Shown: piece after piece, positions 1 through 64,000 of the stretch | Layout of the letters: every line of letters begins with the position of its first letter | Position numbering within the stretch: the first letter of the stretch is position 1 | Notes under the pieces: generated by a model | The model's input: only the letters and a program-made list of their open reading frames with translations | Told to the model about the DNA's origin: nothing | Databases searched by the model: none | Program-made: the position numbers and the translations under genes | NCBI GenBank assembly: GCA_964291215.2 | Contig: OZ219791.1 | Location: forward strand, 288,001 to 352,000 | From: Alphaproteobacteria bacterium | Lineage (GTDB): Bacteria > Pseudomonadota > Alphaproteobacteria > MPNO01 > UBA830 | Length of the DNA: 64,000 nt | Direction of reading: 5' to 3'

Positions 1-8
1 GCAGTTAC
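1..8 (-). mobile_element. Outer tip of the left IR of an IS66-MTase element, running off the window
   Basis: GCAGTTAC is identical to the last 8 nt of the '...ggggtgagcagttac' ends at 19950, 30301 and 38017; only 8 nt are visible. Confidence 0.45.
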
Positions 9-1208
9 CCTGTAAATTGACTTGGTCAGGGGTTCGGTAGGCGGCAAGTCTCGCGTCGAACGCGCCGTCGCGGATTCGCAACCGTGTCGTTGCCGTCGCG
101 GCTTCGATGCCGTTGACGCGCAGCGCTTCCAGTTGCGTGAAATACAGTCCGTTGGCCCAGAAATCCCGCAAATAGCCGGTCATGGCGCCGGTGAAGCGGC
201 GTTGTTCCTGATCGAATAGGATGCCTTCCCTCGCGGGGCCGAAGGCTGCGACCGGGTTGGGGGAATTGAACAGGCTGAAACCCGGCGGCACGCGAAAGGC
301 GAAACGCGCTGCCGGATGGAGAAAATCGTGGCCCCGCACGAAACCCTGTTCGCGACCATTACCAAAGACGATTCCCGAGATTTTCGAGAAATAGATATCG
401 CGGGCGGTGATCGGGCCGCTCACATTCACGGCTCTGGCCATCCGTGTGGCGCGCCCGATCCGTTCGATCGGTGCCGGGTGGGTTGCCAGGTAGTTGAACC
501 GGTCGACGGCATCGGGCGGAGCGCCCCGCCGCGACGAATCCCGGAGCCTGGTCAGAAAACGGCCCATGGCATCGGGATCGTACCCGACCCGCGCCAGATA
601 CCGTATGGCCAGCCTGTCGGCCTCGTGCTCGTGTTCGCGGGAGAACGATCTCAACACCCCGGTCGTGGCGAGCTGGGCTAGGTCGTCGTAGCGGCCGTCA
701 CCCAGGACACTCAGCCCGATCATTCCGATTGTTGCGATGACATTCCGGCCGTGGCTCCGGGCGCCGTGCCGGGCGGTGACGTGTCCGATCTCGTAGGCGA
801 GCACGGCGGCGACCTCGGCTTCGTCGTTGGCAAGCGCCAGCAGGCCGCGAGTTAGGTAGATGTACCCCCCGGGCGCCGCGAAGGCGTTGACCGTCGGAGA
901 GTTCAGGATGGTAAAGGTGAATTCGAGATCAGGGAGTTCCGACATGCTGGCCAGGAACCGGCTGATGCTGGCGATATACTCCTTGAGTTCCCGGGACCCG
1001 TATTCGCCGCCGAACATCTTCACGAACTTCGGGTGATTGGCCCGTCCGATGCTGGCCTCGCACTCCGATGGCATGCCGGCCGTGAAGATCCACGAGCCTG
1101 TCGCCGGATCGGTGCTGGTCCAGCCCCCCCCAGCGGAAGCGCGGGGGCTGTTGCCGCGAGGCAGAGAGCGAACGCGTATCGGGTGCAGTTCTCGTATGGC
1201 GAATCCAA
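9..1208 (-). pseudogene. M48-family (BepA/YfgC-like) metalloprotease, frameshifted and probably truncated by the IS end
   Basis: Manual translation gives LNSPTVNAFAAPGGYIYLTRGLL..EAEVAAVLAYEIGHVTARH..SREHEADRL..YLATHP; frame change at the C-run near 1124-1131; HEXXH reads YEIGH. Confidence 0.75.
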
Positions 1209-1329
1209 GTCATTGATTTAACACGGTTGTGCGGTCGCGAGGCAGCAGCGAAAACGGGTTTTCGTGACAATCGCCCGTTTCAGGACAGGATTTTGTCACG
1301 ACCCCCGCGGCATCGACAGGGTGATCCGG

Positions 1330-1692
1330 GCGCTGCGCCACCTTCGCGACACCAACGGGCCAACATCGACAGGGAACTGTCCTTCTTCCGCAAGCATCGC
1401 CACCGCATGCGCTACCACGCGCTGAAGCAACCGGCTCGGGAATTGTCGAGGCGGCGACCCTCGTCACACAGCGCATGAAACGCTCCGGCATGCGCTGGCG
1501 CATCGTCGGCGGACAATCACCTTCCGCGCCCTGCTCGAATCCGGCCGCTTCGAGAGCGCGTGGACGGCCATGATCGGTGCAGACGACGCACCGGCCAACG
1601 ACAACATCAGCCCAAATCACACCCCGGCACTGGCCGCATGAGATGAACAAATGGTACTGAGCCTGCAACCGTGCCATACGAAACTCTCACCC
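1330..1692 (+). mobile_element. ISKra4/ISLre2-like transposase C-terminal remnant
   Basis: Broken frames give FFRKHRHRMRY..GSGIVEAA..LVTQRMKRSGMRW..FRALLESGRFESAW. Confidence 0.6.
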
Positions 1693-1965
1693 CGCGTATC
1701 CGGCAGCCTTCAAGGGTCCGCCTCCCTGTCTGTTCTCGTCTTGCCGCGCTCCGGGACGCGGATCCGGCTCCCGGTCGGCCTGTCCCACTCCCTTTTCATT
1801 CCAGATCGTTACCACCGTTTCCCAGAAAGCGAAATCTGCCGGTAACTGCTCACCCCCTGGTTCCGGCTTGATGTCGGGGTAGAGCAACAAACGGGTTTTC
1901 GTGGAGATTTGATACTGCAGGCCGATTCGTTTAGTGGTGGTAATCGAGAACGACGGGGACCGCCA

Positions 1966-2094
1966 GTGGGCTACTTTGGATCGAAGGCGACGAGCGGGCT
2001 GTGCCAGCTACTTCCGGGGCTCCAGCCCCCGCATGATCTGTATGTGGAAACGCATCTCGGAAACGGCGCGCTAATGAAGCGCAAGGCCGGGTGA
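1966..2094 (+). pseudogene. N-terminal remnant of the IS-borne adenine MTase
   Basis: VGYFGSKATSGLCQ..PPHDLYVETHLGNGALMKRK, followed by a deletion to the stop codon. Confidence 0.8.
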
Positions 2095-5005
2095 TGGCGA
2101 CGGTCAACGCGGCGCGCGAGGAGTTCGAAGCGGCCAAGACCGCGGCGCTGCCGGCAAGGTGGCGGAAGAGGCCGTCATCCGCGTCCTCCTGCTCGACATC
2201 ATCATCGTCGTCCTTCTGGAGAAGACCACGCACGAGCCGGAACTCCGGTCTGCCGCCGTCACAGACGGACAAGAGCGTGCCGGGAGCAACGGCAAGGGCC
2301 CGAAGCCGAACCGGCAGATGGGCGACAACCTGCCATCGTCGAGGAGACGGTCGCGGCCTGCGACGCCTGCGGCGCTGACGGCCCCGTCGATCGGGAGCGC
2401 CGCGTCCTCTATGACATCGTGTTCGAGGTCGTCGAGCGCCGCGCCGAGATCAAGGAATGCCCGAAGTGCAAGGCCCGGGGCCGGTTCCCCGACAACATCC
2501 CGTGCAGTACGGCATCGGCATCCAGGCCCTCGTTATCAACCTGCTGGTCGCCCAGATGCTATCCCTGCGCCGTCGCGCTCGTGCAGGCGATTTCCGGCAT
2601 CAAGCTCTCCGAGGCAACCTGCCTCGGCTATGCTTTCACGATGCGTCATGGGAGGAGGCCGCCGTGGCGCACCTCCTGCAACGCCCGATGTCGACGATTT
2701 CGGATCAACAGCAAGTGGCTCCATGTCGTGGGACCCTGACGTGCAAGTTCCCGCACCGCAAGCGCGGGCAAGAGATCGGCCCGTGCTACAAGGGCGTCCT
2801 GGGCCTCGTACATGGGCCAGTGTAGCCACCAGCTGTGCGGCAGCCACCTGCTGCGCGAACTGACCTTTGTCGTCGAGGCTACCGCGCGACTGATGAAGAG
2901 CCTGCTCCGCGAGGTCTGCCACAAGGTCAACAAGAGCGCATCCAAAACCCTGAACGACGCCGGGCGCAAGCGCTACCGCACCATCAGGGCGCCAGGGAAC
3001 TGCCCGACATTCCGCCGCCGACGAAAGGAAAACGCATCGCAAACGCGCACAACCTGCACGAACGTCTCGTGAAACACGAAAACCTGCGCTTCACAGACGA
3101 CCATTGCGGTAGGGAACCGGGTTGCCCCGGTCCCCCCGCACAGAACCGGACATGCGCTGTTCGCATCCGGCTCCTCCCCTGACGACAAGGCGCTGGTTTG
3201 GCCACGGGTGGCGGATGCTGGCTCAGTGGGCGGCGGCAAGGGTGTCTATGTCCCCGGTGAAGTCCTTTTGGGAGCGTCGCCGAAGGGCACGCATGAGCAG
3301 CCGTTTGCATTGGTGTATGAACCCCTGCAGGGATTGACTGCTTCCCGGGACGGCGTAGTAGCAGCCGTTGATAACTCACCACTTGGCCGTTTCGTGCCGG
3401 TTGTCGTGCCATCGCATGCGCAAGGCCCCCTTGATCCGCCGCAGGGTGCCCGTTTGCGAGACGGTTTGCGACCGACCCTGAACCTGCCTTTCCTCGTCTG
3501 TTCGCAGAAGTGCGTCATGCCGAGGAAGTCGAACGTCTTGCCCTGCTTCCGGCGGTTCGCTCTGGCAAACCGACCGAACTCGATGATTTTCCGGGTGCAG
3601 TTCAAGTGGGCCAGCCTCTCCCCAAGGTCCCGGAGAAAGCGCTGCGCATCGCCCAGATGCTGAAAGCCGCACACGAAGTCGTCCGCATAATGATCGTGTC
3701 GCCTCCAGCCATCCGCTTGCGCCAGTGGTTCTGGAACCAGTCGCACGTAGTGCAGGTAAACGTTCGCGAGGCAGGGCGATACAATCGCCCCCTGCGGTGT
3801 TCCCTTGCCAGTCGGTCCCTTCCATGACGCCGGCGTCACTTGATGATCAGCCGGATAACCCCCCGATCCGTTTCTCGAGCATCGCAATCAGATGGTCGCG
3901 GTCGAGATTGTCGAAGAACCCACGGGCGTCAACGATCCAGTTGACCTTCCGCCGTTCCACCGTGACGGCGTCGAGCGCGTGATGCGTCCCGCGCCCCGGC
4001 CGGAAACCGTAGCTGAAACCGAGGAACTCCGTTTCGTAGAGCGGCACCAGAATCACACTGCCCGCTGAAGAATCTTGTCCGAGGCAATGCCAAGCGGTCG
4101 TTGCCCTCCATCCTCCTTGGGAATGTAGACCCCGGAGGCGCTCGGTACGCACCCCTGTGCACACGGTCGTGTAGGTCAACCAGTTCCACACCTTCCGCGT
4201 ACGCTTGCCACACAACGCCCCGCCGCCGCGTCCTTCCTCAAGGAATGGAACGCGTCGTGCAGGACATCACGTGGTGGAGTAAAGACGCTCTTCCGGGTTC
4301 CTCTTCGCTACCTGCGTTCAGCCGCCTGTGACCCCCGCTTCTGCGCGCGGCGCGGGCCAATCGCATTGCCCTTCCCTCCAGCAACTCCGCAGGCTCCGGA
4401 GAACCTTTGTTCGCTGCCTTCAGCGGTACTATGGCCGAATCTGACTTCTCGTTCATCATCGGTTTACGGAATAGTTCCTTTCCTCTGCGGCCCCTCCACG
4501 ACAGAGGGGCAAGACCTCCCAGGTCCCTGCTTCGGCCATGGTTCTCGGACCCCGCGGAGCCCCCCTCACCAACGCGGCTTGCGGGGTGTTGCCTTCGGCC
4601 ACGACCTCGGCACTCCGGTTTCAAAGCATCTCGTGGCTCAATAGCCCGGCCCACGCCTGCCGCTCCCCAACGCGTCGCCTGACGCCTCACGACGCATGGT
4701 TCACGGAGAAAGTGGTGGTTAGCCTCTCTTCCTGCCGGGACTTGCACCCGGCAACATTCCACCAGTTAGCCTGGCGCACCCGACGTCAGCTTCACCAACA
4801 ATGCCGGAGAACGGAAGATCAGGATGGCAAAGGTCAAGGTGTCCGGATGCTTCCGCTCCACGCAAAAGCATGGTGCCGGGGCTCGAGCTACCTCACCTCC
4901 ATGGCCGCACTCGGCTACAACCCACTCGTCGCCACCCAGATCGCCTTCGACGGAAAAGCCGCAGACATCATCAACGAGCACTACGACCAATCAGAACCCA
5001 ACTAG
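2094..5005 (+). pseudogene. tnpC: IS66 TnpC transposase, multiply frameshifted and split by the intron
   Basis: SRNSGLPPSQTD, Zn-finger C/H remnants, PVQYG, HQLCGSHLLREL, FTNNAGE..IRMAKVKVSGCFRS. Confidence 0.8.
3103..4779 (-). mobile_element. ltrA: Group II intron (copy 1) with eroded RT/maturase ORF
   Basis: 5' end GTGCG at 4779; domain V/VI GAGCCGGATGCG..GTCCGGTTCTGTGCGGGGGG..CCCTACCGCAAT ending at 3103; RT motifs SYGFRPGR, GTPQG, YADDFV; removing it restores gacgaccccgacgtcagc, matching the uninterrupted tnpC of copy G. Confidence 0.9.
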
Positions 5006-5186
5006 GGGTGAGTAGATACATCTGCCGGACTGCGTCCCCTGGGAGTCCTGCAGCCCGGCAGTTCAGGAACGATGCCATCATTTGCCTCAAATTTTTCCGT
5101 CGCTACTATAACATCGGCGCCCGGGTCTGTGACTGCATGCTGGAGACCGGAGCGGGCATTCCGATACAGACAGCCGAGTAAACAGG

Positions 5187-6155
5187 TTGATCCGAGACAG
5201 CCTTTTTCCACCTGTAGAGCCCCATTTGACCGGCATGCTCCGTGTCGATTCGATCCACGAAATCTACTGGGAACAGTCTGGTCGCGCGGACGGTGTGCCG
5301 GTGATGTTTCTGCATGGGGGGCCTGGCGCCGGCACGACATCGGCGCAGCGCCGTTTCTTCGATCCTGAGGCTTGGCGAATCGTCCTCTTCGACCAGCGCG
5401 GCGCAGGCCGTTCACGTCCGCGCGGCGAGCTTCAGCACAACACCACCACGCATCTTGTCGAGGACATCGAACAGCTCAGAAAGCATCTCGGGATCGACCG
5501 TTTCGTTCTCTTCGGCGGTTCGTGGGGCAGCACGCTGGCGCTATGCTACGCGGAGGCGTTCCCGGAGAACTGCCTCGGGCTCGTGCTGCGCGGGATATTC
5601 CTCGGCCGCCGGAAGGAAGTGGAATGGTTCCTTTGCGGTCTTCGCGCGGTGTTTCCGGAGGCATGGAACGAGCTGGTGTCGGTGCTGCCAGAAGGCTCGC
5701 GAGATGACGTTCTCGGAAGCTTCGGCCAGCGCCTTTTCGATCCCGATCCCGCTGTTCATCTGCCGGCCGCCCGCGCATGGAGCCGGTACGAAGGATCGTG
5801 CTCGACGCTGCTGCCGAGTCCCGAGACGCTCGCCGCGTTCGGCGAAGACGACATGGCCTATGCCCTGGCCAAGATCGAGGTGCATTACTTCGTCAACGAC
5901 AACTTCCTTGGCGAGAACGAGTTGCTTTCCAATCTCGACGCGGTGACGCATCTGCCCTGCACCATCATTCAGGGCCGTTACGACATGATTTGCCCGATGA
6001 CCTCGGCATATGAACTGCATGGCTCCTGGCCGGGTTCCGAGCTGCTCGTCGTCCCCGACGCCGGGCATTCGGCGATGGACCCCGGGATCCGGACGGTGCT
6101 GGTCCGAACCACTGAAAAATGGAAATCGGCATTCGATGTGACCGGTCCGCGCTGA
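5187..6155 (+). CDS. pip: Proline iminopeptidase
   Basis: FLHGGPGAG, FDQRGAGRS, GGSWGSTL, QGRYDMICP, AGHS. Confidence 0.95.
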   Translation: MIRDSLFPPVEPHLTGMLRVDSIHEIYWEQSGRADGVPVMFLHGGPGAGTTSAQRRFFDPEAWRIVLFDQRGAGRSRPRGELQHNTTTHLVEDIEQLRKHLGIDRFVLFGGSWGSTLALCYAEAFPENCLGLVLRGIFLGRRKEVEWFLCGLRAVFPEAWNELVSVLPEGSRDDVLGSFGQRLFDPDPAVHLPAARAWSRYEGSCSTLLPSPETLAAFGEDDMAYALAKIEVHYFVNDNFLGENELLSNLDAVTHLPCTIIQGRYDMICPMTSAYELHGSWPGSELLVVPDAGHSAMDPGIRTVLVRTTEKWKSAFDVTGPR

Positions 6156-6353
6156 TCCCGGGGAGATGTCCCGGTACATGTTCGTGCTGTCCGCGAGCTG
6201 GCGGAGCAGGCACAGGGCTTCGGCATCTTCTGGCAGGACCGGATCGGCTGCATCCAGCCCTCGTTCGGGGATTTTCGGATTCTCCGGGGCCGTGACAAGA
6301 CCGCCAGGGTTCATTGCCTCCCGATATCCGCTATAAACGGTTCATCCGTTGTC

Positions 6354-6430
6354 GGCCCCGTAGCTCAGTAGGATAGAGCGGCGGATTCCTAATCCGTAGG
6401 TCGGGGGTTCGAATCCCTCCGGGGTCGCCA
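6354..6430 (+). tRNA. tRNA-Arg(CCT)
   Basis: 77-nt cloverleaf GGCCCCGTAGCTCAGTAGGATAGAGC..TTCCTAA..GGTTCGAATCC..GCCA. Confidence 0.95.
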
Positions 6431-6879
6431 CTCTCCGTCGCGTCATCCCGAGCTGGCGGAAGCCCTTGAGGCGGTCGCGCTCTTCGCAGAGTTCACGGTC
6501 CCGACCCTGGTGTCCCAACATGCTGCGTCGGCAACGGACCGGCTCCGGAATCAGGGTTTTCGCTGCGCCGCGGTAAGACACCTTGTCCGGTCCTGGCATA
6601 AGATGCCACCGATGCCTGCCGGATCCGTGGCTGGTTGTCAGGATGCGCTCCCGGATCCGCTGCGATCGCCATCCGTGCCGGCGATCGCGGTTCAGGAAGC
6701 CCCTTGGGTCCTCGGGGGGCGAAATGCGACAATCCCGCCGCCCGGGCGCTCGATCCGATCTTTCCCGGGAGCCGGGTTTCAGCTATTCTTCCGGGCTGAC
6801 AAAGGTGAGCTTCCGACAGACGGCATGCGCGCCGGTGCGTTGCCCGCAGGGTGTGCACCAGGACACGGAGGGCTGTTCA

Positions 6880-7359
6880 ATGGCACTTGCGACATTCGGA
6901 GCCGGCTGCTTCTGGGGCGTCGAGGCGGCCTTTCGCAAGATGGACGGGGTTACCGCGACATCGGTCGGCTACATGGGCGGGCATGTCCCCGACGTCAACT
7001 ATGGCATGGTCTGCACGGGAACGACCGGACACGCCGAGGTCGTTCAGGTCGAGTTCGATCCTGACCGGGTATCCTACGAGGACCTCTTGCAGACCTTTTG
7101 GTCGTGCCACGACCCGACCCAGGTCAACCGCCAGGGACCGGACATTGGAACGCAGTACCGTACCGTGATCTTCTGCCATGACGACGCGCAGGCAGCAGCC
7201 GCCGAGACCTCGAAACAGGCCCTTGAGGGCCACGGATATCCGATCGCGACGAAGATCGAACCGGTGTCGGATTACTGGATCGCCGAAGACTACCACCAGC
7301 AATATTTCGAGAAGCAGGGCGCGCACCACCGCTCGCGCCTGTTCGGCATGTTCAGGTGA
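6880..7359 (+). CDS. msrA: Peptide-methionine (S)-S-oxide reductase
   Basis: [40 protein letters not shown]; RBS GGAGG upstream. Confidence 0.95.
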
Positions 7360-7743
7360 CGCCGGTCACAAGACGGTTTTTCGGCAATTTTCCGGCCCCT
7401 GACCGGGGCCGCTGGCCAGGGATCCGTCCCGCGGTCAGGCTCTGCGAGCTCCCGGCAGAGCTTGCGCCGTGGTCCTCTTCTGCCGGCTGATCAGCCGGCG
7501 GACTGCCCGCTAGCCGTGCGCTCGGTCATCCGCGCCGTCGATTCCGCCGTCTGGTGGTAGAGAGGCTCCCGCTCTTCATCCTTCCGGCGGCGTGCTGCGC
7601 CCAGGGCTCTTCTTTTGTAACTACCCAGGTACCCTGCCAAGTGTGAGAGCTTGCTGATTTTGTTCGCCGTGTCGCTGCTCTCGGCCTTGACTGCATAGGC
7701 GCGCGCGCCTATGGGTTGCCCTCTCGCATGGGAGGAGCGGCTG

Positions 7744-8403
7744 GTGGGGTATTTCGGATCGAAGGCGACGACGGGTCTGAGCCAGGCGCTGATTGCGCTG
7801 ATGCCGCCGCACTCTGTCTATATCGAGAGTCACCTGGGGGGCGGTGCGCTGATGAAGCGCAAGCCTGCTGCCGTGCGCTCGATCGGGATCGACCTCGATG
7901 AGCGGGCGCTTGAGGCCTTTGGCTGCGACTACCCGGTGGAGTTGGTGCATGGCTGCGCCCACTCCTTTCTGGCGTCGTTTGCGTTTCTGGGCCCGGAGCT
8001 GGTCTACAGCGATCCGCCCTATCTGCACGCGACCCGGCGTTCGTCGCAGCGCTACCGCTTCGAGTATGCGGAGGCCGACCACGTCGCGCTGCTTGAGCTG
8101 CTCAAGGGTCTGCCCTGCCAGGTGATGGTCTCGGGCCACCCGTCTGCGCTCTATGACGACCTGCTGTCGGGCTGGCGCCGGCTGGCGCTGCAGGTGACGA
8201 CCCAGGCCCGGGTGCGGACCGAGGTGGTGTGGTTCAACTTCGCGCCCGACCGGGTGCACTGGGCGCGCTTCGCCGGCCGGAACTTCACCGACCGCCAGCG
8301 CATCAAGCGCAAGGCGGCCAACTGGGGCCGGCTCTACGAGGCCATGCCGGCGGGCGAACGCCTGGCGGTGCTGGCCGCGATCATGGCCGTCGAGGTCCCG
8401 TGA
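7744..8403 (+). CDS. N6-adenine DNA methyltransferase, Dam/D12 alpha-class-like, about 219 aa, intact ORF
   Basis: Motif X YFGSK, motif I-like ESHLGGG, IGIDLD, motif IV VYSDPPY, later MVS and EVVWFNF; GTG start after GGAGGAG at 7731-7737. Confidence 0.85.
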   Translation: MGYFGSKATTGLSQALIALMPPHSVYIESHLGGGALMKRKPAAVRSIGIDLDERALEAFGCDYPVELVHGCAHSFLASFAFLGPELVYSDPPYLHATRRSSQRYRFEYAEADHVALLELLKGLPCQVMVSGHPSALYDDLLSGWRRLALQVTTQARVRTEVVWFNFAPDRVHWARFAGRNFTDRQRIKRKAANWGRLYEAMPAGERLAVLAAIMAVEVP

Positions 8404-8471
8404 CGGTGGCGCGAGGACCTCGCCGGCCACGACGAGGCTTTTGCGTGCCTGCAGGACCTTTTCACCCCACA

Positions 8472-9877
8472 ATGCCTGGCGATGACGGTCATCAAAGCCA
8501 TCCGGGCCAGGGGCTGCTGCGCCTGAGCGCGGCGCTGGTCAGGGAGAACGACGCGCTGGAGCGGGAGAACGCCCACTTGCGCGAGCGGATTGCCGAACTC
8601 GAGCGCAGTGCCGCGCTCGACAGCACCACCAGCTCCCGGTCGCCGGCCAGCGACGGTCTGAAGAAGAAGAGCGGACCCCAGCGCACCCGGAGCGGCACGT
8701 CCGACAGGCGGCGGCCAGCCACAAGGGAACCACTCTGGAGCGGACCGCGACGCCCGACCACGTCGTCGATCATGATCCCTGCGCCTGTGCGGGCTGCGGC
8801 GCGCCGCTGTCGGCCGCTGAGCGTCACCGAGCCCCCGTCTGCCGGCAGGTCTTCGATGTGCCGCAGCCCCTTGAGGTCACCGAGCACCGCTGCCTCTGTG
8901 CCGCCTGCGGCACCGTGACGACAGCCGTCTTCCCGAACGGCGCCCCGGTCCAGTACGGGCCGCGTATCACCGCGTGGGGGACCTACCTGCTGCACGCGCA
9001 GTTCATTCCGGAGAAGCGCGTCGCCGAAGTCATGAGCGACCTCTTCGCGGTCAGGCTCTCAACCGCCACCATCGCCGCCATGGGCAGACGCACCGCCCGG
9101 CGCTTCGAGGGCTTCCTCGACCGTGTCGGCGAGATCATCCGCACCGCGGCCCCGGTCAAACACCTCGACGAGACCGGCATCCGCATCGCCGCCCGGACCC
9201 AATGGCTCCACGTACTGTGCACCCCGTTGCTGACCATCCTGCGCATCGCCGCCGGGCGCAGCCACATCGACGAGAAGCTCAACGGCATCGTCATCCATGA
9301 CGACTACGCCACCTACTTCGCTCTCCAAGGCGTGCGCCACGGGGCCTGCAATGCCCATCACCTGCGCGAACTCCAAGCCCTGATCGAGATCGAGAACTGG
9401 GCAGCCACCACGCACCCGCTCCTCAGCCGTGCCAACAGAGCCGCCCGCTTCGCCCGCAAGAATGACCGCGACCTGCCCGCTTCACTGGTGGCCCGCATCT
9501 CCCGAGCCTGGGACCGCATCCTTGAGCAGGCCATCGCCTCTCACGAAGAGATGGCGCCCCTCCAGAGCGGAAAGCACGGACGACAAAAGCGCCGCATCGG
9601 TCACAACCTCGCCCTCCGGCTCCAGAAATACAAGGAGGGCTGCCTGCGCTTCCTCACCGACCCGAGAACCCCCTTCTCGAACAACCAGGCCGAGCGCGAC
9701 CTCCGCATGGGCAAGCTGCGCCAGAAAATCTCGGGCGGCTTCCGATCAATGCAAGGCGCCCGCGACTTCGCCAGCCTGCGTTCCGTCATCGCAACAGCCC
9801 GAAAGCAACGCTGGAATGTCCTCGAAACCCTGGCGCATCCCGATCCCATGCAGCTGATCCCGAGACTGCGCCTCTGA
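8472..9877 (+). pseudogene. tnpC: IS66 TnpC transposase; N-terminal frameshifts, DDE region continuous from 8858 to 9877
   Basis: Coiled coil LRERIAELE, DSTTSSRSPASD, PVQYGPR, HLDETG, IHDDY, CNAHHLREL, FSNNQAERDLRMGKLRQKISGGFRS. Confidence 0.85.
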
Positions 9878-10089
9878 AATCCCCCGCCGCTCGCCTCCGC
9901 GTCCGCGGCAGCAGACCGGAAGCTTCAGTCCATAACCCGTGGCTGATCGCCGGAAGCAGACCTGGGCAGTTACCTTCTTTTTTCCGGTTTCGTCCGACGA
10001 GGGGGTGTTGTATGCAGATCTGGAGGTCCATTCGGGAGCGGATTTCGTTGTCGATATGTCGGTTCCGACCTTGAGACGGTGCCACCAAC

Positions 10090-11463
10090 TTCAAGAACGG
10101 CCACTCTGACACGGTTGTCCGCCGCCGATCGCGACAACAGAATGGTCCTAGTGCTGCGCCGGAGTTTCTTGCCACAAGATCGACGGCCTTTCTTACGACA
10201 GGACGTTCCTTTATCTCCTGGCGCCATTGCGTGACGTTGGAGAAGCCGTCGAGCGGTTGCCCCATGGCCTTCGCGATCAGAATCGATGGTCAGCTGGCCA
10301 TGTCGGCAATGGTGTAGTCCTCGCCGACGAGATAGGCGCGGTCGGCGAGGCGCCGTTCGAGGACGCCGATGCAGCGGTTGTATTCGTTGCCGTAACGGGT
10401 CCTCGAATAGGCCTCGTCGCCCGGCGCATAGTTGACGAAATGGCTGAACCGGTCGGCCATCGGACCGAGATTGCCGACCTGCCAGAAGAGCCGTTCGAGC
10501 GTCTCCTTGCGGCCGACGGGATCGTCGGGCAGGAAACGCCCGGCCTTGCGCGCGAGATGGAGGAGGATGACGCCCGACTCGAAGATCGGCAGCGGCTTGC
10601 TGCCGTATTCCGCCGGTAGATCGCGATCGACGATCGGTCGGCGGCAGGTGCTGCCGGCGCTCGCCGAGCGCGTGGGTCTCGAGCTTTCGCTGCCGCGGAG
10701 CGTCCCCGACCGTCGTGCCCGCCGTCCCGTCCGATGACGCTCGCCTGCCTGCTGCAGGATCTCGGCCCGGTCTCGCCGGTGGGCGGCACCGACGATCGCC
10801 GGCTCCGGGAGGCGATGATGGCGACGCACCACCCGCCGGGACGGGTGCCCCGGCGGCCAGATGCGCTACCGGGTTCACTCGCAGCACCACGGCACACGGG
10901 ATCGGCTTCGGGTCCGCAACCTGGCAGCTGCGGGCGCGGGACAAGTGGATGGTCTGCCGACGTCCGCGCCGCCAACATCAGGCGCGTGATCTGCCATCAA
11001 CGGTTTCTTCCCGGCGTCCGGGTCTGCGGGCTGGGGTCCTGCGCATGGCGGCGGAGCGCGTCGCCGACGACCGGGAGGCCCGCGGTGCGTCCGGTGGCGG
11101 CCTGTACCCATGTCGGCGTGGAGCGGTTACCGCTGCCACTGCGCCGGCTGGACCGTGGCCGGGCGGGGCAGCAAGGGGAGCGTCGGCATTCTTGCCGGTC
11201 TGGCGGTGACGCCGGAGGGCCGGCCCCCGGACCTGTTCACGATGGACGCAGCCTTCCGGCAGGAGCCCGGGGAGGACAGCCGGCGCCGGGCGGGCACGGG
11301 AGCCGGCATGCGGTTGTTGGGGCTGAGTGCAAGAAATTCGGGCATGAACTGTTCACCCTTGCCGATATTGACCGGGACCAGGCGGTAGTCGAGCCCGCAT
11401 TCCTCGAGCATGATGGCGACTTTCCAGCCGTTGGGTGTCGGCCAGTAGTAGAAGTCGATCATG
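10090..11463 (-). pseudogene. YfcG/YghU-like glutathione S-transferase, split by a foreign fragment and carrying a premature TGA
   Basis: N part MIDFYYWPTPNGWK..SPNNRMPA at about 11302-11463; C part IVDRD..IFESGVIL..YTIADMAS* below 10635. Confidence 0.8.
10636..11301 (+). mobile_element. End-less internal fragment of a DUF4338/IS4-like transposase
   Basis: GFGSATWQLRARDKW..WSADVRAANIRRVICHQRFLPGVRV resembles DUF4338; no IRs or TSD seen. Confidence 0.55.
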
Positions 11464-13624
11464 CGCCGTTGTCCCCGCCGGCGACCGCCGCGGTGCCGTT
11501 CTCGATCATGCAGGTGGCTTCGGTCTTCGAGAATCCGGCCTCGGCCAGGATCTCCCTGGTGTGCTCGCCGAGGTCCGGGCCTTTCAAACTGCGGGCACGC
11601 AGGTCGGTCTCCGCCATTTCGATTCACGGACACCTGACTGGTTCGCCGGCGCGTTGTGCTCCGCCGACGCCACCCGTCACGGTCTGGCTCGCGAGCTTTG
11701 CGAGCGCACCGGCTGGCGCAACGCGCCTGGTCGTCCATGCCTCTCGCGGCGGCCTGCCCGGACACGCGGGTGGTCTGCGACCGCGAGGGCGACTTCCGGG
11801 AGCTGCATGCCGTGGACGCCGGGACCGCACTGCTGGTGCGCGCGAGACAGCGCGTGCGGACGGCAACGAGGAGTGCCTGCGGGAGCATGTCGCGGCCCGT
11901 GACGGAGCTGACGGTCCCGGCGGCCCGCGCGCCCGCAAGGAGCGCGTTGTCCGTCTCGAGATCCGCACAGGTGGCGCCGCCGCACCGCGAGGGCGACGCC
12001 TGTGTCCATGTTCGCGGCCAGCGAGACGGCGACGAGGCGCTGCTGACCACCGAACGCCCGGCGCAAGCGGAGGCCGTGCACGCGGCGACCGGCTGGTACC
12101 GGACGCGCATCGAGAGCTGGTTCCGCACGCTGAAGACCCGGATCAAGGACCGCCGGCGGGCCGACGACCTGAAGAAGTGCCTCGCCGTCCATGTCCTGAC
12201 CGTCCTTGCGCGGGAGCATCCCTCGACCCCGGCGAGCGAGGTGTTTGCGGAGGAGGACATCGACCTGCTCCACACGCTGCCGGAAGCGCAGGGTCATCGC
12301 AACGTCGTGAGGATGGCGGACGGGAAGGCGCCCGACATCAGGGCGGTGGTCATCGATCTCGGACGCCTCGTCGGATCGCATCTTGCCGCGCGGCCATCGC
12401 TCCCGGGAACGAAGAAGGTCTGGCGGGGTCTCGAGCGGCGGCACTGGGCGATCCAGGTGCGCGACGCACTCGGCGAGAGAAGGCGGGAATGAGATGCCTG
12501 TACAAGTGTGGGATGTTGAAAGGGTCCGGGCCGCCCATGCGCACAGATGTCGGCGTCGTTGAAAAACGCGCGGCCGGCCGGGCCTGGCGGATGCGTCCGG
12601 CCAGCGCGTGTTCGATTTCTATGACGACGCCGTTGGCTTCCGTCTGAGGATGGGCTATCGCCTCGCGGCGTATTAGTACGGGCGCGCACGAGACATCTTC
12701 GGCTTCGAGCCGCACAAGGTACTCGTCGGTGCCCAGCGTGCGCAGCGCGTCCTGCGTCAGCTGCAGCCGTTCGTCGATGTTCTTCTGGCGCAGAGCCGGC
12801 GTGCGGAACCGCGGATCGTCGGGCCATTGCGGCCTGTTCAGCGCCCGCGCCAGCGCCGCCCATTCCCGGTCGCTCTGCACCGCGACACTGATATGGCCGT
12901 CCGCGGTCTCGTAGATCAGGTCGATGAAGCTCGCGGCCCGAGCCTGCGGAAACGGATTGTCCACGAAAGTCTGGGCAGCCATGTCGGAACCCCAGAGAAA
13001 GGCGATGATGGTATCGAGCATGGAGAGGCGGACATGCTGGCCCTCTCAGGTGCGTTCGCGTGCCAGCAAGGCGGCGGTAATCGATTGCGCGGCCGCCATT
13101 CCCGTCAGTTTGTCGGGGAGGGTCGTGCGCACCAGGCGCGGGCGTTCTCCGTCTGACCCGGCCTGGATGGTGGTCAGTCCCGAGAGGGCCTGGACCAGCG
13201 GATCGTAGACGGGCTTGGTCGCGTAGGGCCCCTCGAAACCGAATCCGCAAATCGACACGTAGATGATTCCAGACGCCGCCTCGCCGATCAGTGCTTCGCC
13301 GATGCCCATGCGCTCGGCGACGCCCGGCTGGAAATTCTGGATGAACACGTCGGCGCCAGCAGCCAGCCGCATCAACGCCGCGATGCCCTCCGGGCGCTTG
13401 AGACTGAGCACGATCGAGCGCTTGTTGCGGTTGTTGTTGAGGAAGTTTGCGGAAAACCCGTTCCACGTGTTGGTCGAGGCGCACGTGTGGTCGCCGCCGG
13501 CCGGGTTCTCGACCTTGATGACGTCCGAACCCTGATCGACCAGCAGCATCGTGGCCGATGGCCCGGAGACCATCGAGGTCACGTCGACGATCCGGACACC
13601 GTGCAGCGGTCCGTGTGCAGGCAT
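11460..13624 (-). pseudogene. CaiB/BaiF family CoA-transferase, frameshifted near 13045 and interrupted by the IS4 element
   Basis: GPLHGVRIVDVT..SGPSAT..VIKVE..NRNKRSI..; the C-terminus GPDLGEHTREIL resumes below 11580. Confidence 0.8.
11581..12522 (+). mobile_element. Internally deleted IS4-family (IS50/Tn5-like) element with a DUF4338-type N-terminus
   Basis: Ends CTTTCAA and TTGAAAG; 9-bp TSD GGTCCGGGC at 11572-11580 and 12523-12531; VCDREGD, LLTT, WYRTRIESWFRTLKT. Confidence 0.8.
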
Positions 13625-14604
13625 CACATTCTCCGTCGGTCCGCGCCGCCGTGACGGCCGGCTCGCCGGCCGGCCTCCTCGCGGAGGATGCGCGGCAGCA
13701 CACCGTAGCGCGGTGCGCCGATCATTGCCACAAGCTGCAGAAGCCCCGCTACCACGGCAATCATCCCGGCGGCGCTCAGCGAATGCGGACTGTTCCAGAG
13801 TTGCGGTCCGAACGCCGCCAGCGCGTAGCCGACAACAGCGGCGGCCGCGGCGAAGGCCGCGCTCAGCCATACCTGGCGCGAGAGCCTGTCGGTCAGCATG
13901 CGCGCGGTCGCCGGCGGGCAAACGAACATGGCGATGACGAGGATCGATCCCACCGCCTCGAATGCGGCTACCGCAGCGATGGCGGTGACGACGATCAGCG
14001 CTACCGAGATCGTGCCGACCGGAAGCCCGAGCGCAGCGGCAAGGCCGGGATCGAAAGTCGAAACGCCGAGTTCCTTGAAAAAAAGAACGACGAGGACGGC
14101 GATGAACGCCATGACGGCGGCGATGAAGACAAGCTGGCGCGGCAGTTCGCCAAGGGCGGACGGATTGACGAGATCGGCCCATTCGGTCGCTGCCAGCCAC
14201 AGGGCAGACTCGAGATTGCCGAAGAGCACATGCTCAGCGTCGAGATGCACGTTCGACGCCCCGGTCTGTTCAAGAAGCACAATTCCGACGGCGAACATGA
14301 CGGTGAACACGACACCCATCGCGGCACCCGCCTCAAGCCGTCCGATCCTGCGGATTGCTGCGATCAGCAGGGTTGTGAGCACGGCCGCGCCCATCGCGCC
14401 GAGCGTGAGCGCCGGTGCCCACATCGTCCCCGCCATGAGAAAACCGACCACTATTCCCGGCAGGACGACATGGGCGATGGCGTCGCCGAGGAGCGCTTGG
14501 CGGCGCAGGACGAGAAAATTGCCGAGAACGGCGCAGGCGATGGCAGCGCAACAGGCCAGCAACGCGGCCGGGAGGTCGATGGTCAGGAACTCCGCCTTGG
14601 TCAT
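13624..14604 (-). CDS. Mn/Zn/Fe ABC permease, TroD-like
   Basis: FLVLRRQALLGDAIAHVVLPG, LFGNL, FFKEL..FDPGLA. Confidence 0.9.
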   Translation of the reverse strand: MTKAEFLTIDLPAALLACCAAIACAVLGNFLVLRRQALLGDAIAHVVLPGIVVGFLMAGTMWAPALTLGAMGAAVLTTLLIAAIRRIGRLEAGAAMGVVFTVMFAVGIVLLEQTGASNVHLDAEHVLFGNLESALWLAATEWADLVNPSALGELPRQLVFIAAVMAFIAVLVVLFFKELGVSTFDPGLAAALGLPVGTISVALIVVTAIAAVAAFEAVGSILVIAMFVCPPATARMLTDRLSRQVWLSAAFAAAAAVVGYALAAFGPQLWNSPHSLSAAGMIAVVAGLLQLVAMIGAPRYGVLPRILREEAGRRAGRHGGADRRRM

Positions 14605-15605
14605 GTCGCCGTCCGGTCCGATCCGGGCGCGGGCGACTGCGGCGGGAGGCGGCTGCGGCGCGGAGTCCGCGCGAGAAGGCTGCGCACCGGGGAGAGAATC
14701 AGGCTGATGGCGAAGATCGCGCCAGCCGCGACGACGATCATCGATCCCGCCGGTACGTTCGGAAACACGGCCGAGGCCGTCCCCCCGATCCAGCCCGCAA
14801 GTCCGCCGAACGCGCCGGAAAGCGCGACCATGCGGCCCAACCTGTCGGTCCAGAGGTGGGCGGTGCAGGGCGGAATGATGACGAGAGCGAGGATCAGTAC
14901 CAGGCCGACGGTCCTCAGCCCGGTCACGATGACGACCAGGAGAAGGCCGAGCATGATCAAATCGATTCGCGCCACGTTCCAGCCGCTAGCGGCGGCAAAG
15001 GCCTCGTCGAACGCGACGGCGCGGAACTCCTTCAGGAGGAGCCCGACGATAGCGACAGTAGCCAGCGACGCGCAGCTGATGAACCAGGCCTCGCCGGCGC
15101 TGAGGGTTGCGGTCGAGCCGAGGAGGAAGCTGTTGAGCCCGGCCTGGCCGCCGGTCCCGAGGGCCTGGATGTGGCTGAGCAGCACGATGCCGAGACCGAA
15201 GAAGACACTGAGAACCGAGCCGATCGCGGTGTCCTCGGTGAGGCGGGTATGGTCGCGGATCCACTGGATCGCGAGGAGGCCGAGGATCCCGGTCGTGGCG
15301 GCGCCCGGGATGATGAGCGCCAGGTTCTTTCCGCTGCCGCCGAGGGCGAGACCGGCAAGGAAGCCGAGCGCGACGCCGGGGAGGGTGGCATGACTTATCG
15401 CGTCCGAAACCAGCGCCCGCCGGCGCAGGAACGGGAAGACTCCGGCGACGCCGGCGCCGATGCCGAGCGCGACGACCCCGGCCAGAACTACGGAACTGTT
15501 GTAGCCGACCGAGAAGATCAGGACCGCGAGCGTTTCGCCGGCCGGCAAGGTTTCAGATTCCGCCGACGGCCGCGCGAATTTCCGGCGCGGCGAGGCGCCC
15601 GCCAT
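14601..15605 (-). CDS. Mn/Zn/Fe ABC permease, TroC-like
   Basis: LRRRALVSDAISHATLPG, EDTAIG, KEFRAVAFD. Confidence 0.9.
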   Translation of the reverse strand: MAGASPRRKFARPSAESETLPAGETLAVLIFSVGYNSSVVLAGVVALGIGAGVAGVFPFLRRRALVSDAISHATLPGVALGFLAGLALGGSGKNLALIIPGAATTGILGLLAIQWIRDHTRLTEDTAIGSVLSVFFGLGIVLLSHIQALGTGGQAGLNSFLLGSTATLSAGEAWFISCASLATVAIVGLLLKEFRAVAFDEAFAAASGWNVARIDLIMLGLLLVVIVTGLRTVGLVLILALVIIPPCTAHLWTDRLGRMVALSGAFGGLAGWIGGTASAVFPNVPAGSMIVVAAGAIFAISLILSPVRSLLARTPRRSRLPPQSPAPGSDRTAT

Positions 15606-16353
15606 AGGCCGCCTGCAGCACGCTTTCGGTCAGCGCCTCGTCGATGTCTCCGACGGCTACCGGCCGCACGTTGAGGACGAGCGCGTGCCCGAAATACTCC
15701 CCGATTGTCTGGAGATCATGGTGAACGCAGACGACGGCGGCGCCGGCATCCCGCAGTTCGTTCATCACGTCGACGATAACCCGCTCGGTGGCGGCGTCGA
15801 TGCCCGCAAAGGGCTCGTCCATCAGATAGAGGCGGGCGTCCTGGGCAAGCGCCCGGGCAAGGAAGACGCGCTGGCGCTGGCCGCCGGAGAGCTGGCCTAT
15901 CTGGCGGCCGGCGAAGTCCGCCATGCCCATGCGGTCGAGATGTGCGCGCGCCGCCTCGCGGTGGCGCCGCCGCACCGGTCGGCACCATCCGATCCGGCGG
16001 TAGAGGCCCATGGCGACAACATCGAGCGCCGATGCGGGGAAATCCCAGTCAACGCTGCTGTGCTGCGGAACATAGGCGACATCGCCCCGCGACGGCCGCA
16101 GGTCGCGCCCGTAGACGCGGACTGTGCCGGCGAGCCGCGGAACCAGCCCGAGCACGGACCTGAGCAGCGTGGTCTTGCCGGCTCCGTTTGGCCCGATGAC
16201 CGCCGACAAGGTGCGGCCGGGCACATCGTAGTCGACGTCCCAGAGCGCCGGCGTGCCCTGGTAGGCCACGGTCAGCCCGCGGATCGAGAGCGCCGCGGGA
16301 ACAGCCGAAAGCTCCCGGACTTCGCCGCCGCCGACTGGGCGCGGCGGGTTCAT
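15553..16353 (-). CDS. Metal ABC ATP-binding protein, TroB-like
   Basis: GPNGAGKT, LSGGQRQR, YLMDEPF, VHHDL. Confidence 0.9.
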   Translation of the reverse strand: MNPPRPVGGGEVRELSAVPAALSIRGLTVAYQGTPALWDVDYDVPGRTLSAVIGPNGAGKTTLLRSVLGLVPRLAGTVRVYGRDLRPSRGDVAYVPQHSSVDWDFPASALDVVAMGLYRRIGWCRPVRRRHREAARAHLDRMGMADFAGRQIGQLSGGQRQRVFLARALAQDARLYLMDEPFAGIDAATERVIVDVMNELRDAGAAVVCVHHDLQTIGEYFGHALVLNVRPVAVGDIDEALTESVLQAAYGGRLAAPEIRAAVGGI

Positions 16354-17312
16354 GGTGCGGCCCAGCCGGCGGTCTGCCGCGAAGCAGGCCGCGCTGGCAT
16401 GACACCGCCCAGCGCGCGGACGATCGTCCGGACATTGTGATCGAACATACCGAGCCAGGTTCCCGTTTTCCGCCCGCGGGGTCCCAGGGCGTCGGAAAAC
16501 AGCGTGCCGCCGATCACGACCCGGTGCTGCCGCGCTGCTGCGCCGGCGATGAGCGCGTTGACGCTGCGCGCGGACACGCTAGTCTCGACGAACACGGCCG
16601 CGATCCGCCGGCGGGCGAGGATGTCCGCGAGTTCCTCAATGCGCCGCAGCCCGGGTTCGCTTTCCGTGCTGGCCCCCTGCACCGCGAGGACATCGATGCC
16701 GTAGGCGCGTCCGAAGTAGCCGAAGGCGTCATGCGCGGTGACCAGTGCGCGCGCGTGATCCGGGATGGAGGCCAGCGCCTCGCGGGCGCGGAGGTCGGCT
16801 TCCGACATCCGCGAGAAATACGCGTTCGCCCGGCGTCGGTAGAAGGCGGCGTTCGGCGGATCGAGCGCTGCCAGCGCGTTCACCGCCGCCCCGAGCGCGC
16901 GTTTCCAGAGCGCCGGGTTCATCCAGACATGCGGATCGTAGGCCTTTCCGCCGATCGGGATTAGGTCGCTCGGCGGCAGCGACTCGGCGATCGCAACGAC
17001 CGGTTTGCGGCGCGCAAACCGGGCCATCATATCCTCCATCTGGGCTTCCAGATGAAGGCCGTTATAGACGATCAGCCGGGCTCGGTTCAGCCGCACGATG
17101 TCCGAGCGCGTCAGCCGGTAGAGATGCGGATCAACGCCCGGCCCCATCAGCGTTTCGACCTTGGCATGGCCGCTGGCGATGCGGGCCAGGGGTTCGCCGA
17201 TCTGGCCGATCGTGGCGACCACCGTCGCCGGCATTGCCCAAGAGGCCGAAGGAGCCGCCGCCACGAAAAGCGCGACGGCGAGCGCGCCACATGTCCATCC
17301 TGCTGCTCCCAT
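16350..17312 (-). CDS. Metal ABC substrate-binding protein, TroA-like
   Basis: MGPGVDPHLY, NGLHLE, DPHVW, TAHDAFGYF, FSDAL. Confidence 0.92.
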   Translation of the reverse strand: MGAAGWTCGALAVALFVAAAPSASWAMPATVVATIGQIGEPLARIASGHAKVETLMGPGVDPHLYRLTRSDIVRLNRARLIVYNGLHLEAQMEDMMARFARRKPVVAIAESLPPSDLIPIGGKAYDPHVWMNPALWKRALGAAVNALAALDPPNAAFYRRRANAYFSRMSEADLRAREALASIPDHARALVTAHDAFGYFGRAYGIDVLAVQGASTESEPGLRRIEELADILARRRIAAVFVETSVSARSVNALIAGAAARQHRVVIGGTLFSDALGPRGRKTGTWLGMFDHNVRTIVRALGGVMPARPASRQTAGWAAP

Positions 17313-17407
17313 AGGGTCCGTCCAGCCTCGCCCAAGTCTTCGCAGCGAAGCATACGGCCCCGCGTAATCTTTGCAAGCACTAGATTATTGAATTTTAGCT
17401 AATATTC

Positions 17408-17421
17408 TTAGCATCAACTAA
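17408..17421. promoter_or_regulatory. Candidate DtxR/MntR-type operator upstream of the metal ABC operon
   Basis: TTAG-N6-CTAA palindrome in an AT-rich patch about 100 nt upstream of the troA-like start. Confidence 0.3.
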
Positions 17422-17474
17422 CTTTTACGTGCTCGCCGCGGCCGCACGCGTGAGCGGGAAAAGCAAAAAACAGC

Positions 17475-17521
17475 GTAACTGCTCACCCCCTGGTTCCGGC
17501 TTGATGTCGGGGTAGAGCAAC
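17475..17521 (+). mobile_element. Isolated left end of the IS66-MTase element (copy C)
   Basis: 47 nt nearly identical to the sequence starting at 1842. Confidence 0.85.
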
Positions 17522-18039
17522 GCGGAATGGACCGGGTGCTCGTCTTGTGGGGCGGACGGCCTTGCGCGGATGGTGGCCTTCAATGTCCACCGCGTCGGCC
17601 TGCTGCTGCACGGGCAGGTCCGGCCCCAACGATGATGCGCCGCGGCGGCTCCCATCGACCTCAGCCGCGAAGCCCGCCCGGGAGCGGGAACACGTTTGCG
17701 GATTCCCGGCTGGAGGAGCCCCGATAGCGCCGCGAATGAGCAGGACTTCTGCCGGAAACCGAGGGCCGATCGAACCCGAAGTTCCGCCGGAGGGTCGGTC
17801 AAGACGATCATTCCCGCGCGGGCACGAGTTTACGGTGTCCAGTTGAAAGGCCTCGAGCGGCGTGGTGAAACCGTGACGCACGGGACGGCCGCACCGACCG
17901 GGAGCGGTTCGGTGCAGGGATCCGGGATGGGGGCGTTTCGTGGTGTCGGGCAGGCGTTCGCAGGCGCCGCTCACCCCAAGTTGGCACTTTTTGCGGCCTG
18001 GAATTTTTATCACGTTGCGCGATTTTTTTGCTCCCCACT

Positions 18040-18402
18040 TCCAGTCTGAAGTGCAACACCCCTCTGCCCCTCTCGATTCCGCCTGGGAACAGCTTCAGTT
18101 CCTTCAACATCGAGCTTATGCAACGCCTTTGTCGGCTTCAAGCCACTAATTCGTCGTCGCGCGGCATGGACCCTGCTGCACGTTGCGGCTTCGGAACGCA
18201 GATGGTCAGGGCGGTTTCACTTCAAGGTCGAACATTACCTCCGTAGGCGATCCCGGGACTTTCCGAGTGTTGAGCCGATCCTGCACCTTCTGAACATCTT
18301 CGTTGCATATCGCGCGAAAGTCCGTGCCCTTCGGGAAGTACTCCCGCACCAGGCCGTTGGTGTGCTCATTCAAGCCGCGCTCCCAAGAATGGAAAGGCGA
18401 AC
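18040..18402 (-). mobile_element. IS30-family remnants
   Basis: SWERGLNEHTNGLVREYFPKGTDF..QDRLNTR; GTTGCACTTCAGACTGG-type end near 18041-18058. Confidence 0.7.
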
Positions 18403-19950
18403 GTATCTACTCACCCCTAGTTGGGTTCTGATTGGTCGTAGTGCTCGTTGATGATGTCTGCGGCTTTTCCGTCGAGGGCGATCTGGGTGGCGACGTGATG
18501 ATTGTAGCCGAGTGCGGCCATGGAGGTGAGGTAGCTTGAGCCCCGGCACCATGCTTTTGCGTGGAGCGGAAGCATCCGGACACCTTGACCTTTGCCATCC
18601 TGATCTTCTGTTCTCCGGCATTGTTGGTGAAGCTGACGTCGGGGTTGTCTATGAAGCGCAGGTTTTCGTGTTTCACGAGACGTTCGTGCAGGTTGTGCGC
18701 GTTTGCTATGCGTCCACGTTTTCCTTTCGTCGGGATGTCGGGCAGTTCCTTGGCGCCCTGATGGTGCGGTAGCGCTTGTGCACGGCCCGGCGTCGTTCAG
18801 GGTCTTGGATGCGCTGTTGTTGATCTTGTGGCAGACCTCGCGGAGCAGGCTCTTCATCAGTCGCGCGGTAGCCTCGACGACAAAGGTCAGTTCGCGCAGC
18901 AGGTGGCTGCCGCACAGCTGGTGGCTACACTGGCCCATGTACGAGGCCCAGGACGCCCTTGTAGCACGGGCCGATCTCTTGCCTCCCGGCCGCGCTTGCG
19001 GTGCGGGAACTTGCACGTCAGGGTCCCACGACATGAAGCCACTTACTGTTGATCCGAAATCGTCGACATCGGGCGTTGCAGGAGGTGCGCCACGGCGGCC
19101 TCCTCCCATGACGCATCGTGAAAGCATAGCTGAGGCAGGTTGCCTCGGAGAGCTTGATGCCGGAGATCGCCTGCACGAGCGCGACAGCACGGCGCAGGGA
19201 CAGCATCTGGGCGACCAGCAGGTTGATGACGAGGGCCTGGATGCCGATGCCGTACTGCACGGGATGTTGTCGGGGAACCGGCCCCGGGCCTTGCACTTCG
19301 GGCATTCCTTGATCTCGGCGCGGCGCTCGACGACCTCGAACACGATGTCGTGCGGCGCTCCCGATCGACGGGGCCGTCGATGTCAGCGCCGCAGGCGTCG
19401 CAGGCCGCGACCGTCTCCTCGACGATGGTCTTGCGCAGGTTGTCGCCCATCTGCCGGTTCGGCTTCGGGCCCTTGCTCCCGGCACGCTCTTGTCCGTCTG
19501 TGACGGCGGCAGACCGGAGTTCCGGCTCGTGCGTGGTCTTCTCCAGAAGGACGACGATGAGGATGTCGAGCAGGATGACGAAGACGCGGATCACGGCCTC
19601 TTTCGGCACCTTGCCGGCAGCGCCACGGTCTTGGCCGCTTCGAACTCCTCGCGCGCCGCGTTGACCGTCGCCATCACCCGACCTCGACGGTCATGATCGT
19701 CGCGAGCATCGCCTGGCGCTCGCCCGGCCGCATCTTCCGGTACTCCGCCGCCCGGCCTTGTGCTTCATCAGCGCGCCGCCTCCGATGGCACAGCCCGCTC
19801 GTCGCCTTCGATCCAAAGTAGCTCACTGCCGGTCCCCGTCGTTCTCGATAACCACCACTAAACGAATCGGCATGCAGTGTCAAATCTCCACGAAAACCCG
19901 TTCGTTGCTCTACCCCGACATCAAGCCGGAACCAAGGGGTGAGCAGTTAC
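18403..19950 (-). mobile_element. IS66-MTase element copy D: both IRs, MTase internally deleted, no TSD
   Basis: Both ends match copy A; the flanks AGGCGAAC and GTCCTGAT differ. Confidence 0.88.
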
Positions 19951-20180
19951 GTCCTGATAAACATGTTGTCTGGAGCCTTTTGTGTTGACGAGGCTTCAGA
20001 TATACCGGGTTTGGCGGCGGGATCGAGCGAATCGGCAATATTCTGGCACTACAGCGCCCACCCCGGACGCGCAATCAGAAATATAGTGGGTTCAAGAACA
20101 AGGACAACAATATATAGCATATCGAACGGAGCGGCCGCATAAATTTCCCCTTCAACTGACGCAAAAAGTGCCAACTTGGG

Positions 20181-21728
20181 TCACGCGGCCCCGGCGCGGA
20201 TATCGAGAAGGTTGCGCGCCTCGCAGGCCACGGCGATCAGGTGGACCGGGCCGTTGTGGTCGCGCCAAGTCTCCGCATAGCCCCGCTCGCGCATCTGCGC
20301 CATCGCCGCATCCAGCGCGGCGGCGCCGTCCTCCTCGCCGTCGGCCATCTTGAACCCCAGCACGAAGACCTGCCCGCCGAGACGCACCACCATGTCCGCA
20401 CGGCCGCGATGCGAGGCCTCCTCCACGCCGAGGTCCACCCCGACAGAGCGCAGGCACATGTAGAGAAGGCTCGCATACCAGGCCTCGTAGCGCGCCAGGT
20501 CGCCCCTGGCATGCCACTGGTAGGGAATGCCCGCGAGCCAGGCGCGGAGTTTCTCGCCGAAGCCCGCGAAGTCGTTCGCCTCCAGCAGCGCGCAGAGTTC
20601 CCGCCCCCTCTCCAGCGGCCCCCTTCTTGCCCAGCCAGGCGAGCAGTCCGCGGTTCAGGCTGATCCGGACCTCGAGGTTGGGATAGTCCAGCCGGTAGAG
20701 GGCGTCGAAGTCATCCTGCTCCTCCTCGGCGATGGTCAGGTAGCCGGTCTGGAAGAGCAGCGCCTCGATGTCGATGTCGCCGACATCGAACTTCGAGACC
20801 AGAGACATGTCCGCCAGCCGCCCCTCCAGTTCCATCGGGCTCACCGACTTCTCCATCAGCGTCCGGAACAGGAAGTCCGGCGATCCGGTCCCGAACCAGT
20901 AGGGGCGGAACTCGCGGCTGTCGAGCAGCAGGAGCACATCGTAGGGATTGTAGACCCGTTCCCCGCCCCGCCAGTGGTAGCCGTTGTACCAGGTGCGGAC
21001 CTTCTCGCGGTCCAGTCCTGCCAGTTCAGGGCCGAACACCCGGTCCAGATCCTCCTCGCGGTAGCCGCAGATCGTGGCAAAGCGCGGGTCGAGGCTGATG
21101 TCCTTCAGATTGTTGAGACCCGAGAACAGGCTGACCTTGGAGAACATGCTGACGCCGGTGACGAAGACGAAACGGACATGTTCGGCGCTGCCCTTGACGA
21201 TGCCGTAGAAGCCGCGCAGGTAGTCCCGGTTGGCCGTCGCAAGCTCCGGATCGTGGAGCATGTCGAGGATCGGCTTGTCGTACTCGTCCACCAGCACCAC
21301 CACCTGCCGCCCGGTGGCGCAACGCAGGTGATAGAGGACATTCTGCAAACGCTCCGGACCCGTGCTCGCGGCCGGTACCTTGTCGAGGCCGGCGCGATGT
21401 TCGATGATCGCCAACTGGTTGAGGATGTTGCGCTCGATGTCCCCGGGTTCGTTGTACTTCCCGTCGAAGCTCAGCCGCACCGCGGCGCCGACCAGTCCCA
21501 GTGGGGGTGGATGTCCAGTCCCCGGAACAGGGGTTCGTGACAGGCAAACAGCGATCCCAGCGTGTCGAGCAGCAGGCTCTTGCCGAAGCGGCGCGGACGG
21601 GACAGGAAGTAGTAGTCGCCCTGCTCGACCAGATCCCGGATGAGCGGGGTCTTGTCGACATAGTAGCTGCCGGTCTCCCGGAGGCGCCGGAAGTCCTGGA
21701 TCCCGATCGGAAGACGGCGGCGGGTCAT
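20181..21728 (-). pseudogene. AAA-ATPase-like plus C-terminal PD-(D/E)XK (PDDEXK_9-type) protein, frameshifted
   Basis: LPIGIQDF..YYVDKT..LSRPRRFGKSL, VLVDEYDKP, FVTGVSMFSKVSLFSGLNNL, GRADMV..FKM..AMAQMRERGY. Confidence 0.85.
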
Positions 21729-21957
21729 CGGTCTCTCCTTTCGCGGCGCCGGCACCTGCGGCAGGGCGCGCGGAACCTTCCTTGCCGAGGCCGTCCCGGA
21801 ACAGCCGTATCGAACGCACGGCCACGCTATCCGTCTGCCTGTCCATGAGCAAGGGGCGAAGGACAGGGCCGCGACAGGGAGTGCCTGCAACCCGAAACCC
21901 CGTCAGGCCTTCAGGACTTCGGTCGACCCCGTCCGAGGGAGGAGGGGGGGAGGACGA

Positions 21958-22367
21958 CCGGCAGGTCGCCTGCAGGGGTCGCTGCAGAACAGTTCCGTGC
22001 TCCGGAACGCAAAGCCGGCCAGGAACGCGTGGGCGCAGCCGTGGATCAGTTTCACCGGATAATCGCACCCGAACCCGTCCGGCGCTCCCGGTCGATCCCG
22101 ATAGAGCGCAGCGCCGGCGCCTTGTGCTTCATCAGTGCGCCGCCTCCCGGATGCGTTTCCACATACAGATCATGCGGGGGCTGGAGCCCCGAAAACAACT
22201 GGCACAGCCCGCTCGTCGCCTTCGATCCAAAGTAGCCCGCTGGCGGTCCCCGTCGTTCTCGATGACCATCACTGAACGAATCAGCCTACAGTGTCAAATC
22301 TCCACGAAAACCCGTTCGTTGCTCTACCCCGACACCAAGCCGGAACCAGGGGGTGAGCAGATACTAC
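21958..22367 (-). mobile_element. IS66-MTase element copy E: left end plus the 5' half of the MTase
   Basis: Near-identical to the left ends of copies A and G; the end reads gagcagatac plus an extra tac. Confidence 0.85.
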
Positions 22368-22446
22368 AAAACAGCTAAAACTCCGGCCGCTGCGGTGCTA
22401 TAAGCATTCGAGGCAGGCAACACCATTCGCAAGCGGAGGCGTGGCA

Positions 22447-23925
22447 ATGTTAAGATTGGCACAGGGCAACGTGCGCGAACTGAAGAATTTCGTCGGCGGG
22501 CAGTTCGTCGCCGGCGGCCGCACCTTTGAGAACACGACGCCGGTCGACGGGACGCTGCTATCGCATGTCCACGAGGCGACGCGCGAGGTCGTCGACCGCG
22601 CGGTGGAGGCGGCCGGAGCGGCGTACCGGGAGACATGGGGCCGCATGCCGGTGGCCGCGCGCTGCGACATCCTCTATGCCGTCGCCAACGGCATCGACGC
22701 GCGGTCGGACGAGTTCATCGAGGCCGAATGCCTAGACACGGGTAAACCGCATTCGCTCGCCAGCCATGTTGACATTCCGCGCGGGGCCGCCAATTTCCGC
22801 GTCTTTGCCAACCTCGTGAAATCGGTTGGCACCGAAGCCTACCAGCAGGACACTCCCGACGGTGCCGGCGCAATCAACTATTCCGTGCGCCAGCCCCACG
22901 GCGTGGTCGCGGTCATCAGCCCGTGGAACCTTCCGCTTCTCCTTTCGACATGGAAGATCGCACCGGCGATGGCGTCGGGCAACGCGGTGGTGCTGAAACC
23001 GTCCGAGGAGACGCCGACCACGGCGACGCTCCTCGCCGAGGTCATGGCTGCAGCGGGCATGCCCGACGGGGCGTTCAACCTCGTCCATGGATTCGGGCCC
23101 GGCTCGGCAGGCGAGTTCCTCTCCACTCACCCCGGTGTCGACGCCATCACCTTCACCGGCGAGACCACCACGGGAAGCGCGATCATGCGGGCGGCCGCCG
23201 ACAGCATCAAGGCGCTTTCCTTCGAACTCGGTGGCAAGAATCCCGCTATCGTCTTCGCCGATGCTGATTTCGACGCAGCCCTTGAGGGCACCGTACGGTC
23301 GGTGTTTGCGAATTGCGGCCAAGTCTGCCTGTGCTCGGAAAGGGTCTATGTTGAGCGGCCGATCTTTGACAGGTTCGTTTCCGCGCTTGCCGAGAAGGCA
23401 GAAAGCATGAATCTCGGCCGGCCCGAGGACCCCGACACCCAGATGGGGCCGCTGATCAGCCACGAGCACCGCGACAAGGTCACCGGCTACTACGCGCTCG
23501 CGCGCGAACTCGGCGCCGGGATCGTAACCGGCGGCGGTGTGCCGAAATTCGGCGACGAACGCGACGACGGCGCCTTCGTCGAGCCGACCATCCTTGTCGG
23601 CCTGGCCGAGGATTCGCGCATCCAGAAGGAGGAGATTTTCGGCCCGGTGTGCCACATCACGCCGTTCGACAGCGAGGACGAGGCCGTCGCGATGGCCAAC
23701 GACACCGATTACGGTCTCGCCTCGACCGTGTGGACGACGAACCTCGCACGCGGGCATCGCGTCGCCCAGCAGATGGAAGCCGGCATCAACTGGGTCAACT
23801 GCTGGTTCCTGCGCGACCTGCGCACGCCGTTCGGCGGCATGGGGCTGTCCGGCATCGGGCGCGAGGGTGGCCAGCACGCGCTCAATTTCTATTCCGAGCA
23901 GAAGAACATCTGCATCAAGCTCTAG
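22447..23925 (+). CDS. dmpC: 2-hydroxymuconic (or 2-aminomuconic) semialdehyde dehydrogenase
   Basis: [51 protein letters not shown]. Confidence 0.88.
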
Positions 23926-23935
23926 GAAATCAGTC

Positions 23936-24730
23936 ATGACCTCCGCCAAAGACGAGGCCGTCAAGAACGCCGCACAGCGCATCCGCAGGGCCTGGAACAC
24001 CGGCCGAACGACGCGCCCCATCCGGGATGCGTTCGATGTCGGCGACATCGACAGCGCCTACGCGATCCAGAAGACCAACACGGACATATGGATTCGCGAG
24101 GGGCGCCGCGTGATCGGCCGCAAGATCGGCCTCACCGCCAAGGCCGTGCAGGCGCAGCTCGGCGTCGACCAACCCGACTACGGCATCATCTTCGCCGACA
24201 TGGCGGTGACCGACGGCGACGAGATTCCCTCCGGGTCGGTCAGCCAGCCTCGCGCTGAGGGCGAGATTGCGCTTGTCCTTGATGACGATCTCGACGGCGA
24301 ACAGCTGACGCTGCTCGACCTGATCGATGCCACCTCCTACGCGTTGCCGGCGATCGAGGTGGTCGGCAGCAGGATCGCCAAGTGGGACATCAGCATTCTC
24401 GACACCATCGCCGACAACGCCTCGGCCGGGATGATCGTGCTCGGCACTAGGCCAACTGCGCTCGCGGACCTCGACCTGCGGCTGTGCGGCATGGTTATGG
24501 AGAACAACGGCGAGCAGGTCGCGGTAGGCGCCGGCATGGCGTGTCTCGGTAATCCGCTCAACGCGGCGCTCTGGCTTGCCCGCAAGATGGTGAATGTCGG
24601 CATGCCGCTGACGGCGGGCGACGTGATCATGACTGGGGCACTCGGACCGATGGCGCCGGTCGGCGCCGGCGACATCGTCGAGGTCAGGATTTCGGGCCTT
24701 GGCAGCGTCCGCGCCGCGTTTTCGGGATAA
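23936..24730 (+). CDS. mhpD: 2-keto-4-pentenoate hydratase
   Basis: [36 protein letters not shown]. Confidence 0.9.
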
Positions 24731-24741
24731 GGGGGCAGACG

Positions 24742-25680
24742 ATGGCAGCGAGCAGGGCCGGGGCGGCGATTGTCGGCTCCGGCAATATCGGCACCGACCT
24801 GATGATCAAGGTCATCGAGACGTCCGATGTCCTAGAAATGGCCGCGCTCGTCGGAATCGATCCTGAGTCCGACGGTCTCGCTCGAGCCCGGAAACTCGGA
24901 ATCCCGACGACCCATGACGGGCTCGAGGGGCTCGTGAAGATGCCTGAATGGAGCGATATCGCACTGATCTTCGATGCCACCTCCGCCGGCGCCCACCGCC
25001 GCAATGCCACGATCTGCGAGGAACACGACAAGATCATCATCGACCTCACGCCGGCAGCGACCGGACCCTACGTGGTCCCGGTCGTCAATGTCGACGAGCA
25101 TCTCGATGCCCCGGACATCAACATGGTTTCCTGCGGCGGCCAAGCCACGGTGCCGATCGTTCATGCGGTCAATGCCGTATCCCGGGTGCGCTATGCGGAG
25201 ATCGTGGCCTCGATCTCGTCGCGCTCCGCCGGGCCCGGCACCCGCGCCAACATCGACGAGTTCACGGAGACCACATCGCGCGGGCTCGAAGTGGTCGGCG
25301 GCGCCGAGCAGGGCAAGGCGATCATCATCCTCAACCCGGCCGAGCCGCCCTTGGTCATGCGCGACACCATCTACACCCTATCCGACGACGCCGAACCGGA
25401 CGATATCGCGAAGTCGGTGGCCGCCATCGTCGAGGACATGCAGAGCTACGTGCCGGGCTACCGCCTCAAGCAGGAGGTCCAGTTCGAGCGCTTCGGCTCC
25501 AACAATCCGCTGCACATTGCCGGGCGCGGTGATTTCCAGGGAATCAAGTCCTCCGTCTTCCTTGAGGTCGAGGGAGCGGGCCATTACCTTCCGACCTATG
25601 CCGGCAATCTGGACATCATGACCTCCGCCGCGCTGCGCACCGGCGAGCGGGTCATCGAACGCCGGCTGGCGGCGGCCTGA
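24742..25680 (+). CDS. mhpF: Acetaldehyde dehydrogenase (acylating)
   Basis: [37 protein letters not shown]. Confidence 0.95.
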
Positions 25681-25694
25681 GCCGGAGAGCGGTC

Positions 25695-26744
25695 ATGGCC
25701 ATCGACACCGAACGCCGGATATACGTCCAGGACGTGACGCTGCGCGACGGCATGCATGCGATCCGCCACCAGTACGGGCTCGATCATGTCATCGCCATAT
25801 GCCGGGCGCTCGACGAGGCCCGGGTCGATTCCGTCGAGGTCGCCCACGGCGACGGCCTGTCCGGCATGTCCTTCAATTACGGGTTCGCCAAGGAAACCGA
25901 CCTCGACTACATCGCCGCCGCCGCCGATGCCCTGGAACACGCCAAGCTGGCCACGCTGCTGCTCCCCGGGATCGGGACGGTTCACGATCTGCGCGAGGCC
26001 TACGAAGCCGGTGCGCGGTCGGTGCGCATCGCCACCCATTGCACCGAGGCCGACATCTCGAAACAGCATATCGAGTTCGCGCGCGAGCTCGACATGGACG
26101 TTGCCGGCTTCCTCATGATGGCGCACATGAATCCGCCCGAGCCGCTGTCGCGCCAGGCCAGACTGATGGAAGAGTACGGTGCGCACTGCGTCTACGTGAC
26201 CGATTCCGGCGGTGCGCTGCTGCCCCACGAGGTGGCGGAGCGTTTCCGCGCCTTCAACGATGTGCTCAGGCCCGAGACTGAGACCGGAATCCACGCCCAT
26301 CATAACCTGTCGTTCGGCGTCTCCAATTCGATCGTCGCGCTCGAGCACGGCGCCACCCGGGTCGATGCGTCACTCGCCGGGATGGGCGCCGGCGCGGGGA
26401 ACTGCCCGCTCGAGATCTTCGTCGCGGTCGCCAACCGGATGGGCGTCAATCACGACTGCGACCTGTTCCTCCTGATGGACGCGGCCGAAGAGCTGGTGCG
26501 GCCGCTGCAGGACCGTCCCGTCCGCGTCGACCGCGAAACCCTGGCGCTCGGCTATGCCGGGGTCTATTCGAGCTTCCTGCGCCATGCCGAGACCGCGTCG
26601 CAGACCTACGGCCTCGATACCCGTGAGATTCTCATGGAGCTGGGGCGGCGGCGCATGGTCGGGGGGCAGGAGGACATGATCGTCGATGTCGCGCTCGACA
26701 TCGTCAAGGAACACGAAGCCGGCGCCGCTCAGGGTGACGGCTGA
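25695..26744 (+). CDS. dmpG: 4-hydroxy-2-oxovalerate aldolase
   Basis: [41 protein letters not shown]. Confidence 0.95.
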
Positions 26745-26771
26745 GCAGGTATCGGGGCAACGGAGTTCGCC

Positions 26772-27539
26772 ATGGCAGACTGGGCAATGATCGCACAAAA
26801 GCTGGACGACGCGGCCTGCGCGGCGCGCGCGATCCAGCAGTTTTCCGACAAGATCGAGTATTCGCTGGAGGATGCTTACAGAGTACAGCACCTGGTGGTC
26901 GGACAGCGGATCCTGCGCGGCGAGAAGCGCTGCGGCATGAAGATGGGCTTTACCAGCCGCGCCAAGATGGCGCAGATGGGCATCAACGACATGTGCTGGG
27001 GCCGCCTCACCGACGGCATGATCGTCGAGGACGGGGATTCGCTGTCCCTGTCGCGCTACGTTCATCCGCGCGTTGAGCCCGAGATCGCGTTTCTGCTCAA
27101 AAGAGAGCTCCGCTTTCCCTGTACGGCTGCCGAAGCGCTAGCCGCGGTCGACGGGGTAGCGCCGGCGATGGAGATCATCGATTCCCGCTACCGGAACTTC
27201 CGGTTCTCGCTCGAGGATGTGGTCGCGGACAACGCTTCGTCGTCGGGGTTCGTTGTCGGGCCCTGGCATTCACCCGAACGGGATCTCGACAATCTCGGCA
27301 TGGTGCTCGAATTTGATTTCAGGCCGGTGCAGATCGGTTCCTCCGCGGCCATTCTCGGCCACCCGGTGCGGTCGCTGGTAGCTGCCGCGCGGCTCGCCTG
27401 CGAAGCCGGTGAAGTCCTCGAGGCGGGCTGGATCATCATGGCTGGCGGCGCGACGGCGGCGGAAGCGCTGGGCGCCGGCATTCACGTGCGCAACAGCGTG
27501 CAGTTCCTGGGCACGGTAAGTTTCTCGGTCGCGGAGTAG
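26772..27539 (+). CDS. dmpH: 4-oxalocrotonate decarboxylase
   Basis: KMGFTSRAKMAQMG, HPRVEPEIAF, IDSRY..DVVADNASS. Confidence 0.9.
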   Translation: MADWAMIAQKLDDAACAARAIQQFSDKIEYSLEDAYRVQHLVVGQRILRGEKRCGMKMGFTSRAKMAQMGINDMCWGRLTDGMIVEDGDSLSLSRYVHPRVEPEIAFLLKRELRFPCTAAEALAAVDGVAPAMEIIDSRYRNFRFSLEDVVADNASSSGFVVGPWHSPERDLDNLGMVLEFDFRPVQIGSSAAILGHPVRSLVAAARLACEAGEVLEAGWIIMAGGATAAEALGAGIHVRNSVQFLGTVSFSVAE

Positions 27540-27636
27540 CCGGGGCGCACGGGACGGGAATTGCGCGACAGGGCCGCATGGCTTTGCCGGGGAACGAGCG
27601 CGAACCGCCGCGATCCGCTGCAAGGGGAGACCCCGA

Positions 27637-28473
27637 ATGGTCGAAACACTTGATCGCTTGGCAAGTCGTGAACAGGTTCGCACCTTTCACGAAGACGGAG
27701 CTGTCCGTGTCCGCAATGTGATCGACGGGCACTGGCTCGATGTTCTGGAAAGAGCATTTGACGAGGCGGTAGCGGCGCCGGGCGTGTTCTCCAAGACCTA
27801 CGGGCCCGAGGGGAGCCCCAGATACTTCACCGATCACCGCCTGTTCAACCGTTTCGAAAGGTTCCGCAGGTTCCTCTTCGACGGTCCGCTTCCGCAGCTT
27901 GCCGCGGAAATTCTGGGCGCGTCGCGCCTCGATCTCTATGACGAGCACCTGCTGATCAAGGAGCCCGGATCGCCGACGCCCACCTACTGGCATCACGACA
28001 TGCCGTACTTTTCCATCGACGGCTATGATCTTGCGAGCATCTGGTTCTCCCTCGACCCGGTTCGCGAGGAAACGGGCGCACTGCGTTTTGCCAAGGGCTC
28101 GCACAAATGGGGCAAGCTCTTTCAGCCGGTCAAGATCGGCCTGAACGAGCCGGTGACCAGTTTCGACAGGGACAATCTTGTGGCGGCCGTTCCGGATATC
28201 GACGGAGACCCCGAACGCTATCCGACGGTGATGCTGGAAACGGAGCCCGGGGATGTCATCGTGTTTCACGGGCTTGCGCTGCACTCCTCGGGCCCGAACA
28301 CGCGAACCGATGTCAGCAGGCGCGCCCTCTCCTATCGTTTCGCCGGCGACGACATACGCTGGAAGAACCGGTCGGAAAAGCCTCTCATATTCGAGCGCGG
28401 CCTGAACGATGGCGACCCGCTGAGCCTCATTGGCGACGAGTGCCCGCAGGTGTGGCCTGCCCATTGCTCATAA
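27637..28473 (+). CDS. PhyH-family Fe(II)/2-oxoglutarate dioxygenase
   Basis: KEPG..TYWHHD, distal H in LHSSG, RRALS. Confidence 0.85.
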   Translation: MVETLDRLASREQVRTFHEDGAVRVRNVIDGHWLDVLERAFDEAVAAPGVFSKTYGPEGSPRYFTDHRLFNRFERFRRFLFDGPLPQLAAEILGASRLDLYDEHLLIKEPGSPTPTYWHHDMPYFSIDGYDLASIWFSLDPVREETGALRFAKGSHKWGKLFQPVKIGLNEPVTSFDRDNLVAAVPDIDGDPERYPTVMLETEPGDVIVFHGLALHSSGPNTRTDVSRRALSYRFAGDDIRWKNRSEKPLIFERGLNDGDPLSLIGDECPQVWPAHCS

Positions 28474-28484
28474 ACGCCGTCTAG

Positions 28485-29900
28485 CCCGAAGTTCCCGCCG
28501 ATTTCAGCAGAAAAATCACGGCAACTGCTTGATTGTGTTGACAAAATAAGGCGATGATGATGTGAAAATTTTCCCATGTAATGATGAGATTTTCCCTTGA
28601 CACAACGAGCTTTAATCCCCATATACGTTGCCATGTACGTAGACATCGTCCCCAACCGCAACTCGCCGTCCTCCTGCGCGAAGGATGGCGCGAAAACGGC
28701 AAGGTCAGAAAGCGCACCAATCTTTCCTCCTGGCCCATGGAAAAGGTCGAGACCCTGCGGCGCCTCTTGAAGAACGAACCCCTCGTCGGTCATGCCTTCG
28801 ACATCGTCCGCTCCCTTCCCCATATCGCCGCAGTGCTGGGAACCCTGAAGAAGCTGGACAGGCTGATCGATCCGAAGCCCTCGCACGATCAGGTCCTGGC
28901 CATGATCGTGGCACGCATCCTCGAGCCGGCCTCGAAGCTGGCCAGGGGGCTGGCCACAGCGGTCTCCACCCTGGCCTCGATGCGGAGATGGACGAGGATG
29001 CCCTCTACGGCTCCTGGAGCGTCAGGAGAGGATCCCCTGGCGGCGCCTCGAAGAGGGCTGCCTGGTGCTCCTGACTTCAGTGTGGATGGAGGGGTGTCCC
29101 CTGGCCAAACGGGGTCATTCCCGGGATGGCAAGAAGGGCAAGCTGCAGTCGGCCTTCTGTGCGATCGGGACGGCTGTCGGTGGAAGTGTTCCCCGGCAAC
29201 ACGGCGGACCCCGTGCGTCACAGATCACCACGCTGCAGGAGCGCTTCTCCTTGGCGAAGGTGGTGGGCGACCGGGGGACCGAGGCCCGCGAGGAGGTGAA
29301 GCCCGCAGGCCAGCGCCTTGAGGGGCATCCGCGCCCTTGTGGAGGCCGGCGATGTCGAGATGTCGCTCTTCGACGAGAGAGACCTGGTGGAGATCACCAG
29401 CGATGCGTATCCCGGCGAACGCCTCTGCCGCAACCCCCTGCTGGACCGGGCCCGCAAGCGCCAGGAACTGCTCGAGGCCACCGAGGTCCTGCCTGAACCG
29501 ATCGCAGCAGCGACACGGCGCGACAAGCGCCGGGAAGATCGGGGAGAGGGTCGGCAAGGTCATCGGCAAGTACAAGATGGCGAAGCACTTCACGTGGTCC
29601 ATCGACGACGACGGTGTCTTCACCTATGGGCGCGATGAGGCTGCCGCCGAGGCCAGGCTCCTCTACGTGATCCGCCTGCCGCAGAGCGAGCTCGACGGCA
29701 CGGTGCGCGCCTACAAGCGGTTGAGTTCGGTGGAACGGGCCTTCCGCAGCCTCAAGACCGTGGATCTGAAGGTCCGTCCCGTCTACCACCGCCCCGGACC
29801 CACGTCTTCCTGTGCATGCTCGCCTATTACGTTGAATGGCACATGCGCCAGAAACTGAAGCCCATGCTGTTCGACGACGAGGATGCCGAAGGCGGTCTTC
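28485..29900 (+). mobile_element. IS1634-family element, eroded, right end lost
   Basis: MYVDIVPNRNSP..LLREGWRENGKVRKRT, KRGHSRDGKKG, YKMAKHF, YKRLSSVERAFRSLKTVDL, MLAYYVEWHMR. Confidence 0.85.
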
Positions 29901-29904
29901 CGTC

Positions 29905-30301
29905 GTGGCGCCGGCAGGGATCACTGCAGACCAGTTCCGTGCCCCGGAACGCAAAGCCGGCCAGGAACGCGTGGATACAGCCGTGGATCAGTTTCACCGG
30001 ATAGTCGCACCCGAACCCGTCCAGCGCTCCCGGTCGATCCCGATCGAGCGCCGGCGCCTTGCGCTTCACCAGCGCGCCGCCTCCGAGATGCGTTTCCACA
30101 TACAGATCATGCGGGGGCTGGAGCCCCGGAAGCAGCTGGCACAGCCCGCTCGTCGCCTTCGATCCAAAGTAGCCCACTGGCGGTCCCCGTCGTTCTCGAT
30201 GACCGTCACTGAACGAATCGGGCTGCAATGTCAAATCTCCACGAAAGCCCGTTCGTTGCTCTACCCCGACATCAAGCCGGAACCAGGGGGTGAGCAGTTA
30301 C
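29905..30301 (-). mobile_element. IS66-MTase element copy F: left end plus the 5' half of the MTase
   Basis: Same left end; VGYFGSK..ETHLGGG..VCSDPC. Confidence 0.85.
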
Positions 30302-30369
30302 CCCGAAACTTCACATGGAACGGCAAGGGGACTGTCGATCCGGATCGCGATCCCAGATTAATCCAGGTT

Positions 30370-30609
30370 CGAGAACAACACCGGCGAGTAGAAAATCCGG
30401 ATGGCAAAGGTCAAGATCAAAGTGTCCGGATGCTTCCGAATCCCGCTCCACGCCGAGGCCTGGCGCCGAATCTCAATCTATCTCACCTCCATGGCCGCAC
30501 TCGGCTACAGCCCACTCGTCGCCATCCAGATCGCACTCGCCGGAAACGCCGGCGACATGATCAAAATGCACAACACAAAACCCGCCTCTAAAGAGGGATG
30601 AGCAGATAC
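30370..30609 (+). mobile_element. IS66 right-end fragment (tnpC C-terminus plus right IR)
   Basis: MAKVKIKVSGCFR..YLTSM; ends GGGATGAGCAGATAC. Confidence 0.75.
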
Positions 30610-31010
30610 AGGGAGAGAAAACACCGGGCCCGATCACGGTCGAGCCTGTTTCTTCCGTGTTCCGGGTGCCTCATTCATCTGAAACGTGTCGTTCTCGAAA
30701 GACCGGACGGAACATCGCGTTTCCGGCGATCCCGTCCTGCCTGAATTCCGGCACGCATCGCAGCCAGCGAGGGATGCAAACGCTTCGCCTTGTCGCGCCA
30801 GCAGGGCGCAGTGCGATCGCCGGCAGAAAAAGCCGGACGGGGCTCTTTGCCGGCGCCGTCCCCGTTGCAGCGGAACGACCTTCCCGTGTTCAGTCGACCC
30901 GACGCGACGAACCCGTATTTCCGAAGCTCGCCCTGCCGCAGGATGTGTCCTGACAGCATGCAGTCCCCTGTCCACCGGCATGGTCCGAAGATGAGAGCAG
31001 AAATTCGGTC

Positions 31011-32225
31011 CTAACGGCGTAGCATGGCGGCGAGGAAGATGGTGCTGATTACCGAACAGCCGAGCATGACCGCAGCCATCGGCAGCGGCGTTCCGTCATG
31101 GAACAGGCCCACGCACAGTCCGGCGGCCGCTCCGCAGCCGTAGCGGAAGGCACCGACCGCGGCCGAGGCGGTTCCGGCGAGGTGCGGGAAATACTCAAGC
31201 GCGCCGGCGGCGGCGTTGGCGTTGATCATGTTGAGCGGCAACGTAAAGATCATGATCCCGGCGATTGCGCCCCAGACTCCGAAGATGCCGGATGCGATAA
31301 GCCCGAACGCCGCTACGGTCCCGGCCAGCAGCAGCAGCGTGCTGGCCACCATCATCCGGTAGACGCCGGCGGTCTCGACATAGCGGGCGTTGAGCCAGCC
31401 GCCTGCCATGACGCCGGCGACATTGATCATGAAGACATAGCCCATCTCCTGGGGCTCCAGACCGTAATATTCGATGAAGACGAACGGGGCTCCAGAAAGA
31501 AAGGCAAACAGGGCGCCAAAGGTGACGCCGCCCGAAAGGATGTAGCCGAGCGCACGGCGATGCGAGAGAACGACGGCATATCCGCGGAGCAGCGACACGA
31601 TGCCCGGCGATCCGCGCCGATCCGCCGGCAGCGTTTCCTGGATGCGGAAAACGGTGATCAAAAGCGCCGCCAGCCCGATTGCGGCGAGAACCCAGAACAC
31701 GGCCCGCCAGCCCACCCAGATCAGGATGTAACCGCCTGCAAACGGCGCGACCATCGGGGCGAACAGGATCGCGATGAGCATTATCGACATGATTCGCGCC
31801 ATTGCCGTGCTCTCGTAGAGATCGCGGACGATGGCACGCGAGAGAACGGTGCCGGCGCCGCCGCCGACGGCCTGGAGGAAACGGAACAGGATCAGCGACG
31901 AGATGTCGGTGCTGAGCGCGCAGAGCACCGTCGCGGCAATGAACAGCACGACGCCCGACAGCAGCACCGGCTTGCGTCCGAAACGGTCGGACAACGGCCC
32001 GTATCCGAGCTGGCCGACCGTGAAGCCCAGCATGTAGCCGCTGAGCGTGAGCTGGATCTCGGCCGCCGAAACCCCGAACTCCTGTCGAAGCGTCGGAAAG
32101 CTTGGCAGATACATATCGATCGCCAGCGGCGCCAGTGCGGCGACCACCGCCAGCGACAGGATTGTCGACCATTCCGACCCGTAATTGTCGGAACGTCGGT
32201 CCCCGTTGCTGTCAGCGGGTGTCAC
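31011..32225 (-). CDS. Bcr/CflA family MFS transporter
   Basis: AIDMYLPSF, GPLSDRFGRKPV, RFLQAVGG, AIVRDLY. Confidence 0.92.
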   Translation of the reverse strand: MTPADSNGDRRSDNYGSEWSTILSLAVVAALAPLAIDMYLPSFPTLRQEFGVSAAEIQLTLSGYMLGFTVGQLGYGPLSDRFGRKPVLLSGVVLFIAATVLCALSTDISSLILFRFLQAVGGGAGTVLSRAIVRDLYESTAMARIMSIMLIAILFAPMVAPFAGGYILIWVGWRAVFWVLAAIGLAALLITVFRIQETLPADRRGSPGIVSLLRGYAVVLSHRRALGYILSGGVTFGALFAFLSGAPFVFIEYYGLEPQEMGYVFMINVAGVMAGGWLNARYVETAGVYRMMVASTLLLLAGTVAAFGLIASGIFGVWGAIAGIMIFTLPLNMINANAAAGALEYFPHLAGTASAAVGAFRYGCGAAAGLCVGLFHDGTPLPMAAVMLGCSVISTIFLAAMLRR

Positions 32226-32354
32226 GGTCGTCCGCCCTCGATGCGCGCCCTCGGGCGCATACTGGCCGGCCGGCTTTTCGCAGGCGTCCGGCGGCTCGCC
32301 GGCACGAGCAACGGCGCCCCGTGCCGGCGCCGGACTGCGGGGATCACGCGGCGG

Positions 32355-33320
32355 TCATCCGCCCGCGGGCCGGCCGCTGTCCCGGTCCCTGAGCAGCCGG
32401 ACCAGTCCGAGAAAGGCGGGCTCCGGATGGAGCACGATCGATGTCGGGATCTCCTTCAGATAACTCTCGTACCGGCCCTTTGCGTCGAACCGCGAACGGA
32501 ATTGCGATGCCGCAAAATACTCCCGCATGCGTGGGATGATTCCGCCGGCGATATAAACTCCGCCCCGGGCTCCGAGCGTGAGCGCGATGTCGCCCGCGAC
32601 GGTCCCGAACATCGCGCAGAACGTGTCGAGCGCACGGCCGCTCACCGGACACCCCTGTGCCGCGGCCGCGGTGACTGCTGCCGCATCGCGGTCCGGGACG
32701 GTACCCCCGCTCTCCGCGTTGAACCAGTCATGGAGACGGACGAGGCCGTCCCCGGAGAGCAGGGTTTCGGCGGACACATGTCCGCAGTCCCGGCGGAATG
32801 CTGCCAGCATTCTTGCCTCGTCATCCGTGCAGGCGGGCATCGTGACGTGGCCTCCCTCGCCGCTAACGACGGCGATGCGGTCTGGTCCGGGCAGGCAGGC
32901 GGCGACGCCCAGGCCGGTGCCGGCGCCGAGCACCGCCAGTGGCGTTCCGGCCACGCTCCGGCCGTCGCCGATGCGGTGGAGATCGGAATCGGCAAGATCA
33001 GGCAATGCCCACGCAACCGCCCCGAAGTCGTTGATCAGCACGATATCGTCGATCCCCGTTTCCATGGCGAGCCGCGCGGTGTCGATGGTCCAGCCCGCAT
33101 TGGTGAGGCGGGCGGTCGAGCCTTCGACCGGACCCGCCCAGCCGAGCGCGGCGGCGCGGGGCGCGTCCGGCGCCGTATCCCGTTCGAGGAAGGAGCGGAT
33201 CGCCTCCAGAGGTCCCACGAAGTCGCGTGTCGTCAACCTGGTGATCGGTCCCACGCGGTGGCGGCCGGCGCGGGCAAACCGAGCGTTGGTGCCGCCGATG
33301 TCGCCGACCAGATACGGCAT
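32355..33320 (-). CDS. glk: Glucokinase
   Basis: LVGDIGGTNARF, INDF, GAGTGLG, EGGH, GGVYIAGGI. Confidence 0.93.
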   Translation of the reverse strand: MPYLVGDIGGTNARFARAGRHRVGPITRLTTRDFVGPLEAIRSFLERDTAPDAPRAAALGWAGPVEGSTARLTNAGWTIDTARLAMETGIDDIVLINDFGAVAWALPDLADSDLHRIGDGRSVAGTPLAVLGAGTGLGVAACLPGPDRIAVVSGEGGHVTMPACTDDEARMLAAFRRDCGHVSAETLLSGDGLVRLHDWFNAESGGTVPDRDAAAVTAAAAQGCPVSGRALDTFCAMFGTVAGDIALTLGARGGVYIAGGIIPRMREYFAASQFRSRFDAKGRYESYLKEIPTSIVLHPEPAFLGLVRLLRDRDSGRPAGG

Positions 33321-33372
33321 GGATCCGGAGCGCGGAGGCAGTCCTCCGTTGCCGGCTGGCCGGGAATCTGGT

Positions 33373-35180
33373 CTACGGGGTTGCATACTGGAAGGCGTTG
33401 TCCCAGGACCGGGACAGTTTCATTGCCGAGTTGATCAGGCCGACCATCGAATAGGTTTGCGGGAAATTGCCCCAGAGCTCGCCCGTGACCGGGTCGATAT
33501 CCTCCGACAGCAGACCGGCCGCGTTTCTTGATTCGAGCATGTTCTCGAACAGAATCCGCGCCTCGCCCACCCGTCCCGCCATCGCCAGCGCGTCGATGTA
33601 CCAGAAGGTGCAGGCATTGAACGCGACTTCCGGCTTGCCGAAATCGTCGGCGATGGCGTAGCGGTATATGTGATCGCCGTGACGCAATTCCTTTTCGATC
33701 CGCTCCAGCGTCGTCGTGAAACGCGGATCCCGCGCATTGACGAAACCCATCTGCGGCAGCAGCAGCAGGACGGCATCAACATCAGTGCCGCCGAATGTCG
33801 AGGTAAACGAGCGCAGCTTTTCGTTCCACGCATGGGTGACGATCTTGTCGTAGATGTTGCGTGCCGTCGTCGACCAGTGCCGGGCGCGGTCCGTCAAGCC
33901 GAGTCTCACCGCAATCTGGGCGAGACGGTCGCACCCGGCCCAGCACATGACGCTCGAGAAGGTATGGACGGACTGCGTTTCGCGCAGTTCCCAGATCCCC
34001 GCATCGGGTTTGTTCCAGGATTCCGCCGCCTTGTTGCCCAGCGCTTCGAGACGGCGGAACAGCGCCTCGTCGCCCTGCCGCACCAGCCGGAGGTCGAAGA
34101 ACATCTGGGTGCAGGACAGGATCGCGAACCCGTACCCGTCATTCTGGATCTGCCTGTACGCATCGTTGCCAACGCGCACCGGCCCCATGCCGCGGTAGCC
34201 GGGAAGGCCTTTGATGAAGGTTTCGGGAAGCGATTTGGCCTGGGCCACTCCGAAAAGCGGCTGCAGGTATCCGTCCTCTGCCGCCTCGGCGATGTTCAGG
34301 ATGTAGTTGAGATAGCCCTCCATGGTCTGCGTCACGCCAAGGCTGTTGAGCGCGTGGACGACGAAAAACGAATCTCGCAGCCAGCAATAGCGGTAGTCCC
34401 AGTTCCTTCCGCTGTCGGGCGCTTCGGGAATGGATGTGGTGGGGGCCGCGATGACGGCGCCCGATTCCTCGAAATAGGACAGTTTCAGGGTGATCGCGGC
34501 GCGTATGACGGCAGTCTGCCACTCGAACGGCAGCGAAAGATAGCGGACCCATTCGCGCCAGTAGTCCTCGGTCTGATCGCAGAAGTCCCTGAACGTCGCT
34601 CCGACCGCACCGCTCAGGGTCTCGTCCGGCCCGATGACGAAGGTAGTCGGCGTCTCAAGCAGGAACGGGACCTCTTCGAGAACATAGGTAACCGGCGCAT
34701 CAGTCGTCAGCCTCAACGTCAGGTCCGGCATCACGTAGCGCACATGATTCGATCCGCGCGTGATTTCCGGGAGCCTGCTTCCGTAGTCGCAGGTCGGGCG
34801 CAGGCGGATCGTGCAGCGTGGGGTGCCGGACAGCGGAATGACTTGGCGCAGGATCATCGGCGGCCGGAACATGCGGCCGTACTGGTTGAAGCGCGGCACC
34901 AAGTCGATGACCTTGACCGCCCCCCCCTTGTCGTCGTGGAGAATGGTCTCGACGATAGCCGTATTGTTGCGGTAGCTCTGACTCGAATGCGAGAAATGCT
35001 TGATCTCAACGGCAAACACGCCGTTTTCCTGATCGTCGGGCGCATGCAGAAGGGCGCAGAACCGCGGGTCGCTGTCGAATCGCGGAAGGCAACTCCAGAC
35101 GATCCGCGCCCAGCGGTCGATGAGGGCGCTGAAGCTGCAGTTGCCTATGACGGCGAGTTCAAGATCGGTGTTCATGCGCA
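33373..35180 (-). CDS. GH15 glycoside hydrolase, trehalase-like
   Basis: AAPTTSIPE..RNWDYRYCWLRD, PDAGIWE, LSED..LWGNFPQTYS. Confidence 0.92.
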
Positions 35181-36010
35181 TCTTCCCGTTTTCGGCGCGG
35201 CGCCCGAAGGCATGCCGGCCAGCTGTCGAGCCACGCGACGACTTCGTCGACATCCTTCAGGACATGGCGCGCCGCGGTCTGGTCCGTATGGCCCACCCGA
35301 ATGGCATACCCTTTAGCCATGTTGACATGGGCGAACCCGTCCTCGTCGGTCGTGTCGTCGCCGATGAATACCGGCGTTCGCCCCTTGAAGGGCGCTTCGG
35401 CCATGAAATCGCGGATTGCGGATCCCTTGTCGGCTCCTGCCGGCTTGATCTCGATAACCATGTGGCCGTGCATCACCCGCATGTCGGGCGCATGTTCGCG
35501 CACCATATCCCGGACATGGTCCCGCAGCGTGTCTTCGGTCGCGGGAACCTGCCGGTAGTGGACGGCGACGGCGTGCGACTTCTCTTCGATGATGACGCCG
35601 GGTGCGCCCGCCGCAACCGCCCTCAGGCCGGCTTGCAGCCGGTCCAGCCCGGGCGGGGCTGGTCCGGCCCGGCGCCGCCCGTGAACATCGCGGCGTTCCA
35701 GCCCGTGCTGGCCGGCCGCGGGAAGCCGGTGCGGCCGGAACAGCTCGTCGAGCTCGTCGATCGGACGTCCGCTGACCAGGCCGATGGCGCCGCCGAGACA
35801 GGGCAGGAGTTCATCGAGGATCCGGCACACGCGGTCGCTGCGCCGGACTTTATCGGGAGTTGCCTTCAGGTGCAGCACGGTGCCGTCCACATCCAGAAAC
35901 AACGCCCAGCCGGGCTCGGGACGAAGGCTCAGCGCCGAGGGTCTATCAAGTGAACGCATTGCGATTCCGAAAGCAGCTCGCAGCCCGGCAAGTTTCCGTT
36001 CGTGCGCCAT
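35159..36010 (-). CDS. otsB: Trehalose-6-phosphate phosphatase
   Basis: LFLDVDGT, VSGR, GQHGLE, HYR, DKG, FIGDDTTDEDGF; start codon uncertain. Confidence 0.9.
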   Translation of the reverse strand: MAHERKLAGLRAAFGIAMRSLDRPSALSLRPEPGWALFLDVDGTVLHLKATPDKVRRSDRVCRILDELLPCLGGAIGLVSGRPIDELDELFRPHRLPAAGQHGLERRDVHGRRRAGPAPPGLDRLQAGLRAVAAGAPGVIIEEKSHAVAVHYRQVPATEDTLRDHVRDMVREHAPDMRVMHGHMVIEIKPAGADKGSAIRDFMAEAPFKGRTPVFIGDDTTDEDGFAHVNMAKGYAIRVGHTDQTAARHVLKDVDEVVAWLDSWPACLRAPRRKREDAHEHRS

Positions 36011-36091
36011 AATAGCTCGAATCTTCGGGATATGGGCACCGGCGCGCCGCGGAGAGCCCGGGCCTTTCAACGAGCCATGATTAACTCGACG

Positions 36092-38017
36092 GTATCTACT
36101 CACCCCTAGTTGGGTTCTGATTGGTCGTAGTGCTCGTTGATGATGTCTGCGGCTTTTCCGTCGAGGGCGATCTGGGTGGCGACGAGTGGGTTGTAGCCGA
36201 GTGCGGCCATGGAGGTGAGGTAGCTTGAGCCCCGGCACCATGCTTTTGCGTGGAGCGGAAGCATCCGGACACCTTGAGCTTTGCCATCCTGATCTTCTGT
36301 TCTCCGGCATTGTTGGTGAAGCTGACATCGGGGTCGTCTGTGAAGCGCAGGTTTTCGTGTTTCATGAGACGTTCGTGCAGGTTGTGCGCGTTTGCTATGC
36401 GTTTTCCTTTCGGCGGGATGTCGGGCAGTTCCTTGGCGCCCTGATGGTGCGGTAGCGCACGGCCTCGTTCAGGGTCCTGGATGCGCTCTTGTTGATCTTG
36501 TGGCAGACCTCGCGGAGCAGGCTCTTCATCAGTCGCGCGGTAGCCTCGACGACGAAGGTCAGTTCGCGCAGCAGGTGGCTGCCGCTGGTGGCTACACTGC
36601 CATGTACGAGGCCCAGGACGCCCTTGTAGCACGGGCCGATCTCTTGCTTGCGGTGCGGGAACTTGCACGTCCCGACGACATGGAGCCACTTGCTGTTGAT
36701 CCGAAATCGTCGACATCGGGCGTTGCAGGAGGTGCGCCACGGCGGCCTCCTCCCATGACGCATCGTGAAAGCATGGCCGAGGCCTCGGAGAGCTTGATGC
36801 CGGAGATCGCCTGCACGAGCGCGACGGCGCAGGGACAGCATTTGGGCGACCAGCAGGTTGATGACGAGGGCTTGGATGCCGTACTGCACGGGATGTTGTC
36901 GGGGAACCGGGCCTTGCACTTTGGGCATTCCTCGGCGTCGACGCGGCACGACCTCGAACACGATGTCGTGCGGCGCTCCCGATCGACGGGGTCGGCGCCG
37001 CAGGCGTCGCAGGCCGCGACCGTTTCCTCGACGATGGTCTTGCGCAGGTTGTCGCCCATCTGCCGGTTCGGCTTCGGGCCCTTGCTCCCGGCACGCTTCG
37101 CGCTCTCGTCCGTCTGTGACGGCGGCAGACCGGAGTTCCGGCTCGTGCGTGGTTTTCTCCAGAAGGACGACGATGAGGATGTCGAGGACGCGGATCACGG
37201 CCTCTTCCGACACCTTACCGGCCGCACGCAGCGCCGCAGCCTTGGCCGCTTCGAACTCCTCGCGCGCCGCCCGTCGCCATCACCCGGCCTCGCCGCGAGC
37301 ATCGCCCGGCGCTCACCCGGCGGCATCTTCCGGTACTCCGCCTTGCGCTTGATGCGCTGACGGTCCGTGCGGTTCCGCCCGGCATGGCTGGCCGAGTGCA
37401 TCCCCGCCCGGGCTCGAAGTTGAGCCACACCACCTCGGTGCGGACCCGGGGCGTCACCTGCACGACGATGCGGCGCCAGTCTCGCAGCAGGTCGTCGTAC
37501 AACGCCGAGGGGCAGCCCAAGACCATCGCCTGACACGGCAGCCCCTTGAGCAGTTCAAGGAGTTCGACATGGTCGGCTTCGGTGTAGTCGTGGCGGTATC
37601 GCCGCTTCGACCGGCGGGTCGCCTGCAGGGGTCGCTGCAGACCAGTTCCGTGCCCCGGAACGCAAGGCCGGCCAGGAACGCGTGGGCGCAGCCGTGGATC
37701 AGTTTCACCGGATAGTCGCACCCGAATCCGTCCAGCGCTCCCGGTCGATCCCGATAGAGCATGGCGCCGGCGCCTTGCGCTTCATCAGCGCGCCGCCTCC
37801 CGGATGCGTTTCCACATACAGATCATGCGGGGGCTGGAGCCCCGGAAGCAGCTGGCACAGCCCGCTCGTCGCTTTCGATCCAAAGTAGCCCACTGGCGGT
37901 CCCCGTCGTTCTCGATGACCACCACTAAACGAATCAGCCTGCAGTGTCAAATCTCCACGAAAACCCGTTCGTTACTCTACCCCGACATCAAGCCGGAACC
38001 AGGGGGTGAGCAGTTAC
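36092..38017 (-). mobile_element. IS66-MTase element copy G: full-span eroded MTase at 37280-37893 plus tnpC, no TSD
   Basis: Both IRs present; MTase remnants from YFGSK through RTEVVWLNF and TDRQRIKRKA; flanks ACTCGACG and CAAAAATC. Confidence 0.9.
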
Positions 38018-38072
38018 CAAAAATCAACGCATTCAATAGTGTCAGGTTGAAAGGCCCGGGCGACGGGCGCAG

Positions 38073-38672
38073 TCAGGGCAGGGCGGAGGCAGCGCCGTCC
38101 CGCAGTTCTTCCTCGATCGGCACTTGCAAGGCTTCGTGGACCGAGTTGTACATCTTCCAAAAACCGACGACGCAGGCGAGTTCGACGATCTGCGGCGGCG
38201 TCAGCTGCGCGGCCAGTTCGTCGAGCAGGGCTGTTGGAACCGCGCCGTGGTCGAGTGTAGCCGCCCGAGCATACTCTACCGCGATGCGCTCGACGGCGCT
38301 GTCCGGAACATGGGACGGATCGAGAAGCTCGGCGACTTGGGTTTCCGAGAAGTCCCAGCCCTCTCCTTCTCCGTCCGAAGCGCTGGTGAGGGTGTTGACG
38401 TTGTGCGCCACGCAGTAGGCGCTCTGGTTGAGATGCGAACAGATGGCGGCAATGCGCCGCTTGAGCGCCGGGTCGAGATGACCCGAGGGGTCACGCATGA
38501 CGGTGTTGTTGAGGCGGATCAGGGCCGAGAGGATTTCCGGACGGTGCATGTAGAGCCGGAGCGCGTTGGGCATGAAGCCCATGCGGCTCTCATACGCAGC
38601 AAGCGCGGCGCGAAGAGGTTCATCGAGGGCGCTGCCGTCAGCATAGGGGATGAAAGGGGTGTCTTCGCTCAT
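38073..38672 (-). CDS. AhpD/carboxymuconolactone decarboxylase-like protein
   Basis: GFMPNA..HRPE, CSHLNQSAYCVAH, QIVEL. Confidence 0.8.
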   Translation of the reverse strand: MSEDTPFIPYADGSALDEPLRAALAAYESRMGFMPNALRLYMHRPEILSALIRLNNTVMRDPSGHLDPALKRRIAAICSHLNQSAYCVAHNVNTLTSASDGEGEGWDFSETQVAELLDPSHVPDSAVERIAVEYARAATLDHGAVPTALLDELAAQLTPPQIVELACVVGFWKMYNSVHEALQVPIEEELRDGAASALP

Positions 38673-38718
38673 CGGTTGTTCCGAAGCTGGTGGAGGGACG
38701 GGTCCGAGGCCGCCGGTG

Positions 38719-40131
38719 CTACAGGTAGTCCTCGAGCCTGACCTTTCCCCAGTTCAGGGGGAACGCCTGCCGGAAGTCGTCACCGCCGCGGTGAGGTTTG
38801 GCCGTTGCGTCGATGCCGATCTTGCCGACCAGGCGAAACGGTTCGTGGCCGGGCAGCGGTTGGGCGGACGGGTCGTAGGGAGAACCGCGCGTGCCGGGCA
38901 CGATGATGATGTCGCGCGCCGGGTCGACCCGTGTCGCCATGGCGTGATAGACGGCGCCGGGATCGTCGGGGTTGGTATCCGGGCCGACGGCAACCACCAT
39001 CTTGGTGTTCAGCCAGGGTGCACCCATGGTCTGCATCAGGGCGTCGTTGATCAGCCCCGGCCGCGGGTAGTCGAGCTGCAGGATGCAGCTCAGCGCGGCG
39101 CCCCAGGGCGGAAACCGCACGTCGCAGACATCGAGGCCGATCTCAGTCAGGCGGTTGTAGAGCACCGCTTCGTGGCACAGGCGGGGCAGGGTCTGATGGT
39201 CCGTGTCGGGAACTGTCTGGTGGTTCCTGTAGATGGGACGGCCTGCCCGCATCGTGACGGACCTGACCGCGATCTCGGGTATGTCCTGGTGCGCGGGAAG
39301 AAAATAGCCGCTCGGCGCGTTGACGCCGCCGGCACTGCGCGTACCGGAGAGGTCGACCACGGCCTCGACCACGATCTCCGCATGCGCCGGCACGAGAAGG
39401 TCGATGGTCTCGCACGGCGTCATCTCGATGTCCTGGTCCATCACGGTGCCGACCATCTCGAGTTCGCCCCAGAGGTCCATGTGCATGCCCGAGAAATTGG
39501 CCATGATCTCGTAGGCGGGATGGAGGCCGAAGACGATGGCGATCGGCATCTCCGCGAGGCCCGCATCGCGGTACTTGCGCATGATGATGTGGGTGTGCGG
39601 CGTTGCGAAGCTGATCACACCGTGGCTCGGGCCGAGCGGCGTGGTGCCGGCGTGGGACGAGTTGTAGAAGCCGGTCTCCGGATCCTTGACGATGTTCATC
39701 GCCGAAATGTAGCGGTTGCCTTCCTCCGCCGAATGGACGGGCACCGGAAGGTCGAGCCAGTTGGCGTCATCGCCGAGGCGGATGATCTCCTTTACGGGCC
39801 CGGTAGCGACCTCCACGAAGCCGCGGGGCGGCATGCGGAGGCGCTGTGCCAGCGTCGGCAGATAGTCTTCCTGGTCGACCCCGAGGGCGCGGCACTGCGA
39901 CCACCGGTGCTTGACCAGAATGTCGCAGATCCGGAAATCAGGATATTCCGTTATGTTCTCGAACAGCACCGGCCCCTCGGACTGCGCCGACAGCGCACCG
40001 ATATTGTCGATCGAGACCGGCCGCTCAACGACCGTCAGGATGTCGCTGTTGCTTTCGAGGTAACCGCGAAGGTCGCGATCGAGTGCGCGGTTGCTGCCGC
40101 AACCGGTCCGGGAAGCGCTGTCACCTGCCAT
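38719..40131 (-). CDS. UbiD-family protein with non-canonical active-site motifs
   Basis: DLRGYL, PVLFENI, LPVP.H..EGNRYI, KDPETG, VPAHAEIVVE, KMVVAV, A.ATRVDP, KIGIDAT. Confidence 0.85.
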   Translation of the reverse strand: MAGDSASRTGCGSNRALDRDLRGYLESNSDILTVVERPVSIDNIGALSAQSEGPVLFENITEYPDFRICDILVKHRWSQCRALGVDQEDYLPTLAQRLRMPPRGFVEVATGPVKEIIRLGDDANWLDLPVPVHSAEEGNRYISAMNIVKDPETGFYNSSHAGTTPLGPSHGVISFATPHTHIIMRKYRDAGLAEMPIAIVFGLHPAYEIMANFSGMHMDLWGELEMVGTVMDQDIEMTPCETIDLLVPAHAEIVVEAVVDLSGTRSAGGVNAPSGYFLPAHQDIPEIAVRSVTMRAGRPIYRNHQTVPDTDHQTLPRLCHEAVLYNRLTEIGLDVCDVRFPPWGAALSCILQLDYPRPGLINDALMQTMGAPWLNTKMVVAVGPDTNPDDPGAVYHAMATRVDPARDIIIVPGTRGSPYDPSAQPLPGHEPFRLVGKIGIDATAKPHRGGDDFRQAFPLNWGKVRLEDYL

Positions 40132-40136
40132 CGACG

Positions 40137-41177
40137 CTACGCGGCCGCCGCCATTCGCGCCTCGGCGCGGATCATGCGGTCGATTCTGCGGCGGAACAGG
40201 CCTGCGGATGCGTCGAGGTCAAGGCCGATCTTGCCGCGGCCCGAATGACGGTCCTCCCGCTGCTGGATGGCTTCGAGAATCTCCTTGTCCTCGGCGAAGG
40301 CGATGCGGAACTGTTCGCTGATGCGTTCGCCGACCCCGTCGTCGCCGATGTTGAAATCCCTGACATGGAGCCAGCGATCGATCGTCCGGTTTTCCGTGAT
40401 CGGCGTCATGAAGTGGCAGGAAAAGACCTGGACGCGCTGTTCGCCGCCCCCTTCGAACCCGCCGGTTCCCGCGGCCGCGCCGCCGAAATCGATGATAGAT
40501 GTCGACGGCGCATGCATCAGGTAGCGCTGCCACATGTCGACCCGGCTGTCGTCGTTGTTCGCCGCCCGGATGAATCCGGTGGGCGCCGAATCCGACGTCA
40601 GGCGCTCGGTCAGGACGCCCCACGAGGTTGCGCGATGCGTGACCGGCGCATTGATCTCGTCGGGGTTGCCGAGCGTCGACGGATGGACGTAGTTCACATG
40701 GGTGGGGTCGCAGAGATTGTCGCACAGCAGAAGGTAGTTGGCGGTCACGTCGAGCGCGTCACCGTGGGCGACAGCCCAGCCGTCCTGATGGTACTCGGGC
40801 AGGTCGTAGATCTCCGACTCGTCCGCCCGGTCGGCGTCTCCCATCCAGATCCAGACGAGACCCATTCGCTCGGCCACCGGATAGGCGCGCACCGCGCATT
40901 TGGTGGGAGGGGCGTCCTGGGTTGGGGCGCCCACGCAGCCGCCGCCGCCATCGAATATCAGACCGTGATAGCCGCACTGCAGGTTATTGCTGCGGATGCG
41001 CCCCTTCGAGAGCGGCAGGAAACGGTGTGGACAGAGGTCCTCGAGGGCTCGCGGCTGCCCGTCCGCGCCGCGCCAGAGCACGACCTCATCGCCAAGAATC
41101 GTCGCTGCGAGCGGCGAGGTCTCAAGGTCACGCGTGAAACTCGCTACGTACCACGCGTTGCGGACAAATGGCATCAT
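40137..41177 (-). CDS. Rieske non-heme iron oxygenase, VanA-like
   Basis: RNAWYVA, CPHR..CGYHG, DNLCDPTHVNYVH, AFAEDK. Confidence 0.9.
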   Translation of the reverse strand: MMPFVRNAWYVASFTRDLETSPLAATILGDEVVLWRGADGQPRALEDLCPHRFLPLSKGRIRSNNLQCGYHGLIFDGGGGCVGAPTQDAPPTKCAVRAYPVAERMGLVWIWMGDADRADESEIYDLPEYHQDGWAVAHGDALDVTANYLLLCDNLCDPTHVNYVHPSTLGNPDEINAPVTHRATSWGVLTERLTSDSAPTGFIRAANNDDSRVDMWQRYLMHAPSTSIIDFGGAAAGTGGFEGGGEQRVQVFSCHFMTPITENRTIDRWLHVRDFNIGDDGVGERISEQFRIAFAEDKEILEAIQQREDRHSGRGKIGLDLDASAGLFRRRIDRMIRAEARMAAAA

Positions 41178-41437
41178 GCACCTCCCGTCAGAGGTCGGGC
41201 GCCGGACGATCGGCCCGGGAGCCGGATATCATACTTGGAACATGGAGATTGTTGCGTGCGGCGTCAATGTCCATTCCGCTTTCGGGGCCGGCCCTAGCAA
41301 TCCATCGACATTGTATTGATGGTTTTTTGTGGGTAGTATTTCCGTGTCGGCATCCGTTGGAATCCGGACAGTGCCGATATCCACACGGGCAAGATGCCGA
41401 ACGGGCAGGCAGCAGCGGCCCCATGCGCAGGGGGTCC

Positions 41438-42671
41438 GGGTACTGTAACTTGATGTCTGGAAATTTGTCTGAGGTTTGCGCTTTGAGGCGTTTCACTGGG
41501 GGGGGGGGGGCTAGCCCCCCCCCCCCCCCCAGTGAAACGCGGCGCCATCGTGCTATCCCATGGAGTTGGAAAAATTCATGGAGGAAGCGAATGGACCTGC
41601 GACACACTACGACGATCGGGACTGTTTTGGAACATCTGATCGCAAACGGAGCAACGGATCTGGGGCGGGTCGCCAGCTCTTCGAGCTTGCGATGCAAATC
41701 GAGCGCGAGCAGTACTTGAAAGCGGGCCACCGGACACCGGAGCGACAGGGCCAACGGCTACAAGCGGATCGACACCCCCACTGTTACCGTTCAGGTGCCA
41801 AACGGTCACGGGGACGATCCGTCCCCAGTCGCTTGAACGCGGCCAGCGATCTTCTCGCGCCGTAGCCGAGATGTACATCAAGGGTGTTTCCACTCGGCAA
41901 GATGTAATGCGCGAGTTCGGGAGCCTGTCCTCTTCTCAGGTCAGCCGAGCCACCAAGTTGCTCGATGAAGAACTCGCCGCGCAACCGGCCCCTGATGAAA
42001 TACCTGGATGCGCGCTATGAAAAAGCCCGCCATGACGGCGTTGCGCGCGATGTTGCAGTGCTCTCGGCCATCGGAATAGGGGCTGCAGGCACGTTCTGGG
42101 GCTCTCTGTGGCGCTCTCCGAGGCCGAGGTCCATTGGAGAGCCTTCCTGGAAAGCTTGCAAACCCTGCATGGTACGACCTTCATCGTCTCGGATGCCGGG
42201 TTGAAAGCGGCACGACGCGCGGTGCAAGGCGCGGCGATGTGGCAGCGCTGCCAGTTCCACCTGGCGCAAAACGCCGTGCACCGAACAACGGCATCAGGAA
42301 ACGTATCGGAAAACAGCTCGGAGCCACGCCTCCTCACTCCAAACCGCCGAGGCTGAACCGGGCACCCTCGTGGCCAGCGACAAGCATCCAGGCTTCCTGG
42401 CTGGAAAACAATGCGGGGCTCGCTGTCTTCACCTTGCCCGATGCTCACCACAAGCGTATGCGAACCTCGAACGGCATCGAGCGACCGATCCGGCAAGAGC
42501 TCAAGCGGCGCACCTCCAAAGTCAGGGTCTTTCCGAACCTCGCCTCGTTGGAGCGCCTCTCAACCGCGGTCCTCATCGACGAAAAATGGGAAACCGAAAC
42601 CAAGATCAAATGGGAACAGCTCGATGACTGAGAGCTTCACGACAATTTCCAGACATCAGGTTGCGTAATCC
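41438..42671 (+). mobile_element. IS256-family element, eroded
   Basis: About 30-bp IRs AAC(T/C)TGATGTCTGGAAATT; EMYIKGVSTR, YLDARYEK, WQRCQFH, RTSNGIER..ELKRRT..FPN. Confidence 0.85.
41488..41540. repeat. Palindrome GCGTTTCACT-G13-CTAG-C16-AGTGAAACGC
   Basis: Read directly from the sequence. Confidence 0.85.
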
Positions 42672-43133
42672 AGGTCCGGACAACGGGCATGCCCGCAGGT
42701 CTTCGGCGCAATGACAGGAGCGGCGCATATGGCCAACTCTCGGGGCAGGAAGCTCTACCGCGTGACCCTTTCGGCGCAGGAGCGCCGGGATCTGAAGGCG
42801 ATCGGGCACCGGGGCCGCCTGGCGCCGGGCACAGGTCCTGATGCTGAGGGGCGCTTGTCGATGCCGACATTGCGCTGGGCACGGCGACGGTCGAGCGCTT
42901 GCGCAAGCGCTGCGGGGGCTGGAGGCCGCCCTCAGCCGCAAGGAGCAGGTGAACCGCCGGCCGAAACGGGGCGATGGAGGCGAAGCTGGTCGCCCTGCTC
43001 GTCCCCGCCCGAGGGCTGTGGACGCTGCTCGCCGGCCGTCTGGTGAAGATCGTCGAGCGCATTTCGGAAGAGACGGTCAGGAAGACGCTAAAAAAAAGAG
43101 ATCAAGCCGTGGCTGAAGCAGTACTGGTGCATT

Positions 43134-44805
43134 ATCGCGGTAGGGAACCGGGTTTCCCCGGTCCCCCCGCACAGATCCGGACTTGCGCTGTTCGCATCCG
43201 GCTCCTCCCCTGACGACAAGGCGCTGGTTTGGCCACGGATGCTAGCCTTAGGCCAGTGAGCTTCGACGAGGGTGTCCATGTCCCTCCATTCGGTGCGATC
43301 CTTTTGGGAACGCCGCCGAAGGGCACGCAGCCGTTTGCATTGGTATATGAACCCCTGCAGGGACTCACTGCTTCCCGGAACGGCGTAGTAGCAGCCTTTG
43401 ATCACTCGCCACTTGGCCGTCTTGTGCCGATTGTCGTGCCACCGCTTGCGCAGCGCCTCCTTGATCCGCCGCAGGGTGCCCGTTTCTGGGCTGGTTTGCG
43501 GCCGACCCTGAACTTGCCCTTCCACGTCTGCTCGCAATAGTGCGTCATACCGAGGAAGTCGAACGTCTTGCCCCCGCTTCCGGCGGTTCGCTCTCGCAAA
43601 CCGACCGAACTCGATGATTGTCCGGGTGCAGTTCAAGTGAGCCAACCTCTCCCCGAGGTCCCAGCGCTTCGCATCGCCCTGATCCTGAAAGCCGCACACA
43701 AAATCATCCGCATAACGCACGATGATCGTGTCAGTCATCCGTTTGCGCCAATGGTTCTGGAACCAGTCACGTAGTGCAGGTAAACGTTCGCCAGGCAGGG
43801 GCTGCGCCCTGCGGCGAACCAGCACCGGTGTCGCTCCATGACGCCAGCGTCACTTGATGATCAGACCCCCCGATCCGTCTCTCGAGCATCGCGACCAGAT
43901 GGTCGCAATTGTCGAAGGGGCGTCAACGATCCAGTTGACCTTCCGCCGTTCCACCGTGACTGCATCGAGCGCGTTGTGCGTCCCGGCCGGAAACCATAAC
44001 TGAACCCGAGGAACTCCGTCTCGCGGTACCAGAATCGTGTCCGTCACTGCCCGCTGAAGAATCTTGTCCGAGGCAAGCGGTCGTTGCCCTCCATCCTCTT
44101 TGGGTATGTATACCCGACGGAGGCGCCCGCCCCTGTGCACACGGCAGGTCGACCAGTTCCACACCTTCCGCATACGCGTGCCACGTAACTCCGTCCACGC
44201 CCGCTGCCGCGTCCTTTCTCAAGGAGTGAAACGCCGCGTGCAGGACATCACGTGGTGGAGCAACGTCACAAGACGCTCTTCCGGATTCCTCTTCGCAACT
44301 TGTCGTATGCGTTCGGCCGCCTGTGACCCACTTTCCCGCTTCTGCGCGCGGCGCGGGCTTTGGCCAACCGCATTTCCCTTCCCTCCAGCAGCTCCGCAGG
44401 CTCCGAGGAGCCCTTGTTCGCCGCCTTCAACGGTACTATGGCCGAATCTGACTTCTCGTTCATCATCGGGTTACGGAATAGTTCCTTTCCTCTGCGACCC
44501 CTCTACGACAGTGGGGTAATTGGAAGACCTCCCAGGTCCCGGTAGACTGCTTCAGCGCGTGCCATGGTTCTCAGACCCCGCGGAGCCCCTGCTCGCCTCA
44601 CCAAACGCGGCCCGCAGGGTGTTGCCTTCGGCCTGGTGGACGATCTCAGCACTCCGGTTTCGCAGTATCTCGTGGCTCAATAGCCCGGCTTGCCGCTCCC
44701 CAACGCTTCGCCTCACGACGCATGGTTCACGGAGGAAGTGGTGGTTAGCCTCTCTTCCTGCCGGGACTCTCACCCGGCGACATCCTACCAGTTAGCCTGG
44801 CGCTC
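43134..44805 (-). mobile_element. ltrA: Group II intron (copy 2) with eroded RT ORF
   Basis: 5' end GAGCGCCAGG (variant of GTGCG), 3' end ..CCCTACCGCGAT; VRYADDFV; removing it restores tac tgg tgc att cca ccg (YWCIPP). Confidence 0.9.
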
Positions 44806-45535
44806 CCACCGCACCGGAGCGCACAGTTCGTGGCGACGGACATGCTTGACATTTGTCAGCGGGACTTTACCGGGGACGAGGTGCTGAGACCAGCCGGCAG
44901 CAGGAAACCCGCATCCCCCGGTCAGCCGAAGGTGGTCGACCATGAATATGAACGAAACGGCCAACCTCTTCATGGCCTTTGCGCCCAACAAGAACTGGCG
45001 CACGGTGAAAGTCACTGACCGCCGCGGGACCGGGCGCACTTCATCCGGGAGCTTGCCGACGACCATTTCCCCGACAGGAAGATCGTGCTGGACAATCTGA
45101 ACACGCACAGTCGCTGTATGAAGCCTTCGAGCCCGGGGAGGCGGGTGCGAAAGCGGTTCGAGTTTCGCTACACGCCGAAGCACGGGAGCTGGCTCAACAT
45201 GGCCGAGATCGGTGCGCTGTCGCGGCAATGCCTTCGGCGACGCATTCCCGACAGAGACACCATGCGGCGGGAGACGGCGGCGTAGGTGGAACGGCGCAAT
45301 GCGGCCGATGTCACCGTCGACTGGCGTTTCACGACGAAGGATGCCCGGACAAAACTAAAGTCTCTATATCCATCAATACATTAATGCCGAACTACTAGGT
45401 GACGGTAACCTTTGGACATGAACAAGCTCCCTTCATCTTGTACAGAAACTCTCGCCGCTACCGCTCCGCAACATCATGCGTCTAAAAACACATGGTCACA
45501 GCCCATCATGTGTTGCACTTCACTATGGAACGGGG

Positions 45536-45553
45536 AAACAGAATTTAGCGTGA
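45536..45553. repeat. 18-bp sequence AAACAGAATTTAGCGTGA, repeated at 56596-56613; probably an ISAs1-like terminus
   Basis: Exact duplicate; terminus assignment is inferred. Confidence 0.5.
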
Positions 45554-45776
45554 GGCTCTCCTGAATGCCGGAGCGGACCCCTTGAGTTCGCCGCCGCGAA
45601 CCTTGTAATCTGACCGCCGATTCTGGGAGCGCGCACCAGCGCTGTTTGAGGCCTCCGGAAATGGGTTTTCTTCTGCTACCAGCCGCCTTCGGCAAGACGG
45701 GCGCGCATCGCGTCGGAACGCCGCCGCGATATGCGGCGGACCGGGGCCGGACGGTTTACCGACCAGTGACAGACGG

Positions 45777-46505
45777 ATGAGCGGCGCATCGGACACCGTC
45801 GTCGTCCACAGCTCGGACCTTCATGTCGACGACGGCCATACCGCGCGGAAATGGTCGGGCGACGGAACCGGGCCGCTGGCCGCAATACTGCAGACCGCCC
45901 GGGTCCTCGATGCCGACATCGTGCTCTTGACCGGGGACGTGTTCGATCACAACCGGTTGCCGCAGGCCCTTCTCGACAGGGCCGGCGACATTCTCCGCCG
46001 CGCCCCCTGCCCGGTCGTCATGCTTCCCGGCAACCACGATCCGCTGATGGACGGCTCGGTCTGGCACCGGGGAGAACTTGCGCGCGTCGAAGGGGTCCAC
46101 GTGCTCGGCGTCGCGGGCGACAGGGCTGCGTTTCCGGATCTCGCGCTGGAGATATGGGGGCGGGCGCACAGGGACTATTCCGACATGGCGCCGCTTGCCG
46201 ATCCCGGACCGCGGTCGACGCGCTGGCATGTCGTTGCCGGGCACGGGCATTTCGTCGAGGATCGGCCGCCGGAAGGCGTGTTCGCCCCCTCCTGGCTGAT
46301 TTCCGGCGCCGAGATTGAGGCCGCGGCTGCCGATTACGTCGCGCTCGGCCACTGGAACCGCGCCCAGCCCGTGGGCACCGGCAGGTTCCCGGCATGGTAT
46401 TCGGGGTCGCCCGACCTCTCGCGGACGGTCAATCTGGTGCGGTTGACGGCCGCCGGTCAGGTCGAGGTATCGCGCGAACCGGTTCTCGGAGCCCCGCCGG
46501 GCTGA
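45777..46505 (+). CDS. Metallophosphoesterase (SbcD/Mre11 N-terminal-like)
   Basis: HSSDLH, TGDVFD, PGNHD, GHG, YVALGHW. Confidence 0.85.
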   Translation: MSGASDTVVVHSSDLHVDDGHTARKWSGDGTGPLAAILQTARVLDADIVLLTGDVFDHNRLPQALLDRAGDILRRAPCPVVMLPGNHDPLMDGSVWHRGELARVEGVHVLGVAGDRAAFPDLALEIWGRAHRDYSDMAPLADPGPRSTRWHVVAGHGHFVEDRPPEGVFAPSWLISGAEIEAAAADYVALGHWNRAQPVGTGRFPAWYSGSPDLSRTVNLVRLTAAGQVEVSREPVLGAPPG

Positions 46506-46542
46506 CGGCTTTCGTTCACGCGCGGCCGGGGCGAACGGACCG

Positions 46543-47619
46543 TCAGGCCGCTTCGCGCTCCCTCGCCACGGCGTCCCCGATCATGCGGCGCAGCGTCAGT
46601 CCCGGACCGTCGACATTGATGTCGAGCCAGTCCCGCGGCTTGTGGACGTGGCATTCCATGTTCGCCTGCTGTGCGGCGAGGATGTCGATGTCCTCCTGGA
46701 AGGCGCCCCGCAACTCGAGGCGGAACATCTCGTCGACTTCCAGATCGTCAAGCGCGAAATTCCGGGAATGGGCGTAGAAATACCAGCTTGTCCGGTCCGT
46801 CTCCGGTGTGATGGCGTTCAGGTTAAAGAACTCGAAACCGCTACCGTCCCGTCCTCCGGGTCCGCGGCTGATGCCTTCGGGATGATCGCCCGGTTTTGCC
46901 CCGCAGCCCGCGGGCAGGCAGCCGACCCACACCGTGTTCAGGCTCGGAACCTGGGCCTCGGCGTACTGCCAGCGGTCGATGTTCCGGTCGAACCCGCCAA
47001 ATCTCGCATAGAGCGGCGCCGGCGGAGAGTCCATGATCCAGCGGATCATGCGCACCGTCCTGTCGCCGCGGCTGGTCACGATGGGAAAATCCGGGACGGC
47101 GCCGGTGCCGATATTGCGGATGTGGACGTAGGCGAGATGGCTGAGGTCGAGGAGATTGTCGTTGAACAGCTCGTAATGGCAGTCTACGTGAAAGGGCGGG
47201 TCGCCCTTGACCACGCGCCATGCGGGGTCGTCCATCACCCGCCAGTCGGGGAGAAGCGCCTCATCGGCGTCTTCCGGCGTTCCCGCCCACAGCCAGACGA
47301 TCTGGTATTTCTCGAGGACCGGCCAGGCGCGCACCGCGGCGCCGGGCGGTATCCTGGTCTGGCCGGGGACGCGGATGCAGTTGCCCGAGTTGTCGAAGGT
47401 CAGTCCGTGATACCCGCATTCGATGGCATCGCCATCGACACGACCTTTCGAGAGCGGCAGGCCGCGGTGGCAGCAGCGATCCTCGAGGGCGACGGCCCGC
47501 CCGGCGCGGTTGCGATAGAGCACGACGGGCTCGCCGAGCAGGGTTCGCGCCAAGGGCGTTCCGCCGACCTCGTGGTTCCAGGCCGCTGCATACCAAGCAT
47601 TGCGCAGGACGCTATCCAT
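46543..47619 (-). CDS. Rieske non-heme iron oxygenase, VanA-like (second paralog)
   Basis: RNAWY, CCHR..CGYHG, DNLLDLSHLAYVH, AFQEDI. Confidence 0.9.
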   Translation of the reverse strand: MDSVLRNAWYAAAWNHEVGGTPLARTLLGEPVVLYRNRAGRAVALEDRCCHRGLPLSKGRVDGDAIECGYHGLTFDNSGNCIRVPGQTRIPPGAAVRAWPVLEKYQIVWLWAGTPEDADEALLPDWRVMDDPAWRVVKGDPPFHVDCHYELFNDNLLDLSHLAYVHIRNIGTGAVPDFPIVTSRGDRTVRMIRWIMDSPPAPLYARFGGFDRNIDRWQYAEAQVPSLNTVWVGCLPAGCGAKPGDHPEGISRGPGGRDGSGFEFFNLNAITPETDRTSWYFYAHSRNFALDDLEVDEMFRLELRGAFQEDIDILAAQQANMECHVHKPRDWLDINVDGPGLTLRRMIGDAVAREREAA

Positions 47620-47719
47620 GAGTCTCGTACTCCAGAGCATCGGTTCGGCAGATTACCCGGCTGACCGGGACGTCCGCAATCCCTATAATGAATTCGGCAG
47701 CGACGGAGGAGCAACAGCG

Positions 47720-47968
47720 ATGCCGAGGTTTCATTCGCCGGATCTGGGTGCCAACCCGGAAAGTCCGTTTGCGCGGGACCAGTCGGATCGGCTTGTCCGC
47801 CGCGATTTCTGGCTCGGGATGAGCGACCGCTCTCTGGTCCTCGCGATGACCCAGGGTGTTGGCGCCGGACTGTCAGCCGACGAGAAACGCGCGCATCTTG
47901 AGGACATCGGGCGCGCCCATCTCGTTGCGGAGGTCTGCGTCCAAGAAGTGATTCCGCCGCAGCGCTGA
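47720..47968 (+). CDS. Small hypothetical protein, 82 aa
   Basis: Strong RBS GGAGGAG; fills the gap between two genes on the opposite strand. Confidence 0.6.
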   Translation: MPRFHSPDLGANPESPFARDQSDRLVRRDFWLGMSDRSLVLAMTQGVGAGLSADEKRAHLEDIGRAHLVAEVCVQEVIPPQR

Positions 47969-48023
47969 ACCCGGCGGCAGCCCGGACGGGCGCCGCGGGT
48001 CTCTTCCGCCTCCAGAGCCGCAC

Positions 48024-50369
48024 TCAGCGCGCCGCCGATGCGCCTATCATCTTCCAGACCCTCTGCGGCGTGACGGGCATGTCGACATGCCGGACGCCGT
48101 AGGGGCGCAGCGCATCCACGAAGGCGCTCACCAGGACGGCGAGGGCAGGCGTCGTTCCGCCTTCGCCGCCGGCCTTGACGCCGAGCGGATTCGTCGGTGA
48201 CGGGACCTCGTGGATGGCCGTTGCAAAGAGCGGATACTCGTCGGCCCGCGGCATGTGGTAGTCCATGAACGAGCCTGCGAGTGGCTGGCCGGTCTCCGTG
48301 TCGATCGCACAGATCTCGCCCAGGGCCTCGCCCGCCCCCTGGACGATTCCGCCATGGGTCTGCCCGTCGACAATGAGCGGGTTGATCGCCCGCCCGACAT
48401 CGTCGACGGCCGTGTAGCGGACAATTTCGTAGGCGCCGGTCTCGGGATCGATCTCGATTTCGCAGACATGGCAACCGTTCGGAAACACCGGGGTTTCCAT
48501 TACGTTGTCGACGGTGACCGAGAGGCCGTCGGCGAATTCGTTCGGCACCCCGGAGCGGTTGGGGATATCGCGCGCGATGTCGAACAGCGTCACCGCCCGG
48601 TCGGTGCCGGCGATCCGGAAACTGCCGTCCGCGAACGCGATATCATCCTCGGCGGCCTCAAGCATCAGCGCGGCGAGTTTCCGTGCCCCGCGAATCAATG
48701 CTTCGGACGCCTTCACGATGACGGTGCCCGCCATGCGCATCGACCGCCCCGAATGCGAGCCGCCGCCGACCCTAACGATGTCGGTGTCGCCGACGATCAC
48801 CCTGATCCGTTCCACCGGCACGCACAGCCATTCGGCGGCGACTTGCGCGAAGCTGGTCTCATGTCCCTGTCCGCTCGGCTGCGTGCCGATGACGAGGTCG
48901 ATGTTGCCGTCATCCAGCACCCTGAGGCCGGCCTGCTCGCGCGGTGTTCCAATCGATGATTCGACATAGGCCGCGATGCCCCTGCCCAGAAGCCGGCCGC
49001 GGGCCTCCGCCGCGGCCCTGCGCGCAGCGAAGCCGTCCCAGTCGGCAAGATGCATCGCCATGTCCATGCCGGCAGGGTAGTCGCCGCTGTCATAGGTCAT
49101 TCCGACGGCGTTGGCATAGGGCATCTGTTCCGGCGTCACGAGGTTCCGGCGCCGCAGTTCGACCGCGTCGAGCCCGAGCTCGCGCGCGGCCGTTTCGACC
49201 AGCCTCTCGATCGCGAATGTTACTTCAGGACGGCCTGAACTGCGGTAGGCGTTGGTCGGCGGCGTGTTGGTGAAGACGGCGCGCGAGCGCAGCGACGCGG
49301 CCGGTATGTGGTAGGGCCCGGGGATGAGCCCCGATCCCTTGCTCAGCGGCGACAAAGAAACGGCGCGGGCGCCAACATTGCTCAGATTATCGGCGCGCAT
49401 GGCAAGAAAGCGGCCGTCGCGGTCGAGCGCGAGCGACATGGTCGTGGTCAGGTCGCGTCCCTGGTAGTCGCTGACGAAGGATTCGCTCCGGCGGCAGGTG
49501 AACTTGACCGGCCGCCCGAGCCTGCCGGATGCCCACGCCACCAACGGAAACTCGACATAGAGCCGGTTGCGGGTCCCGAAATTGCCGCCGACATCCTTGG
49601 AGACCACGCGGACCCTGTCCGGGTCGACTCCGAGCACCAGGGCGATTTCCCGCTTCTGGCGCACCGATCCGCCGGAGCCCGCGTAGACGGTGTAGCGCCC
49701 GTTTGCCGGATCGAACGAACCAAGCGCCGACCGGGGTTCGAGCGGAACGCCGGTCACCCTCGGGACATGGATATCCATCTCGACGACATGCGCCGCGGAG
49801 CGGAACGCGGCATCGGTGGCGTCGGTATCACCGAAAAACGTCTCGATGAAGACGTTGCCGGGAGCTTCGGGCCAGAGGTTGGGGGCGTCCGGGGCCGCCG
49901 CCTTCCGCGCATCGGTCACTGGCGGCAGCGGCCGGTACTCGATCAGCACCCGTTCGGCGGCGTCCTCGGCCTGTTCCAGCGTCTCCGCCACGACGATCGC
50001 GAGCGCTTCACCCACATATCTTGCCTTGTCGACGGGCAGTGGCATGTGTTCGCCAACGAACGGGGCCGCTCCGCCGGGGCCATGGAGCTTCATGTCGTGC
50101 CTGGTCGACGGAAGCGGGTTGTGCGGGATCGGCAACAGCCCGTCCGCCGCGCAATCGGCGCCGGTGAATACTCCGAGGACGCCGTCCGCCGTCGCCGCCC
50201 CGGACGTGTCGGCGGAGTTCAGTTCGGCGTGGGCGAACGGGGAGCGAACGACGACCATCCACGCCTGGTCCGGGAGGCTCCAGTCGTCGCTGAAACGGCC
50301 GTTGCCGGTCAGCAGGCGCGCATCTTCCCGGCGCCGGACCGGCTGTCCGATCTTGCGGTATTCCGTCAT
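48024..50369 (-). CDS. Xanthine dehydrogenase/CoxL-like molybdopterin-binding subunit
   Basis: RREDARLLTG, GGNFG, AYRSSGRPE, GQGHET, GVKAGGE. Confidence 0.9.
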   Translation of the reverse strand: MTEYRKIGQPVRRREDARLLTGNGRFSDDWSLPDQAWMVVVRSPFAHAELNSADTSGAATADGVLGVFTGADCAADGLLPIPHNPLPSTRHDMKLHGPGGAAPFVGEHMPLPVDKARYVGEALAIVVAETLEQAEDAAERVLIEYRPLPPVTDARKAAAPDAPNLWPEAPGNVFIETFFGDTDATDAAFRSAAHVVEMDIHVPRVTGVPLEPRSALGSFDPANGRYTVYAGSGGSVRQKREIALVLGVDPDRVRVVSKDVGGNFGTRNRLYVEFPLVAWASGRLGRPVKFTCRRSESFVSDYQGRDLTTTMSLALDRDGRFLAMRADNLSNVGARAVSLSPLSKGSGLIPGPYHIPAASLRSRAVFTNTPPTNAYRSSGRPEVTFAIERLVETAARELGLDAVELRRRNLVTPEQMPYANAVGMTYDSGDYPAGMDMAMHLADWDGFAARRAAAEARGRLLGRGIAAYVESSIGTPREQAGLRVLDDGNIDLVIGTQPSGQGHETSFAQVAAEWLCVPVERIRVIVGDTDIVRVGGGSHSGRSMRMAGTVIVKASEALIRGARKLAALMLEAAEDDIAFADGSFRIAGTDRAVTLFDIARDIPNRSGVPNEFADGLSVTVDNVMETPVFPNGCHVCEIEIDPETGAYEIVRYTAVDDVGRAINPLIVDGQTHGGIVQGAGEALGEICAIDTETGQPLAGSFMDYHMPRADEYPLFATAIHEVPSPTNPLGVKAGGEGGTTPALAVLVSAFVDALRPYGVRHVDMPVTPQRVWKMIGASAAR

Positions 50370-50467
50370 TCCGTCCCGTCAGCTGTGGCGCCGGAAGTCG
50401 GCCCGACCGCGTCGGCGCTGCCCTGAATCCGCGTTCGTGCGGGTGGTGGCGGCCGGTCCGCACTCCT

Positions 50468-51592
50468 TCATGCTGCCATCGCAAGCTGCGGGCGGGCGAT
50501 CCAGCCGCCGCCGAGAACCCGGTCGCGTTCATAGAAGACGCATGCCTGCCCGGGCGTCACCGCACGCTCGGGGCGGTCGAGGACGATGCGGGCGGCGGGT
50601 CCGTTGCGGTGAAGCGTGGCTGGGACCGGTGGCTGCGATGAGCGGATCCTGACCCCGACGCGCCGCCGGGGAAGGGAAGCCTCGCTTACCTCGCCGAGCC
50701 AGTTCATGCCGATCACGGCGAACTCCGCCTCGCCGAGAGCCGACAGCGGTCCGACCACCACCCGCTGCTGCTCGGGCTCTATGCGGACGACATAGAGCGG
50801 CTCCGTGCCGCCGCCGATGCCGAGCCGGCGGCGCTGGCCGACCGTGAAGCCGATGATGCCGTCGTGGCGGCCGAGCACACGGCCGTCGACATGCACGATG
50901 TCGCCGGGATCGATCGCTCCCGGGCGAATGCGGCGGACGACCGACGCATAGTCCCGGTCGGGAACGAAGCAGATATCCTGACTGTCCGGCTTGTCGGCGA
51001 CCGGCAGGCCGAAGCGTGCGCCATGTCCGCGCACGTCCTCCTTGGCCATCGCTCCCAGCGGAAAGCGCAGATACGCGACCTGTTCGCGCGTGGTCGCGAA
51101 CAGGAAGTAGCTCTGGTCGCGCTGGTGGTCGATGGCTCGGTGCAGCTCGGGGCCGCCGGCGCCAGCGATCCGGCGCACGTAATGGCCTGTCGCCAGCGCG
51201 TCGGCGTCCAGATCGCGGGCCGTCTGCAGAAGGTCGCGGAACTTGACCGTCTGGTTGCAGGTAACGCAGGGAACCGGCGTCTCGCCGCGCAGATAGCTGT
51301 CGGCAAAGGCCTCCATCACATCGTGGCGGAAGCGGGACTCGTAGTTGAGCACGTAGTGCGGAATGTCGAGCGTCCCGGCAACGTACCTCGCGTCGTAGAT
51401 GTCGGCCCCGGCGCAGCACGCGCGACGATGCTTGGAAACTGCTCCGTCGTCATGGAGCTGAAGCGTGACGCCGACGACATCGTAGCCCTCCTCGACGAGC
51501 AGCGCCGCCGTCACGGAACTGTCGACGCCGCCCGACATGGCGACGACGACGCGGGTATCCGCGGGCCTCTTCGGGATCTCAAGCGAGTTCAT
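50468..51592 (-). CDS. mnmA: tRNA 2-thiouridylase
   Basis: AMSGGVDS, PCVTCN, ATGHY, DQSYFL, DSQDICF, TPGQ. Confidence 0.96.
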   Translation of the reverse strand: MNSLEIPKRPADTRVVVAMSGGVDSSVTAALLVEEGYDVVGVTLQLHDDGAVSKHRRACCAGADIYDARYVAGTLDIPHYVLNYESRFRHDVMEAFADSYLRGETPVPCVTCNQTVKFRDLLQTARDLDADALATGHYVRRIAGAGGPELHRAIDHQRDQSYFLFATTREQVAYLRFPLGAMAKEDVRGHGARFGLPVADKPDSQDICFVPDRDYASVVRRIRPGAIDPGDIVHVDGRVLGRHDGIIGFTVGQRRRLGIGGGTEPLYVVRIEPEQQRVVVGPLSALGEAEFAVIGMNWLGEVSEASLPRRRVGVRIRSSQPPVPATLHRNGPAARIVLDRPERAVTPGQACVFYERDRVLGGGWIARPQLAMAA

Positions 51593-51684
51593 GGCAGGGT
51601 TCCCTGGGCTGTCTTCCTTTGATCAGCCGCCGGTGCCGAACCTGTCCTGGGCTGATGCCGCCGCGACCGGAAGCCGGGCGCTTC

Positions 51685-52374
51685 TCAGCGGGGACCGGAG
51701 TCGCCGCCAAGGTGCCGATACAGGAATTCGAGCGATCTCGCATGGGCGAGGGCAGCCGCCGTCGCGTCGTGGGTGCCCTGCTCGGGGTTGTAGAAGGCGT
51801 GATCGCTACCCGGGTAGATGTGGAATTCCGTCGACGGGTGCGCGCCGCGGATGGCCTTGACGTCCTCGAAGGGAACGATGCGGTCGGCGTCGCCGTAATG
51901 CAGCATGACGGGGCAGCCTGGCGTTCTCGCTATCTCCTCGCGGATGTCGCTGCCATAGAAGATGACGCCGGCGTCGAGTTCGAGGCTGCTGGATGCGATC
52001 CAGGCCCAGCTGCCGCCGGTGCAGAACCCGAAGACCGCGACCCTGGCGACCGATTCGCGCAGTTTCGCCGCGCAGGCCGCAACATCGGCCAGCACCGTTT
52101 CTTCTTTCAGGTTCTCGCGGAACATCATGCCGCGCGCGACGCCGCAGGGATCGTAGTCGAACATCGTGTCCTTCTCCGCCCGGTCGTAGAGGGCCGGCGC
52201 GATCGCGGTGAAACCGTCGCGGGCGAACCAGTCGCAAACATCCCCGAGATGGGGTGTCAGCCCGTAGATCGCATGCAGGAGGACGAGTCCGCCGCCGGCG
52301 TCTCCCGGTGCCTCCGCCCGCCAGGCGTCGAGCCGGTGGCCGTCGGCCGCAGTTACGGTTATGCGATCAGCCAT
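51685..52374 (-). CDS. Dienelactone hydrolase family protein
   Basis: GFCTGG, FYG, HYGDAD, YPGSDHAF. Confidence 0.85.
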   Translation of the reverse strand: MADRITVTAADGHRLDAWRAEAPGDAGGGLVLLHAIYGLTPHLGDVCDWFARDGFTAIAPALYDRAEKDTMFDYDPCGVARGMMFRENLKEETVLADVAACAAKLRESVARVAVFGFCTGGSWAWIASSSLELDAGVIFYGSDIREEIARTPGCPVMLHYGDADRIVPFEDVKAIRGAHPSTEFHIYPGSDHAFYNPEQGTHDATAAALAHARSLEFLYRHLGGDSGPR

Positions 52375-52430
52375 CTTCGTTCCTGCTGTTCCGGTTGCGG
52401 CCCGCGGATGCCTGCCCGGTGCGGTCGAGC

Positions 52431-53084
52431 TCAGAGGATCTTGCACGCCTCGTCGAAATCATACCGGTACAGCCGCGGCCCCTTGACGCCGTCCAAGGCG
52501 CCGTAGCCGATGTTGCACAGGAAGTTCGATTTCAGGTTCGTGCCCTCGAAGAATGCCTGGTCCGCGACCTCGGGGTTGAAACCGAGCATAGGCCCGGAAT
52601 CGAGGCCGACGGCGCGGATGGCCAAGATCAGGTAGGCGCCCTGCATCGTGCTCTGGTGCGAGGCCAGTTCGGTGGCTGCCGCCTGGTCGGACTTCCAGCG
52701 CTCCGCCATTTCCGGCCGTATCGGGTAGAGCCGCGCGAAATCCTCGAAGAACCTCGTGTCGTAGGCGAGGAGCGCGACCACCGGTGCCGCCATCGTCTTG
52801 TCGAGATTGGGCGGAGACAGGGAAGGCTTCAGCTTTTCCTTCGCCTCGTCCGAGCGGATGAAGAGGAGCCGGCCGGGCATCGTGTTGGCGCTGGTCGGCC
52901 CGAATTTCATCAGGTTCCAAATCTCGTGCAGCTGTTCGTCGGTCACGTCCCGATCCTGCCACGCGTTGTGGCTGCGGGCCTCGCGGAACAGAAGGTCGGC
53001 GGAATCGTCGTCGAGCTGCTGGATCCTGGAGCGATAATTCTCGATTCTGGCGTGGGCTGCAGCGAGGGCCTGATCCTCTGACAT
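52431..53084 (-). CDS. RutE-like nitroreductase / malonic semialdehyde reductase
   Basis: LFREARSH, GPTSAN, GLDSGPMLGF, NFLCNIGYG. Confidence 0.88.
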   Translation of the reverse strand: MSEDQALAAAHARIENYRSRIQQLDDDSADLLFREARSHNAWQDRDVTDEQLHEIWNLMKFGPTSANTMPGRLLFIRSDEAKEKLKPSLSPPNLDKTMAAPVVALLAYDTRFFEDFARLYPIRPEMAERWKSDQAAATELASHQSTMQGAYLILAIRAVGLDSGPMLGFNPEVADQAFFEGTNLKSNFLCNIGYGALDGVKGPRLYRYDFDEACKIL

Positions 53085-53258
53085 GTATTTCCTCCCGTAA
53101 ATCGGCGGTTGTCCGGACGGCTGAAGCGCCTGCCTCCGACGGACAGGCAGCGCGATGGAAACGCGGGCCGCTCTCGGCAACGTATCGTGCTGTCTCCGCC
53201 AATTCCTTAGATAGCAGACTTGGCGCGATTGGCAAGACTTCACCACCCAGGCGTTTCT

Positions 53259-54880
53259 CATGCTGCATTCAATTTTGCTGTCTTCTGCTGTCCGGAGGTT
53301 TCACAGCGTGCCGGGTTTTCTGGCTTCGGGGCCGTCCGCGGTCGTCGCCGACGGCGTTGCCGGCGCGTGGGCGGGATGTGGGCGGCGTCCGGGAATCGGC
53401 CGGACGCTATTGGCGCTCAGGGCTGCGACGGCTTCCCGGCGGTCGAGCCGCCGCCGTGTTTCGGCGAGGCTCTCGCGTCGGTTGGCAAAGATCACCGCGA
53501 GCGCGATGTTGTCGAGGCTGGCGCGGTTTGCGGGTCAGGCAGGCGTCCTTGCCGAAGACGCAGTCTCGGTGGTTCATGTTTTCCACGGCCCGCGGCCGCA
53601 GCAGTTCCTCTGGCGACGCGTGTTGCGCATCAAGCGAGGTGATGATGTATCGGTGCAGTCGTTACCGCTTGCTGCGCCGCTGGCGCTCTTTCTCAGCGGC
53701 TTGCGGTAGCATGCGGGCGATCTGCCGGGGTAGTTGATCAAGCCCTTGAGCGGCACGCGCTGCTCGAGGCGGGTCTTGCCTCCTTGAAGCGGCCGCTGGC
53801 TCCCAGTCGAAGGTTTCGGGCGCCCTTGACCGGGAAGACGTGGTCTGCGCCGCAGCGCCGGGTGATCAGCGTCGCCGGCGTCGTGCGGGTGATCACCTTG
53901 CCGCGGACATCGGTGCGCTCGAGGAGGTGGCCGCCAGCTCGCCGTCGTCGAAGTTCAACGGCGCGAAGGGTGCGCCAGAGGCGTGAGGGCCACGGTCTCG
54001 TGGTGGCGGTTGGCGCCGCGGATGCGCTTGCCGTCGGCGGCAAGCGCCCGGGCGAGCCCGCGGCCGAGCACATCCTCGATCGCCTCGGAGTCGACCGACC
54101 GGACGACCCGGTGGAGGGTCGTCCCGGAGGGCGGCTCGCGCAGCCCCGTCCTCGGGTTCTGCCGATGGCCCCGAGCTCGTCCCGGGACAGCGACCGCGCA
54201 GCTGCGAGGCAGCCTTTCATGTTCGCAAGCTCGGCGAGAACGTGAGCACACCGTGTGCTTCCTGCGCGGCGGAAGTCCTCGATCGCCGCCAGCTCGTCGT
54301 GCAGCGAACGCATCACTTCGGAACCCCGGGGAGCGAGGAGGCAGGCCACCGCAGCGCCTGCGACAGCAGCCGTCGCGCCGCACAACGAAAATCTCCTTGC
54401 CATGGGGGTCGGTGCAGCGCCCGTTGGCGCGGGCAAATCCCCTGGCACGCCAGCCCGCCGCCTTGTGCCCGCAAAACGCGCCGGATCGCAGAACGTCTCC
54501 GCCACCTAGTGGCCGCAGGCCCGGTCGTCGGCCAGCCGCGGCGTCGCAAGAAAGAAGGAGGCGAGGTTCGGAAACGTTCCCGGCGCCGCAAGCAGTCGCG
54601 TGTTGTCAGATCAAGCCACTCCTGCTCCTACTTCCAGCCACCGGTCGCGGCACTTGAAGGCCCCGGCCAGACCACTGCCCCCTGAAGGACGCAATATGGC
54701 GCAGCCTCGCCAGACAGCGAAACCCGAGATAGTCGTCCATCAACGCAGCGGACGCTCCTCAGGCTTCGCGAACCTCGGACAGACCCTTCCGGAGCTGCGA
54801 CGTGAATCGGACAGGACGCGATGTACCTATGAACCGACATCCCCGCACCATGACAACTCCAGTGCAGGAAAGCCAGCGAA
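53259..54880 (-). mobile_element. Eroded ISAs1-family transposase with an N-terminal DUF4338-like region
   Basis: AGAFKCRDRW, NTRLL..FPNLASF, AETFCDPARFAGT, then PSGTTLHRV, ADGKRIRGA, ADHVFPVKG. Confidence 0.65.
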
Positions 54881-54895
54881 AACTGTAAAAAAATC

Positions 54896-54989
54896 GTAAC
54901 TGCTCACCCCCTGGTTCCGGCTTGATGTCGGGGTAGGCAACGAACGGGTTTTCGTGGAGATCTGACACTGCAGATCGATTCTGTTAGTG
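54896..54989 (+). mobile_element. IS66-MTase left-end fragment (copy H)
   Basis: About 94 nt matching the left end of copy A. Confidence 0.85.
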
Positions 54990-55255
54990 TGAACTTCCTG
55001 GGCTGCCTCCGCCAAATCCTGATTCTGGTTGAATGTCACGGCCACATCGAGAGCGCCGTTGCGCGCGATTCGCACCATTTCGAGACCAATCCGAAGGTCT
55101 GTTTCTTTCTCGCGCTGTGCCGGCACATCATGCATCGTACCGTCCGGAAGCGGGACCCGCTCGGAGCGCGGTTTCCGGGATGTCACGAGAATCCCGACGC
55201 GGCTCATCGCGGTCAGGCACCGCGCCCGGCACGCCGGATCTTTCCTGGCGTCGGA
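54990..55255 (-). pseudogene. Fragment of an NYN/LabA-DUF88 (PIN-like) protein
   Basis: REKETDLRIGLEMVRIARNGALDVAVTFNQNQDLAEA resembles EKGVD..D..S.D.D. Confidence 0.55.
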
Positions 55256-56535
55256 GTATCTCCTCACCCCTCCGCAGAGGCGGGTTTGGCGTTGTGCATC
55301 TTGATCATGTCGGCGGCGAGTGCGATCCGGATGGCGACGAGCGGGCTGTAGCCGAGTGCGGCCATGGAGGTGAGATAGCTTGAGCTTCGGCACCAGGCCT
55401 CGGCGTGGAGCCGGGTTCGGAAGCAACCGGAGACCTTGACCTTTGCCATCCAGATTTTCTGCTCGCCGGGATTGTTGGTGAAGCTGACGTCCGGGTCGCT
55501 CATGAAGCGCAGGACGGACTCTTCATGTCTTGCGAGACGCTCCCGGAGGTTGTGCGCGTTCGCAATCCGTCCGCGTTTTCCTTTCTGTCGGGGCGGGATT
55601 TCAGGCAGTTCCTTCGCCCCCGGGTCAGGATGGTCCGGTAGCGCTTGATGACGCTGTGGCGGTCGGCCTCGTTCAGGGTTTTGGATGTGCTCTTGTTAAC
55701 CCTGTGGCAGGCAGCAGTTTCTTCATCACGCGTGCCCGGCGGTAGCCACTGGCGCCGACGATGAAGGTCAGTTCCCTGAGCAGGCGGGACCCGCACAGCT
55801 GGTGGGTGCATTGATCGCAGGCCAGCCATGCGGCCCAGCAGTCGTGGACCAGCGTGCCGATGTAGCTGATGCCGATCTCCTCGATCGCCTGCCTGCCGCG
55901 CCTGCGATGCAGGAACTTGCACGTCCCGTCGGTGACGACATGGAGCGATCGGGTCCTGCCGTCGACCCGGAAGCCGGTTTCGTCGACATGCAGCGCCGGG
56001 CGTTCCAGCAGTTCGGCGATGCGGCCGCCAGTCCCGCAGCAGGTCGTCGTACAACGCCGAGGGGCGGCCCGAGACCATTACCTGACACGGCAGACCCAGT
56101 TCAAGGAGTTCGACATGGTCGGCTTCGGTGTAGTCGGGGCGGTACCGGCGGGTCGCCTGCAGGGGTTGCTGCAGACCAGTTCCGTGCCCCGGAACGCAAA
56201 GCGCGTGGGCGCAGCCGTGGATCAGTTTCACCGGATAGTCGCACCCGAACCCGTCCGGTGCTCCCGGTCGATCCCGATAGAGCGCCGGCGCCTTGCGCTT
56301 CATCAGCGCGCCGCCTCCCGGATGCGTTTCCACATACAGATCATGCGGGGGCTGGAGCCCCGGAAACAGCTGGCACAGCCCGCTCGTCGCCTTCGATCCA
56401 AAGTAGCCCACTGGCGGTCCCCGTCGTTCTCGATGACCACCACTGAACGAATCGGCCTGCAATGTCAAATCTCCACGAAAACCCGTTCATTACTCTACCC
56501 CGACATCAAGCCGGAACCAGGGGGTAAGCAGTTAC
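55256..56535 (-). mobile_element. IS66-MTase element copy I, internally deleted
   Basis: Left end at 56535, right IR GTATCTCCTCACCCC at 55256; MTase 5' two-thirds joined to the tnpC DETG region. Confidence 0.85.
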
Positions 56536-56863
56536 AAAAAATCTCCTCGCACCAACCCGCGTCCCCGCAATACCCAGATTCTGCCCTGAAAAATCAAACA
56601 GAATTTAGCGTGAAAATTTCCTGCCGCAGGCCTCTCGCCGCACGCCTCGATGCACCGGTCCGTCAACAACCCCGCTGTTCCGGCAGCCAGCCGCGCAAGA
56701 AGCGCAGCTGCGCCCCCGGGCCGGAAACCCGCGGGCGATTCGCCAAAACGGTTCGAATTGCCCCATTATCCCGTCCATCAATCACGTGATCCGACCGTCG
56801 CGTCCGACAGTTTCGGGGCGGATTGGTGCGCATCGTTTTCCAACACCGCTGGCGTCCCGCAAC

Positions 56864-58864
56864 ATGGCAGATCTTTTCGCAACCGCCGCACCGAAGAGAC
56901 GGAATTATTCCGCCAAGGACATTGAGGTCCTCGAGGGGCTCGAGCCGGTCCGCAAGCGGCCCGGCATGTATGTCGGCGGCACCGACAGCCACGCCTTGCA
57001 CCATCTCGCCGCCGAGATCCTCGACAACGCGATGGACGAGGCGGTTTCGGGACACGCCAGCTGGATCGAGTTCGAACTCGAGGCGGACGGACATATCAGG
57101 ATCCGAGACAACGGACGCGGCATTCCGGTCGAACCGCACCCAAAATACAAGAACAAGTCAGCGCTCGAAGTGGTCCTGACGACCCTGCACTCTGGCGGCA
57201 AGTTCGGCAACGACGCCTACGGCATTGCCGGGGGACTGCACGGGGTCGGCCTTTCGGTCGTCAACGCGCTCTCGGCAGAACTCGTAGCCGAAGTCGCCTA
57301 TGACCGGACGCTCTGGAGCCAGCGCTATGTGAGGGGCAAGGCCAGCGGCCCGTTGCGGCCGGCCGGCAAAGCGACCAATCGCCGCGGCACGCAGATCCGG
57401 TTCCGACCCGACCCCCAGATCTTCGGCGAGAAGGCCGCTTTCCGGCCCGCGGCCCTGTTCGCGATGGCGAAGGCCAAGGCATATCTGTTCAAGGGCGTGG
57501 AAATCCGCTGGTCGTGCGCGCCCGGGCTGATCGCAGCTGGCGACGAGATTCCGGAGCGGCTGACGCTTCATTTTCCCGGCGGCCTCTCCGACTATCTTGC
57601 CGCGATGCTCGGTGACCGCGGAACCGTCGCGGGGACTCGTTTCGTCGGCGAAAGCAAGCTGTCCGGCGACGGCCGGGCCGAATGGGCGCTTGCCTGGCCC
57701 GAGGATCGTGATGCCGCGCTCTCCTCCTACTGCAACACGATACCGACGCCGGAAGGCGGAACCCATGAGGCGGGCCTTCGCGCCGCTCTTGCGCGCGGCC
57801 TCAGAACCTACGGAGAGATGGCCGGGAACAAGCGAGCATCGATCATCACCGGAGACGATGCCGCGGCGTCATCGACGGGCGTGCTCTCGATCTTCATCCG
57901 CGACCCCGAGTTCCAGGGCCAGACCAAGGAGAAGCTGTCGTCACCAAGCGTCGCCAAACAGGTGGAGACCGCCATCCGCGACCATTTCGAGCACTTTCTC
58001 GCCGGTAACGCACGGGCCGCGGACCAGATTCTCGAGCATGTCGTCGAAAGGGCCGAGGAAAGGCTGCAGCGGCGCAAGGACCGGGAGCTTGCCCGCAAGA
58101 CCCCGACCCGAAAGGTCCGGCTGCCGGGCAAGCTTGCCGACTGCGCCTCGGGAATCGCCGCGGGAACCGAACTGTTTCTGGTCGAGGGCGATTCCGCGGG
58201 CGGGTCCGCCAAGCAGGCAAGGGACCGCAAGACGCAGGCGGTTCTGCCGCTCAGGGGAAAGATTCTCAACGTCGCCAGCGCCTCTGCCGACAAGATGCGT
58301 GCGAACCAGGAACTCACGGATCTCGTCCAGGCGCTCGGCTGCGGCTACGGCAAGACCCTGGCCATCAAGAATCTGCGCTACGAACGCGTGATCATCATGA
58401 CCGATGCCGATGTCGACGGCGCCCATATCGCCTCCCTCCTGATGACGTTCTTCTTCAGGGAGATGCCGGACCTGGTCCGGGAGGGCTGCCTCTATCTTGC
58501 CATGCCGCCGCTCTATCGCATTTCCCAAGGCGGCCGCACCACCTTTGCGCGGGACGACGCGCACCGTGACGAATTGCTGGCCTCCGCCTTCAGCGGCCGC
58601 GGAAAGGTCGAGATCAGCCGCTTCAAGGGGCTCGGCGAAATGCCGCCAGCGCAACTGAAGGAAACGACCATGAGCCCCGAGACGCGAACGCTCCTCAAGG
58701 TGGTCGTCCCCGACGGATACGCTGCGCCGCAACCGCCGCGCGACGGCAACTGTCCGCCGTCGGCGACCGCGGATCTCGTCGAACGCCTCATGGGCCGCAA
58801 GCCCGAAGCGCGCCTGCAGTTCATCCAGCAGAATGCGGAAACGGTCGACTACGTGGACGTCTGA
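56864..58864 (+). CDS. parE: DNA topoisomerase IV subunit B
   Basis: LEGLEPVRKRPGMY, EILDNAMDEA, LPGKLADC, VEGDSAGG, TDADVDG; lacks the GyrB insertion. Confidence 0.93.
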   Translation: MADLFATAAPKRRNYSAKDIEVLEGLEPVRKRPGMYVGGTDSHALHHLAAEILDNAMDEAVSGHASWIEFELEADGHIRIRDNGRGIPVEPHPKYKNKSALEVVLTTLHSGGKFGNDAYGIAGGLHGVGLSVVNALSAELVAEVAYDRTLWSQRYVRGKASGPLRPAGKATNRRGTQIRFRPDPQIFGEKAAFRPAALFAMAKAKAYLFKGVEIRWSCAPGLIAAGDEIPERLTLHFPGGLSDYLAAMLGDRGTVAGTRFVGESKLSGDGRAEWALAWPEDRDAALSSYCNTIPTPEGGTHEAGLRAALARGLRTYGEMAGNKRASIITGDDAAASSTGVLSIFIRDPEFQGQTKEKLSSPSVAKQVETAIRDHFEHFLAGNARAADQILEHVVERAEERLQRRKDRELARKTPTRKVRLPGKLADCASGIAAGTELFLVEGDSAGGSAKQARDRKTQAVLPLRGKILNVASASADKMRANQELTDLVQALGCGYGKTLAIKNLRYERVIIMTDADVDGAHIASLLMTFFFREMPDLVREGCLYLAMPPLYRISQGGRTTFARDDAHRDELLASAFSGRGKVEISRFKGLGEMPPAQLKETTMSPETRTLLKVVVPDGYAAPQPPRDGNCPPSATADLVERLMGRKPEARLQFIQQNAETVDYVDV

Positions 58865-58943
58865 ACCGCTTGTCGGGAGTTCGCGGCGGCGGGCCGGAAA
58901 GCGCCAAACGCCGGCATCCGGCCCGCCGCCAGTCACGATCGCT

Positions 58944-59670
58944 TCAGTCTCCACTCAGCCACGCCCACATCTCGGCCGTGACTTCGCCGGGCTGCTCCAT
59001 GGTCGAGAGGTGTCCGTACTCCTCGATGACGGACAGCCGTGCGCCGGGGATCCGGGCGGCAATTTCCTCGCTCATGCCGAGAGGCGTGAGCTGGTCCTGG
59101 CGCCCGCAGAGCACCAGGGTGGAGCAGCGGATGAGGGGCAGGACGGGGCGGCTGTCGGGACGGTCGCAAAGCGCCTGCTGCTGGCGCAGGAACACGACCC
59201 CGTCCCGCCTCGTCGGTCATCGCCGTGATCCCGGCGACCACCGCCTCGTCGCCGAAACGGTCTTCGTGAACGAAGGTCCGAAGGAGCCGCTCGCTGACGG
59301 CCGTGAACCTGCCGCGCCGCACAAGATCCATGAGGTCGCGGCGGCGCACCGCCGTTTCGGCCGAATCGGCGCGCGCCGACGTGCCCAGAAGCGCGAGGCG
59401 GGCCACGCGCTCGAGGGCTCGGCGCATGATCTCGAAGGCGACGTGTCCGCCCATGGAAACCATGCCAGCGCAAACCGGCCGGGCGCCGCGGACAGCGCCC
59501 GCACGGCCATGTCCGCCATCGATGTCGCCTGCGACAGATCGGCGGCAACGATCTCGGCGATATCCGACAACCCGCGGATCTGCGGCCGCCACAACCGCTC
59601 ATTGCAGAGCAGGCCCGGGAGCTGCACGAGCGTCGGCCGGCTGCTGCCGCTTCCCGGTATCACGTGATAC
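58944..59670 (-). pseudogene. Alpha/beta hydrolase, frameshifted in at least two places
   Basis: LPGLLCNERLW / SMGGHVA / LCGRQDQLTP..GHLSTMEQP lie in three different frames. Confidence 0.75.
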
Positions 59671-59864
59671 TCGGTTCCGCGGCACGCACCGGGACGATCG
59701 CGGGCAGGCGCGCAGCGGGTGAAGGGGCTGCAGTTCATCTGGCGGTTTCCCGGACGCTATCGAAAAGCCGCGGACCGTGCTACAGTGGCGCCCCGGCAGG
59801 CGGAACACGGCGACATCCGGAAGATTCCAGCTGGCCCGGGTATTTCCACAGCATCAAGGTGATC

Positions 59865-61214
59865 ATGAATTTTTCGAATCTGGGACTTTCCCAGGAAATC
59901 GTTTCCGCAACAAGCGACGCGGGCTACACGGAACCGACACCCATCCAAGCCCAGGCCATCCCGCACATCCTCGGCGGCCGGGACGTGCTCGGCTGCGCCC
60001 AGACCGGAACCGGCAAGACGGCCTCGTTCACGCTCCCCATGATCGACATGCTGTCGAGAGGGCGGGCGCGGGCGCGCATGCCACGGTCCCTGATCCTGAC
60101 GCCGACGCGCGAACTTGCAACCCAAGTTTCGGAAAATTTCGAGACCTACGGAAAGTACCACAAGCTGACCATGGCGCTGTTGATCGGCGGCATCTCGCTC
60201 GACGACCAGACGCGCAAGCTCGACCGGGGAGTCGACGTGCTGATCGCCACGCCGGGCCGGCTTCTCGACCATTTCGGGCGCGGCGGCATCCTCCTCACCG
60301 ACATCAGGATACTGGTTATCGACGAAGCTGACCGGATGCTGGACATGGGGTTCATTCCGGATGTCGAGCGCATCGTCTCGCTTCTTCCGCGCACGCGCCA
60401 GACGCTGTTCTTCTCGGCGACCATCCCCCCGGAAATCCGCCGCCTGTCGGACGCGTTTCTCACCGATCCCGTGGAAATCACCGTCGCCCCGAACACGCAT
60501 TCCGCGGCGGAGACCGTCGTCCAGCATCTCACCATCGTGCCCCGATCGGACAAGCGCGAGGCGCTGCGCCGGATCATCCGGGCCGAGAATGTCAGCACCG
60601 CCCTCATCTTCTGCAACCGCAAGCGCGACGTCGACATCCTGTTCAAGTCGCTCACCAGGCACGGTTTCGGCGCGGCCGCGCTCCATGGCGACATGGACCA
60701 GGCGCGGCGCCAGCAGACCCTCGGCCAGTTCAAGGAGGGTGAAATCGACTTCCTCGTCGCAAGCGATGTCGCCGCCCGCGGCCTCGACATCGACGACCTT
60801 CCGGCGGTGTTCAACTTCGACGTTCCGACCCATTCGGAAGACTACATTCACCGTATCGGGCGAACCGGGCGCGCCGGCCGCGACGGCCGCGCCTACACCC
60901 TCTCCACCCCCGAAGACGGAACCTATGTCGCAGCCATAGAAAAACTCCTCGGAAACCCGATCCGGCGCCTCGACGTCAACGACATCGCCAGCGAGACTCT
61001 CGAGGACGGGCCCCGAGCGCGGCGCAGCGCGCGCAGCCGGCCCGCGCGGGAGCGGGCCCAGGCGCCGCGAGCCTCCGCCAAGACCAAGAACCGGAGTGCG
61101 CGGAACGCCGAACGCCGGAACGAGGGAGGGAAAGTGCCGGCCGCGCCGGTGGTCGGCCTCGGCGATCATGTGCCCGAGTTCCTGCTCAAGCCGGCGCGCA
61201 GACCGTCGCCCTGA
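59865..61214 (+). CDS. DEAD-box RNA helicase, RhlE-like
   Basis: AQTGTGKT, PTRELA, DEAD, SAT, ARGLD, HRIGRTGR. Confidence 0.93.
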   Translation: MNFSNLGLSQEIVSATSDAGYTEPTPIQAQAIPHILGGRDVLGCAQTGTGKTASFTLPMIDMLSRGRARARMPRSLILTPTRELATQVSENFETYGKYHKLTMALLIGGISLDDQTRKLDRGVDVLIATPGRLLDHFGRGGILLTDIRILVIDEADRMLDMGFIPDVERIVSLLPRTRQTLFFSATIPPEIRRLSDAFLTDPVEITVAPNTHSAAETVVQHLTIVPRSDKREALRRIIRAENVSTALIFCNRKRDVDILFKSLTRHGFGAAALHGDMDQARRQQTLGQFKEGEIDFLVASDVAARGLDIDDLPAVFNFDVPTHSEDYIHRIGRTGRAGRDGRAYTLSTPEDGTYVAAIEKLLGNPIRRLDVNDIASETLEDGPRARRSARSRPARERAQAPRASAKTKNRSARNAERRNEGGKVPAAPVVGLGDHVPEFLLKPARRPSP

Positions 61215-61239
61215 AGCGTAGCAGAGGAGCGAAACCCCG

Positions 61240-61482
61240 ATGCAGACAATCTTCGTCATGGTCAAGTGCGAACTCGGCAAGGCCTACGATGTCGCCGCTG
61301 CCGCCGCCGACAACATAGAGAACGTCTCCGAGGTGTATTCGATCTCGGGCCAGTACGATCTGCTGATGAAATGCGCACTCAGTGACGATGCCGACATCGG
61401 GCATTTCGTCACCCAGAGCGTCCAGTTGATCGATGGCGTCAAGGACACCTACACCCACATCACCTTCAACGCCTTCACCTGA
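61240..61482 (+). CDS. Lrp/AsnC ligand-binding domain protein
   Basis: VSEVYSISGQYDLL..GVKDTYT. Confidence 0.85.
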   Translation: MQTIFVMVKCELGKAYDVAAAAADNIENVSEVYSISGQYDLLMKCALSDDADIGHFVTQSVQLIDGVKDTYTHITFNAFT

Positions 61483-61506
61483 GCCGGGCGGGCCCAGCGG
61501 CCGGCC

Positions 61507-62676
61507 CTATTCCGCGCAAGAGTCGTCGGTAATCCTGAACGGCGACAGGTCCGCCAGCTGCTCCATTTCGTGCGCGACGCCCTGGCGCTCGCGTTCCAGA
61601 AAATCGGCGACCGCGTCGCGAAACCCCGAATCGCGGATCCAGTGGGCGCTGTAGGTCGGCGTCGGAAGATACCCCCTGCTGATCTTGTGCGGCCCCTGCG
61701 CTCCGGCCTCGACGGTCTTGAGGCCGTGCTCGATCGCGTATTCGATCGCCCGGTAGAAGCAGCATTCGAAATACAGCATCCTGAACCGCGCCGCACAGCC
61801 CCAGTTGCGCCCGTACAGGGTCCCGGCACCACGCAGATTGAGCGCTCCGGCGACGAAATCGCCGTCATGGCGCGCCAGGAACAGAACCATCCGGTCCGCA
61901 AGCCGCTCCCTCAGGAGATGAAAGAAATCCCGGTTGAGATAGGCGTGCGCCCATTTGCGGTCGACCGTGTTGAGATAGAATTCGTAGAACGAATCCATGT
62001 GATGCGCCTTGAGGTCATCGCCGGCCAGCATCTCGATCCGGACATCCCTGTTCGCGGCCGCCCGTTCCTTGCGGATCATTTTTCGCTTGCGAGAATTCAA
62101 CGAGGCGAGGAAGTCGTCAAAGGTCGAGAAACCCTCGTTCTTCCAGTGAAACTGCTGGCCGATGCGCTGAAGAAGCCCCATGCTGCCGAACAGCTGCCAT
62201 TCCTCTTCTCGGGCGAAGGTAATGTGAAGCGACGACGCCTCGTGCTGCCTAGCCAGCTCGACGAGAGCCGCGGTGAGCAGCGCGCGCAGGCGGCCGACGT
62301 TCCCGCCCGGCCGGACCAAGAGGCGCGGCCCGGTGACCGGAGAGAACGGCACCGCGACCTGGAGCTTCGGATAGTAGCGCCCGCCGGCCCGCTGATAGGC
62401 CTCGGCCCAGCCCCAGTCGAACACGTACTCGCCATAGGAATGGTTCTTCAGGTAGCACGGAGCAACAGCCACGGTCTCGCCCTCGTCATCGATGACGAGA
62501 TGCTGCGGCAGCCAGCCTGACCCGGCCGATGCGGCCTCCGAATCCTCAAGGGTCTTCAGGAATGCATGGGATGTGAACGGGTTTTCCGTCCCGGCGCATG
62601 CGTCCCACTGACCGCACGGGATCTCATCGAGGCCGGAGAGGATCCTGACGGCGACTGCCTGGTCCCCGTCGGGCAT
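61507..62676 (-). CDS. FemAB-like GNAT protein (DUF482)
   Basis: HSYGEYVFDWGWA, YYPKL, LYGRNWG, EAGAQG.HK..RGY. Confidence 0.9.
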   Translation of the reverse strand: MPDGDQAVAVRILSGLDEIPCGQWDACAGTENPFTSHAFLKTLEDSEAASAGSGWLPQHLVIDDEGETVAVAPCYLKNHSYGEYVFDWGWAEAYQRAGGRYYPKLQVAVPFSPVTGPRLLVRPGGNVGRLRALLTAALVELARQHEASSLHITFAREEEWQLFGSMGLLQRIGQQFHWKNEGFSTFDDFLASLNSRKRKMIRKERAAANRDVRIEMLAGDDLKAHHMDSFYEFYLNTVDRKWAHAYLNRDFFHLLRERLADRMVLFLARHDGDFVAGALNLRGAGTLYGRNWGCAARFRMLYFECCFYRAIEYAIEHGLKTVEAGAQGPHKISRGYLPTPTYSAHWIRDSGFRDAVADFLERERQGVAHEMEQLADLSPFRITDDSCAE

Positions 62677-62678
62677 CG

Positions 62679-63140
62679 TCACGCCACCTCGAACACCGCG
62701 TCGACCTCGACCGCCGCCCCGGACGGCAGCGAGGCAACGGCAACCGCGAAGCGTGCGTGAGCGCCATTTTCGGCACCGAGGACCTCGACGATCAGGTCCG
62801 ATGCGCCGTTGACGACCTGCGGCGGCTGCGTGAAGTCGGGGACGGCGTTGACGAACCCGCCGAGCTTGACGGCACACGCACCGTCAATGCCGTCGCCGAC
62901 GGCGGCCCTGAGCTGCGCCAGGATGTTGAGGCCGCACAGCCTGGCGGCCTCGTAGCCGTCCTCGACGGCGAGATCCCCGCCGAGCTTGCCGACGATCGAC
63001 CGTTCAGCGGTGATCGAGACCTGACCGGCGATGAAGACCTGGTTGCAGCTGATGCGGTAGGGCACGTAGTTGGCGGCCGGCTTCGGCGCTTCCGGCAGCG
63101 CGATTCCGAGTTCCTTCAGGCGTTCCTCGATTCGTCCCAT
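62679..63140 (-). CDS. RidA/YjgF-family protein
   Basis: PAANYVP, NGASDL, HARFAV..LP. Confidence 0.88.
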   Translation of the reverse strand: MGRIEERLKELGIALPEAPKPAANYVPYRISCNQVFIAGQVSITAERSIVGKLGGDLAVEDGYEAARLCGLNILAQLRAAVGDGIDGACAVKLGGFVNAVPDFTQPPQVVNGASDLIVEVLGAENGAHARFAVAVASLPSGAAVEVDAVFEVA

Positions 63141-63317
63141 GCCCCCGTATCCTCCCCTGTCCGCTGGTCCGACGATGGCGACGAGCCTATCGGGTTCGCC
63201 CGGGGGGCGCAACAATGACGCGGCGCGCCAGGAGTTGGCCGGAAACACCGGAGTGTGGACGCCGCGCGCCCGCTCTGCGATACTTGCCGCCGGCATGATC
63301 CGGCATCGCGGAGTTGC

Positions 63318-63677
63318 ATGATGACGATAGGTACGCGTCTCTATACCATGCTGTGCGGCGAACAGGCGGGCACCGATGCCCAGGGCAATCGCTACTACCG
63401 TTCGCGGCGTACGCCTGCCAGCAGAAGGGAACGGCGCTGGGTGGTGTATGACGGCGAGACCGAAGCCTCGCGGGTGCCGCCCGCATGGCATTCGTGGCTT
63501 CACCATACGACCGACGAGGTGCCGGAAGACGATGGCGGCCGGCGCTGGGACTGGCAGAAGGACCATGCGCCCAACCCGACGGGCACTGCGGCTGCCTACC
63601 GCCCGCCGGGGCACGTGCTCGAAGGCGGTGTGCGGGCACCGGCGACGAGCGACTACGAGCCTTGGCAGCCCGATTGA
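63318..63677 (+). CDS. NADH:ubiquinone oxidoreductase NDUFA12-like subunit
   Basis: GNRYY, RRWVVY..EASRVPPAWHSWLH, NPTGT, DYEPW. Confidence 0.9.
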   Translation: MMTIGTRLYTMLCGEQAGTDAQGNRYYRSRRTPASRRERRWVVYDGETEASRVPPAWHSWLHHTTDEVPEDDGGRRWDWQKDHAPNPTGTAAAYRPPGHVLEGGVRAPATSDYEPWQPD

Positions 63678-63707
63678 TCCTGCCCCGGAGATCGCGGAGG
63701 CGGAACG

Positions 63708-64000
63708 ATGCGCAGCAATCTGATTGAGGCCATCATGGGCGCGGTCGTGCTTGTCGTGGCCGCGTTCTTCCTTGTCTTCGCATACTCGACGGCCGACATC
63801 GGCGCTGTCGACGGCTACGAGATCACCGCCCGGTTCGACCGCGCCGACGGGGTCGGGCCGGGAACCGAAGTCCGCATGAGCGGCGTCAAGATCGGCACCG
63901 TCACCGCGATGTCGCTCGACCCGAAGGACTACCTGGCGCTCGTGCGCATGACCGTAAGGCCGGATATCAGGATTCCCGACGACACCTCGATTTCCGTTGC
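63708..64000 (+). CDS. mlaD: MlaD (MCE) lipid asymmetry protein, partial
   Basis: MRSNLIEAIMGAVVL..ARFDRADGVGPGTEVRMSGVKIGTV..IPDDT. Confidence 0.85.
   Translation, partial: MRSNLIEAIMGAVVLVVAAFFLVFAYSTADIGAVDGYEITARFDRADGVGPGTEVRMSGVKIGTVTAMSLDPKDYLALVRMTVRPDIRIPDDTSISV

Follow-up and report, generated by a model that had tools for sequence, protein, structure and literature searches.

The Upf31-family gene at the front of an IS66-type element from an Alphaproteobacteria bacterium is probably a self-repressor, which throttles the coupled tnpC of a single-transposase IS66 element; this reading is drawn from sequence comparison. The gene is likely the element's own off-switch and not an ordinary GATC methylase. 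The anatomy of the element, its homology to Upf31, the conserved palindrome at the promoter, the stop/start overlap and the recent mobility are established. The element lies in a window of 64,000 nucleotides (contig OZ219791.1), which is the whole stretch of DNA analysed, and its features are:

7617..9973: IS66-type element unit, 2357 bp (sequence)
7609..7616, + strand: left target-site duplication CTTCTTTT (sequence; empty-site joint 7608 to 9974 in samples X2 and X3)
7617..7630, + strand: left inverted repeat GTAACTACCCAGGT (sequence; intact relatives share the same end)
7687..7692, + strand: predicted -35 hexamer TTGACT (TTGAC present as anchor at 78 of 80 metagenome loci; register of the tested upf31 promoter)
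7694..7713, without strand: predicted operator CATAG-N10-CTATG, right half over the -10
7710..7715, + strand: predicted -10 TATGGG, spaced 17 bp from the -35; most relatives have TATGCT
7715..7741, + strand: leader hairpin, 3' arm over the GGAGG ribosome site, 5' arm beginning upstream of the transcription start predicted near 7722
7744..8403, + strand: gene of the Upf31 family (219 aa); Dam-type catalytic fold, target-recognition domain absent, DPPY motif at 8011-8022
8257..8400, + strand: C-terminal helical domain, residues about 172-219, with F176, F181 and W194 (predicted model; Upf31 alignment)
8400..8918, + strand: 5' part of tnpC, DUF6444, from a GTG overlapping the upstream TGA, stopping after 172 codons
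8486..9877, + strand: 3' part of tnpC, out of frame with the 5' part, with the DDE domain; its first GTG is at 8858 (PF03050, NF033517)
9960..9973, - strand: right inverted repeat GTAACTGCCCAGGT (sequence)
9974..9981, + strand: right target-site duplication CTTCTTTT (sequence; genome copies)

The initial annotation described a 2357-bp unit with inverted repeats and a target-site duplication, and the sequence bears this out: GTAACTACCCAGGT and GTAACTGCCCAGGT match at 13 of 14 positions, and CTTCTTTT stands on both sides. Short terminal inverted repeats beginning GTAA are a feature of the IS66 family. The element has such ends, a DDE TnpC and the 8-bp duplication, which flanks 11 of the 12 near-identical copies in the genome (6.15 Mb); the 219-aa upstream gene is intact in 10 of these 12. 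Contigs of X2 and X3 join 7608 directly to 9974, and since the site is empty there, the insertion is recent. X1, X2 and X3 are samples of one study, and X1 is possibly the source of the assembly. Several small-share sequencing runs carry a sponge metagenome label, from which no habitat is claimed. The unit at 7617-9973 is a real, newly inserted IS66 copy with a broken transposase. The first description of its contents, an intact methyltransferase frame followed by tnpC, stood in part: the 219-codon frame at 7744-8403 is intact with its DPPY, whereas tnpC is frameshifted.

The 3' frame of tnpC is identified as IS66 TnpC by PF03050 (128.9 bits, E 3e-37) and NF033517 (231.8 against a cut-off of 180). 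The frame that begins at the coupled GTG (8400) ends within 172 codons in all 12 genome copies. Relative to the intact relatives L004 and L016, the window copy lacks sequence at about ten places, 5-12 bp each; a gap of 17 bp combines 9 bp from the close of the upstream gene with 8 bp from the start of tnpC, and the comparison with the sample contigs shows these 8 bp. Contigs of X1 and X2 carry the tnpC deletions without gaps, so the deletions are real and an assembly artefact was rejected as their cause. A contig of X3 shows a near-identical form with the missing letters present, differing over 8508-8958 by 37 extra bases and 2 letters. No canonical slippery site for programmed frameshifting was seen by eye near 8709-8720. 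The assembly was found to contain neither an ORF for a full-length TnpC of this lineage nor a trans-acting TnpC source for the 12 broken copies, which may have been mobilised in trans by an intact parent. The upstream gene takes one of the ten deletions against 3.1 expected (p 0.14, not significant), and selective retention of the methylase gene in the broken copy was not supported.

The upstream protein is a homologue of Upf31 from plasmid pBP136 (43% identity, 221 aa, E 1e-63), with which it aligns at full length including the C-terminal domain; its F176, F181 and W194 align with Y180, F185 and W198 of Upf31. Upf31 (upf31.0) is known from the IncP-1beta plasmids pBP136 and R751 (Elg et al. 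2025, PMC11997246). According to that report, Upf31 lowers its own promoter from 4.76 to 0.09 units (about 50-fold), and Y180A/F185A/W198A abolish this repression; moreover, a methylase-free strain in which Upf31 was induced showed neither an SMRT nor a DpnI signal, and GATC methylation was not restored (PMC11997246). The two systems share the full-length homology, the C-terminal aromatic triad, and the placement of a promoter palindrome with a 10-bp middle. They differ in that upf31 is a lone plasmid gene, whereas here the gene heads an IS operon coupled to tnpC and also has a leader hairpin; the half-site is CATCG in the Upf31 palindrome and CATAG in the window element.

The predicted model of the upstream protein (pLDDT 85) has its best fold match in E. 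coli Dam and also matches DpnM (TM 0.55), with C-terminal helices at 181-199 and 203-217. These alpha-class m6A enzymes share with it the catalytic fold and a SAM motif before DPPY; however, they carry a target-recognition domain between motifs III and IV, of which about 90 residues are missing here (query 37-85 versus DpnM 50-189), and the upstream protein has an extra C-terminal helical domain that Dam does not have. Gamma-class methylases carry their recognition domain at the same C-terminal place as this added domain. In a search of the protein atlas with the C-terminal domain, the best match was 0.85 and unnamed. Pfam gave no match for the upstream protein, and TIGR00571 scored 24.8, below the family cut-off of 114.85; the PADLOC MTase_II match was weak. 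In the beta motif order the SAM motif does not precede DPPY. In the upstream protein it does (residues 28-34 before 90-93), unlike that order; whereas the study of Upf31 calls the motif order beta, and reports homologues almost solely on IncP-1beta plasmids (PMC11997246). M.BceJIII was considered as a homologue and rejected, since it belongs to the beta family (PMC7736820). Homologues of the upstream protein are carried by 196 plasmids and 95 phages. Among representatives less than 85% identical to each other, DPPY and E28 are both present in 81 of 81, so the SAM/DPPY pocket may have kept some methylation activity, though on a target other than GATC. This degree of conservation also exceeds the apparent need of a pure repressor.

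The promoter of the element resembles the tested upf31 promoter in its register: in both, TTGA is followed by a half-site of 8 bp, then 10 bases that are free, then another half-site that overlaps the -10. The operator alignment comprised 78 of the 80 metagenome loci, which are those with the TTGAC anchor (one mis-anchored). The best symmetry axis in these loci pairs 8 positions; the half-site in the spacer is conserved in 67-77 of the 78 at each position, and the 10-bp middle is free. The 150 bp upstream of the gene contain the pattern CAYNG-N10-CNRTG in 19 of 35 representatives from IS elements or metagenomes, 28 of 39 from phages and 2 of 4 from plasmids, against 0-1 for other spacers and at most 3 for shuffles. 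At the free N, one half matches the other in 54 of 64 sites versus 35.6 expected, although kin among these sites are not independent. The exact core CATAG-N10-CTATG occurs in the 12 element copies and at one other place in the 6.15 Mb. A sigma-70 consensus scan of the promoter region gave 0 matches, the predicted -10 included. The ATG at 7711 was rejected as a start codon, as it lies inside the -10 box and a stop follows it in relatives. Some intact elements have a poor operator (L040/L168 and L089). A genome-wide operator network was also rejected: there are 1067 CAYNG-N10-CNRTG matches versus 456-835 for other spacers (645 distinct sites versus 299-603), and the excess consists of single matches in multi-copy IS coding sequence.

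Comparison of 91 proteins with their operators showed that residue 181 is the top column covarying with operator position 26 (p 1.6e-6). The G9/C26 variant of the operator accompanies 10 of 10 proteins with H or R at 181, and is absent in 77 of 80 with F. L153 was left out of the comparison and the operator trait was defined after looking; the change has 3 origins on the tree, and the 3 independent pairs all agree (sign test p 0.25). Position A9 changes in the G9/C26 variant and A11 in the phages; as the operator thus has no constant adenine, it is more likely read by the C-terminal domain than through base flipping. The upstream protein may dimerise and bind CATAG-N10-CTATG over the -10, contacting the DNA through its C-terminal helices, and such binding would close the one promoter serving both genes. 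A newly entered recipient cell would lack the repressor, and so both genes would be made there in a short burst and then silenced.

The leader might add a second level of control. In 88 IS-type leaders, the hairpin starts just past the -10 and covers the ribosome site; in 71 of the 88, the predicted native RNA leaves this site more accessible. The hairpin test used the predicted start site and related sequences. Compared with shuffles, the fold of the 36-nt leader has a z of -2.26 for the 35 IS-borne homologues and -0.28 for the 46 outside IS elements (p 6e-7), and shuffling of the sequence upstream of -26 opens the ribosome site in 30 of 35 and 17 of 46, respectively; the fold of the window's own leader has a z of -1.8. 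The hairpin would block translation of host read-through RNA, so that an insertion behind a host promoter could not bypass the switch. IS10 has a comparable read-through shield in which a hairpin hides the ribosome site, and both IS10 and IS50 are controlled at the transposase promoter, using the host Dam plus an antisense RNA or an inhibitor protein. The likeness lies in the hidden ribosome site of read-through RNA and the control at the transposase promoter; whereas the controller here is a methylase-fold protein encoded by the element itself. Contigs of relatives from the RNA run X23 cover the methylase gene, and contig depth is no gauge of expression.

The arrangement of the gene and tnpC is widespread. 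Among the best 80 of 311 genome loci (17 genomes), which are top matches and so biased to close relatives, tnpC lies directly behind the Upf31-family gene in 78. It is intact in 68, and its start overlaps the stop in all 68, with an offset of -4 in 65 and -8 in 3. The metagenome set was the best 80 of 447 loci and is biased in the same way; of these, 6 have less than 100 bp downstream, leaving 74 scorable; a transposase follows the gene in 69. These 74 include 63 with a second TnpC lineage, 3 with other IS66 TnpC, 2 IS701-like, 1 ISKra4 and 5 without a match; some of the transposase queries derive from the same loci and give self-matches. The second lineage is 31% identical to the TnpC lineage of the window, and its tnpC starts 3-30 bp past the stop, with no overlap. 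The IS701-like (L100, L123) and ISKra4 (L115) transposases begin about 100-220 bp after the gene and may be later insertions. In genome G037 the element measures 3212 bp and its ends differ; its TnpC has no BLAST match to the other TnpCs at E 1e-3. The proposal that the layout is a conserved architecture and not a single capture is upheld by both sets of loci, and the genome set confirms the linkage of the homologues to tnpC.

Phylogenetic trees were reconstructed for both proteins. In the tree of 17 TnpC sequences, from which three long rows were left out, the window's lineage groups with the single-gene elements L196-L198 (100/100), and a topology that unites every TnpC accompanied by the gene in one clade is rejected (p-AU 4.8e-5). 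In the tree built from 48 upstream proteins, the homologues of plasmids and phages enclose a clade (100/99) made up of the 33 IS/metagenome rows, and the window lineage joins the subfamily-B gene of the same genome (100/99); whereas the TnpCs of these two are distant. The cassette has therefore moved between transposases, a single gain followed by losses being less likely. The idea that a methyltransferase simply occupies the tnpA/tnpB position did not hold: the nearest TnpC relatives are single-gene ISBst12-type elements, and therefore the upstream gene is a gain. Neither tnpA nor tnpB of classical IS66 is present upstream of tnpC, where only the Upf31-family gene is found. The ISBst12 group shares the GTAA ends, the 8-bp duplication and a single TnpC of the clade lacking tnpA/tnpB; however, tnpC is its sole gene, whereas here an extra gene with promoter and operator precedes it (78 of 80 loci, a consequence of how the search was built). 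The window TnpC is 34% identical to the TnpC of the pHTA426 IS66 over 96% of its length, and the nearest plasmid relatives inspected have no gene annotated upstream of tnpC. This is the sole IS66 on that plasmid, which PMC8024623 lists with one ISBst12-group copy.

A diverged subfamily, called subfamily B, is represented in the window by:

1842..5019, + strand: copy with the methylase gene as a stub, 3178 bp (above the usual length), 8-bp duplication
18403..19950, - strand: stub copy, 1548 bp
36092..38017, - strand: copy of 1926 bp, methylase gene longer but damaged by deletions
22364, 30301 and 56535, all - strand: other damaged left ends

The initial annotation held that this subfamily keeps the methyltransferase-tnpC layout, which was contradicted by the genome: 173 of the 233 left-end matches are stubs, where the gene is deleted after codon 40, 21 run into the gene (1 of them resembling a stub variant) and 39 have no gene start. 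The copies in the window are themselves stubs or deletion-damaged, and the genome has only two whole subfamily-B methylase genes, both outside the window. The deletion joints are present also in X1, X2 and X3. Among the complete stubs, 107 of 151 have an 8-9 bp duplication, and a stub differs from its nearest copy by a median of 2.2% (117 compared). The lineage in this genome has H at 176, H or R at 181 and a broken right half-site. Repeats make up 26% of the genome, and subfamily B is the most abundant at about 170-180 copies (100-bp probes), followed by families of about 90 and 60-70; the window type has 12. This abundance fits the loss of a brake, in a single case at only about twice the next family. 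Intact elements elsewhere reach dozens of copies and other IS families of this genome 45-90, so the excess of subfamily B counts as one case. An observation against the brake model is that elements with intact gene and operator can be numerous, as in G037 (28 matches).

Three other roles for the gene were weighed against self-repression. It could be protective cargo, a low-specificity (perhaps single-strand) adenine methylase made in a brief burst on entry to shield incoming DNA from restriction; autorepression would then merely limit toxicity, and the control of tnpC would be a side effect. The invariant catalytic and SAM-binding residues and the absent recognition domain agree with this, as do the homologues on 196 plasmids (134 conjugative), the occurrence of homologues next to tra/stbB genes and one position downstream of a phage replication nickase. 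M.EcoGIX is a precedent; it and M.BceJIII are, according to PMC7736820, small orphan methylases of mobile DNA that are silent in steady state. They resemble the upstream protein in this respect, but belong to the different beta family and have demonstrated methylase activity, whereas the upstream protein is known from sequence. Moreover, the negative SMRT and DpnI results for Upf31 (PMC11997246) speak against protection, the stub form commonest in the genome spread without the gene, and the read-through hairpin confined to IS together with the stop/start overlap indicates transposase control. Protective cargo is thus unlikely. It appears less likely still that the cassette was acquired only for its promoter and translated leader, with the repressor as a dispensable hitch-hiker. 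In favour of this reading, 73 complete stubs retain a 42-codon leader ending in the TGATG overlap and 8 further stubs a 64-codon in-frame leader, this lineage multiplied most, and several transposase families stand behind the cassette. However, many IS lineages have preserved both gene and operator, the two vary in concert, and most elements outside this genome have the full gene (the searches selected for it). These two readings are partly compatible with self-repression.

The original suggestion of a Dam-like enzyme whose methylation of GATC or of the IS ends would regulate those ends or alter the host methylome is very improbable, despite the fold matches to Dam and DpnM and the weak TIGR00571 and PADLOC hits. 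The recognition domain is lacking, TIGR00571 falls far below its cut-off, and Upf31 fails to restore GATC methylation (PMC11997246). The conserved site stands at the promoter and at neither end in the 8 elements scanned, which tells against methylation control of the ends, and the operator variants share no fixed adenine. A regulatory role in the wider sense, which had also been proposed, is supported by the autorepression of Upf31 and the conserved palindrome, and probably acts at the promoter. A bolder version, possible but doubtful, is that a Dam-derived enzyme with a swapped-in C-terminal operator reader both represses and methylates its own promoter, as a portable epigenetic switch. Several unrelated transposase lineages would then share a switch firing on entry into a new host, and its loss would release a copy-number burst as in subfamily B; the long site would be rare in the test genome, which would explain the negative SMRT result for Upf31.

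The literature searched gave no description of a Upf31-family gene with tnpC; as far as these searches show, the parts are known and the combination is apparently undescribed. The regulation of IS66 elements is poorly understood, and with self-repression as the preferred reading the element offers a concrete circuit of repressor, operator, coupling and read-through shield, with a named residue-base pair (residue 181 with operator position 9/26). Upf31, which has been studied only on IncP-1beta plasmids, is extended to phages and IS elements. Thousands of proteins annotated as DNA adenine methylase may be regulators (3692 clusters; 1195 representatives at E<=1e-30), and counts of defence methylases would therefore be inflated.

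The cassette, comprising the methylase-fold gene of the Upf31 family and its predicted promoter and operator, was found ahead of several kinds of transposase gene. The 2431-bp element at locus L057, from a Dehalococcoidia MAG, is 99.3-99.5% identical to four copies in Alphaproteobacteria MAGs (L043, L064, L069 and L074), which reflects either recent cross-phylum spread or a binning error. In another genome, G037, a 3212-bp element (L205-L207) with the ends GTAAGCGGTTAAA bears the cassette together with a TnpC of the classical type, and also carries about 700 bp of additional sequence downstream. The metagenome loci L100 and L123 have in common, besides the cassette, a divergent hypothetical gene upstream and a transposase of IS701-like type (77% identical).

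Upstream of the plasmid and phage homologues (L081, L083, L292-L371), two to four predicted operators are frequently arranged in tandem. In the phage SEN5, a replication nickase gene is followed by one short ORF and then by the Upf31-family homologue. Paired GATC sites are frequent in the arms of the predicted leader hairpins just 3' of the -10 element in many leaders (e.g. L088, L096 and L113), and might provide a host-Dam input in other hosts. The leader hairpin arms of the window copy contain no such GATC pair.

Eight of the distant protein homologues (P0134, P0196, P0206, P0207, P0224, P0234, P0251 and P0266) have unrelated low-complexity inserts, located exactly at the site of the missing Dam recognition domain. 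Among other distant homologues, P0171 and P0225 are fused to a C5 methylase, P0184 to a MerR HTH and P0165 to an integrase SAM-like domain.

Two intact genes neighbour the element in the window:
5187-6155, alpha/beta hydrolase, proline iminopeptidase-like (likeness judged by eye)
6583-7359, MsrA
The element (7617-9973) follows msrA and is oriented like it, a position in which read-through could take place. A glutathione S-transferase-like gene on the minus strand (10290-11300), recognized from its translation by eye, appears to be in pieces; a Pfam scan of one piece gave no match. More IS-like sequence lies nearby, at about 11400-12300.

In G000, the genome containing the window, two additional left-end types with the cassette were found (C2:2408399, C1:1351449 and C2:3133988). 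Both are damaged and have variant operators. The first type (C2:2408399 being listed first) combines R181 with CTACG, a pairing that fits the covariation between residue 181 and the operator half-site. Repeats, counted as 20-mers occurring at least four times, make up 26% of this genome; at least eight repeat families have 20-180 copies each, and the majority of them have broken ORFs. In the IS copies throughout the genome, including the window at 8400-9400, deletions of 5-12 bp are numerous and frequently fall at short repeats. Compared with the near-identical form in X3, a sequencing run of another sample, the window copy has only 2 substitutions over 8508-8958, whereas 37 bases are deleted, which suggests a strong bias to short deletions in this lineage.
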